Below are positions 1 through 64,000 of a DNA stretch of 64,000 nucleotides, piece after piece; position 1 is the first letter of the stretch; the number at the start of each line of letters is the position of its first letter. The notes beneath the pieces are model-generated. The model was not told the origin of the DNA. It saw nothing but the letters and a program-made list of their open reading frames with translations, and made no database searches. The position numbers and the translations under genes are program-made. Source of the DNA: Dipteris shenzhenensis (taxonomy: Eukaryota); assembly GCA_047967505.1 (NCBI GenBank), contig CM106538.1. One strand, written 5' to 3'.

Positions 1-2127
1 TTCACAATCTCCATAGGGTCGCAGGCTTTATGTATCAATACAATAGTTGTGGTGCTCCAAGTGGGTGGGAAGCCATGACAAACAACCTGGTTGAACTGTG
101 TGCTAGGATTGGATCTAGGACTTGCCCATGCACAAAGGGCTTAGTCCATAGACCCTCATTATCCTATGCTTTTCGGTTATGTAGCCAATGAAGTGCAGCC
201 CGGACATTCTATGTGGTAAATAAGTGACAAGTGGTGGGCTTAGGCATAGAGGACATGTTCGGTGGTGTCTGCATTTGGACATCATATAGGAAACATCCAT
301 ACGTGTACCAAACATCTGGGTCAATGATGGGGATAGGTGGCTTCCCCTCCATTAGGAAACCCCATCCAGTGGTAGACGGGTCTCCTCCTCGAAAAGATCT
401 GACAATCTCATCCATCCTATGTGTGAGAAAGGCCCGCCTCTTGTGGCGTGTTAATTATCGAAAACTCCTCTGTGCCTCAGATGGTGTCAGATGCCCTAAA
501 GTCTGCTCTCGTACGAGGTAGGCTCTCACCTCTCTGCACTCAATATCAAACCAAGGGTTTTAAGGTGTCTTCCCATCTCGGACTCGCGTGGATCGGGTCA
601 TGGGAAAGGATTTGGTGGCAGCATCCTATACCACTAAGACAAGGGCGTCCGAGGTGCGTTCAAGGTCTATGTCATCCTCAAGTAGGGCGGGGAGTGCTCT
701 GGCTTAGTGACTCATGTAAACTGGGTCGAGGGCACGATTAAAGTGGATCTGAACACGTGCAGGCATGACGGGGGCTCTCCTTGTGAGTGGCATAGTGACG
801 GAGACATGGAAGGCGAGGTATGAGTGGTCAACTCCAAGTGGGGGTGGGAGTACAATGAAATTGTGTATCCATGATACAAGGGCCATTGGGCCCAGTAGGT
901 ATTCCACTGTACTGGACCCACCACCATGTGGGAAATAGGTGAGTCCACTAGACAATGGTCATCTCTGAAGACCATTATAGATGATCAAGTCATAGACTAC
1001 TCCCAAATCAAGTAGATGTCACCCATATCTTGTCACATGTGGAGCATCTGTGGAGTGTCTCAGTATCCCTAGCTCAGCTACATCTAGCTCCGTGACTATG
1101 TGAGGATCTTTGTCATCTATGAAATCAAGCAAACCCCACCTGTCTATCTCTTGTCTATGCATTGAAGTCTCCTAGCAGGAGGATGTCTCCTTGCCTGGAG
1201 AACTCCGTGATGTCATCATGGATTGTCTCATATGGACTGTGTCCCTCTATGGTGACCTCTCGTGCATAGGAAGACGTGTCTAGAGGAAAGTAGCATATCA
1301 CCATAAAGATAGGTTAGGAATCCTAGAGCTGAACTCGTATCCACATGTGACGTGCATGCTCCTCTCACCGAGCCACAGACATGAATGGCCTCAGGTGTGA
1401 TTTGAAGAGCACAACTACCCCCTAGAGCCTCATACTCTGGTATCTCTCCTTAGCTCCCTTCTATGAGCTGACTCCCATGTATATCATGTCACTGTGGGCA
1501 ACCCTCTCTTTGGGCTCTCATGCATCTCAATGTAAAATATCATGTCCCTATCACTGTATGTTTCCAAGAAGCCTCCAAGATCCGGACCATAGTGTGCCAT
1601 TCAATTCCAAAATTCAATTCCAAACTGCTATTTTCAGTCCAGAGTGTACTCATTCCATGGGCTTGACACTGTCATAATTCCCCCTCTTCCTTCTCTTCCT
1701 TGTCTCCTCTATCTCAGATGATCACTCTACCATCTCTCTATGTTGCCCGTTTCCGTGCTTCTCTTGGTGCCATTACTCGTACCATTCCTTCGCTTCGATG
1801 CTCTTGTTGTAGGAGAGTGAGATAATCATCTAGATAGATTCTTGTACCTTTCAGAGTTGCTCCTGCCCATGGTTGTCCTAAACTTCAGCACTAGTGGCCT
1901 TGTAGGTGCTTTAGGTTTGCCTACCCTCCAGGCTATCTCGCATGTGAGATTGAACCCCATTTTTGTTAGTAGTACCTGGACATCTGCCATCGGTGTGTCC
2001 CCTATTATTGAACCCCTCACAAGGACATTTAGTGCCTTGTTGGCCCTTCTCTTTTCCTCAAGTGCCTATGATATCAATTCTTTCTTTGGGGCTGTTGTGC
2101 CCTTTTTTACCACATCCTTCCATTTTT
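1..2127 (-). mobile_element. Decayed non-LTR retrotransposon (LINE): ORF1 remnant, APE endonuclease, start of RT; continues off the left edge
   Basis: Minus-strand translation: ORF1 'AWRVGKPKAPTRPLVLKF' and 'RIYLDDYLT' (~1750-2020). APE motifs 'KIAVWN' (~1620), 'LLLGDFNA' (~1160-1185), 'TYFPHGGGSSTVEY' and 'DHSY' (~820-940). RT lead-in 'FNQVVCHGFPPTWSTTTIVLIHK' (~25-95). Many stops and frameshifts. Confidence 0.8.
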
Positions 2128-2699
2128 ACTAGAACTCCTAGTACTACACACCAATACATCACATCACCACACTCTTTGGCTATGATATCTCCAACACCCC
2201 CCTTTACAACAAAGAGAGTGAGACCCAACACGTAAGGTCCAGTAGACCGAACACCCTCCACTGCAATACTGCAAAGAGCAACTCCAACTATCCAACACGT
2301 CCTGTGTGATAGTAAACTCTCAGTCAGCTTGCAACTAGCAAGGGCAAACCATCACTCGCCACCCCTCCTTACTTAGAACTGGGTGGTCAATACTATCAAA
2401 CCAAAGTAAAAGACAATACATTCATTTTTGCGGGACAACCCAAGGCAAAGTACCTCTTATTGATTCCAAATACATTCAGTTTAGAGGGATAACTAAAGGC
2501 TAGAACCTTTATTGACTCAACACAAACAAACATAGCATAGGGGGCCTAGAAATCCCATTCCTAACTCATCCTTGCACTTAGAGCCAATGGAACCTTCCAT
2601 CTCAAAAAAAAACTATGTGAAAGTTTACAATATATGTCCTCGTCCTCAAGTGAGAGGCCATGAACCTTTGCTATAGCTACATGTATCTCCTCTGGGAAC

Positions 2700-3450
2700 T
2701 CTTCAGGTTCAGCTTGTTCTTCAACAAAGGAGATTGGCATGGTGCTTCTCTTGTTCCCGTTCCTTCTTCTTGAAGCAATGAGCTTCAATGTGTCCTTTCC
2801 TCTCGCAAAACCTATAAGTAATGTTCTTGTTGGTCTTCCATTTGCTGGTGAAAGCAAATGCTTGATCACCAGGAGAGGCAAGAGAGGCTTCACACTCCCT
2901 CTCAATCAGGAGTGCCACCATATCATCAAATGTGATAGTGGCAAGGCCAAGGACTTTAAGAGTTTGCTCAAAGTGAGAGATTCCGTACATACTCTTCATA
3001 AGGATAGCCATCTTATCTTCATCATTTGGCGTGCTTTTCATACTTCAAAGTTGTTGAACAAGAGATTGAAACTATGCTAGATGATCACTCAACTCATGGC
3101 TCTTCCATTTTCAAATCATAAAACTTAAGCTTCAAAAGGACTTTAGAGTTGGTGATTTTAATACCAAACAATGTCTCGAGGCTATCCCAAATCTCCTTAG
3201 CTATTGACTTGAAGTCCACATGATAAATAAGAGTGCCGGCCAAGCAAAGACCAATGAGGGAATGGCCTTAGCATTTTGTTGCTTCCAAATCCTTTGGTGT
3301 TTTTTGATAAGTAACTCACTCTTGTCATCCTCAACAACATCCCAAACACCTTCGCACATAAGAAGTAGCTACATCTTGGTTTGCCATGTGGGAAAACCTT
3401 CCCCTTTGAATTTCTCCACAAGCAAAGAGGTGGAGGACAATGAAGTCATG
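2700..3450 (-). pseudogene. gag: Copia gag, degenerate, with zinc-knuckle remnant
   Basis: 'GEGFPTWQTKM*LLLMCEGVWDVV', 'EDKMAILMKSM...TFDDMVALL', 'FCERKGHIEAHC'. Confidence 0.8.
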
Positions 3451-4175
3451 ATGCCAAGGAGCTTAATGAAAGTGGATGGCAAGAAGCAGGCCAAAGAGAG
3501 GCAAAGGATTGCTCCAAAATGCAAAACAGTGACCTAGAGCAGCCTCGGGATGAATGAGAGGCGAAGAGCAGCCCCGAAAATGAGTGTGAAGGAGGTGGAT
3601 CTGCAACAACAACCCTAAAATAGCTTGCAAATGCAAGCAACTACTCCAAAATAGGTCAAGGAGGCCTAAAAACGGGATTGAAGATGCTTTGAAATAGCTC
3701 AAAATTTCACACGTGCAAGCCTGGTATGCTCCGAAATGCACATAGCCCTTGGAAAATGTTTCGAAATGCAAAGGATGGCCTCCACACACCACTGGCAAGG
3801 CTAGAACTACTCAAAAAGTTGGAAAAGGTGGCCAGAAGTGTGTTGCCACAAGGCGGCTATGCAAGAGTAGCAAGGTGGCAGGAGGAGGTGCTCAGAACGG
3901 GTGGAAATAACAGGGAATAGGAGGTGAAATGAGCACAAAAGGAGACGGCTATGGAAAGGTAGGCTATGGTGGAGCTGAATGGGCACAATAGAGGACAAAT
4001 GGCTACAGGATAGAGGCAAAAAAGAGCAGGGTTGAGGTGGCTATAGAACTTAAAGCCAGAACAAAATTAGGGTTTTGGATTAGCATTAGGTCTGGATGAT
4101 GTGGTAGCTATGGCAGGGTGACGCGATAGCTATGACAAGGTGAAGCTGCTCTGATACCATGTTAGAAACATGGTG

Positions 4176-4185
4176 GAGAGAGAGG

Positions 4186-4268
<83 letters not shown>
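4176..4268. repeat. (GA)n microsatellite inside the LTR
   Basis: Direct read. Confidence 0.95.
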
Positions 4269-4272
<4 letters not shown>

Positions 4273-5849
4273 TAGGGTGTGAGGAAATGATGCTCAAACA
4301 TGATGAAGGCTTTCATTCATTCATCAAGGATGACATGGTAAGTGAAGTACAAGCCTTATTTAGGATGAGCACACACACACATGTACCAAGTGTATATGGG
4401 ATAACACATAGGGTGACATGTGGCACTCACACATGAACTAGAACTAGAACTCCTAGTACTGCACACTAATGCATCACATCACCACACTCTTTGGGTATGA
4501 TACCTCCAACACTATCCAAAGACTCTCCTGTACTCATGGACACACCTAGCTCAACTACAAAATGATGGCATCCTCCAGTGAGAAGAAGCTCTGTCATAAT
4601 GCAAGGTCTTGAATATCAAACTAGCATGCACAGATGTCTACAGGAATATTTGCATAGACCGTAAAGAATAGGAAAAGGAGTTGCCATCACCCAACCCTTG
4701 CCAGACAAGAGTGGACTTGAGAACACACAAGACTATGGACTCTAGGTAACCAAGCCCTACTCATCATTTGACTAGCAATTTTGTTGTCAATCACCTCTCA
4801 AGTCCATATCTCACACCGTGTGATCTAAAACCACTTGAAGTAGAGTGCAAGATATGATCCTCTTTGGTGGAGACTATGGAACCCAAAAACTGATTTGCTT
4901 GAGTCTTTGATACCTCCCATCAATAGACTGAATGGAAAGGGTGACTAGAAAGTAGAGGGGAGACCTTTGTCTATCAACTTGAAATGTGAGATAAAGAAAG
5001 CCCTACCAAACTAGATGCTAGAGATGACATGAAGGACTACATCAAAAGCCCGATCCCTCTCCTAGAGTAAGTGAGATGAGACTCTATTGCATGTATTCGT
5101 ATCTTTAGGCTCTCTCACTAGCTCTCCTGCTAGTATCTCCCAATCATCCATCCTACCCAAAAGTTGTGAAACTATGTGAGCATAAAAAATCCAAGCCTTA
5201 GGCATACCAGGTGATCTCAAACTCATGGGCGAGCTCCCCTCATAGGTAAAAAGATCAAAGTAGAACAATGAGAGAAAAGTCGTGAGCTACTTCCCTGAGA
5301 ATCACTCTCTATAAAAGAGATCTAGATAATGAGATTTGATATCCAACAGGTGGTGAGAGAAGTGTAGCTACAACTAAGGTTGGAGCCACCGAAGATGAAG
5401 CCATGACCGGTACAACCATTTTTACCTTCTAAAATTGTGTGAACCAGCCCTCCACTAGGACTCTGCATAGAATCTAGTAAGTCTTGAGACTACTTTGGGG
5501 GAGATGAACCTCCATCCTGGGTAGTTCTGTAGAAGGATGAGCCTCTTGGGTATCTAGAGTGCATCTCTGCCATCTCTGCTTGAGCCTCTGCCTCTACCTC
5601 TGAGTCCTCCAATCTCGATGCACACCTAGAAACACCCCTGACAAGCCCTCTGGCTTAATACCAAGTATTGTAGATTCCATAATCTTGGGAATAGGAATTG
5701 GTATGAGGGAATGGGGGCATTGGGTGCACTGGTGGAACTGGAGATATAGAAAGTGAAGGCTATATAGGAGGGATAGGAGGTATAATGGAATAGAAGGCTG
5801 GGGATAATTTTGGGGTATAGGAAGAACAAGGGGAAAGGATGATGACTAT

Positions 5850-6570
5850 TTCCCCCTACTCTAATTAAGTAACCTCTTCTTTGATAGAAGAGACACTGAT
5901 CTAGGAGGCCTTCATAAACAACTCTCTATTGCACCTAGGGTCCCTCACCTATGGAATATGCAATCACCAAAGGTAGTGGCTAAGACTTCGATGGTACCTG
6001 ACCCCACAAGAGTCTGAGCATATCACAATCTATGGCTTGCGGAGGGTGTCATTGTGCTTGCATAGCTGGTTATACAATGTGAGCTGATCTTGTCTAGAAG
6101 CCCTAGGAAGAGAATCGGTCATAAGAAGTGTTTCCACCATGGCGATAGGTAAATGCCCCTCTCTTGAAATACTAAAGGCATACTAGCACGTACCATCAAT
6201 GCTTGCTCAAAAATCTACAAGCCAAAATCTACCGCTTGCGGAGGGTATCATAGCTGGCTAGGTGCTCCACTACCCTACGATGTGAGCTGATCTCATTTGA
6301 AAGCCTAGGAAGATAACCGGTCATAAGAAAGTGTTTCCACCATGGACATAGGTAAATGACCCTCTCTTGAAATACTAAAGGCGTACTAGCAAGTACCGTC
6401 AATGCTTGCTCAGAAATCCACAAGCCAAAACTCAAAAGTACCCCCTACCAAGTAACCTAAATGATATGACTGTGAGATATAATGTGGTCTTATGGTGTAC
6501 ACCCAATCCCAGAGTTGTTGGCCTCTACCAGGTAAGTGGTTCTATCGAAAACCCTCCTCTGCTGCATCAA
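5850..6570 (-). mobile_element. L1-type LINE ORF1 remnant (DUF4283 and zinc-knuckle-like) with an internal ~200-bp tandem duplication
   Basis: 'QLWDWV', 'RLLGRGYF', 'VLASTPLVFQERVIYLCPWW', 'RVVYEGLLDQC'. Segments ~6075-6228 and ~6280-6430 are near-duplicates. Confidence 0.55.
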
Positions 6571-7175
6571 TCAAATGGATATCTAGAGGGAATGTGATGT
6601 GAACTCAACTTCCTTAGGTTGAGTGACAAATTGCCCCTCACTGTCTCAACTTTTTCCAACCCGAGGATGAGAAGCTATTGCTGCTGCTATAAGGAAAGAG
6701 AAAAAAAGGGAAGCCCAATCTGTAGTTGCTAGATGTCTTCCTTTTTTGTTCTCTTATTTGGTGGTAAATGGGGTATTGTTTCATGTTGATCAAAAGTCTT
6801 CTTAATGTCATTGGTTCCTTTGGGCCTCTTCAATCTAAGCTTCCACATCCACATCCATTGCTTCCTCATCTAATAGAGTCCCTTTTTAAGCTTTTGAGTC
6901 CATTGGTTACACATTTTGAGGGTTTTGACTTTTGTTGATTCTAGCGATTGGAGACGATGTCTTGCAAAGGAAGGAATATAGGTGTAATTTTTGGACTTGC
7001 ATTAATGAGAATAGTGGGTGAAACTATTAAATTTCAAATAATGGGATAAATTGTTTCATTGTAACATATTGAATCTAGGTGTTGAGAGGTCTCAGTGACT
7101 ATGCTAGTGTTTAAGGATGAGAATGGATGTTAGATCTCAGTTGTGATTCCATTTTCTATTTCTACCTCTTTGTAG

Positions 7176-7835
7176 GAATGGACACAGATAGAACTCTATC
7201 CGTGTGCAAAGAAGCAAAGGACATTGCAAATACGCTTCAACAAAAACTCATTAACATAGTTTTCCTAGACCATGAGTCCAACCTACATTTTCAAAAGATG
7301 TCTGAATTGGACAAGCTGCACGCCTTAGTGCAACCTCCAATTCAGCCACTTAAAAAAGCGAAGGTAATTGCACAAAAAATCAAGGTATCTATTAGTGAAA
7401 AGGTCATGGAAGGACTTTGCAAGAACGAGATAAGAGAGTTTTTCACATGCTGGATACAAGACTGTCAGCTGCGTGGAAAAATAATGGAGCATGACCTACA
7501 CGGAACATGGTCAAAGGACACCCTAAAACAAAAATGTTGCCACGTGTATTCATGTGTTGCCCCAGGGAAAGGTCATCCCATTCTAATATATGAAGGCAAT
7601 GCCACCTTTCAAGTAGTAGACTATTTTGCTGCTATGAAGCAGCACTACACTGCATTCCTTGATGCAGTCCGATACCTCACGTATGACATTCTCCAAGTAA
7701 GCACTCTTCATCTCTCTACTATTAGCATTTCCCCCCTATATTCTGGTATATTTAAGTGCAAGTGTGTGCTTGTGCAAGGTGACCGCCGACCAAGAGGCAG
7801 AATTCATCGAAGCAACAGAAGAGCCCGCTATGAAA
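7176..7835 (+). CDS. Two in-frame exons of an unknown spliced gene fragment
   Basis: Acceptor TTTGTAG|7176. Open exon 7176-7696 (MDTDRT...YDILQ). 82-nt intron GTAAGC...AAG at 7697-7778. Exon 7779-7835 (VTADQEAEFIEATEEPAMK), then donor GTAAGC. Confidence 0.55.
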
Positions 7836-8439
7836 GTAAGCACTTTTCTCCTCTTCATCTACACTCCTTCCCTTGCCCCTTCTTGTTTTGTTGCTCACCT
7901 TCTCCCGCACCCTCCCCCGCCCTTTTCTGTCCCCATGGGTAGCCTTTTTGACACACCATTGCTGGTTGAGGGCTGTCGACCTATTTATCTACCTATATTG
8001 GTGCCCCTTTTGGAGCCACAATTGGTTGGTATGCCATTACGATGAGTGGTTGTACAATCCCTTGTAGTGTTTGGAAGCCCAGGCAAGGTATCTATTTGCC
8101 TGCACTGGTGGTTTCAGGAGGTCATGTAGGGTCGGAGCAGCACCTAGGTTCCATCCCTGCCCATACAGCCCTTAGTCTTGATGGTGGTTGCTCCTTGGCC
8201 TCTCGCAGGCTCGATTTTCTTTGGCTGGCCTTAGCAAATCAATATGTGTCCAGCATTGTCTTGCTAGAGCACTCTTTAGCCTTCTCTCAAAGGGCTAACT
8301 TTGGAGCTTCCCCAAACCTCTCTTGTTCTATGTTTCAATGCAACGCTATGCTAGTTTCTCTCAGAGGTGTTGCAGCTGCTCACACTACTTAGGAGCAGCC
8401 CATACTTCTCTCTTCATCTTGTGATGTTGGAGGCCTTCT

Positions 8440-8840
8440 TGGATGTTTGGATCTTTTGCTGTGCGGGCCCTTTTGGCTATACTAGAAGCATTTCTTCTTG
8501 GTCAGGCTTCTTGTTGTGCTAGGCTTGCCCTTTCTCTTGCCTCTACTCTTGTCTTGTGCATGAAAGGCCTTGTTTTGGGATCCATCATACTTTCTCTCCT
8601 AAGCTTCTATCTATAGAATCAGAGGGACTTGGAAAGTCACTGATGTTGACTATTGTCTTGCAACCATGGTTGTAACAAAACCTTTGTAGCTCTTCAGCAG
8701 CATGCCAAGCAATCTGTGTTGAATCCATTTGTTGAGCTAGGGTTGATAGTTGATCCCCACCGTTTGTTGAGCAAGGGTAATGTGATCCCCCATTGTATCC
8801 CCCTCCTCCCCATTGTTGGAATGTGGGCTTGAACAAAGTC
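8440..8840 (-). mobile_element. Highly degenerate copia gag fragment
   Basis: 'LKSYKGFVTTM...VTFQ', then 'KAFHAQDKSRGKRKGK...KKKCF*YSQKG' (decayed knuckle). Confidence 0.45.
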
Positions 8841-9389
8841 TCAGGCTACAAGCACACGGGGGGACTCCTCCTTGGACTGAAACAAACTCCTAAAGAAATC
8901 TATAGCCATCTCTAGAATCTCCTAGGGGTTCGAGTCCATCGCATCTCTCCGTCTTTGTAGTTGCATCCTTTCTTACTTGTGTCCTATGGTTTGAAAGAAT
9001 TACTTGGTCATCCTCTCACCCTGTTATACCCATCAGGCCCTAGATGAGTGGTAGGAAAACTTTGCACTATGTATCTTTATGTCCTGGAGATCAAGCAATG
9101 CACACTTGTGTCAATCTGCTAGCCACTGAGAGCCTAGGTCTTGCTTGCTCGCTTGTGTTTCAAGCCCTAGTGAGGACGGATTGACACGATCTTTCTTTAG
9201 GTGCTTCTTGGAGCACATCCATACCCCCTTTGACTAGTTTTCCAATAGATTTTTGACACTGGCTCACTCCTGTTGTCTCAGAGTTGTGGGTAGATTTGTT
9301 TGATCTTGAAGGGGGGTTAATAGGATGGATCTACAACATAGAAGAGTAATCACTCAACTGGCACTCAACTGGACACCACGTACAAGATC

Positions 9390-10210
9390 TTGAGTTTCTA
9401 ATTGCAGCCCCATATATTTGATATTATTCATGACACAAAGACATGGTTTATTCAAGGGGACAGCATCCTAGACAACATCTTCACTTTCTAGGAGGCACTA
9501 GATTAGGCTCGGGGGATGGGAGAAGCCTCAGCCTCTTGCATCTTGAGAGGCTTAATACAAGGTGGAGTGATCTTTCTTGGAGGGCAACATGCAAAGATTA
9601 GGTTTTTTAGATTGATGGATCAGAGGCTCTTGGCCTTATATGCAGGGAGCTCTAGTCAAATGTTTATTAGTGTCTAGACAAGTGAGGCATTCTCCTTCTC
9701 TCATTCAGTTCATCAAGGTTGTCCCCTTGACCCCTTTCTCTTACTTTTTGCAGTGGAGGCATTGGGATATTTTTGAGCTCTTAGATTGCATGCCTTACGA
9801 GGATGTTCACAATCTGACAAGAAGAACTCTTGGATTCATAGTTTGCAGGTGAAATGACACTTTATGTGGAGGGTTCTACAAAGAGACTTGAGGCAGTTAG
9901 GGAGGCTCTAGCCAATTACTGGAAGGCTTCTTGGGCCAGAATCAACTGGACTAAATTAGTTGGCTTCCTTATAGTGACTGAGGAGGTTCAAGAGGTTTGA
10001 GATTGGAGGACTACCCTTGGTTTTGACTAGATTCCATGGGGCAAACAGTGAGATACCTTAGGTGCTATGTGGCCAAACAATGAGATACCTTGGGTGCCAA
10101 GTGGCCATGGACTATCAACAGAGCAATACATAGCCCCGTCAATAGAGAGTGTGCATCGCAAGCTTTTCTACTGAAGCTCTGCCAAACTCTCCCTAGTAGG
10201 TCGGGCCTGG
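9390..10210 (+). mobile_element. L1-type LINE reverse transcriptase fragment, degenerate
   Basis: 'FIQGDSILDNIFTF*EAL', 'SVHQGCPL', decayed FADD at ~9840, 'INWTKL', 'RYLG'. Confidence 0.75.
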
Positions 10211-13200
10211 CAGTGAAATTATTTGGTATGGTTCTAGACTCATGTGGATAAACAATTGGTAGGGTGCTGACTATTGTTTTTCATGGGGTATTTTCAAAGA
10301 GGATTGGCTATTTATTAGCAAAGTTTCCACACTGCCCATGTCCCATGCTAAGTTCCACTTTAGTTTCTCACAACTAAACCATGGTGTTATATCTCCATGC
10401 CATGGGTATTGTATACCAAGGTGATTCTAGACTTGAGTACATTTCTATTTTGACGCTTTCTTGCATATCATTTTTCCACTATCAGTGATCCCACTTCAGA
10501 GATAGGTTTTTAACTAGAATCATACAATCTTTATTAAAATTATCAAATAGAGGTCTTACATAGAGCTCCTCCCATTGTCTTTTTATCTTTACATTTTGCA
10601 TGTGATTGCTCTAAAGTACCCGCATCAAATTCTTATTTATCCTCCTTACAACAATACACTATAGCTATGTTTGTATTCAATTTGGAAGCTTCTTTTTCAA
10701 AGCTAGTTTAAATGATTTATGGAATGTCATGGTAAGGTAGTGATTTTGGAAATTTGTTCATCTCCCCCCATTGTGGTGAGATAGGGTTCTCTCTTCACTA
10801 TGTGGATTTAGATATCTCATCTAGTTTAGTTTACATGATGTCATTGTGAGATATATATTTCTCTGTCTCCCTCATTGTGGTTGGCTTGATCTTTTGCATC
10901 GCTACATCATATTTTATTGCCCTTTCATGATTTGGCAAGGTGATCTTGCTTGTGAGAAAATGATGCAATACATGGGTAATCTTAGATATGGCTGCCAAAC
11001 TAGCCTTGAAAGGGGATTTTCCTATGTAACTTTGCAAAGTTATGACTAATCCTAAACTTAATCCATTATCGGCCCCATTTCTAAGGATTTCTCTGAGCAT
11101 ATTTTGTTAATTTGGCTATGGTAAATTACAAAATCTTTTACTAAGCTGAGTAGGGTTCACATGTGGCCTCTACAAATTCTTTTTTAAATCATGGTATAGG
11201 TGTGGATCAGATTTGGAAGGTCATGTTGGATGTTCAAGGCATGTCTCAAGCTTTGCAAGTATCGAGAAGTATCATGTCTCTAGTCAATGGACAAAGAATA
11301 ATTTACTGCAACAATATCGAGACAATCAATGGAAAAAAAAGGTGGATAATTTTGTATGGGTACTACAAAAATATGTAAAATTAATTAATTCACCATTATC
11401 GTTAACTATTTAGGTTTTCACATGCATACTAAACGTCCAATGATTAGTCTAGATGTCAAGGTTAGTACTTGCAATCTAAATCAAGGTTAGAACTTACAAT
11501 AAATTGCAAGCACTGGGATAACCTATGAAATCCTCAAGGGTCACTTTTTAGAACCCATATAGCAAGTGTGAGCAATCATAAATATTAACATTTTACATTT
11601 TACATTTTGAAGCAAAAAATTTTACCCTCTTCTATATATTTACATGTTTGGAAGTTGAATTTAAAGCTCCCCCTTTATATAGTTAATTATATTAAATCCC
11701 CTCATATATATAAATGGAATATAAGTCCCCCAATTCAAAAATCCCCCCTCTGTTACCTTAGTACTAGCCCATGGGCTTCACAATTGACATGGATTATGTT
11801 CTTCATACACCAGCCAATGGGCTTCACCAATTGACATGTTTTCCTCTTCCTTAGCTTTGAAATGTAGTACTATGATCATTTTGAAAGATGAGTAAATTCT
11901 TGTAGATGAAGTTGTATGCGTCGTGGTGCCACATACTGACTTTATTCATGTTTGGTGAATCTTTAATAATGCCAAAGTGTTTGCAAGTGGAGCTTTTGTT
12001 TGTAGGTGTATGCCTTTTTCAATAGCATCAACTTCCATCCTTAAAAGCACCTCTGAAATGCATACAACTTAGATCGCTGAATTCCTCAGACAACTCAGGT
12101 CATTACATAAGAAATCTCCTCCCACCCTCACTCTACAGCACAAACTTACGATTCAAATAATTCATTCATTTGCAATTAGGCTGAAATCCATACATTAATT
12201 TCCTTTGCTCCAGATGGCACCCAAAATACTCTAGCCAGAGTCACATGGCAAACTTTGATTTTGCCACAAGCCCAAGGGAGCCTCGACACCATTAATCCTA
12301 AGATGCAGAGTAGCCCTCTTGGGCAAGATGATAGTGAGATGTCTCACTCTAGGATATAAGCCCTAGAAGCTCTTGATGCAACACGAGGTTCTTAAGAATA
12401 CCCCCATACTACAAGTGGTAGTCAAGAACATGGGCTTCTTAGGGAACATCCCCATCCTACAAGTGGTTTGTGGGGCAGTCTTTGTTCAAATGGATATTCT
12501 CACCTACACCTCTTACAAGAAAAGGCTCCCCTTTGATGAGAAGACTTTTTAGAGTCTCAAAGCACTTATGCTTGGTCTTATCCATCCTACCCCACTGATA
12601 TAGTAATCGGACTCCTCGTGGGAGAGGTTGAGTACCACCTGGACTCCACACTATTGGTCTAGAAAGCTTTTGTGGATGAAAGTGACCCTCAGGGTATAGT
12701 TCCTCAAGCAAACTCTGTGCCACTTCCAATGTAGGTTCTATAAAGTAGGGAAGGGAGGCCTTCTATTGGAAGAGATGGACAGTGATTAGTGGGATGGGGC
12801 ATCTTGGATGGGCTTACTTGGTAGAGGATCATGATTGTGGTTTCATCTTGGGGCATCTTGGATGGGCTTACTTGGTAGAGGATCCAGACTTGGTTTTGTT
12901 GATAGGGAGGGAGCACACTGGCAACCGTAGTTATGGTGGAAGGGGCGTGCTCTTAGAAAGGTTTAGTGGGATCCAAGGGAGTGATTCTAGCCTGCTCGAG
13001 TAGGGCACTTTGACAAGGTGGAGGAGATGGCTTTCTTTTCTTCCACCACCCATATAGTCTCATTACTTGTAGCTAGAGGTAGTAGCATGGACTTCCCTGA
13101 GAGGGCAACACTGGGTTGAGAAGGAGGTCCCCAAAGAGATCATTCCCTTAGTTCTTGTCATGCCTTTGGTCCAACCTGCAACCATGGAAGATTCCTATTT

Positions 13201-15048
13201 CCTTTGAATGGTAACATATGGAGGACTACACATTGGCCCTTGGTTGGAGCAGATGAGGGTGGATAGAAAATGTGAATGTTGTACAGACGTAGTGATGGAG
13301 GCAATTCCTCACTGCCTATGGGGATGCCAGGTAGCATAGAGGATTTGGTCATTAGCTTTTAGGATAGTGCGGTGAGTGCCCAATGCATGGAGTGAGACTT
13401 CATAGGGGAATGGTTGCTTGGCTCACCAAGGGTGTGCATTTTTTATTGACCCCACAATTCGACCTTTTGGATTCATGGCCAAATAGTGACCAGGATCGAG
13501 ATACACAAGGTAGTTCCTTGCAGACGAATGCACCCTATACCTTTGGTAGAGGATATTGTGTGGGAGACAATTGCTAGCATAACTACATGGCATATCTAGG
13601 TCACCCATTATAGTTGGGTAATGGGAGGCAAGCACACTACTTTGATGGGGCAACCGATTTAGTCACCATTTGGGATATCATCTGCAGTCTATGAGCTAAT
13701 TGGTAGCATTGGACTTTGGGAGCTAGAGTGACTGCCAAAAGGTGTGAGCATTTTTTCAAGGCATGGCCTACAGGCTGCTTCTATGTTCTCTCAAAGAGAG
13801 GTATCCATTGGTTGTATAGCCTACCACTTTGGTTGCTAGCCCTTGTTTTTGAGAGACTCACTAGGCCGTATGCTGGGAGCTCAAGAAATTCATTGGCCCT
13901 TTTTAGGCAGCCATCAATTTTATTTTCCTTTTCCCATGATCAGCACCTTCTTGGTTTTTACTTGGCCAACACTAGATGGCTCTTCACACTTCTCAAATCC
14001 TACAAAGCCACATGGTTAGTTGTATGTCATTAGATCATCCCTTGTCTAAAATTATTGAACATCCAAACAACTTGAACGTCCAAAAACAATGTGCCTCCAA
14101 GTAAGAACATGTCGAAAAACAATGTGCCTTCAACAAGTGAAAAACAACGTCCACATGAATTCTTTCATTTCAAGGTCAACATCTCACTGGTTTCAAGGTA
14201 TGCTTAGGCTTGTTGGTTTCATTTCCCTCAACTCTGTGATTGTTTTTTGCATGCATATCTTGAGTACCCGTGTAGGTATAGTGTAAGCGGGTTTGGTGGA
14301 CTCTGTAGGTAGTCGGCTCTTTGCTCCACGCTTGTGAGGAAAGATTGCCTTGAACACTGCATACCTTATGTAAGCTTTTGCATAGCAAGATTCAATGCCA
14401 TTATGTTTGGAGAAGCATCCTTCGCTCTTGAAGCTATAACTGCAATAGCCAGTTCCAAAGCATTCATTGGTCTACCCATCAGCTATGCCTACAAGAAAAT
14501 GAAGGCTTGTCAGAAAGAGATGTACCTTAACATATACAAGTAGGTCTATTGTCTAAGTAGCTGCATTTGATTAGAGAGTCCATTGATGGATGTAGACACC
14601 CTTCCATTCGCATTGAGTTCTCTCCTATTGGCGGTGCAACACCACCACTTGTGACCAAGGTTAGACGGACGGAACCTTGGAGCCACACAGTCCGGCCAAG
14701 GACCAAAGGTTGGCGTACAAGACCATAAGGCCCCTAGATAACACTACAGCCAATTGGTGCATAATAGGTACTAATTTGTCATAGTGTCCCAATGGTGAGG
14801 CTTTTTGAGTGTGAGGAAGAGGGTCAGGGGTTCGAATTTGGGCGAGTGCCCTATGGATGGAATATTCAGTGAATATTCGAGAGCTTGGCGATTGGTCTGC
14901 CATGGCGATCATGGATTATATTTTTGCACATGTGGCATTCATTGAACTAAAATAGAAGCGGGGTAAACCCATTATATAGTCAAGTAGTTAGATGTAGGAT
15001 AGTTCTGAGGAGCCACCGACTAGGTCACGGCCTAGTCCAGTTAGCCAC

Positions 15049-16810
15049 TGTGATGCCCAAAATTGATATTTTTATTTGGCATTGGTATTGTTTTCTTCTA
15101 TGTTTGATAAGAGTTTGAGTATCAAGTGATAGCCTATAACAAGGGAGAGGAGGGCTCCTTTTATAGAGATTTTGTCACCCTCCTTCACCCATTTACAATT
15201 GCTGCCTGTAGATTCTTTTCCCCACCAATCACATAAGCCCGTATGTCACCATCCATGTCCTTTTTGGCTACTCTTGCCATGTGTCCCATCACAAGATGCT
15301 CAAGACTGTTAAAATATTGAGAAAGTCAAGAGTAGCCCATAGGGACCCTCTCTTTTCCACATGTTCACATCCTCCTTATTCTACATAGGAATTCTAGAAG
15401 GATTCCTCTTGACTTCACACTCCTCCACATGCCTTCTACATGCTTGGCATGTGATTGCTCTTATATTATTGGAACACATGGACATGAGCCCATCTCTTTA
15501 TATGACTCATTCTTCCTATTTTCTAAAAACCCCATAATATCCCATACACAAATAACTCTCACCCCATACCAAGGTATTTATAATTCATACCCATGGTATT
15601 TACAATGATTTATTCCACTCATCCTCTCAATCCCATCACGCACCCGCTTTTCCATTGCCGTCTTCCAACCGCTTCACTACGTCTGGCTCCTCTATAGCAG
15701 CTTTGCAACGACTTCTAAGAGTCTCTGCAACCTCCTACAAGCTCAGCCACCTCCTTTGAAACCTCCAATGAATAGAGCTAAGGCGGCTACATTCCTACAC
15801 TAAGCATCTACCGGCTTTTCCAAGGAAGTAGCAGTGATTAATGAAAAGAGGTAGCCCGCATGCAATATAGTCATCACCACTAACGCGAATAGCTCTCAAG
15901 CAACTAGTCAGCCACTAAGCTAGCTCCAACGTGGCTCCCTGGCAGACTCTACAATGACGACTTTGCAACTCCATACGTTGTAGCCACGACCTCTCTAGCC
16001 TTCAGTTCCAACCTACGACGTCTAGGTGCACAACTAAAATGCAGCACTTGTGAAGGAGGAGCAGTGAAGCTCGCGAGCGAGAACCTGGGAAGAGACTGTC
16101 CACCCTCGCCATAAACGAAACTGAAGAATTGATGTGAGCTTTTGACGATGTTGACAGAATCTTCTAAGATTCTGGCACCTCACCTCATGACACGTAGCAC
16201 CATAGTGACCCTCCTTATCTCCAACCCAAGGTTGGTTCTCACACTGCCATGTGGCATACATCTAACCACACCCACACTTGGTTAGCCTTATGCCATGTGT
16301 AGATAAGTGTTATTCTTGGGTCATGTTAACCCCTGGTTAGGTCACCAAAGTAAGGTTTGGTTAAGATCTTGACATGTGGCACTCTTATCCTCAACCGCCA
16401 CATCATCATCTTATCCACAATGCCATGTCATTTACCACAGTGGCAACCGCGTCAGCAAGCCATGTCATTTTGCCAACTCATCAACCACATCATTACTGCC
16501 ACATCAGCATAGCCACATCAGCTACCACATCATCTACCACATCATCTGCCACATCATCAACTGCCACATCATCAGTGCCATGTGGCACGTTGATTCTCTG
16601 CAGGCACACATAGTGATCCACAGTCACTTCATGTGACCACTCTTACCACCTCAGCACAATGCTCCACCGGCACACCTCTTGCTAAGCATAGTGCCACATC
16701 ATCACTGCATGTGACCGACAGTGACACATCATCATTGAGCACCATTTGCACTCCTTTTGCCCCTCCACCTAGATGAGACCCAGATCAAGTCGTATCTCTT
16801 GATCTAGGAA
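15049..16810 (+). mobile_element. Possible long Ty3/gypsy LTR fragment
   Basis: Starts TGTGATGCCC, an LTR-like terminus. Non-coding, with many GCCACATCA motifs at 16370-16740. No matching second end found. Confidence 0.3.
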
Positions 16811-17527
16811 GAATTTGAGGGTGCTCCAAAAAAGAAAGTCGCTCGTTTTTTTGTGCTCTACGCACTCGTCATATCATGTGCACATTTTGGTGCAAGTTAC
16901 ACTCACATTTGAGCCTTGCCGACAAAACCACTTCCTTCACACACATTCGCCTCTACATCGATGCATCTGACGCAGCACTTAAAAAGAACAAAAGAAAAGG
17001 AATTATTTGCTATTCTTTCATCGATCGATGGTTGGTATAGATCTAGATCAGAGTAGACTAGATCGCCATAGAGGGGACGCTTTAAATTTCCCCAAGTTGC
17101 CAATCTAATCCATGCTCGAAATTCCCGACTAGTACCTACTCGGAGTCAGTCCATACGCTCACATACAGTTTCACATCATTACATTACCTAAAACCTTACA
17201 TTCATCAGTTCAGTGAGTAGACTTCAGAGAGTACAGAGGCATTGTAGATTATTTCAGTGGGCAAATAGCATTTGATTGCACACACACATGCCACCATTGT
17301 AAAGCCTATTTGGCTATCTCACGGCATTGTGTACATCATTTCAGCCTTGTAAAGCCTCTCGGCTATTCCTGACATCATTGCCACAAGCCTTGTAATACAT
17401 ATCATATTTTATATATTGCAGTTCTATCTTCACCGGCAATTCAGAGATTTCACTTGCCACAGTCAGTGTATTTGCAATTGATTCATACAGAGATTTTCAC
17501 GACACTTTTGAGTACATTTCTTGCACT

Positions 17528-20500
17528 ATGTCTATGACTAGCAACCTCAATCTGGAGGCATCTGCTAAGTTAGACAACTCCAATTACGATATATGGAAAT
17601 ACCAAATGGAGACCATTCTTGTACTTCAGGACAAATGGGAGTATGTCGATGGATCTACACCTAGACCATTGGCCGATCTAGCCACAAGTAGCAATGGGAT
17701 CTACAACTAAAACAATTTTTGCACCAGTAGCATATCGTGCCATTGCCCGAGCTCAGGCAAAATGGGATAAGAAAGAGAAGTATGCCTATCATCTGATCAA
17801 GAAGAATGTGCAAGATGTCATGCTAGGACAACTCAACACAGTCAAGACATTGAAAGAAACATGGCATATGATCGCATCTCTCTACGAGTCTAAGAACACA
17901 TCCAGGATTCTCACCCTGAGAAACCAAATCAGCTAGAGTTTCTACAACAGTAGTGAAACCAGTCATGCTTATGTACTCCACATAAAAGACTACAACAATC
18001 AACTTGCAACAGCAGGAGAGACTATGAACCCCACAGAAATGGTTCAAGTCATTCTGAATGGACTAGGAGAGGGATACGAGAATCTAGTCTAGAGTATTGA
18101 CATCTAATGATAAATTTCAACACTCGAAGAACTTCAGTCAATTCTACTTGGTGAAGAACTCAGGACTCAGGCAATCCAAGCACGTAAAGGTCATTCTAAT
18201 GATCAAGCATTCACAGCTTCAGACAGAAGCAGAGGCAGAGGTAGATGATATCAGAAAAGTGGTCATCATCAGCAACAAAATAAAAGTCAGCATCATCGTC
18301 AGCATCAACAGCATCAGAATCAGCAAAGAGGAAATCATTCCAATCGAGGAAGATTTCAAGGACGAGGGAATGCATCCACCAATACGTCAAACATTCAGTG
18401 CAACTACTGTTACAATTTTGGACACTATGAAAGAGATTGCCGCAAGAAGTAGTACGATCAAGGCGGTCAATCCAGCAGGAATCGAGGGAATTCCAGAGGC
18501 AAAGGAAATCATCATGGTGGACATTCTAGTCACAGTCATTTTGAAAATGAACATGGAAATATGTTTCTTGCAAGTGAGGAAATGCATCAGATTGATACAA
18601 TGTACCTAGACACTGATTACAATCCCAAAGATGATTTTAGCTATCAAGTCGACCAAGTGGAACATGATCCTTGGTATATCAACGGCGGTGCATCATCTCA
18701 CATGAAAAATCATCAGGAATGGTTCACAGAAATGAAGCCATTAGAAGGTCAGAAGAATGTCATCTACATAGCAAACAATACACCAAATCCAGTTCAAGGG
18801 ATAGGTGTTATCCCTATGAACAATTTCACTGGTACAAAAGGATTAGTGAAAGATGTGCTCTATGTTCCGAAGCTCAGCAAGTACCTTTTGTCAATAGGTC
18901 AAATGATGGAACACAATTATCGAGTCATCTTCAACGATGATGAATGCACTGTCAGAGATAAATCCAAAAGATGTCAAGGAAGGACGCTTATACAAAATGC
19001 TAGTTGTAGTACCAGATAAGCATGCCATGTCAGCTCAACCGTAACAAATGCCACTATCTGCAAAATGGCACAAGAGATATGGTCATGTCAACTTCAAGTA
19101 CTTGTTAGATCTCAGGAATCAGAATATGGCAATTGGGATTACGAAGCTACAGTTTCTTGGAAAAGTTTGCGAAGCATGGATTTGGCAAACAAAAGCGAAC
19201 CAACTTTGGCAGAAGTACCTCTCGTGCATGAGGTATTATTGATTTGATACATACAGATGTATGGGGTTATGCCCAGACTCGCAGCATCAATGGTTCACTT
19301 TACTACTTGACTTTCATTGACGACTACAGCAAATATTGTTGGGTCTAGTTTCTGAAAGAGAAATCTGAAGTGTTTTCCAAATTTCAAGAATTCAAAGCCA
19401 TGGTAGAAAACCAGACAGGTAGAAAGATCAAGGTCATGAGATCAAATAGAGGAGGTGAATACATGTCTTTAGCATTCATGAACTTTTGCAAAAATCATGG
19501 CATTCGAAGACAATTCACATGTGCAGATACCCTCAGCAGAATGCAAGAGCTGAAAGGAAGAATGGGACTTTAGCAGACAGTGCTAAAGCAATGTTTAGTG
19601 AAAAGCATCTTCCGAATCAATATTGGGTGAAAGCAATAGCTACAATAAACTACTTGCTTAATTGGCTTCCTATTGAACCGATACAAGGTATGACTCCTTA
19701 TGAAGCATTCACTAGACACAAGCCACACCACAAGCCACACATTAGGCATCTCTGCATATTTCTTTGCATAGCATATGCCCACATACATGATGATCATCGC
19801 AGGAAATTGGATGCAAAGTCATGCAAATGCATCATGGTTGGCTACAGTGAAGAAAGCAAAGCATACAAATTGTATGATCCCATCAACCGCAAGGTCATTA
19901 TCTCCAGAGATGTAATCTTTGATGAGGAATGAGAATGGAAAACCTCACCTACATAGGAGATAGAAGCATCAACTTCACAGTCATTTACAGAACAGGTTGA
20001 TGAAGAAGAGCAAGAATTACTAGCAACACCCCAAGCAGAGCCACAGTAGCTCAGATGGTCTAGTAGGGAAAGTAGACCTCTAGCCAGATTGACATATGCT
20101 CAGAAAGGCAAAGCAATTCAGGTGGGAACCACCAACTATGCTCTTATGACTACCATCTTGGCTATAGAAGAGCCAGTGTACTTCGAAGATGTAGTAGACA
20201 AGCCAGAATGGCAAAATGCTATGTATAAGAATAATACTTGGGAATTATGCGACCTTCCACCAAGAAAGAAGGCCATAACAAACAAATGGGTATACAAAGT
20301 GAAGTACAATCTAGATGGCAGTATTCAAAGATACAAAGCTAAACTAGTTGCAAAAGGATTTGCACAGCAATATGATCAAGATTATGATGAGACTTATGCT
20401 CCAGTAGCAAACATGGATTGCATATGGTTCTTGATATCCCTAGCGACACTGAGCAGATGGAATGTGTACCAGCTCGATGTTAAGAATGCATTTTTCAATT

Positions 20501-21560
20501 GTTATCTAGATGAGGAAGTCTACATGCAATAACTAGTAGATTATGTTGAACCAGGAAAGGAGAATAAGGTTTGCCATCTCAAGAAAAGTCTTTATGGCTT
20601 AAAGCAAGCACCCAGAAGTTGGTACAACAGAATTGATAAGTATTTTGCTAATCTGGGATACATGAAGTCCAATGTAGATCATACTCTCTACTACAAAGTT
20701 CAAGGGGAAGACATTACTATTGCACTTTTGTATGTAGATGATCTGATTGTGATAGGAAGCAAGGATAGCTTCATCAAAAAACTGAAACAAGACTTATCTA
20801 TAGAGTTCGACATGGAAGTTCTTGGACTTATGCACTATTGTCTTAGAATTGAGTTCTAGAGAGATTCAGATAGCACATTCATGAGTCAACTCAAGTATGT
20901 TGGCAGTCTCCTCAAGAAGTTTCATATGGCAGATTGCAAGATTGCAGCCACTCCCATGGAACAGAGTTTGAAACTTACTAAAGATTCAGAAAAGCCTACA
21001 ATCAATGATAGGTACTACAGGAAGCCCATCGGATCTCTTATATATCTGACAATCACACGGCCAGATATTTGTTATCCAGTAAGCTCACTAGCACAGCTTA
21101 TGGCAAATCCAAAATAGTCTCGCCAAAAGAGTCTTGAGATACATCAAAGGTACAAGACAGTTTGGGATAGAATACAGAGGAAGTAATCCCCAGTTTCATG
21201 GATACTATGACAGTGACTATGCCGGAGATCATGAGACCAGGAGATCGACACAGGGATATGCATTTTTCCTTGACCAAGGTACTATATCATGGTTGTCAAA
21301 CAAACAGCCAACTATTTCTTTGTCTTTGATTGAAGCTAGATATAGAGCACTCATTATAGGTGCATGTGAGGCTATATGGCTCAGAAGACTATTGTCAAAA
21401 ACAGATTACTTTGATGAGTCAAAGCCAACAACAATATATTGTGATAATCAATCGGCTCAAGCATTGGCCAAAAATCCAGTATATCACTCCAGGACGAAGC
21501 ACATGATGTCAGAGAGCACTTCATCAGAGAAAGAGTGTCCTGGGAAAGATACAATTAACT
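17528..21560 (+). mobile_element. Ty1/copia gag-pol pseudogene (gag, PR, INT, RT, RNase H); LTRs not identified
   Basis: 'KLDNSNYDIWKYQM', knuckle 'CNYCYNFGHYERDC', PR 'WYINGGASSH', 'KWHKRYGH', INT 'TFIDDYS' and 'ISRDVIFDE', RT 'YQLDVKNAF' and 'LYVDD', RNase H 'DSDYAGD' and 'YCDNQSA'. Many stops. Confidence 0.95.
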
Positions 21561-21574
21561 TTGGACCTTTCGTA

Positions 21575-22263
21575 TCCAACCACATCATGGACTTATTTCA
21601 CTTCTGTCCACCATTATATTTTGCTCTGTGTGTGTGTGTGTGTGTGTGTAGCCCCATCTATCATCCAATCGCCTCACCTCTCGAGCTTAGTTCTCATGGC
21701 TATAAAGCACATGACGTGAAACACACTTAATCCTTTACTCTCCTTGAGAACCAAGGCTAACTTCTAAAAGAGGTTAGATTAGATCACTTAGGGAAGAGGA
21801 TGTTGGCTTATCTCTAGACATACTGCCAGCTCGATGCTCCTAAGAAAAATACAAATACCTTTAATGATTACTAGTCCAAACACATCATGGCCTTGTCTTA
21901 TTTCACTTCTGGCCTACCATTATATTTTTTCGTCCCCTCTCTCTCTCTCTCTCTCTCAGTGTAGTGCCACCTATCATCCAATCGCCTCACGTCTCAAGCT
22001 TAGTTCTCATGGCTATCGTCCACATGACATGAAACATATTTGATGCTTTACTCTCATTGAGAAGCAAGGCTAGCTTCTCAAAACGAAGGTTAGATTAGAT
22101 CACTTAGGGTAGAGGGTGCAAGCTTATCTCTAGACATATTGCCAGGTCATCAAGATGATCCTACGAAAGATACAATCACATTTAATGATTACTGGTCCCA
22201 ACCACATCCATGGCCTTGTCTTATTTCACTTCTGCCCTACCATTATATTCTTTCATCCTCTCT

Positions 22264-22315
<52 letters not shown>

Positions 22316-22922
22316 CCCCACCTATCATCCAATCGCCTCACGTCTTGAGCTTTAGTTCTCATGGCTATAGTCCACATGACATGAAACATATTTGATGCTT
22401 TACTCTCATTGAGAAGCAAGGCTAGCTTCTCAAAACGAAGGTTAGATTAGAATACTTAGGGTAGAGGGTGCAAGCTTATCTCTAGACATATTTCCAGGTC
22501 ATCAAGATGCTCCTACAAAAGATACAATCACATTTAATGATTACTGATATCCAATCACCTCAACTCTGGAGGTTACTTCTCATGGCTATAATGCACATGA
22601 CATGAAACATACATAATCCTTTACTCTCCTTGAGAGGTTGATTAGACCAACCACATCATCGCCTTGTCTCTAACTAATACACTAACTTAATTCACTTCTG
22701 TACATCAATATATTTTCCCTCTCTCTCTCTCTCCCTCTCTCTCTCTCTCTCGCCTCTATTATCTTTTAGTTCTTTAGTCTCAATAATATAATCATCTAGA
22801 AACTATAAGATCATAATGGTTTGGATGATTTTAAAAATGTAGCTTACATTTAATGATTACTGGTCCAAACACATCATGGCCTTGTCTTATTTCACTTCTA
22901 GCCTACCATTATATTTTTTCGT

Positions 22923-22966
<44 letters not shown>

Positions 22967-23249
22967 GCCCCACCTATCATCCAATCACCTCATGTCTCAA
23001 TCTTAGTTCTCATGGCTATAGTCCACATGACATGAAACATATTTGATGCTTTACTCTCATTGAGAAGCAAGGCTAGCTTCTCAAAACGAAGGTTAGGTTA
23101 GATCACTTAGGGTAGAGGGTGCAAGCTTATCTCTAGACATATTGCCAGGTCATCAAGATGCTCCTACAAAAGATACAATCACATTTAATGATTACTGGTC
23201 CAACCACATCATGGCCTTGTCTTATTTCACTTCTACCCTACCATTATAT

Positions 23250-23334
<85 letters not shown>

Positions 23335-24003
23335 GCCCCACCTATCATCCAATCGCCTCATGTCTCGAGCTTAGTTCTCATGGCTATAGTCCACATGACA
23401 TGAAACATATTTGATGCTTTACTCTCATTGAGAAGCAAGGCTAGCTTCTCAAAACAAAGGTTAGATTAGATCACTTAGGGTAGAGGGTGCAAGCTTATCT
23501 CTAGACATATTGCCAGGTCATCAAGATGCTCCTAGGAAAGATACAATTACATTTAATGATTACTGATATCCAATCGCCTCACCTCTGGAGGTTACTTCTC
23601 ATGGCTATAATGCACATGACATGAAACATATATAATCCTTTACTCTCCTTGAGAGGTTGATTAGATCACTTAGGGTCCAACCACATCATCGCCTTGTCTC
23701 TAACTAATACACTAACTTAATTCACTTCTGTACATCAATATATTTTCCCTCTCTCTCTCTCTCCCTCTCTCTCTCTCTCTCGCCTCTATTATCTTTTAGT
23801 TCTTTAGTCTCAATAATATAATCATCTAGAAACTATAAGATCATAATGGTTTGGATGATTTTAAAAATGTAGCTTACATTTAATGATTACTGGTCCAACC
23901 ACATCATCGCCTCCATTATCTTTTAGTTCTTCCATCTCAATAATATAATCATCTACAAACTTAATTCATTTCTGTTCACCATTATATTTTTTCTCTCTCT
24001 CTC

Positions 24004-24037
<34 letters not shown>

Positions 24038-24475
24038 CTCTCCTAAGAGATATGCACTGACAAAGCAGGCATTGAGGTATGAGACTCTACACACAGAGCA
24101 GCACAGCAAGGTCCACAATAGAAGAGATCATGCTGAGCCAATAGAAAAGGATTGTAGAAAAGGCTGGTAGTTTAGCATGCAACTGTGTTGTAGGTTGGGC
24201 TACTGTAGGATGGGCTAGTGTAGGTTGGGCGAGAGAGAGAGAGAGAGATGTACCATGTTTTTGAAAAAACATGGTTCTTAGTTCAGTTTTCCCCTCCCAA
24301 GAATCTAAGTGTCCACGAATTATAAGATCAGAATGGTTTTAATGAATGTAGCTTGTCTCAAACAATGCAAACTCACATACACACACACAATGTGTCCTAA
24401 GGAAGCAAAGAATTCATGAATTATCAGATCGGGATGATTTCAATGATTTTGAAAATGTAGCTGGTCTTAAACGAT

Positions 24476-24513
<38 letters not shown>

Positions 24514-24872
24514 CGTGTCCTAAGGAAGCAAAGAATTCCAAATAGAAAGCAAAGTCAATTGAAAAGCAAGGCTAGCTTCTCAAAATGAAGGTTATATTAG
24601 ATCACTTAGGGTAGACAGTGCAAGCTTATCTCTAGACATATTGCCAGGTCATCAAGATGCCCCTACGAAAGATACAATTACATTTAATGATTACTGGTCC
24701 AACCCCATCATTGCCTTGTCTCTAACTAATACACTAACTTTCTGTCCACCATTATATTTTCCCTCTCTCTCTCTCCCTCTCTCTCTCTCTCTCTCGCCTC
24801 CATTATCTTTTAGTTCTTCCGTCTCAATAATATAATCATCTAGAAACTATAAGATCATAACGGTTTGGATGA
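21575..24872. repeat. Tandem satellite of ~300-370-bp units, each with an embedded (CT)n or (GT)n tract, plus a higher-order duplication
   Basis: Unit CCAACCACATCATGGCCTTG...TGTAGCCCCACCTATCATCC...GATTACTGGT recurs at ~21575, 21876, 22196, 22861 and 23199. Variant units at ~22546, 23566 and 24560. Confidence 0.9.
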
Positions 24873-25262
24873 TTAATCCAACTAACACAGAAAGCAATCG
24901 AGGATGCTGCACCAGAGTACGACATGTCCGATGAGTAGTTCATGAATTTGAAGAGGGAATTCTTTGGGGATAGGACAACGGAGATGAAGAATCTGGCACC
25001 TCAAGCCAACATGAAGTTCAAGATCAACCACAAAAGGGAGTCCAATTGGACACTGTAGTAGCTGATGCACTCCGCGATGGGGTATGTAGCTTTGCCAGCT
25101 TCATCATGTGATTCAAAATCATCTTCAGTATAATTCTAGATTCCATTTTAGGAACAAAAATCATTGCTTTTTCTTCAACTGGTAGGGAATAAAAAATAGG
25201 GTTTAGGGTTTAGAGTAGAAAACCCAAGCAAATTTTATGACTTTTAAACCCAAGACATCCAC

Positions 25263-25486
25263 ATCTTATTTTTCATTCCCTAAATCAAATTTGGGAGGCC
25301 TCTGACACCCTAGCAACCATGTCCATCATTTTCAAGCCAAAAACCATCTAGAAACCTTAAATCTGACATCATGCGACTAGAGCCCTATTTAGGGTTTCGA
25401 GGGGGTTTTTGGCTTAAAAATGATGCACATGGTTGCTAGGGTGTCAGAGGCCTGCCAAATTTGATTTAGGGAATGAAAAATAAGAT
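25263..25486. repeat. Long inverted repeat (hairpin A)
   Basis: ATCTTATTTTTCATTCCCTAAATCAAATTTGG... pairs with ...CCAAATTTGATTTAGGGAATGAAAAATAAGAT; arms ~90 bp. Confidence 0.9.
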
Positions 25487-25660
25487 TGAGGGTTTAGGGT
25501 ACAAAACCCAAGGAAGTGTTATGATTTTGAACCTAGGACATCCTGCCACTGTCACACTTGCCTTGCCACTTTTCCCTACCACTTGCCCCTTACACATGCC
25601 CCTGCCACTTGCCCCTCCCATTCCATTTGTGTAAACAGGGTTATGGTTTTTTCACATATT

Positions 25661-25907
25661 AAAATCATATCTTTAAGAAATATTATTTGGGAGGCCATTG
25701 GGACCCTAGCAACCATGCCCATAAATTTTATGCCAAAAAACCCCCTGCTAGTCCGAAATCCGACATCATGCGACCTGCAGAAACTGGGCTCTGGTCGCAT
25801 GATGTCAGATTTTGGACTGGCAGGGGTTTTTTGGGCATAAAATTTATGGGCATGGTTGCTAGGGTCTGAGTGGCCTCCCAAATAAGATTTCTTAAAGATA
25901 TGATTTT
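25661..25907. repeat. Long inverted repeat (hairpin B), related to hairpin A
   Basis: AAAATCATATCTTTAAGAAAT...GACATCATGCGACC pairs with GGTCGCATGATGTC...ATTTCTTAAAGATATGATTTT; arms ~115 bp. Confidence 0.9.
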
Positions 25908-26719
25908 TACTTGGAAAAAAACCCTTATTCTTATTAATTCTTGAAAAATGATATTTTATTAATTTATATAATCTTTGGATTTTGATGTAATATGTTGGTT
26001 GCAGGATATTTTATGAGTTGATGAGTATGTCGGACGCAAGGGTTCCACCAGAGGGCCTTCTGCTGGGGGGATGGCATCGATTGGCCACTACATCAATAGA
26101 GTGGCTCAACACATTTTGGTGTTCCATCAACAACTATTGCCAGATGGAAATATAAACGTCATGAAGTTCAGGGTCCTCAGTCGGATGGTGAAGATGAGGC
26201 CCATCCATCCTACTACCGATCATGTTGTTCTAATTAGGCATAGTGTAGCTTTATTTTTATTCTCAGACACATGATCTGGTCCGCTTCATAGTATTATAGC
26301 TATTGTAGGGCTAGCTAGCATTACAGATCCCTTGGTTATAGAGAATGAAATTGTGCAGCCCTCTCTGCTTCAGCAAGCAAAAAAGGGATCTGAGCGAAGT
26401 AGGAAGAAGTGTAGACTAGAGTAGCTTAGGCATTCAAGCTTTGATGATCTTTGTGATACTACTCAATGTAAATAAAGAGTGCCATTTTTAAACAATTTTC
26501 TCTTCCCGTTTACAGAACATTGTTTCCTTTTCTATGTTAAGTAAAATTGAGTATTATTTCCTTTTGCATGTTCTATTAAGATTTGATGTTTATTATTTCA
26601 TTTTGCTTTTGTATACATTGAGAGTGCATGTAAGTAAATTAATAGATTGCAAATACATTGAAAATAAATTTAAGATTGCACATGCAAAGACAATTCTAAA
26701 AAAGACATTTTATTATATT

Positions 26720-26796
26720 GATGCCCGTAGGCAGAGTACAAGGTAGATGCCCGTAGGCAAAGTACAAGATAGATGCTCGTAGATAGAGTACAAGGT
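26720..26796. repeat. Three copies of a 26-bp repeat just 3' of the H3-like gene
   Basis: GATGCCCGTAGGCAGAGTACAAGGTA x3, slightly divergent. Confidence 0.85.
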
Positions 26797-26812
26797 GGAG
26801 CATACAAAATCC

Positions 26813-27349
26813 CTAAGTGCCCTTGGACTTCCTAAGACGTACAATAAATTGCATGACTGCAGCGGTCACCGTGACCCTTTTCCTATGGATGGCAGCCAAC
26901 TGGGTGTCATCCATGAGGTCTACTAGGTAGGCCTCAGATGCATGCTGCAGTGCAAGCAAGGCGTCTCTAGAAATATGCTAGGGAGCCTCCACAACTCCAC
27001 GCCTGTAAAACCGGGACATTGGGCTAAGGTTGAGGTCTTGCATGACCTCGCGTACCACCCTTGCGAAGCTGGCCATCGGGATCAGTAGATCAATGGACTT
27101 TTGAAACTTTCTGATCTCCCATAGTGCCATGGTCCCTAGCTTGAATCTATACCGCCTCACTGGAGGAGGGCCTCCTTGCCCTCGATGTGGAGGGCCTCTT
27201 CCTAGATGTTGAGGGCCTCTTTGACCTGCACTTGGAGCTCGAGCACCTCTCCCCTGTTGGCATGGACCCTGATTGTCTGTTCTTCTCTTGGTCCTCTGCT
27301 CTGTCCTTCGTTGTTCTTCTTCCACATGCTCCTCCTCTATGCTCTCCAA
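26813..27349 (-). pseudogene. Divergent histone H3 (CENH3-like) gene with one in-frame stop
   Basis: 'RRYRFKLGTMALWEIRKFQKSIDLLIPMASFARVVREVMQD...' then, in the same frame after TAG at 26978-26980, '[54 protein letters not shown]' (stop 26813-26815). Complete H3 histone fold with a non-canonical N-tail. True start codon uncertain. Confidence 0.9.
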
Positions 27350-28137
27350 GTCATCCGTCTCTATCAGAGGATCTTAATGTGCCTTCCTATGCCATCATAT
27401 GCAGACATTTGAATACTTGTAGCTTGCATAGATGATACCAAATGTTGATTCCAAGCCTCCAACATGAGATTTTGACAGCATGAGAGTCCATCCCATGAGA
27501 GGGAGAATAGAGAAAGAAGCTTCCCACTCAAGAGCCAGCAGGAAATTTGAAAAAAGGGCTAGAGCAAAGAAAAATTCAAAATGGTGCTCAAAAATGAGGG
27601 GGAAGTAAGAGGAATGAGGGAGAATGAAAGAGTGTGGTAGTTGGATGGGAGGATTTGGTTTCAGGCCAAATGGTTCAAGTTTGGTTGAGAAACTAGGTTT
27701 CGCAGTTTGGTTATAGTTTAAAAACGTGATGGGAGAGTTGAGGCAACAAGTGGGTGCTCCACCTCATTGTTTAGGCCATTGAATAACGAAATAGAGAAGT
27801 CAAGCCACTTCCAATATTCTATTGCCCTCCACCATCCAATATTCTATGGGGTTTTATTCACCTTATTCTTCCATGTCACCAGCCCAAGGGCTCCCTTATA
27901 GGGCCCTTTTTGAGTCCAAATTTTTTGTAATGGAAGGACATAATTACGAAAAGCATGCCAAAATTCACAAATTCATTTTCAAAGAAAGTAAGAGCTTGTT
28001 ACTAAGATAACATCAATACAAATTTTTATATTCAAAGAAACATTAATCAAAAGAATGTTGAGAGAAAAGACATTGCATTAAAAATGAATAAAAGAGTCCA
28101 TCCATGTGTCTTTAGATATCGTTCAAAATAACATGTA

Positions 28138-30915
28138 TCACTCTGATACATGTACATCGCCAAGACATAACATTTTCTTTTCATCTCTATTTACCATAAC
28201 TTTTTCCTCTAAAACTAACCAATCTACGATAGCTTTCCTTATTGCAGGCAAGCTATGTTCATTTCTATATGCAGAAAAAGTTGGATCTCTCTTTATAATA
28301 TTATAATTAGACTTAAGTGACATGTACATCTCATCCATTGTGTTCAAGCCTAAAAATTTCACGAGAATTGTCTCTTGATCTTCTTCACCAAATTCATGAA
28401 CCTAAAAAGCATCAACCCATGGTATATAAATTAATAATCATCTATACTAATTGATAAAAGAAAGAATACATTAGCTTGAAGTATAACATGTAGCATATGA
28501 ATCAATAATCTTTCTATGCTAATCTATAAAAGGATAAATGCATCATTCTTTACACATATCAACTTACTTGATATATTTTAAATTGTAATCTATAAATTAA
28601 CATTTCTCCCTCCCATATGCATTGCATGTGTAGCCCACCCCCTATGTTTAGTCCATGTGCATCCCAATCATAGCCCATATGCAGCCCACCTCCTATATTT
28701 TGCCCATATGCATCCCATGTTCAGTCAACATGTAATATTCAGCCCACTCCCTATGTTTAGCCCATGTGCATCCCATACATAGCCCATATGCAGCCCACCT
28801 CCTATATTCTGCCCATATGCATCCCATATGCAGCCCATATGCATCCCATATTCAGCCCATATGCAGCCCGTATCTAATATGCATCCCATATGCAGCCCTA
28901 CAAACCATCCCCCTATATTCAACCCATATGCATCCCATATTCAGCCTGTATCTAATATTCATCCCATATGTAGCCCATATACATCCCTTTTGCAAACCAT
29001 CCCCCTATATTCATCCCATATGCATCCCATATGCAGCCGACACCTTGCCTAATCCTTATATTCAGCCCACTCCATATATTCAGTCCGTACACATCCCATA
29101 TCAGCCCACCTCCTATATTCAGCGCATATGCATCCCATATTCAGCCCATATGCAGCCCATATCTAATATGCATCCTATATGTATCCCATATGCATCCCCC
29201 ATCCCCTATATTCAGTCTATATGCATCCCATATGCAGCCCACACCTTGCCCAACCCCTATTTTCAGCCCATACACATGCCCATATGCAGCCCACCCCTTA
29301 GATTCAACCTCTATTCATCCCATATATAGCTCATATGCAATCCACCACCTATATTCAGCCCATATGAAGCCCATCTCCTATATTCAATCCATATGCATTC
29401 CATATCTAAATTCTATATCAATAATCTATCTATACTAATCTATAAAAGAAAAAATGCATCATTTTTTAATGTCAATATGAACTTACTTGAGTAGGCATAC
29501 CATGATAATCGATGGAATGAATATCCTTCTCAATGTTGATAGCATTCAACTCCTATGTGAAAGAAAAATCAAGTAGCAAAGAGTAACTGATGCTCTTTCT
29601 TTTCTTGTATTTTCGATTTGCTTGCATTGCTCCAAGAAAGTATGTATAAATATCTTCCTTCTTCCAAAAATAACTAGCACCATGAAACTCAAGCGGCAAG
29701 ATCTCATGATAGTTTTCTTTAATAATGCTCTTGATATTTTTTTTGCATCTTTGAACATTGTGGCATAAATCTGCAATAACCTCATGACTTTTCACCCAAA
29801 TTTTTACTATGCAATGGTTGGCACAGTAGGTGATATTTTGATAATCTTTACAGTATCGGAGTAGAAAATCCCTCCCATATAGTTTCCCACACTCACAATC
29901 TTGCATCTTTGGTGGTTAGAAAATTTGATTGTATGTAGGAGCTTCTAGTAAAGATGAATCTCCATTGTTTGTTGCAGACATTGTGCACCTTGGAGGAACT
30001 TTGTGCATCTCAGTATTCACTACTTGTGAAGAACTACATTTGTTTTGTTTCATGTCATTTATTTCCTATTGTAGTCGATTGATGGTCGCTAATAAGACTT
30101 CCAAATTTGGTGTCATGGAAGAGGCCATCACTAGATTCTAGCTCTAAACAATTCATGAAAAAATAAAAGATAAACATATATTGCCAAAAACAATGTTAGA
30201 AACTTATAGAAATTTCAAAACATATATTGCATTCGGAACTTCGACTTCCTACTCTTCTTCCACCCATGTCACAAAACAAAAAGCTCAATATCTTATCTTG
30301 AGAGTCAATTGGAATTTGATGCTCATCCCACAAAGTTTGATCTCGATTATCCTCTCTAATATTTGGTTGCATATTGATGGTCCTTCCCATTCATCAACAT
30401 CATTAGGTTTTATGGAAGATCAAATGGTTGTTGATATTCGGTTCCATGGGGGGATCACATGGTTGTTGATTCAAATCATTGGAACCATCATTAGGTGCCT
30501 CATTAAAGTTATATGGCTCATTCTCATTTGTATTGTTATGTACTTGTCCAAGGAAACCTATTTGGGTACCCAAGCCTTCATATCTATGCTTTAATTGTTG
30601 GTGTAAAACAAAAGTTGAAGGAGCTACATGTTGTCCATGGTCCATGATAGTATGAGAGACAATCACACCAGATTCTTCTTCTTTCTTCCATGTTAGACAA
30701 AGTATTCATCTCACTTCCTTCTTGCACATGAGATGTTGTTTGCTCCTGACTCAAACGATGACTTTGACTTTGCTCAATTAAGGCACATTTTCATTCAAAT
30801 CATGCGGACAATGCTCATAATAAGTGCTTCTACTAACAAATTGCCATCCTTGAGTTGTATGGGCACGCCTATAGTTGCATGAGCACCTTCTTAAATTTCT
30901 TGAAGAACTTGCCAT
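28138..30915 (-). pseudogene. Decayed multi-exon gene with Cys/His motifs, probably a DNA-transposon protein
   Basis: ATG at 30915 after acceptor TTGTTAG. N-terminus 'RRCSCNYRRAH...GWQFVSRSTYYEH'. Exon ~30145-29501 with 'CECG...YC...YCANHC', followed by donor GTATGC. Last exon starts at TTTTTAG|28401, 'VHEFGEEDQE...DVHVSE*'. Confidence 0.5.
28615..29410. repeat. Intronic minisatellite (GCATCCCATAT / GCAGCCCATAT / TCAGCCCA motifs)
   Basis: Dozens of degenerate ~11-nt motifs, flanked by a ~70-bp direct repeat (28502-28570 and 29418-29490). Confidence 0.9.
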
Positions 30916-31129
30916 TATAAACACCTAACAAAGTGGAATATCATACCATAAGCGAATGAAAGAAATACATAAAAGTGAAACTGCCATACCATAAGCAAAT
31001 AAAAGAAATACGTGAAACTGCTATTCCAATATTTCTTTATGTCTAGCATCGAGAGACAAATGAAGTATTTCCAATTTAAATACATCTTAAACCTAATGAA
31101 ACATAGAAGCATAAACAATGGCATTCACA

Positions 31130-32142
31130 CAATTATACATCAACACATAGGCATAAAGAAGCATAGAAACATATTTTGAAGCATATAGAAACATATTTTG
31201 ATGCATATATTCATTTAGACAAGGCTATTCTAATGTTTATTTATATCTAGCTTCGAGAGACAAATGAAGCATTTCCAATTTAAATGCATAGGAATTAAAA
31301 AGTAAAATTAAACCATAAAGCATGAATAGCATAAAAGCATAAAGATATAGAAGCATATAGAAACATAGGTGTTCATCAATGGCATAGAAGCATAATTTCC
31401 ATAGAAGCATAGACTAAAGAAGCATAGGCATTCACATAGGCATATAGAAGGACAAGTATTCATTAAATAGAAGAATAAAGATATAGAAGCCTATAGAAAT
31501 ATAAAAAACATAAAGCACAAATAGCATTAGAAGCATAAAGATATAGAAACATAGAAGCATAGAAGCATAGACTAAAGAAGCATAGGCATATAGAAATATG
31601 GCATAATTTCCATAGAAGCATAGCATAATTTCCATAGAAGAATAGCATAATTTCCATAGAAGCATGGGCATTTAGAAACATAGGCATTCACATAGGCATA
31701 TAGAAAGACAAGCATTCACTAAATAGAAGTATAAAGATATAGAAGCCTATAGAAATATACCAAACATAAAGCATAAATAGCATAGAAGCATAAAGATATA
31801 GAAACATAAAAGCATAGAAGTATAGACTAAAGAAGCATAGGCATATAGAAACATAGAAGCATAGACTAAACAAGCATAGCCATAATCTCCATAGAAGCAT
31901 AACATAATTTCCATAGAAGCATAACATAATTTCCATAGAAACATAGGCATTCACATAGGCATATAGAAGGACAAGCATTCATTAAATAGAAGCATAAAGA
32001 CATAGAAACCTATAGAAATATAAAAACATAAGGCATAAATAGCATAGAAACATATAGAATTATCACAATGTAGAAGCATATTATAGAAATATAGAAAGAT
32101 AAACATAGAAGCATATAGAATTATAGAGATGTAGAAGCATAA

Positions 32143-32180
<38 letters not shown>

Positions 32181-32245
32181 CATAATGCATATAGAAGCAT
32201 ATAGAATTATAGAAATGTAGAAGCATTCTGATGTAGAAGCATTCC
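31130..32245. repeat. CATAGAAG-based minisatellite with a ~260-bp higher-order period
   Basis: GGCATTCACATAGGCATATAGAA recurs at ~31427, 31683 and 31946. Confidence 0.9.
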
Positions 32246-35200
32246 TTAGAATCTTAAATGGTCAACCTTGCCCATTTTGGAATGGATTTATCACATGTAC
32301 CACTTGGAGCTGCATCCTTTGTTTGACTAAGTGGTATTGTATCCAAACCTTGGGTTGTTCCTCCCCACTAGTAGCTGGCTACACATCTAAAACATTTGAG
32401 GGAGAATCACCCTCAACATGTGGCAAACTAGCTATAGTATGAGAGGAAGAAGGAGTATCCTCTTGAGAACCCATCTCATCATACTCAAACTAAATGATAT
32501 CCAAAGGCATAACATCATAAGATGGAAAATCCACATTGGTTGTCTATATGCATTCATTTTCAATAAAGGAAACATCTCTATCGATTATGATTCCTTGTTT
32601 CTGAATTGTTTCTGAATAATAGAGCCCGATGTCCTTACTTTCTATACTATATCCAACAAAAATTCATTTTATGTTTTTGTCATCAAGATTTGATCTATGC
32701 TAAGATGGAATCAAAGCATAAGCAATTGAGCCAAACACTCTGAAATGATGAACCTTTGGTTTACAGCCATAAAGCCTCACAAAAGGTGTTACATTGGCCA
32801 ATGCTTTGGTAAGGCATCTATTATGTATGTATGTGGCTATAGTTATGGCCTCTCCCCAAAATTCCTTTGGCATTTTCTTGAATTTCAGTATGCCTCTTAT
32901 CATTTACAAAAGTGTCCTATTCTTTCTTTCTACAATAGGGTTGTGATGTGGTCTATATGGCACTCTCTTTTGATGCTCGATCTCTTTTTCCTTCAAATAC
33001 CCTTCAAAGTCATTTGATGTGTACTCTCCCCCGAATTGGTTTGGTTCTCAGCCAAGGACTTGAACTCTTTGAACCAATAAAGCACTTCAGATTTATCCTT
33101 AATGAGGAAGAGCCATGTGAATCTAGAATAATCATCAATGAAGGTAACAAAATACTTTGCGGTTGTCACATTCATGGGATCACATACATCACTGTGTACT
33201 ATCTGCAAAACTCTAGTTTCTTTCATTGAGCGTAAGCCATCGTTCTTGAAAGGAAGGTGGTGCAATGTGCCAAGAGCACACCCTTCACAAACTTCATTGA
33301 CTAGCTACTGTAATTTTGGCATTCCATGAACCATTTCATTTTCGTAAGTAGGCCAATTCTTTATGATGTACATGACCAAACCTGGCATGCCATAAATCAC
33401 TTGGAGAAGCAAATGAGACAAGCAAAGCATGCTGAACATAGGGCTGAGAATAAATCTTGTATAGACCTTGCTCATAAGTACCTGTTGCCATAATTTCATA
33501 CCCTTTCTTGGGATTCTTGTTCTTGCATTGATCATCTTGAAACTCAATAAGCATGTGCTGATCATGGGCAATAGGAGGAACTAGAATTAAATTCTTTCTC
33601 AAGTCTGGGCCATACCAAACATCATGGAGGTATCTTTTCTTTCCTAAATCCAAAAAGATGAGAACATCTCCCACTCTTGTGATGTCCTGTGATTCATCAT
33701 TTGCACATGTAACCTGTTTGATAAACATGTGAGATTTCCTCAAACCACTCCTTTCTAGTAGTCATGTGCTTAGTAGCACCACTATCCAAATACCATTTAT
33801 CAATGGTAGTAAAAGAATAATCAATAGACTGAGAGCATGTGCACTAGAACCCCCCTTTGCATCAAAGTTTTTCGGAACTACAACAAACACAAAATCCTGT
33901 CCTCTTGTGCAAAGTGTGCCTATGCTAGAGCATTTGCATTTTCAGTATGGTGCAATAAAATTACTGCTTGTGCCTTGCCTTTTCTTCTCCTTAGCAACCC
34001 TTTTCTAACACTCTACAATAAAATAACCTGGCTATTTACAATAATTGCATTTTCCCTTCTTCACCTTAGGACCTTAATTTGCATTTGTACTTGCATTCCC
34101 CTCCTTCTTGAGCTGATATGTATGGCTGTTTCTTTTCTAAAATGACCTCTGCTGCAATTTGCCCTTTTCTTGGGTGGCAAGTGCTTGCTCACCCTTATGG
34201 GAGAAATGGGAAAAATTGGAGGTCGTCTCCTCTCCCTATAACAACAACCCAAGAAGCCCATCAAATGAGAGAGGGGATGCCCTGAGCATAATAGTCAAAG
34301 AGATAACAAATGTGCCATAAGAGGGAGCCAAGTTGTTGAGAGTGATAGAGATTGGTTTCTTGTCCTCTATTTCCTCATCAACACTAGCTATTTGATCTGT
34401 GAGATCAGTGATCTTTGCAATGTGCTCTATGATTGTTTGACCTTATTGCATGGAAAGCTCCTTGAGCTTATTGGTCAATGCAATGACCCTTGCCTCATTC
34501 AGGCATCATTCTTGACATGATACATGTTTGCCAACTTTTCCCATGCATAATTTGCATCTGTGCATGACTTAATGGTTGTCATAATGTGCCTCTTCACAAA
34601 TGAGGCAATCAAGAATAAAACCTGGACATTTCTATGGTCAAACTTATGCTGCTCCTCCAATAGTGTCGGAGATGGAGTGGCAGTAGAAGTAGTAGAAGTG
34701 TTGGTGGCAGGAGGAGGAGGCAGTCGATAGAGCGAGTGAGGAAAAGCGAGCGGGCCCAAAAAAGCGAGCGAGCTTTTCCACAATTTCCTTATCGAGGTAC
34801 TCAACATAGCTTTGTGGAAACCACTATTTGGGAAGATTCTCAAAAATAAAACTTATGTTACTATGTGTAACTATACCAATATTGCGAATTATAGTCTACC
34901 TTAACTTCCAATTGGAGCCATACTCACATTATGCAACAATAGTATGTGGGTTTGAAAGAAACTGAATTTCCACTCCAAAGCGGATTCCATTACTGATACA
35001 ACAATTCTTTTGCATTTGAAATGGATCTTATTATCAAACTCCTTCAATAATCAAAACAAATGCGTTGCTTGATATGTTGAACTTAGTAACGTAAACATCA
35101 CTTCACCCATATGTAGGGAAAAAAAACTGTTTGTAGACTTCATAGCATGGGATTGCATCAACACTTATGACATTCAAAATGGTTCTTCTTATTAAAAGTG

Positions 35201-35370
35201 TTATCAACCATGAAAGAAAATGTTTAAAAATAGTTCACCCGTATGTTGAAAAACCCGTGTCATTTATGACATTCAAAATTGTTCTTACAACCATCCTGTA
35301 GTTCCTAGAGATTTTGCCCATACTTCCAACCCCTTCCCTTCAACCACTAAGAGGTATCTAATAGTTTTAT

Positions 35371-35724
35371 AGAACACTTGAGATATCATCACCTCCTAAT
35401 ACAAAACCATTATTACTATTTGTAGAACACTTGAGATATCATCACCTCTTAATACAAGACCATTCTTACTATTTGTAGAACACTTGAGATATCGTCACTC
35501 CTTCCCTTTAGCCACTAAGAGGTACCTAATACTTTTGTAGAACACTTGAACCATTCTTACTATTTGTATAACACTTGAGATATCATCACCTTTTAATACA
35601 AAACCATTCTTACGGTTTGTATAACACTTGAGATATCATCACCTCTTAATATAAGACCATTCTTAGTATTTGTAGATCACTTTAGATATCATCGCCTCTT
35701 AATACAAGACCATTCTTACTATTT
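35371..35724. repeat. 53-bp minisatellite, about 7 copies
   Basis: AGAACACTTGAGATATCATCACCTCTTAATACAAGACCATTCTTACTATTTGT repeated head to tail. Confidence 0.9.
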
Positions 35725-37929
35725 GAGAGATTAATGGATTAAAGGTTTGAAGCTCATAGGAGACAAAGGAAGAGAAAGTCAGTTTCAACATGAGGACAAT
35801 AAAACTAATTGGAATATTTTGACTTATGTATTATACCTTTTTGAAGACTATGAATTTAAGTCAGTTTGAACATTAGGATGATAAAACTAATTAGAATATT
35901 TTGACTTATGTATTATATATTTTTGAAGACTATGAATTTTAATAAGGAGAGGCATGCACACTACTTAGTAAATACACTAGTACTACTACTAGCCTACGAC
36001 TATTAAGCCTAGTAGCACCAGTGTGATTTTGAGCCTTGTATCAGCCTTTTGATAATTTTCTTTCATCGTTAGTGCAATAGAAATTATTCCTTCTATCAGA
36101 AGAATCTTGCCAAATTTATTCAAAGTGATGATTTTGTAGTCTACAGCCACTATCCTTTGACTCTCAAAAATATATTAAATGTGAGCACCCATTTATCTTG
36201 TATGATCAATCCTAGACTATGCTGCGATAGGACATTACTAGAACAAAAAAAATATGAATTGATATGGCAATGTTCGGTGTGAAATAACCAAATTAAGGAT
36301 TTAATAAGAAAGAAAACAATCAGAATCAATAGGCTATTCAATGGCTCAAATCTGCACAGAAATTATAATGTGCCTCCCATTTCTTATGCATTCCAGCCCC
36401 TCATGTTTGACAAGAATGCAAACAATAATGAAATCACATTATCTTTAGTTTCAAAGTAAGCAAAGCACCAAAAATAAATGCAAACATATTGGATGAGGAA
36501 TAAATAGGTATAGATATAGATAGACCTATATATGTGAATTCATAGATATAATGATGATTAAAGTTGGACGGTCGTAATAATATTATGTGTACTATCATTG
36601 GGATTAGGACTACTATTGGTAATATTGTATGTAGTAGTAGGAGAACTACCATTAAGGAACACTCAAATAAAATTACTAATGGTGGTGATAAAACTACCAC
36701 TAGTAGTTTGGTAATTGCCCCTAACATCTACAACAAATATTTGATGGGTAGCTAGTATTAGGTCAAAAGGCCCCAATTGTGCTATAATAATGGACCAAAA
36801 AAGGGAGTGCTATAGCATCACCTAAGGGTCACTTTTTATCCATGAAAGAAACAAGTTGGTGCAACCTAGGTCATACAGATCTAGGTCATGTGGAGTGGTT
36901 CGTGTCTCTTTCCTTGACAAAAAAGTTACACTACCTTTGATAATAACTACAAAGATTGCTGCCATAGTGCCATAGAGTAGCCCCTAGGTTGCACCATCAT
37001 CCTTTTTTGCTTTTGAGCCATTAAGTTTGATCCACTGATTTTATGTAGAATTATTCTACTATATGTTCACATGTCCTTAATAGGATCTTGATATAATCCC
37101 TTCCATTGTAAGTACTTTTACTTTAAGTTTCACGTATCCTTAACAAACCACTAGGCTTCAACACAGATTCATTCTTAAGTTTCAAGCCTCAAACGCAAAC
37201 ACCCTTGTAAAAGGGATAATGTATTAAAGCTACATTCAATCCATCAAATCTTTTGAATAACAGTTCTATTGAAAATTCATGTATCATCAATAGGATTTCA
37301 TCCATTATATGTTCATTTGTCTTTAATAGTATGTCTAAAAATTCATGTATCTTCAATATTATTTCTCTCATGTGTTCCAATATCTTCAAAAGGATACCTT
37401 TATTTATGTCCAAACTTGAGCATTGATTTGTATTTATCAAACACAATTTCACTCCACCTATTCTTTAGAATGAAATTTTTTCGCCAAAAGTGGGCCAAAT
37501 GTAAGGTCTTTCCACATATTCTTAAGAATGAAAATTTTGGCCTTACGTTGGCAAGTCTATGGAATGAGGGTAAGGCCAAAGTCTCTGGTACGGTGCATTA
37601 GGTCTTGATTAATTCTTCTTTAGGCTTGAATATTCAATGCATTAACTTCACGACTATTATTTATGCTTGAACTTGTAATGTATTAATTTCATGACTTAGG
37701 ATTTTATGAAGTTATATCTAACATGTCCCAAATTTAATGGAAATTAATATCCTACATAACACAACAAAGTATCATCATATCCCTTCTCAAAATCAATGCT
37801 ACCTAGCAACTCTCCTAGCATTTTCACTGCCTTGCATTTGAGTTAGCTATGATGAAGAATGTTGCCTGCCTTTGGAACCTCTTAGAGTTACCGTTAGCAT
37901 AATCTAATTTCATGTACCCCAAAACTTGA

Positions 37930-38410
37930 GACTTGGAGATTCCCATATCACACCAGTGGTAGCTATCTTGTCCACTCTCAATGCTAGTAAGAGCTAGGCC
38001 CCATAGACCGGTAAGAGAAGTCTTTTTGGAGGTTTAATTTTTTCCTTCGTCTTCTGCAGGCCCCATGATGAAATAGGATATATTCATCACCCTACATTTA
38101 ATGCAAGAATTGACAACTTTTTTGGACCTGACTATGTAGTTTACATCCCAAAATTGGTGCTAAAATTACAGACTGGGAGATTCCCATATCACACCAACGG
38201 TAGCTGTCTTGTCGACTCTCAACACTAGTAAGAGCCGGTCCCCATAGACCAGTAAAAGAAGTCTTTTTGTTGGTTCAATTTTTTGCCTCCGTCTTCTCCA
38301 GCCCCATGACGGAATAGGATATATTCACCACCCTTTAGTTAATGCAAGAATTGACAACTTTTTTTGGACATGACTATGCAGCTTACATCCCAAAATTGGT
38401 GCTAAAATTG
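37930..38410. repeat. Two-copy ~240-bp tandem duplication
   Basis: GGAGATTCCCATATCACACC...CCAAAATTGGTGCTAAAATT occurs twice. Confidence 0.85.
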
Positions 38411-38489
38411 CATACCGGGCATCTCCATTTGCCGGGGGGTGTCCCAGCAACCCCTTGGACTTGCTCTATTTGTCTAGTTGTGTCTCTCC

Positions 38490-38821
38490 ACAAAAATTGG
38501 AGTGGGGCCTATTTTCCCCATCTATTAAAACTATATGCATCAATATGTATGTATGTATGCATGCATGCATGCATATGGCCATGTATGTATGTACACACAC
38601 ACATATGTATGTATGTATGTGTACTAAAACTATATGCATCAAATAATGTTGTTGATCAATTTTTGGCATACCCCACCAAAATCAAGACCCCCATTGCAAA
38701 GAAAGGTAAGGAACACAAGTGCTTGTTCTTATGCTCATGAGACAACAAAATGCATGACATAGGCAACCAATGGGGTCTTACTTTTGATGTTTGTATGTAT
38801 GTATGTATGTATATATGTATG

Positions 38822-38857
<36 letters not shown>

Positions 38858-38861
38858 TATA

Positions 38862-38892
<31 letters not shown>

Positions 38893-39657
38893 GTATGTAT
38901 GTATGTATATGTATATGTTGATGCATATATGTATATATTGATGTATGTATTGATGCATACAATTTTGATATATGGAGAAAATGGACATGAAAACCATCTA
39001 AATTAGTTCTTGTTGTTCGATTTGATATATGACATGATCCTATTTGGATTTGTAAGTCCAAAGATATGGGGTCCTACTTTTAGGGCTTGAATGCCTAAAA
39101 TAGGCAGCGCGTTAACGCGCTACCTATTTCATGCATTTAGGCCTCAAAAGTAGGACCTGAATGCATGAAATAGGCAGCGCGTTAACGCGCTGCCTATTTC
39201 ATGCATTTAGGCCTCAAAAGTAGGATCCCATTGGCAACACAATGGGGTCCTACTTTTGAGGCCTAAATGCATGAAATAGGGAGCGCATTAACGCGCTGCC
39301 TATTTCAAGCATTTAGGCCCTAAAAGTAGCACCCCGCATCTTTGGACTTGCATATCCGAATGGGGTCATGTCATATATCAAATCGAATGGCAAGATCCAA
39401 TTTAGATGGTTTTCATGTCCATTTTCTCCATCAACTAAAACTATATTCATAAAATAATGTTGTTTATCAATTTTTGGCATACCCCCACCAAAATCAAGAC
39501 CCCCATTGCAAAGAAAGGTAAGGAACACAAGTGCTTGTTCTTATGCTCATGAGACAACAAAATGCATGAAATAGGCAACCAATGGGATCCTAATTTTGCT
39601 GTATGTATGTAAGTATGTATATATGTATGTATATACATACATATATATCTATATGTG

Positions 39658-39710
<53 letters not shown>

Positions 39711-40380
39711 ATATATATATATATATATGTATGTATATGTATATGTTGATGCATATATGTATATATTGATGCATACCATTTTGATATATGAAGAAAATGG
39801 ATATGAAAACCATTTAAATTGGCTCTTGTCGTTCGATTTGATATATGACATGATCCCATTTGGATTTGTAAGTCCAAAGATATGGGATCCTACTTTTAGG
39901 GCCTGAATGCCTAAAATAGGCAGCGCATTAACGCGCTACCTATTTCATGCATTTAGGCCTCAAAAGTAGGACCCCATTGGCAACACAATGGGGTCCTAGT
40001 TTTGAGGCCTAATTGCATGAAATAGACAACGCGTTAACGCGCTGCCTATTTTAGGCATTCAGGCCCTAAAAGTAGTACCCCATATCTTTGGACTTGCATA
40101 TCCAAATGGGGTCATGTCATATATCAAATCGAACGGCAAGATCCACTTTAGATGGTTTTCATGTCCCATTTCTCCATCAACTAAAACTATATTCATCAAA
40201 TAATGTTGTTGATCAATTTTTGGCATACCCCCCCAAAATCAAGACCCCCATTGCAAAGAAAGGTAAAGAACACAAGTGGTTGTTCTTATGCTGATGAGAC
40301 AACAAAATGCATGACATGGGAAACCAATGGGGTCTTACTTTTGATGTTTGTATGTATGTATATATATGCATGTACATACA

Positions 40381-40451
<71 letters not shown>

Positions 40452-41025
40452 ATGTTGATGCATATATGTATATATTGATGTATATATTGATGCATACAAT
40501 TTTGATATATGGAGAAAATGGACATGAAAATCATCTAAATTGGCTCTTGCCGTTTGATTTGATATATGACATGACCCCATTTAGATTTGTAAGTCCAAAG
40601 ATACGGGGTCCTACTTTTAGGGCCTGAATGCTTGAAATAGGCAGCGCGTTAACACGCTGCCTATTTCATGCATTTAGGCCTCAAAAGTAGGACCCCATTG
40701 TGTTGCCAATGGGGTCCTACTTTTGAGGCCTAAATGCATGAAATAGATTTTAGGCATTCAGACCCTAAAAGTAGCACCCCGTATCTTTGGACTTGCATAT
40801 CCGAGTGGGGTCATGTCATATATCAAATCGAATGGCAAGATCCAATTTAGATGGTTTTCATGTCCATTTTCTCCATCAACTAAAACTATATTCATCAAAT
40901 AATGTTGTTTATCAATTTTTGGCATACCCTCCCCCCCCCCCCCCCAAAATCAAGACCCCCATTTTGCTGTATGTATGTAAGTATGTATATATGTATGTAT
41001 ATACATACATATATATGTATATGTG

Positions 41026-41071
<46 letters not shown>

Positions 41072-41712
41072 CACACACATGTATGTATGTATGTATGTAT
41101 GTATGTATATATATATATATATACATACATACATATGTATATATTGATGCATATATTGATGCATATCTTGATGTATATATTTATGCATACAATTTTGATT
41201 GATGGAGAAAATAGGCATGAAAACCATCTAAATTGGCTCTTGCCGTTCGATTTGATATAGGACATGATCCCATTGGGATTTGTAAGTCCAAAGATACGGG
41301 GTCCTACTTTTAGGGCCTGAATTCCTGAAATAGGTATCTTGTCAATGTGCTACCTATTTCATGCATTTAGGCCTCAAAAGTAGGACCTCATTTGGTCCTA
41401 CATGGGGTCCTACTTTTGAGGCCTAAATGTATGAAATAGGCAGTGCATTAACGCGCTGCCTATTTCAGGCATTCAAGCCCCCTTCAAGCCCTAAAAGTAA
41501 GACCCCGTATCTTTGGAATTACAAATCCAAATGGGGTCATGTCATACATCAAATCAAATGGCAAGAGCCAATTTAGATGTTTTCATGCCTATTTTATTGA
41601 TTTAATAAAACTATATGCATCAAATAATGTTGTTTATCAATTGGCATACACCCCCAAAATCAAGACCCCCATTGGAAAGAAAGGTAAGGAACACAAGTGC
41701 TTGTTCTTATGT
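38490..41712. repeat. Tandem array of ~700-750-bp units, each a ~450-bp palindrome plus a microsatellite-bearing spacer
   Basis: Palindrome centres at ~39235, 39980, 40702 and 41395. Arms carry the inner palindrome AATAGGCAGCGCGTTAACGCGCTGCCTATT. Spacers contain (TATG)n, (TA)n and (TG)n. Confidence 0.9.
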
Positions 41713-44700
41713 TTAGGGGACATTAAAAAAGAGGCCTGGTAGCCCAAAAATGGCAGCGCATCAATGCGCTATCATTTTTGGGTTGCCAGGTCTCTTTTTT
41801 ATTGTCTCACGAGCATACATATGGAGGTTATTATACAATATAACTAAGAAGTAGTATTGAAGTAGTTCTACAATTTGGATGCATTAAGAGCATTCATATA
41901 GCAAGGAAGAATATAATAATTGAATACATTTTTTTTTCAATACATATTGCTAGTGAGACTACCAAAAAGAGGCTCTACCCCTCATGATGTCTCTGGATAC
42001 AGAATATGAGATTGCTTGATGCTTGGATTGCAGCTGGAAACATTGTGTGGGCAAAGCCACTATATGCCTCAAGTGTTGGAAATTGATGTATGGCTCAAGT
42101 GCTAGAATGTGCAAATCATCACCAAAATCAAGACCCCGTAGAGATTCCATGAGGGCTATCCTTTTACTACTACGCACATCACCTTTAGTCGAGGGCAGAA
42201 CCATTCATCATCACAGGCAGCAGGTTCATGGGACCCCATCCCATGATCCAAGGCATTATTCAAAGACAAGTATTTCTGACCATTCCCAAATTGAGTTTGC
42301 CAATTCCTAATCTGATTGATTTCGTTTACTGGACTTGCAATGCTTGCAAAGCCCTTGCTTAAGCTTGAATGAGCCTCTTGATTTTGGGGGTATAATGGTC
42401 AAAAATGGCTTAACACGCCCAAAATCAAGAGGCTCATTCAAGCTTAAGCAAGGGCTTTGCAGGTCTTGTTTTTGGGTGGCAAAAGCACGAAAAATGATAG
42501 CGCATTAAGGTGTTGCCATTCTTATGCTTCCCCCCTCCAAAAACAAGACCCCCAAGCTATTCATTGGAGACACCAAAATGAGGAGAAGGATGACGTGAGG
42601 AGTAGAGGAGCTGGCCAATGAGGGGAGGGACAGCCTTGGAATTGCCAACAACAAGCATGATGCAAGGAGGTGAGAAGGCAAAGAAGCAAGGAGGTGAGGA
42701 GGTGAGGAAGCAAGGAGGCGAGGAGGCAAGAGGTAGTCTTGAAGGGCAACAAGAGGGTGGAGGTGGCCGAAAGAGTAAGCAAGAAAGGGAGGGATGGAGA
42801 TTGCTTGTAGGAAATGCTTGGATTAATGCTACAAATGCCATTTTTTTTTGTGTGTTTTGCAGCATGAAATTTTTATGTCATTTTTCTTTTAAAAAATACA
42901 ACATTGTTGTTATTAATTGCGCTTCAAACAACTCAAGCGGTAAAGCACCATGGATTAGTACAACAATATACATCACAAATGGATGCATGCACTCATATAC
43001 ATCACCGATGGATGCATACACTTCTACTCACATCAATCTCCAATATTGTATTAGATGGACCCTTAGCATATATGTGTGCATAGAAGACCATTTCCTACAT
43101 TGATCCCTGATTTCATAGTTAAATTATTCCCTTTCTCACATTCTAACATGTGAAGATTTAATGTACATGCATTATGGGTACATTATATTGCATTTTATGA
43201 CTAACTTTTTTTATGAATGCATGATACTTGTATATGGTCAAGGAAGGTATATTATCATTTTTGAATGACAACATTACTCTATGCTCCGTTTTATCCTATA
43301 TTAGAAACTATGATCACTAGATATTACATAAATGTATTGCTCCATTATATCCTATACTAAAAACTATTTTGACCCAAATACATAAGGCCAATTGAGGTTA
43401 GTACTCATGACAAGTGATGAAAACAATCCAATGGTATGAATGAGATCTTGTAAATTTTGGATATATAAAATGGGTACTATGTTGATTGAGCTATTTTTCT
43501 AAGGGAATATTTTCAACTTAATTACTAAATACATACTTACAATGGTGACCTGATTCCCATCTATATGTATAATCAAGTTTTACTTTGTGTTAAAAAAAAG
43601 CTTTTGCATAAGGTTAAAATTCGAATAGTATTTATATTTGTTTAAGACTGCCCATTGAGCTGGCTCCTATCCTTATATTGAACATGATAATGTTCATAAA
43701 GATTTTATGAATACAAATAGATAGCATTGGCTCTCTTTTTAGTGGTTGGGAATGAACCCTAAAAGTACCCTAAAACGACTATGTATTCCCTTATTTGTAG
43801 CATGGAAGTGATCATGGTAGAGTGGCATAATCCCTATTTTGCTTTTTTCATAGGTTCTTTTGCTACTCATGGTTGGCGGATACACCACGGCATAGATCCA
43901 AATAGATATTTGGTTTTTTGCTTCAACTTGCTTGACTAGACTTTCCTTGATGATTCTTCGATTGTGCATCATGAGTAGTCACTGGCTTAATTGATGGATT
44001 AAGTGCCATGTTTTCCTTAAAGTTTTTCATACTACAGGATACGAGTTTGCTTATAGGGGTGGAAATAGAAGCTTGTTAACGCCTGGTCTGTTAGATGCAG
44101 CAGGATACTAGTTACAGAGTGTCTTTGCTAATTATTTCACTTGAATCATGCTCCTCTTATGCTTGAGTTTGTGGTCACGTATTGAGTTTAACATAATAGT
44201 CTACAGGATACTGGTGGTTAGATGCATTCATTTCTAGTTCCGATAGAACTATCATTCAGACATTGGTCATAATAGAAGTATGGAGGGCTAAAATCCTTTT
44301 TTGGCTCCCTAAGTTTTTTAAAGCATGGTATTGTCCAGATTACATAGGTATTTTCACTAAGCAAAATTAATCCTTATGATGAAAATGTGTTTTTTTTCTT
44401 TTGACATAGTTAGTTCTGTTTCCATGTTTTTGGATCGAATGTATCGATGATCTTCTGCAAGCATAAAAGACATGATATGTATATGTAGCACATGATCATG
44501 TTTACATATTTTCAGTCATATATTCTACCTTGTGATCTATCATTATCTTGCTGTGTGGATGTTCAATCTGAGTAGTGTTTGCTTTTTTTATCGCAAATTT
44601 TATGTATTGTTGTGTCTCTACCTCTCCACAACGACTCAAATTGATAGTATGGGGATGAAAGAGAAGTTAATTGTGAGTTTCAGGCATGCCTTCATCGTTG

Positions 44701-46512
44701 GAATATGTTTAATTTGCTTATGATCACATCAATTGTTCCAATGATATTGAGAGGAATAAGATGTTGGATGAGGTTCTCGCTCGCTTGAAACCTATTTAAT
44801 CTTGCTCGCTTATTTGGGGCTGCTCGCTTTTCTCCGCTCGCTTTTTGGTAATCCTCAAGGAGGAGGAGTAGAAGTGGTGGTAGAGGATGAGCTAATACTA
44901 GATGCAATAGGCCTAGTCTCATAACCAATCACAAGTTCTTGCCAACCAAAATATTCTTGAGCATAAAAGATCACAAGGCAAAGTTACGTCCTATAGCTAT
45001 TGGTCATCATAATCCCAGAGCTCCTTGATTGAGATATTTTGACTACAAAAACAACACTGATTACAAATGCACCTACAGAGAAAATGCAGCTGAAATGAAA
45101 GTGCCTTTGACTGCCCTATGTAATCACTATAAGAATGGCATCAACTGATTACTCAAAGTGAAACTGATTGTACTATATCATCACCCACTGCAGTCAAACT
45201 GAAAATGCACCTCGAGTGCAAATGTGTGCATCTGAGCACACCAATATCCTCAAAGCCTTCGGAAGAAGCTAGAGGTCACAGATGCAGGGGCTAAAGCAAA
45301 GTTGTATAGATTGGCTATTGTACAGACTGCACATTGAAAGTGTAGCTATACAGATTGGCTACTATATGGACTATATGGCTCAAACATAGCTATATGGAAG
45401 TAGAAGTAATAGAAGTGTTAGTGGCAGGAGGAGGAGTAGAAGTGTAAGTGGCAGGAGGAGGAGTACAAGTGGTGGTAGAGGATGAGCTAGTACTAGATGC
45501 AATAAGCCTAGTCTCATAACCAATCACAAGTTCTTGCCAATCAAAATATTTTTTAGCATAAAATGTCACAAGGCATAGTTGGGTCCTTCCAACTTATCTC
45601 CTTTGGTCATCATAATCCCATAGCTCTCTCATTGAGATATTTTGACTACAAAAACAACACTGATTACAAATGCACCTACAAAGAAAATGCAATTGAAAGG
45701 AAAGTGCCTCTGACTACCCTATGCAATCACTGTAAGAGTGGCATCAATTGCTCAAAGTGAAACTGACTGGACTATAGCATCACCCACTGCAATCAAACTG
45801 AAAATGCACCTCGAGTGCAAATGTGTGCCTTTGAGCACACAATATCCTCAAAGCCGTTTGAAGAAGCTGGAGGTCACGAATGCAAGGGATAAAGCAAAGC
45901 TGTACGGATTGGCTATTGTACGGACTATATGTCTAAAGTGCAGCAATACAAATTGGCTGATATATGGAATGTATGGCTAAAACTTAGCTATATGGACAAG
46001 TAGCATGATGTGTGTACGGTCAAGTGTACGCGGTTGTTGTATGGCTGATAGGCAAATAGCATGGGACTAATGAAAGTCCACGACTAGGCTAGCTAGGGTG
46101 TTAAAAGTTGAGATACAAGCTGAAGTTGCTAGCTGAGTTGGTCACCAATCTACACAACTGCATTGAGCACTAGAGGAAGGAACAATGGACTCGAGCAACA
46201 CACGAACATTTGGGAACTTTCTTGGTGACAAGAAAAGCAACGTAGGAACTGAGTACTACTAAGTGTAGCTCTGATACCACATGAAGGAGCAAAGGAGATG
46301 GTTTGTGAACACAAGTTAGCAAGAATGTGGTCACATAGAGCCTCCAATAGAATGTTTGATGAAATGAAAGTACAAGTACTAGGTATTTATAGCACCCAAG
46401 TACAACACTAGAAAAATAGACTAAGTCATAGTCTATCCTACACCACCATATCATTGTATGTGTCTACAATCCACATCATACTTGCTAGCTCCTTGCCATG
46501 TAGATGTATCTC

Positions 46513-46544
<32 letters not shown>

Positions 46545-46610
46545 CAGAGACAGAGAGAGGTAAAGAGAGAGAAAAATAAATATATATATATACATATACA
46601 TATACATACA

Positions 46611-46654
<44 letters not shown>

Positions 46655-46681
46655 GTACACACACACACACACACATAGTGT

Positions 46682-46720
<39 letters not shown>
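46513..46720. repeat. Compound (TG)n/(GA)n/(TA)n/(CA)n microsatellite
   Basis: Direct read. Confidence 0.9.
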
Positions 46721-46725
<5 letters not shown>

Positions 46726-47198
46726 TAAAGTCTACAAAAGATGGATGGGTCTATGAGACTGGTAGAAGACCTGATACAAAAAACAGAAGGGCAGAGCTAC
46801 TAAGCAAGCATCATCACCCATGCTGAGTGCTAAGTCCTTAAAATATACATAGTCATATATCATTAGTAGTGGCATCATCATCCTCCTCATCAATACAATG
46901 CGGTCTCATAATGGTTTATGTGTTAGGGGGAGCTCGGGGGGAGGGCAAGGTCATGTGAATGTATAGCCAATGATGGAGCATTGGAGGTGGTCGTCTATGG
47001 GCATAGTCTGTCTTGATCTCTTGGTGATGAACCTACTCCTAACCACAGCTACTATAACTACTATGGACCATGCTCCAGGTTTGAATAGGGATATAACTTT
47101 AATCGACGTGTCCATCTGCTATCGAGTATGGCATGTATAAGACTCTGGGTCTCTGCTGCATCTCCCATCAAGGACTGTGTGATCCATATGCTCTGAGT

Positions 47199-47243
<45 letters not shown>

Positions 47244-48330
47244 GCATGGATGCATGTGCTCGAGCACACACATACACACACATGTTCACTTATGCTTTGA
47301 TTTGTATTAACTTGGATTTACACTGAAGAGAAGAATTGTCCTTGCATGTTTGCCTCTTGGGTTCTATATATACTAATTCTAGGATCGAAGGTTGGCGATT
47401 TAGTTTTCTAGGTTTTTGATTCACTCGTTTCAAGTTTCAAGTTTCAAATTTACTTGTTCTAGATCCACTTATCCTATATTCACTTTGGTTTAGGTTCCAA
47501 GTTCACTTGTTTGCATTTTGAATTTAGGAATTGTTAGATATCAATGCTCCACTCTCGTGTAACTACGCAGGAACCAGCTAACTTTACTTGTAAGTGCCCC
47601 ATATGAGGAGAAGGCATTTGAGTAGCTTGGTTATCCGGTAGGTCCTGGTTTGGACACCAGATGGGGGCCATGTGTGGCCTGATGGCTGGATGGCTTCAGA
47701 TAGAGTTGGCACACTGCCAACTAGGCTACATGCAAGTGTGGGAAGGCATCCCTTGACTGACCGCACTGAGGGTAGATGGAGCATTTCTCGGGGCAGCCCA
47801 CTCTCGGGTTGCGGGGCCCGTTTGGAGCCTCAGATGATCCCGGATGGCTTTCGGCCGACTGGAGATCGTAGGTTAGTTGCTCTGTTTTGCGCACCAATTC
47901 TATCGTATGGTCGGTGGCCTATTTCGGGACCGACCTCCAGTCGATCGTTTTGGGCGGACTGGGTCGGTCACCCAATTGAGCCCAACCAACTATGACTAGT
48001 GGCTATATAAGAGCAAGTCCGTGAAGCCCATTTCATCACTGGCTACAGCAACCCTGATTCCTTAGCATCCAGCCTCTGTCCTCTACTGTTTCTGGCATGC
48101 CATCGAAGCTTCTCTCACAGGAGCGCATGGTTGGGAGGCAGCGCCATCTATTGTATCTTTTCTACAGTAATCAAATTTTTGATTCTCCATACTATCTGGT
48201 CTTCTCTCTTGCATACGAGATCCTGTTATCTGTTGAGCACAGACGTATTATTTTCTTACATGGTATCAGAGCCCGGACTCTAGCAAGAAGATTTGGTAGT
48301 GTGTTTCTGTTTGCGAGCAGATTGTGAGAG

Positions 48331-51300
48331 ATGGCCCAGCCTGCAAGACTACGAATCCCACCGTTCGGTGAAAGCGAAAAGTTGGATGGCTGTAACTATC
48401 CACTCTAGAGGTTCAAGATGAAGACCATCCTAAGTGCATATGAGCTTTGGGACACTGCTACTGGGGTGGACGTGAGGCCGATCGTGAGACCGGATCCAGC
48501 CAATACAGGACAACAGATAGTACCAATTGCGGATGAGATTCTCACGTGGAGAAGAAGAAATGCAGATGCGCTATGTTCTATTGTCTGCAGTGTAAGTGAT
48601 CCGTCATGGCATTAATTCAACATGTCACCACAACGGAGGAGGCATGGAAGATCTTGAAAAATCAATACGAGACCACGAATCAGACGTGGATTCAGAATCT
48701 GGAGACTCAACTCACAAACGAGAAATTGTCTGAGTCTGAAGTGGCAGAGAAGTTCATCACCAGGGTGAAGAATCTGTGCGATTAGATGAGTGCAATTGGC
48801 ATCACCATCACCAGCGAGAATCTAGCATGAAGGTGCATATGGATTCTCCCACTAAAGTACGACGGTCTTGTTACAACGCTGAATACACAGAATAGAAATT
48901 CGCCCCTGAACTTTGAGGATTTTAGCGCGATGCTTCTGGAGGAGGAGATGCGTCAAAAGATGAGGACTCCGGCTTTCTATGCTGGATCAAAGAAAGGTAA
49001 GGGTAAGGACTCTGGTAACCTATCTTCTTCTGATGATAAAAGAGAAAGAAGAAGATCAAGTGCTTCTATTGCAACAAGGCAGGGCACAAGCAGAATGAGT
49101 GCCGGAAGAAGATTGCAGATGAGAAGAACGGAGTAAAGAAAGAGTCCAACAACAGCGCGCAGGCAGTACCAGTAGAGTTGTTCATCGCAATTGAGGAGAT
49201 TTACATGGAGGCAGTTCATGTACCTATGGATGAACCATGGATCATTGACAGTGGTGCATCGCGCCACGTGACCAGTCGGAAGGATTGGTATACCTCTCTA
49301 CAGCCGGTAGAGAATGACATCCTGGTAGCAGTCGGCAATGATGCAAAATGTCTAGCAAAAGGAAAAGGTATGATTGCTCTCAAGTCAGATGGAGTTGTAA
49401 AACAGTTGTCCGATGTTCTTTATGTGCCAGATATCAAGAGGAACTTGTTGTCCGTTTTTGCGATCACAGATCGGGACCTCAAAGTTCAATTTGATAAGAA
49501 TGGTGCACAGATCCTGGATCTTCAAGGGAAGGTTGTTGGTAAAGGTACATGGCGCAACAACATCTACAAACTCTCAGCTTTCAGTGCTCGAGCCGATGTG
49601 AAGAACACTAAGCTGGGGCATGAGAGGTTTGGTTATATAAACCTTAGTTCTTTGAAGGAGATGCATAAAAGTGGAATGATTGTAGACCTACCAAAAATTT
49701 CAGATCTGCCCGATGTATGTAAAGCTTGCATGATGGGCAAGCAGCATCGGCATCCCTTTCCTAAAGAGGCCAGCAGGGCAAAGGCTCCTCTAGAGCTCAT
49801 TCACACGGACCTCTACAGAAAGATGGAGACGGAAGCTTTGGGTGGTTCCTACTACTTCATGACGCTGATGGACGACTACAGTAGAAGGATATGGATATAC
49901 TTCATGAATACTAAAGACGAGGCTTTTAGTAGGTTCAAGGAATGGCATGTAATGGTCGAGAAAGAAACGGGGAGGAAGGTGAAGAAGTTGAGATCAGAAA
50001 GAGGTGGAGAGTTCACATCAACTGAATTCAAAAGAGACTGCAAAAGTCACGGAATCAAGAGGCACTAACCCTCGCCACATACATCACAGCAAAATGGAGT
50101 AGCAGAATGCAAGATGCACGTCATCTACGAAATGGGTTGGAGTATGATGAAAGGGAAAGATTTGCCAAAGTCTTTCTGGGTTGAAGCATGTAATGTTAGA
50201 ATCCAAGAGCATGTGCCTAGCCCCCCGCCAAGACCGCTACCACCTCACGAAAGTGCACAACCTTCATGGCCACTACGGAGGCTCTGGCATGTGTGTATGG
50301 CAGGTCCCCACCCCTGCCATAAGGCACCCTTGCCTAGCCAGCCCTCCAACCTCCACAAAAGGCAAGCTTGGGGGAATTGAAGATAGGAGGGGCAACTTGG
50401 ACTATTTATGTCCCTTCATCTTCCACACACCTTTGTATGTGGGATAATTCAACCCTTTCTCCTTTCTTCTTATCCCCTTTGTCCATGAGAGATTTGCACC
50501 TCCAACACCCCCCTCCAATCGATCATGGAAAGAGGTGGCCGGGGATCAGACCTGGGCTCTGATACCATGTTAGAATCCAAGAGCATGTGCCTAGCGTGCC
50601 CCCCGCCAAGACCGCTAGCACCTCATGGAAGTGCACAACCTTCATGGCCACTACGGAGGCTCTGGCATGTGTGTATGGCAGGTCCCCACCCCTGCCATAA
50701 GGCACCCTTGCCTAGCCAGCCCTCCAACCTCCACAAAAGGCAAGCTTGGGGGAATTGAAGATAGGAGGGGCAACTTGGACTATTTATGTCCCTTCATCTT
50801 CCACACACCTTTGTATGTGGGATAATTCAACCCTTTCTCCTTTCTTCTTATCCCCTTTGTCCATGAGAGATTTGCACCTCCAACATGTAACACTGCAGTT
50901 TACATCCTGAATCGTGAATCGTAGCTACACGAAGGCTGTGAACGGGATGACTCCACTGCAAGCCTTTTCTGGTAAGAAACCTTCAGCTCCACATTTCAAA
51001 GTTTTTGGATGTGACTGTTTTGTGCATGTCCCTGATGCTACCAGGACCAAATGGGGACCGAAGAGCCAGAAGTGTATTTTCTTGGGCTATAGTGAAGAGG
51101 CGAATGGTTACCGTCTCTATAACCCTGTTACCAAAAAGGTAATTGTAAGTCGCGATGTGGTCTTCTCAAAACAGCCGCATCAATTGGAAGAGGATGCTTC
51201 CTTCCCAGACAACCAGGACTAGGATATCCATCCAGTACGACCACCAATAGCAAACCGAACTCCCTTAATAGTGCTTGGGAGGATTCAAGATAAAGAAGAT

Positions 51301-53007
51301 GAAGAAGAGCCCACAGAACCACAACGGCAAAGGCCATTCCCGAAGTGGGTAAAGCAGCTTTTGGACGGCAGAGAACCTCCAGCCATTGAGGAGGAACCAT
51401 CCGAACACCGCCAGTCCAAGAGATTAGAGGAGCAAAGAAGAGCGCAGGAACACTTGGTCAACTATGCTTTGATGACAGAAGTGATCCATGCTGATGAACC
51501 CATTTCTTGAAGAGGCACAGGGTGATGATAGATGGATGGAGGCTATGTAGTCAGAGTATGGCTCCATAATGAAGAACAACACTTGGGACCTTGTGGATCG
51601 TCCACCAAAATGCAAGGTAATTGGCACCAAGTGGGTGTACAAGACCAAGTACAAGTACGACGGCACGTTGGATAAGTACAAGGCTCCGACTCGTGGCAAA
51701 AGGATTCGCACAGGTACATGGTTTTGATTATCAAGATACTTTTGCTCCCACAGCTCGACTAACCACAATTCGTAGTGTTTTGGCTTTAGCTGCCCAGGCA
51801 AGTTGGCACGTGTTTCAAATGGATGTGAAATCTGCCTTTCTGAATGGAGATCTCAAGGAGGAGATATACGTGGAACAACCACCAGGTTTTGAGATCCCCG
51901 ATTCAGAAGGTAAAGTCTGCAAACTGAAGAAGGCACTTTACGGGCTGAAACAGGCCCCACGAGCGTGGTACCAGCAAATCGATGCCTACTTTCTGCAAAA
52001 TGGGTTCAGGAGGAGCCCATCTGATGTAAATTTGTATATCTTTAGAGGAGGAGGCAAGTGTATGATCATGGTCCTTTATGTGGACGACCTTGTCCTAACA
52101 AGGAACCATGAAGAGAAGATCTCGCAGACAAAGAATTTGCTAGGAAGAGAGTTTGAAATGACAGATGCATTTGTGTTTTGGGATTGAAGTTTGGCAAGAG
52201 CCGAAACAGATCTTCATTTCACAACTGAAGTATGCTGGAGAGATACTGAAGGCATTTGGCATGGCTGAGTGCAAGACAGTTGGTACCCCTATGGAGGTTG
52301 ACGTGAAGCTCTCAAACGAGGATTCATCACCACTGGTGGATGAAGCAAAGTACAGAAGGCTTGTGGGCAGCTTGATTTACCTGTGCAACACATGGCTGGA
52401 CATCAGTTTTGCGACTGGTGTACTAAGCAGGTTTTCCAATAAGCCCCGAGAGAACCGTTGGAGGGTAGGGATGCAGGTGCTGAAATACATCAAAGGCACA
52501 CTTGATTATGGCATCACCTATACCAAGGGCAACATCTTGACCGGATTCTGTGACTCGGATTGGGCAGGAGACGTGGACATCAGAAGATTAGTGACAGGTT
52601 ATTGTTTCTCACTTGGATCTGGAGTTGTATCATGGGTCAGCAAGAAGCAACCCACAGTTGCTCTTTCTTCTACCGAGGCCAAGTACAAATCTACATGCTT
52701 TGCTTCTTATGAGGCAGTGTGGTTGAGGAGGATTCTGGGGGACATGGGTGCAGTGCAGAACAAGCCTATGCATTTATCATGTGACAATCAGAGTTGCATG
52801 GCGATTGCAAAGAACTCGGTGTTCCATGCTTGCACAAAACACATTGAGATTCAATATCGCTTTGTACGCGAGCTCATCATGGATGGAGAGGTCGACTTGG
52901 TGTACTGTTTGACTACAGAGAATGCTGTAGACATCTTCACGAAGGCTCTTGGAAGAGACTTGTTGGAGAGGCATCTTCATCGACTTGGCATTGGGCCAAA
53001 AAAGTAA
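48331..53007 (+). pseudogene. Copia gag-pol polyprotein with stops, frameshifts and a TRIM insertion
   Basis: 'EKLDGCNYPL', knuckle 'CFYCNKAGHKQNEC', PR 'WIIDSGASRH', INT 'LIHTDL...MDDYSR', RT 'QMDVKSAFLNG' and 'LYVDD', RNase H 'FCDSDWAGD' and 'CDNQS'. Confidence 0.95.
50194..50885 (-). mobile_element. TRIM (miniature LTR retrotransposon) nested in the integrase
   Basis: Near-identical LTRs 50194-50507 and 50568-50885. 60-bp interior with PBS (50556-50567, minus) and PPT (from 50508). TSD TGTAA on both sides. Confidence 0.95.
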
Positions 53008-56000
53008 GTTCACTTGCGGGTGGACATTGAGGGCGGGTGTTAGATATCAATGCTCCACTCTCGTGTAACTACGCGGGAAGTAGCTAACTCTACTTGTAAG
53101 CCCCACATATGAGGAGAAGGCATTTGAGTAGCTCGGTTATCCGGTAGGTCCCGGTTTGGACACCAGATGGGGGCCATGTGTGGCCTGATGGCTGGACGGC
53201 TTCAGATAGAGTTGGCACACCACCAACTAGGCTACATGCAAGTGCGGGAAGGCATCCCTTGACTGACCACACTGAGGGTAGATGGAGCATTTCCCAGGGC
53301 AGCCCACTCTTGGGTTGTGGGGCCCGTTTGGAGCCTCAAATGATCCCGGATGGCTCTAGGCCGAACAATAACCGTAGGTTAGTTGCTCTATTTTGCGCAC
53401 CGGTTCTATCGTATGGTCGGTGGCCTATTTCGGGAACCCCCAGTCGACCGTTTTGGGTGGATTGGGTCGGTCACCCAATTGAACCCAACCGACTACAACT
53501 GGTGGCTATATAAGAGCAAGCCTGTGAAGCCCATTTCATCACTGGCTACAACAATCCTGATTCCTTAGCATCCAGCCTCCATCCTCTACTGTTTGTGGCA
53601 CGCCATCGAAGCTTCTCTCACAGGAGCACACGGTTGGGAGGCAGCGCCATTTATTGTATCAGTACTATAGTAATCAAATTTTTGATTCTCCATACTATCT
53701 GGTTTTTTCTCTTGCATACGAGATCCTGTTATCTGTTGAGCACAGACGTTATATTATTTTCTTACAGGAATATGGGTTCCCTTATTCTGTATGTCAGGTT
53801 CTAGGTGATTCAATTGGTCTGAGTTTTGAGTTCACATGTGTTAGGTTCCAATTGTTGAGTTTCGAGTTCACATGTTTTACATTCCAATTTTGGAGTTCAT
53901 TTGCACTTGGTTTTGGGTTCAACTGATCTAGTTTTTGGGTTCATTTGTTCCATGCATTATTTCACTTATTCTACATGCACTTGTTCCAAAGACATATTAT
54001 GTGTTTTGGGTCCACTTTTTCTAGGTTCCAGCTTCACTTGTTTCAAAATCCAAGGTCAGGATTTCAATTGTCTGAGGTTCCAAATTTAGTTGTATTTGGG
54101 TTTTGATCGTAGTTATTCCAGATTTCGGGTTTAGTTGTTCTGCATTCCAAGTTTTGGTTCACTTGTTTTGAGCTCCAAGTTCACCGGTTTTAAAATCTAG
54201 TTTTGGATGTTGATTCCAAAATCATGGTTTTGGAATCCTAGTTTTGCATTCACTTTTTTTGGGATATAACTTGACTTGTTTTAGATTAACTTGTTCTAAA
54301 TTCAATTGTTTCAGATTAAGTCATTCTGAATTCACTTGTGTTAGGTGCTGAGTTCCAAGTGTATGGATTCTAGGTTTACTTTTCTAATATAATTAGGATT
54401 TATAGAATGAGAATTGAGAAGTTATGTTGTCACAAATGACAACCTCTTTGAGAACCTAGGCTTCATAACAGGACATGTTAGGAAGACACACACCAAAAAA
54501 AGAGAAAACCCAATACATCATTTTTAGGAGGACTATCCAAGGCAGAGGACCTTTAGACTCAATGAAAGCCAAAATTCAATACATCAATTTTTGGGGGACT
54601 ACCCAGGGCAGAGAACCCAAGTACATCAAGCCATAGAATAGATTTAAAAAAATCCTCTTTGTATAAGAGATGTCCTCAGCAAAGTTGTTGCACATGTGTG
54701 TGCACATTCTTCCTAATATATGAGTGAATTCCGGGAAGAATGCCCCCTAAGATATATCATCACATGACTCTCAACGTGTCGGACTAAGAGTCACCCAAAG
54801 TTGATGTAGTGGCCTCAAGTACCACTAGCAATTGGGAGTCAATCAATGTGTAGTACCTCAGGTGCCAATCAGAGAAGCAAGGTCGGAGAAATCACTTTTT
54901 GATGGAGAGTGGTCTACACCAAGCTCAAGGTAATGCACCAGTGTCAAAGTAGAAGAGAGTGATCACGGGTAAGGGCAGCTTCACATGAATATTGGACATC
55001 AGCTCAATAATTAGGAGCTAACTAACAAAGTGTAATGTCAGGCTGCTCAATCATGACCAGGTTGTTGAAGAGGAGTGAAGGATAAAATTCGGGCTACTAT
55101 AACATATGGTAGGAGCTTTTACTAGCAGAACTGAGGCAAAAATGTGGGCAGCTCAAACAGTGAACCACTTTTTCTTTCACCTCTACCCAGATGGTCCAGT
55201 ATGTGCCATGTGATAGTCCAGTTAACCATTGATATCCTCGATTGCAAATGGGTCTCCCATTAACCATGGGTTTCAATCTAGGTTTACAGTGTCTTGTGCT
55301 CAAATCTTGATTAGTGCCTTGATGAAGAAAGCATGAAAACTCTTAAAGAAGATAGTTATGTCTATTAGGCACTATCTTACTCCAAATACCAAGGCGTATG
55401 GCTCCACAATCATCTTTCCCACTTTTCTAATGCAAAGTCTCTTGCAACAAACTCGCATAAGCATCCTTTCCATATTCTCCTCGGATAACATTACATGTCT
55501 CTTTGATTCTGGAATTGATGCCATGATTCTTTGCCTCTGAGATAGAGCTGGGAAGGGTGAGTTGTGGCTGCTGAATGAACTCATCCACTCCTAATAAGAT
55601 GTCACTTTTATAGTTGAGTACATTAAAATCATCCACGTTTGAAGGGACAAAGCTTGGAACATTGGCATATTCTTGAAGTCCTTTGATATTGTATTAAACC
55701 TTATATTTATCATTGAAAACCACATGCCTCTTTCTAATCTTCAAATATCATTGCTTAGCACTTGTTCTTTCCATTATGCTTTCCATATTTCCATTTTGTT
55801 CCTAGTTAGCTTGGCATTCTCCTACTGCCATGTCTCTTCATAGGGTATCAGAGCCACCTCCAAGAGGTTGAGGAAGCTACCTTCCCTCCTCCTCATTGGA
55901 AGGTCCTCTCTTCCACTTGGAGGGCTAGCCTCTCCTACTCTCCTTCCTTGAGCACTCCCTCTTCTTCCTTTGCCTCTCCACCTTGATCTCCTCTCCTCCT

Positions 56001-57190
56001 ACCCACGCCTCACCACCGTCATTGGAGCTTCCCCAACATGGAGACTTGAAGCATGAAGAAAATGAAGACGTGGAGCTGCTATAGTTTGCTGCTGTACTTG
56101 CGTGAATGTGAAAAAAATGTGTAAGGGTGCGCTAGCGATGGCAATTCTTTAGTTACATCTTTTTTATGTGATACAACTCATAACTTATCATCATTTTTTG
56201 GGCAAAGCATGGGTGACTTATGCTTGAGAGATCTAGTAACACAAGGGACTTTAGAATTCTTCCCATATAGCAAATGCTACATTATATGTCAAAATTTGCC
56301 CAATTTAATAGGTGTAGACCCATTTTTTTCTCCTTCAATCTAGATAATATGATTTGCTATATACTCAATCTAGAAAATTGCAATATCATCTAGAAAAAAT
56401 GCATTCTATCTAGGAAAAAAGTTGATTCTATATAGTAATTAACAATATCTATAAAGGAAATAAGAAAGTCTATGTAGCTAATTCATTCTATCTAGTAAAA
56501 GAAACGAATTCGATATAGTAATTGTCAATGTCTATATAGGAAATACATAAAAGAAAAGGAATTCTATGTAGTAATTTTCAAAGTCTATTTAGGAAGTACA
56601 TCACTATCTAGTTAAAGAAGTCATAATTTTCTAGAAGATATATAGAAAATTCATTGTATCCAGAGTCTATACAGTAATTGACAATGTCTATAGGAAAGAC
56701 ATCGGTGTCTAGTAAAGAAGTTATAATCTTTTAGAAAATATAAACATCTATATTTAAAATTTATTCTATCTAGCAAAAGAATTGATATCAATATAGTAGT
56801 TGACAATGTGTATATAGGAAATACATTAGTATCTAGTAAAAAGGAGTCATTTTCTAGCAAATGTAAACATATATATAGCAAATTATGCTTTTCTATCTAG
56901 CAAGGACAATAGCTAAATAGGAAAGTAATTGTACCTGTAAAACATATATGAGTGACTATCTATATATTAATTAAAAAATAAAAGTTTATCTTGCGCTATT
57001 AAACAATTGTCAATTTCTATATACCAAGGGGTCAATTTATCTTTACAATATTTTGAACAAGTACCTCTTTTGTGCTATTAATTGATTAAGTAAGGTATAA
57101 TTTCCATTTAAAACATACATATTAATAAATAAAGAAAAGGATTGTCAAAAGTTTACCTTCTTCTACTAAACAATTGTCAATTTCTATATA

Positions 57191-57576
57191 GCTGGTCATT
57201 ATATTGGATAATGCGAGAAGCGCATAGCCAAAGAGAAGAAAAGGGATTCCGGTATGGCTGTGTCAGATGCATGAGTTCCACATTCCCATGATGGGGGAGA
57301 TGTTGCAGCCAACTTTGTTGAAGAGCACTATGCCTTTCTGTCTTGCACTTTAGATTTTTCAGTGGGTAGTTCAAATGTCACAACCACTAATGATGATGAC
57401 CCATATGCTTTCTTGACTTGCACTTATGATCCTTCAAAGGATGTATGCTCTCTTAGTGTCAATGAGACACTTCATACTTGGTATTTTGACAGTGGTGCTT
57501 CAAAGCACATCACTTCCAAGAAGAGTCTGTTTGTATCTCTGCATCCTCCGCCCACTAAAAAGAAGGTAACTTGTGC
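57191..57576 (+). mobile_element. Isolated copia gag/protease fragment
   Basis: 'TWYFDSGASKHIT...KKVTCA'; no LTR nearby. Confidence 0.75.
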
Positions 57577-58482
57577 AGGGTTCAATTTATCTTTACAATA
57601 TTTTGAGCAAGTACCTCTTTTGTACTAAGTAATGTATAATTGCCAATCTTTCAAAACCTTTAAAAAAGAATCGATTCGCATGTACATGCCATGTTTTGTA
57701 AATATAGTTGTACTTGCATCGGTTTCCATTGGTACTCCATCCAAACTTTCCATGTAATTTATACACCCCCTTGAATTGGGTCCAAAGTGCATGGGGGAAG
57801 GTGAGCTTTTAAATAATAAAATAAAGCATCAAACTCAATAAATTATTAATCAAACAATAAAATAATTTCTTACAAGAAAAAAAAATGTAAAAATTTTAAA
57901 AAAGTTTTTAGACCTTGGCCTGAGAATTAGTAAAAGCTCCAATAGTAGAAAGTATTAATTAATCACACCCCTAGTGGGTCCTATACATTATTGATATCTA
58001 GAGATCCGCTATCAATCATAAAGTATTCCCAAAAACCTAAATAATTGGGGGTATTATGTGAATGTTTAGGTAATGGTGATCCAAAGAATAAAGTAATAGA
58101 ACTTCTGAACTAGCTCCATAACTTTTTGGGGTTGAAATTAATTTCATATAATTGAGTGTATGACTATCATAGCTTATTAATTATTTCCTACAATCAAGGG
58201 TAGGAAAAAATACATAAATATTGACATAATTTATATTACTTACAAAGGAATATAACTTGGAAATCTTTTCTTACATAGGTAAACAAAGGGGTTGCTGAAA
58301 TAGATGGTTCTCGAAAGCTAATATATATAGATTAAGAAATCCATTAGGATTCTTGGCTCCATATTCATGTATATAACTTGGAATCCTTTTCTTACATAGA
58401 TAAATTGTGAAAGGGCCAAATTTCAATGCTTGGGAATGTCGATTTGGGCATCTTGTGCTTCACAAACATAATACTTCTCGGA

Positions 58483-59480
58483 GCATATGTGCATGTGTTA
58501 GAAGGCTATGATACTTTCCACAGACCTTAATGAGAGTAGGATCCTTGTGCCTGCAAATTTTTATGTGGATCGGATATCATTTTCATAGTTGGGCATGCCT
58601 ATTTCCACATTTCTTACCTTGCATCGTGCATGAGGGCTAAAAAAATGCATTGTTGCATTTGTAGCATATGTGGGTGTATGTGATGGGTATGATACTTTGT
58701 ACAAGCCTTAACGAGAGCAAGATACTTGTGCTTGAAAAGCTTGATGTGGAGCGGATATAATTTTCATGGTTGGGAACACATACTTTTGTGTGTGAGACCT
58801 AAAAATACGCATCCATGTGCTTCTAGCATATGTGTGTGTGTATCAAAAGGCTATGATACTTTGCATAGGATTTAGTGAGATTGAGATCCTTATGCCTATA
58901 GATTTTTATGTGTATTGGATATCATTTGCATGGTTAGAAACACATATTTTCACATTTTTTATCATGCATCGTGCAGGAATGCAAAAATAATGCACCAGTG
59001 AGCTTCTAGCAACTGTGCATGTGTCCGATGGATATGATACTTTGCAAAGTATTTAATGATAGTATGATCCTTATGGTTGCAAAGTTTTATGTGGATTGGA
59101 TAACATTTTCATGGTTGTAATGCATATTTCTACATTTCGTACATGAGTACTTCTAAATATATCCATCGGTGCGCTTTGTGCATGTATCCAATTGATATGA
59201 TAACATGTATCCGATGGATATGATACTTGTCATAGGACTTCAAGAGAGTAGGATACTTATCTATACAAATTATGATGTGGATTGGATGCCATTGGCATGC
59301 TTGGTAATGAATATTTCTACATTTCTTACCATGCATCAGGCATGAGTGCTAAAAATATGCATCGGTGCACTTTTAGCATATGTGCATGTGTCTAATTGTT
59401 ATGATACTTTGTGCAGGTCTGAATGAGAGTATCATCCTTGTTCTAAAAAACTTTGATGTGGATTAGATATCATTTGCACG
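58483..59480. repeat. Diverged ~180-bp tandem repeat, 5-6 copies
   Basis: GCATATGTGCATGTG...TATGATACTTT...ATGTGGAT...GATATCATTT recurs at ~58483, 58663, 58826, 59007, 59180 and 59375. Confidence 0.85.
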
Positions 59481-59635
59481 GTGGCACATCCGGCATCCGA
59501 TGGACTTGAGACTTTGGAAGGACATAAAAGACAATTAATTTAAGACTTGTGCAAATTTTGGTACCAATCCGATGGTTGTTCATATGGATGTCCTTTTTCG
59601 ATGTGTGTTTTTCCTTGACAAACATATGCCATAGG

Positions 59636-61204
59636 TCCATTGAAAAGAATGTCAGATGGGATTTGGTTGATGCACCCATTGGTAAAAATATTGGGGGCAC
59701 CAAATGGATCTATAAGGTCAAGTGTCATTCAGATGGTACTGTGGAAAAATATAAGGCCCGTCTTGTTGCCAAGGGGTATGCTCAAGAAGAGGGAATTGAC
59801 TATGAGGAGACTTTTGCTCCAGTAGCCAAAATGAATACCATCCGTTGTGTCATTTCTCTTGCTACAAATTATTGTTGGTTAGTCTATCAAATGGACGTTA
59901 AGACTACCTTTTTCAATGGAGATCTCAAAGAAGTTTTTAGGTAGCGACCCCAAGGATGTGGTAAAGGGACAAGAGCACAAGGTCTACAACCTTACAAAAG
60001 CTTTATATGGGCTCAAACAAGGACCTTGCATATGGTATCACAAGATACACAATTTTCTATTGTCCCAAGGCTTTGTCAATACACATGCAGAGCCTAATCT
60101 GTATGTTATGCAAGAAACTCAGATTTGGTCATTCTAGTGCTTTATGTGGATGAAATATTACTCACTAGAAGTAATACACAATAAATTACAACAGTGCAAT
60201 CCATTTTATGCCATACATTTGGCATGACAAATTTGGGTTTATTGCACTATTGCCTTGGCATTGAGTTTTGGCGAACCCAAGGGGGAATATTAATGTTATA
60301 GACAAAGTATGCTAAAGGTCTCTTGCAAAATTTCAAGATGGAAAATTGCAAACCTGTGGCTACTCCATTGGAAAAAGGATCCAAACTTACTAAGCATGAT
60401 CAAGCTAAAAAGTTTGATGGCAGACTTTATAGGCAATTGGTTGGTAGTCTCATTTATTTATGCTTCACTAGGCTAGACATTGCCTATGCTATAGGGGTGC
60501 TCAATCAGTTTATGCATTGTCCCACTGTCACACATTGGAATGCAACCAAAAGAGTTCTCACGTATGTTCATGGTACTCTTTCTTATGGTTTGCAATATTC
60601 TCCACATTGGGACATTTCTCTGAGTGGTTTCACAGACTCAGATTGTTTAGGGGACATTGATGATACAAAATCCACTTCTGGCTATTGCTTCTCATTGGGT
60701 TCAGCTTGCATATCTTGGCTCAGTAAGAAGCAAGACTGAGTCTCTCTTTCCTCTAGTGAAGCAGAGTATAAAGCAACAAATGCAGCCACTATGGAATGTA
60801 TGTGGTCAAGGAAGCTTTTGCATGACTTGCATCATGCACAAGATGGTGAGGCAACCTCTGTGTTGTAAAATGGCATTGTTTCTTTTCTACTCCCATAGGT
60901 TGCTATATCCACACATGGAAGAATCTGTGCAACCATGGTACTTTAAGTACCATAGAGACTTTTGAGACTATTCTAGAGTACTTTAGCCATATCATCGAGG
61001 GGGTACTTGTAGACACATACAATGGTATCTCAATGGTATGGTGGCATAGAATATACTAAGACTTAGTCTACTTTTCTAGTGTTGTACTTGGGTATTATAA
61101 ATACCAAGTACATGTACTTTCATTTCATCAGACATTCTATTGGAATTTCTGTGTGAACACATTCTTGCTCACTTGTGTTCACAACCATCTCCTTTGTTCC
61201 TTCA
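59636..61204 (+). mobile_element. 3' half of a Ty1/copia element (RT, partial RNase H, PPT, 3' LTR)
   Basis: '[11 protein letters not shown]...[11 protein letters not shown]', 'QMDVKTTF', 'LYVDE', 'GFTDSD'. PPT GAGGGGG at ~60997. LTR 61008-61204 is homologous to the reverse complement of 46282-46468. Confidence 0.92.
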
Positions 61205-62423
61205 TGGATGAGTAGAGTTTGAGCTAGGAGCTTACATAATAATGGGCCACTTGTGGTGGTAGAAATAGGAGGATGGAGCTCATAGAAAAATAGTATGACG
61301 TAGGGGAGGAGTAGAAAGTGGTAACAAGAGTGGGAAAGTAGGCTATGATTGTCATATAGCGCCTAAGCTTCAAATGGAGAATATTGGGAGGGTAAGATAA
61401 TGGGACACAAGGATGTAGTATATAGCCACTAGAGACTTATAAGGATGAGCAAGAAGTATAGTGAGAGATTGCAGGGCCAAGATGTATGTATAGTACCGAA
61501 AATTCTTATACAATGGGAATAGGGGCCCCTAGTTGGTGAAAAATACCATTAATTTGCCTAGGAGAAACTAAGAGGGGTGAAAAGGAAGGGCTCATAGCCT
61601 AAGGTACAAGAAAAATAATAAAGATGTTTCTAGATGCCTCCTGCCACCTTCGTTGTTGCTTCATAAGAGCTTGTCATCCAGCTCCTTCAGATTATCGCAC
61701 TACCTAACCCCCACTCCCTTGTGCATTTCTCCACTCTTTGCTCAGATCAGCCCCCTTTCCTCTTCGCTTAGGGCCCCCCTCGTCCCCCCCTTTCCTCCCT
61801 TTGCCCTGCCAATCATCTCACTGTGGCTTCACAGAAAAGAGAGGGGAGGCTGAAGTACTCGCTGTTGCAAGTAGTTCCCATTGGAATTGTAGATAGACAT
61901 CGTTGCACTAGCAAATGTAGTCGATGACTAGCAAAGGAAGGCGATGGCGAGTAGGGTAGATGTATTAGTAGGACAGCCAAGAATGTGAATACTAGGAATG
62001 CAAATCAGGGACCACAAGCATGAGATTTCCCTGCAGGTAATGGTTGCTGCAGATGGTTCATCATCGCAAGGAGTGCAGAATTGTCATGACAATGCTGTAT
62101 TTTCATCTACCAATGTTTGATTTGGTGAGACTCAAACTAAATGTCGTCAAATCAAAGAGCCCAAGAAGAGTCACACCTCTCATAAAAGACCTTAGGACCC
62201 AAAAGATGGAGAGATTCCATAGGGAGAAGGATCCTACTTTTCTTCGTTTATTTCTTGTATGTGTAGGCTTGCTTATTTCTTTGGCCATTGATACCAAAAT
62301 CAAAATCAAAGAAGTAAAACTAGAAGGTCCTCATAAGAAGGAGGTCCTCGAGGTTGGTCAAGGTTGGTGAACTGGAGAAAGGTCCTCATGAGGGTAAGGT
62401 CCTCATAGTGTGGGGAAGGTTAT

Positions 62424-64000
62424 TGTTAGCCCTCTCTACTCTGAAGACTAACTCGAAACGCACTACTGCGACAGATTTACATGCGTAATCGGACTTCAGA
62501 ACTGCGTATGAAAATTCATAGAGTAGAACAGTGATCGACAGAGCAACACCCCTCCCACACGGCTGTTCTCCAGTGTTACGGAAATTACCGGGACCGCTTC
62601 GTCAAAAACAGGAGGCTGTACTTCCGCTTCAGGCTTTGCAGATCCGTCGGACGACACTTCCATTGTTACCGCTTCCATCTCCGACTCCATCGCCCTGACT
62701 GGTTCCGTCAATTGTTTGATGAGAGAACTCCGGAAATTGGGTACCAATGCTAACAATTGCTCCATTGTCATGTGTATTTGCTGTTTCCGCAAATCCTGCC
62801 ATAAATCATATGGTTCAACACCCTCCTCGCCAGTCATCAGGCTGTCCTTCTGACTGGTAGGTAGACAAGTCGCTTCTGGCTGCTCTCCTTGCAGGCGCCT
62901 TGCCACCTTCGCACCATTCTCTGTCACCGAGACTGCCTTTTCCGTGCTCGGCCTAGGTAACACCGTTGGGGTTTTCTGGACCCATTCACCGACCGTCGAC
63001 CGCACCTTTTGTTGTGCCTGCCAGTCCAACGCCGTAGGTCTCCCCTTCTCTTGCGGGGCCTTGTATTCCCGCACCTTTTCCTGGGATCGTGTGACCACGA
63101 GCACATCTCCGATCGCACTTCCTCCCACTTTGCCTTCAACAGGGACACCCGCCGGTACTTCCGGTACTTCTTCGGACTTTGGACTAGGCTCCTTGCTATC
63201 CTGTTGCTGACTGGCATCATCGCATTCGATAATCAGAACCGCATTTACTGCTGGTGCGGACTTGCCTTCTCCGGATCCCCGGGTTGCTTCCCTTTCCGCC
63301 TTGTGGCGCTTAAATAATTCGCAATCTACCTTTCGATGTCCGGGTTGATTGCAATAAAAACATAGGAACGTCCGTTCCCCTGCTGGTTCATCTGCACCTG
63401 TTCCAGCCGTTCTCGGCCGCCAAGGTCTTTTCGCCGGTGCGGCTGGTACCGCGGCTGGTGCTGCGGCTGGTGCTGCGGCTGGTGCCGCAACTACCGCCGC
63501 CACCGCTGGTGTCGGGGCTATTCGTGCGTTATAGCGGCAGATCTCCGTGGTATGCGTCGCTGTTTGGCAAATCGCACACCACCGCTCATTCAAACCGCAT
63601 TCCTCTGCTAAGTGTCCTGCATTCCGGCACCGATTACACCAAGTATCCTTGCGAACTTTTGAAGAGGACCCTATTCCACTATCCCGGCTTTTGGCTCCAG
63701 CAGCAGATCCTTCCGGAAATAACTTCCCTGCCGCTTTTCCAGCCTTCCGCCTCATGGAACGTTTGTCCTCCTCCTCATCCGACTGATCCGACTCCTCCTC
63801 ATTATCGGTATCGGAGTCTCCCTCAGCCTCCTCATACTTCACTTTTCCTTTCCTTCCCTTGGAAGTAAACAGAACTTGTTCCGCCCTCACCGCTGCTTGG
63901 ACGACTTCTTCCAATGAAAGAGCTTCCAGATCCAACGATGCCAGGGACCTTTTCAATCCTTTATTCAGCCCCTCCATGAAGTAAGCATTTTGAATGGGGA
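62424..64000 (-). mobile_element. Ty3/gypsy element with an internal deletion; continues off the right edge
   Basis: The gag ORF joins directly to a ~120-bp segment ending ...GGGCTAACA at 62424, an LTR-like end. Confidence 0.7.
62496..64000 (-). CDS. gag: Ty3/gypsy Gag with three CCHC knuckles; 5' end outside the window; truncated at the protease
   Basis: Open for more than 490 aa. 'YFMEGL', 'CNRCRNAGHLAEEC', 'CAICQTATHTTEIC', 'CFYCNQPGHRKVDC'. 'ISVTLENSRVGGVLL' breaks off where the protease catalytic Asp is expected. Confidence 0.85.
   Translation of the reverse strand, partial: PIQNAYFMEGLNKGLKRSLASLDLEALSLEEVVQAAVRAEQVLFTSKGRKGKVKYEEAEGDSDTDNEEESDQSDEEEDKRSMRRKAGKAAGKLFPEGSAAGAKSRDSGIGSSSKVRKDTWCNRCRNAGHLAEECGLNERWCAICQTATHTTEICRYNARIAPTPAVAAVVAAPAAAPAAAPAAVPAAPAKRPWRPRTAGTGADEPAGERTFLCFYCNQPGHRKVDCELFKRHKAEREATRGSGEGKSAPAVNAVLIIECDDASQQQDSKEPSPKSEEVPEVPAGVPVEGKVGGSAIGDVLVVTRSQEKVREYKAPQEKGRPTALDWQAQQKVRSTVGEWVQKTPTVLPRPSTEKAVSVTENGAKVARRLQGEQPEATCLPTSQKDSLMTGEEGVEPYDLWQDLRKQQIHMTMEQLLALVPNFRSSLIKQLTEPVRAMESEMEAVTMEVSSDGSAKPEAEVQPPVFDEAVPVISVTLENSRVGGVLLCRSLFYSMNFHTQF

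Follow-up and report, generated by a model that had tools for sequence, protein, structure and literature searches.

The window, the whole 64-kb stretch of plant DNA analysed here, carries on its minus strand a 186-codon frame for a variant of histone H3, which runs from 27373 to 26813. It contains one internal TAG, at 26978-26980, and is open on both sides of this stop: from 27373 as far as the stop itself, and from 26977 on until the terminal TAG (26813-26815). The features of the locus are as follows.

27323-27373, minus strand: in-frame acidic leader (DPLIETDDLESIEEEHV) without ATG, preceding the site at which the relatives start (their M1 column falls on window residue 18)
26813-27322, minus strand: pseudogene of a CenH3-type H3 variant, beginning at about 27322 with the vestigial N-terminus and closed by the terminal TAG, by translation and by collinear alignment with relatives of 155-217 residues
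27165-27221, minus strand: 21-bp unit, 2.5 copies, in the coding part of the N-tail, translated as RGPQHLG / RGPPHRG / QGGPPPV (repeat scan, translation)
26831-27214, minus strand: histone fold region, residues 54-181 (PF00125, solved H3 chains)
26963-27043, minus strand: extended loop 1, residues 111-137, 14 residues longer than in H3, with the RFYR motif of the long-loop relatives
26978-26980, minus strand: premature in-frame TAG in loop 1, ahead of alpha-2 and alpha-3 (translation)
26720-26796, strand not assigned: 26-bp tandem repeat, three copies, the nearest 17 nt beyond the terminal stop on the 3′ side (repeat scan)

The H3-variant frame

The original prediction of a complete H3 fold is confirmed by both profile and structure searches. 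The Pfam family Histone (PF00125) matches the minus-strand translation of 26813-27373 with an E-value of 2.7e-25 and 89.4 bits, against a curated cutoff of 26.4 bits; residues 54-181 align with positions 20-122 of the 122 of the profile. Among solved structures, H3 chains are the top matches (about 1e-19). The details that had been read from the letters hold as well: the LLIP motif is present as DLLIP (DLLIPMASF), Ala104 replaces the alpha-1 Gln (FARVVRE versus FQRLVRE), DDT and AIH..RVT are still in place, and loop 1 exceeds by 14 residues that of the solved H3 chains to which it was aligned. The frame is also intronless, as proposed, being collinear and without interruption relative to the complete relatives of 155-217 residues. 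The N-tail had been called unrelated, and here the description has to be changed: it aligns collinearly with the tails of the relatives, with RRTEQRTKR opposite their M.R.KQCAKR start. The acidic stretch sits upstream of the vestigial start, and a TAA at 27374-27376 (minus strand) closes it off.

The GC content of the frame is 0.53, versus 0.34 and 0.42 in its flanks, and the coding frame holds a single internal stop versus 10 and 9 in the other two. Because of this GC island and this excess of stops in the other frames, the coding remnant is real and not a product of chance. A tblastn search with the relatives spans 27280-26822, and the copy number within the 64-kb window is one.

The flanks are rich in repeats. 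On the 3′ side of the pseudogene, at 0.9-1.5 kb, lie two palindromes related to each other (25263-25486 and 25632-25936), with arms of 100 and 144 nt that are 93% and 86% complementary. At 21592, where the copia remnant of 18.1-21.7 kb stops, begins a satellite that extends to 24874; its unit measures about 313 bp, and it is broken by (TC)n and (TG)n runs. On the other side, a C-rich satellite at 28625-29403 has an 11-bp unit of the CCCATATGCAG type with higher periods of 22, 51 and 89-92 bp, and yields long spurious plus-strand ORFs. The flank ORFs of at least 85 aa were scanned against Pfam: nine of the ten, between 25.6 and 33.2 kb, are without a family, and the one at 32993-33304 is an integrase. 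Rfam at its gathering threshold and a tRNA scan return nothing over the whole window. Protein remnants of copia elements are placed as follows.

18.1-21.7 kb, plus strand: copia protein remnants (Pfam scans)
33.0-33.8 kb, minus strand: copia protein remnants (Pfam scans)
49.0-53.0 kb and 59.5-60.7 kb: copia protein remnants

One copia element is delimited at 47532-53766 by 729-bp LTRs of 91.5% identity, with gag, integrase and reverse transcriptase ORFs at 49040-53007. Directly 3′ of its 5′ LTR lies TGGTATCAGAGC, a primer-binding motif of the tRNA-iMet type (48261-48272), which has four exact occurrences in the window versus 0.5 expected; a reverse-strand copy is found inside the element, at 50556-50567. 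The papers listed that contain this string, 12 of 36, are all on plant retroelements or plant pararetroviruses, and we accordingly take the window to be of plant origin. The element also holds a 319-bp duplication of 97.8% identity (50193-50507 and 50567-50885). Between 38600 and 41700, dense direct and inverted repeats of 0.2-1.1 kb and 77-94% identity are interleaved with TG/TA microsatellites, in what looks like a foldback array. At the edge of the window, a gag-like frame of 500 codons (62496-63998, minus strand), open to the border, encodes a CCHC zinc knuckle as well as a stretch rich in Ala and Pro; no other intact frame in the window is as long.

Relatives with a long loop 1

The closest protein in a word-index search, among its three matches, is P0002, of 168 aa (E 9.9e-30, 58% identity); the next has an E-value of 2.5e-16. 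An exhaustive HMMER search gives 7639 proteins at E 0.001 or better. Its list is headed by fused multi-H3 predictions, and the next entries, P0025, P0027 and P0031, match in a single stretch through loop 1. In a second search, made with a 124-residue part of P0002, 19 of the 120 matches listed share 63-100% identity with this part. Twelve are full-length or nearly so (P0002, P0282-P0285, P0164, P0209, P0031, P0286-P0288 and P0027) and seven are fragments (P0289-P0294 and P0299). All 19 long-loop members among the matches listed come from ENA or Logan contigs only, and are followed, at 46-59%, by canonical H3s and CenH3s from fungi, algae and other sources. P0025, P0244 and P0162 also belong to the long-loop group.

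We distinguish four groups: A (P0002/P0005/P0282-P0285/P0164), B (P0031/P0209/P0286-P0288), C (P0025/P0244) and D (P0027/P0162). The relatives are small, stand-alone, uninterrupted ORFs of 155-217 residues, on contigs of up to 6.9-7.1 kb. Between the RE of alpha-1 and alpha-2, their loop 1 counts 28-29 residues and that of the window copy 28, compared with 14 in H3. Common to the group are a short H3-like start (M.R.K...AKR), an S.RT.SD tail motif, KRRWRPGT, RWS before alpha-2, a Gly at the position of the alpha-2 Thr, and a conserved C-terminal tail, R.RNN.DAF..DP.MP.

Groups A and B differ at 43% of sites in the N-tail and 60% in loop 1, compared with 18% from alpha-N to alpha-1 and 23% from alpha-2 to alpha-3. 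These fast tails and loop 1, set beside slow helices, indicate that the fold of the long-loop family is probably under purifying selection. Some relatives look damaged: P0288 has RPRT for RPGT, P0284 has AMH for AIH and P0294 has a divergent C-terminus, while P0299 looks chimeric, with a group-B-like front and a group-A C-terminus. P0294 and P0027 diverge directly past DAF and QDF, which hints that the family may have at most one intron, on the 3′ side. Upstream of some relatives is an ABC-transporter-like ORF (P0006, P0010, P0011), immediately so in the case of P0006 and P0007.

Close copies were sought in other collections. In the JGI metagenomes, 431 of 597 pattern matches encode H3 relatives, and the best 80, at 35-50% identity, include none that is close. 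The same holds for IMG/VR (17 of 117, 36-54% identity to P0002) and for GTDB contigs (3 of 204, 37-48% identity), where no close copy occurs. A protein atlas search with P0031 returns generic H3 clusters only. The family is probably found in plants, since the window is plant DNA. An AlphaFold2 model of P0002, built from a 16-row alignment, has a mean pLDDT of 46.1, too poor to use.

According to Malik and Henikoff (2003), as quoted in PMC4359364, CenH3 is diagnosed by its extended loop 1 and by lacking Gln 69, Phe 85 and Thr 118 of H3. The extended loop 1 is evident in the window copy from its 28 residues versus 14 in H3. The alpha-1 Gln is absent, with Ala in its place and A or S in the relatives, as is the Phe before alpha-2 (LRFQ in H3), replaced by Ile134 in the window copy and by Trp in the relatives. 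Position 118, which we take to be the Thr of the alpha-2 EDT, is different: the window copy keeps DDT (Thr157), whereas 14 of the 15 aligned relatives have Gly or Asp and P0047 has Val. On this mapping, the long-loop group shows all four features and the window copy three, keeping the Thr. Cnp1 also keeps the alpha-2 Thr, so its absence is not a universal criterion. Against solved structures, the best match of P0002 is S. pombe Cnp1, with 101 bits and a small lead over H3 chains at 93-95 bits. Long loop 1, missing alpha-1 Gln and missing Phe before alpha-2 together support, at the level of sequence, the predicted CENH3-like character of the window copy as a CenH3-type H3 variant.

Loop 1 belongs to the CenH3 targeting region in other organisms. 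By analogy with CenH3, intact members of the family would replace H3 in nucleosomes, and their long loop 1 together with alpha-2 would form a targeting surface.

Decay and placement of the window copy

The original prediction that this copy is dead stands, and on more evidence than its TAG: a stop in loop 1, no ATG before the fold, the loss of the C-terminal tail and 11 of 35 invariant positions broken. The first in-frame Met is residue 82, already inside alpha-N. The ORF ends in RLRKSKGT*, where full-length relatives continue with R.RNN.DAF..DP.MP, so that the conserved R.RNN.DAF tail of the long-loop group is lacking. In the alignment, the 11 broken columns, of the 35 invariant in 15 relatives, are M1, K5, the K, R, W, R and P of the KRRWRPGT block (RRYRFKLGT in the window copy), the R and W of RWS, and two D. 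In a leave-one-out control, the relatives break 0-3 invariant columns each, and the outlier P0047 breaks seven.

The stop itself had been read as a plausible CAG>TAG change, a reading without support, since the residue aligned with it in the relatives is T, G or H. The idea that the TAG is spliced out with a mini-intron in loop 1 was rejected, as the uninterrupted ORFs of the relatives have the same loop length. Decay is modest: the 186 codons contain a single internal stop and are free of frameshifts. Given this single stop and intact frame, the copy may have been under coding constraint until recently, and much of its divergence may have accrued while it was still coding. With the start codon lost and a stop in loop 1, alpha-2 and alpha-3 would not be made; with the C-terminal tail lost and family-invariant residues replaced, the window copy would be unable to act as a histone.

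Its placement depends on the columns used. In a tree with the loop 1 columns, the window copy joins the long-loop group with an SH-aLRT of 90 (a quick tree, not starred), on a terminal branch of 1.62 changes per column (median 0.3). In a careful tree without these columns, 16 relatives stand together (98/92) with the window copy outside, pairing weakly with P0132 (80/74) on a terminal branch of 1.27 changes per column (median 0.43). Without loop 1, monophyly is still not rejected by an AU test (p-AU 0.547), the tree constrained to it having a log-likelihood 2.81 units above that of the free tree. The putative membership of the window copy is carried largely by the length and motif of loop 1, in addition to the best pairwise scores and helix motifs. 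One such helix motif, of 17 residues, is shared by the window copy with P0027 and P0162. The other columns speak neither for its membership nor against it.

The window copy thus resembles the long-loop group in its loop 1 length, RFYR, a collinear N-tail and a shared stretch of 26 residues, closest to group D. It differs from it by the missing start Met, the missing RW before alpha-2, KRRWRPGT and RNN.DAF tail, and by its stop.

Origin of the copy and comparison with known systems

We regard the locus as probably a non-functional relic, the solitary pseudogene of a plant CenH3-type H3 variant. A member of the family would have been duplicated into repeat-rich intergenic DNA, either by retroposition or by copying at the DNA level. 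That the gene is instead alive, with a TAG due to a sequencing error, to polymorphism or read through, and with a start supplied by an upstream exon, is hardly credible: the single stop without frameshift in 186 codons and the 51 nt of open frame upstream of the vestigial start would suit it, but the in-frame ATG is absent, the C-terminal tail is gone, the replaced family-invariant residues (11 of 35) include the Pro of PGT and the RW before alpha-2, and the terminal branch is very long in both trees. A more specific version of the pseudogene reading, on which LINE or LTR machinery reverse-transcribed the mRNA of a host CENH3 rich in introns and inserted the product at this locus, is possible but on balance rather unlikely. 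The copy is indeed intronless and collinear with full-length relatives from N-terminus to stop, it has neither start codon nor recognisable promoter context, and an AATAAA at 26709-26714 (minus strand), about 100 nt past the stop, fits a copied 3′ UTR. However, no A-run follows the AATAAA, nor any in the 900 nt 3′ of the stop, and the direct repeats flanking the pseudogene are chance-size matches only, with no target-site duplication among them. Moreover, the relatives are themselves uninterrupted ORFs and, as the divergence of P0294 and P0027 hints, might have one 3′ intron at most; since the family may be natively intron-poor, the lack of introns is not diagnostic of retroposition.

The original prediction went further and saw a histone encoded or captured by a transposon, which finds no support within the window. 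Its premise of transposon-like surroundings goes too far: satellites and hairpins are adjacent, but the nearest transposon protein domains lie about 5 kb off on each side and none occurs from 21.7 to 33.0 kb. We consider it improbable that the variant is transposon cargo and the window copy one decayed member of a dispersed family. What speaks for this is the repeat-rich locus, the 10-35% differences between subgroups of relatives, of which some are damaged (P0288, P0284, P0294) and one is chimeric-looking (P0299), and the confinement of the relatives to short ENA or Logan contigs, which fits repeat-masked, multi-copy DNA. There is also a precedent in Dothideomycete fungi (PMC6710886), where histone H3 was captured by hAT transposons through transduplication and multiplied to hundreds of copies, which RIP has inactivated. 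On the other hand, around the pseudogene there is no LTR pair, no TIR of at least 18 nt, no target-site duplication and no poly(A); it is a single copy in 64 kb; and the ABC-transporter-like ORFs found upstream of some relatives have no counterpart in the window (P0006, P0010 and P0011, tblastn E 0.29 or worse). The variation among relatives is equally compatible with orthologues from different species or with assembly chimeras, and the JGI, IMG/VR and GTDB collections hold no close copy. Assignment of the pseudogene to the minus-strand copia remnant at 33.0-33.8 kb was rejected, with no LTR pair or primer-binding motif linking the two. Also unlikely is the proposal that the window copy is a dead member of an unannotated, intron-poor, CenH3-type family with a conserved C-terminal tail and a loop 1 longer by 13-14 residues than that of H3, spread by transposons or retroposition as several co-resident groups of paralogues, many of their copies damaged.

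On the preferred reading, a solitary pseudogene, the copy itself is routine, one more dead gene in a repeat-rich plant genome. The modest interest lies in its parent family, a well-supported set of H3 variants (98/92) with an unusually long loop 1 and the diagnostic features of CenH3. Should a plant lineage use this family as its centromeric histone, it would have in the long loop 1 a targeting domain out of the ordinary. Should the family prove to be multi-copy and mobile, plants would have a counterpart to the H3 amplified by fungal transposons, in this case with a histone of the centromere type; and if the dispersed-family reading were true, the family would possibly be a selfish one of centromeric histones, not a single host CENH3.

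We found no report in the literature of a transposon-encoded CENH3-like histone. Even if capture were true here, its kind is already known, as hAT capture of H3 is documented in fungi (PMC6710886). As described there, the fungal case likewise consists of H3 coding sequence present as dead copies in repeat-rich DNA; it differs in that a canonical H3 sits inside a defined hAT element, whereas here a CenH3-type variant of a plant is present as one copy in the window, without an element. A second comparison is offered by the Pinus CENH3 antigen peptide (bioRxiv 10.1101/2024.08.07.607108), of which 20 residues were compared: its ARSK..P..KK start resembles MARSKLPIKKA of group C, and these residues are unlike groups A, B and D and the window copy. 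Two of its segments, TVPARKK and SGSGNAAS, match none of the 391 retrieved proteins. With CenH3/CENP-A in general, the window copy shares its H3 fold and lengthened loop 1, and it likewise lacks the alpha-1 Gln and the Phe before alpha-2. The loop 1 of the long-loop group is 13-14 residues longer than that of H3, and the Cnp1 loop is 9 residues shorter than that of P0002. The long-loop relatives are further set apart from CenH3/CENP-A by their short H3-like start and conserved C-terminal tail, and the window copy by its retained alpha-2 Thr.
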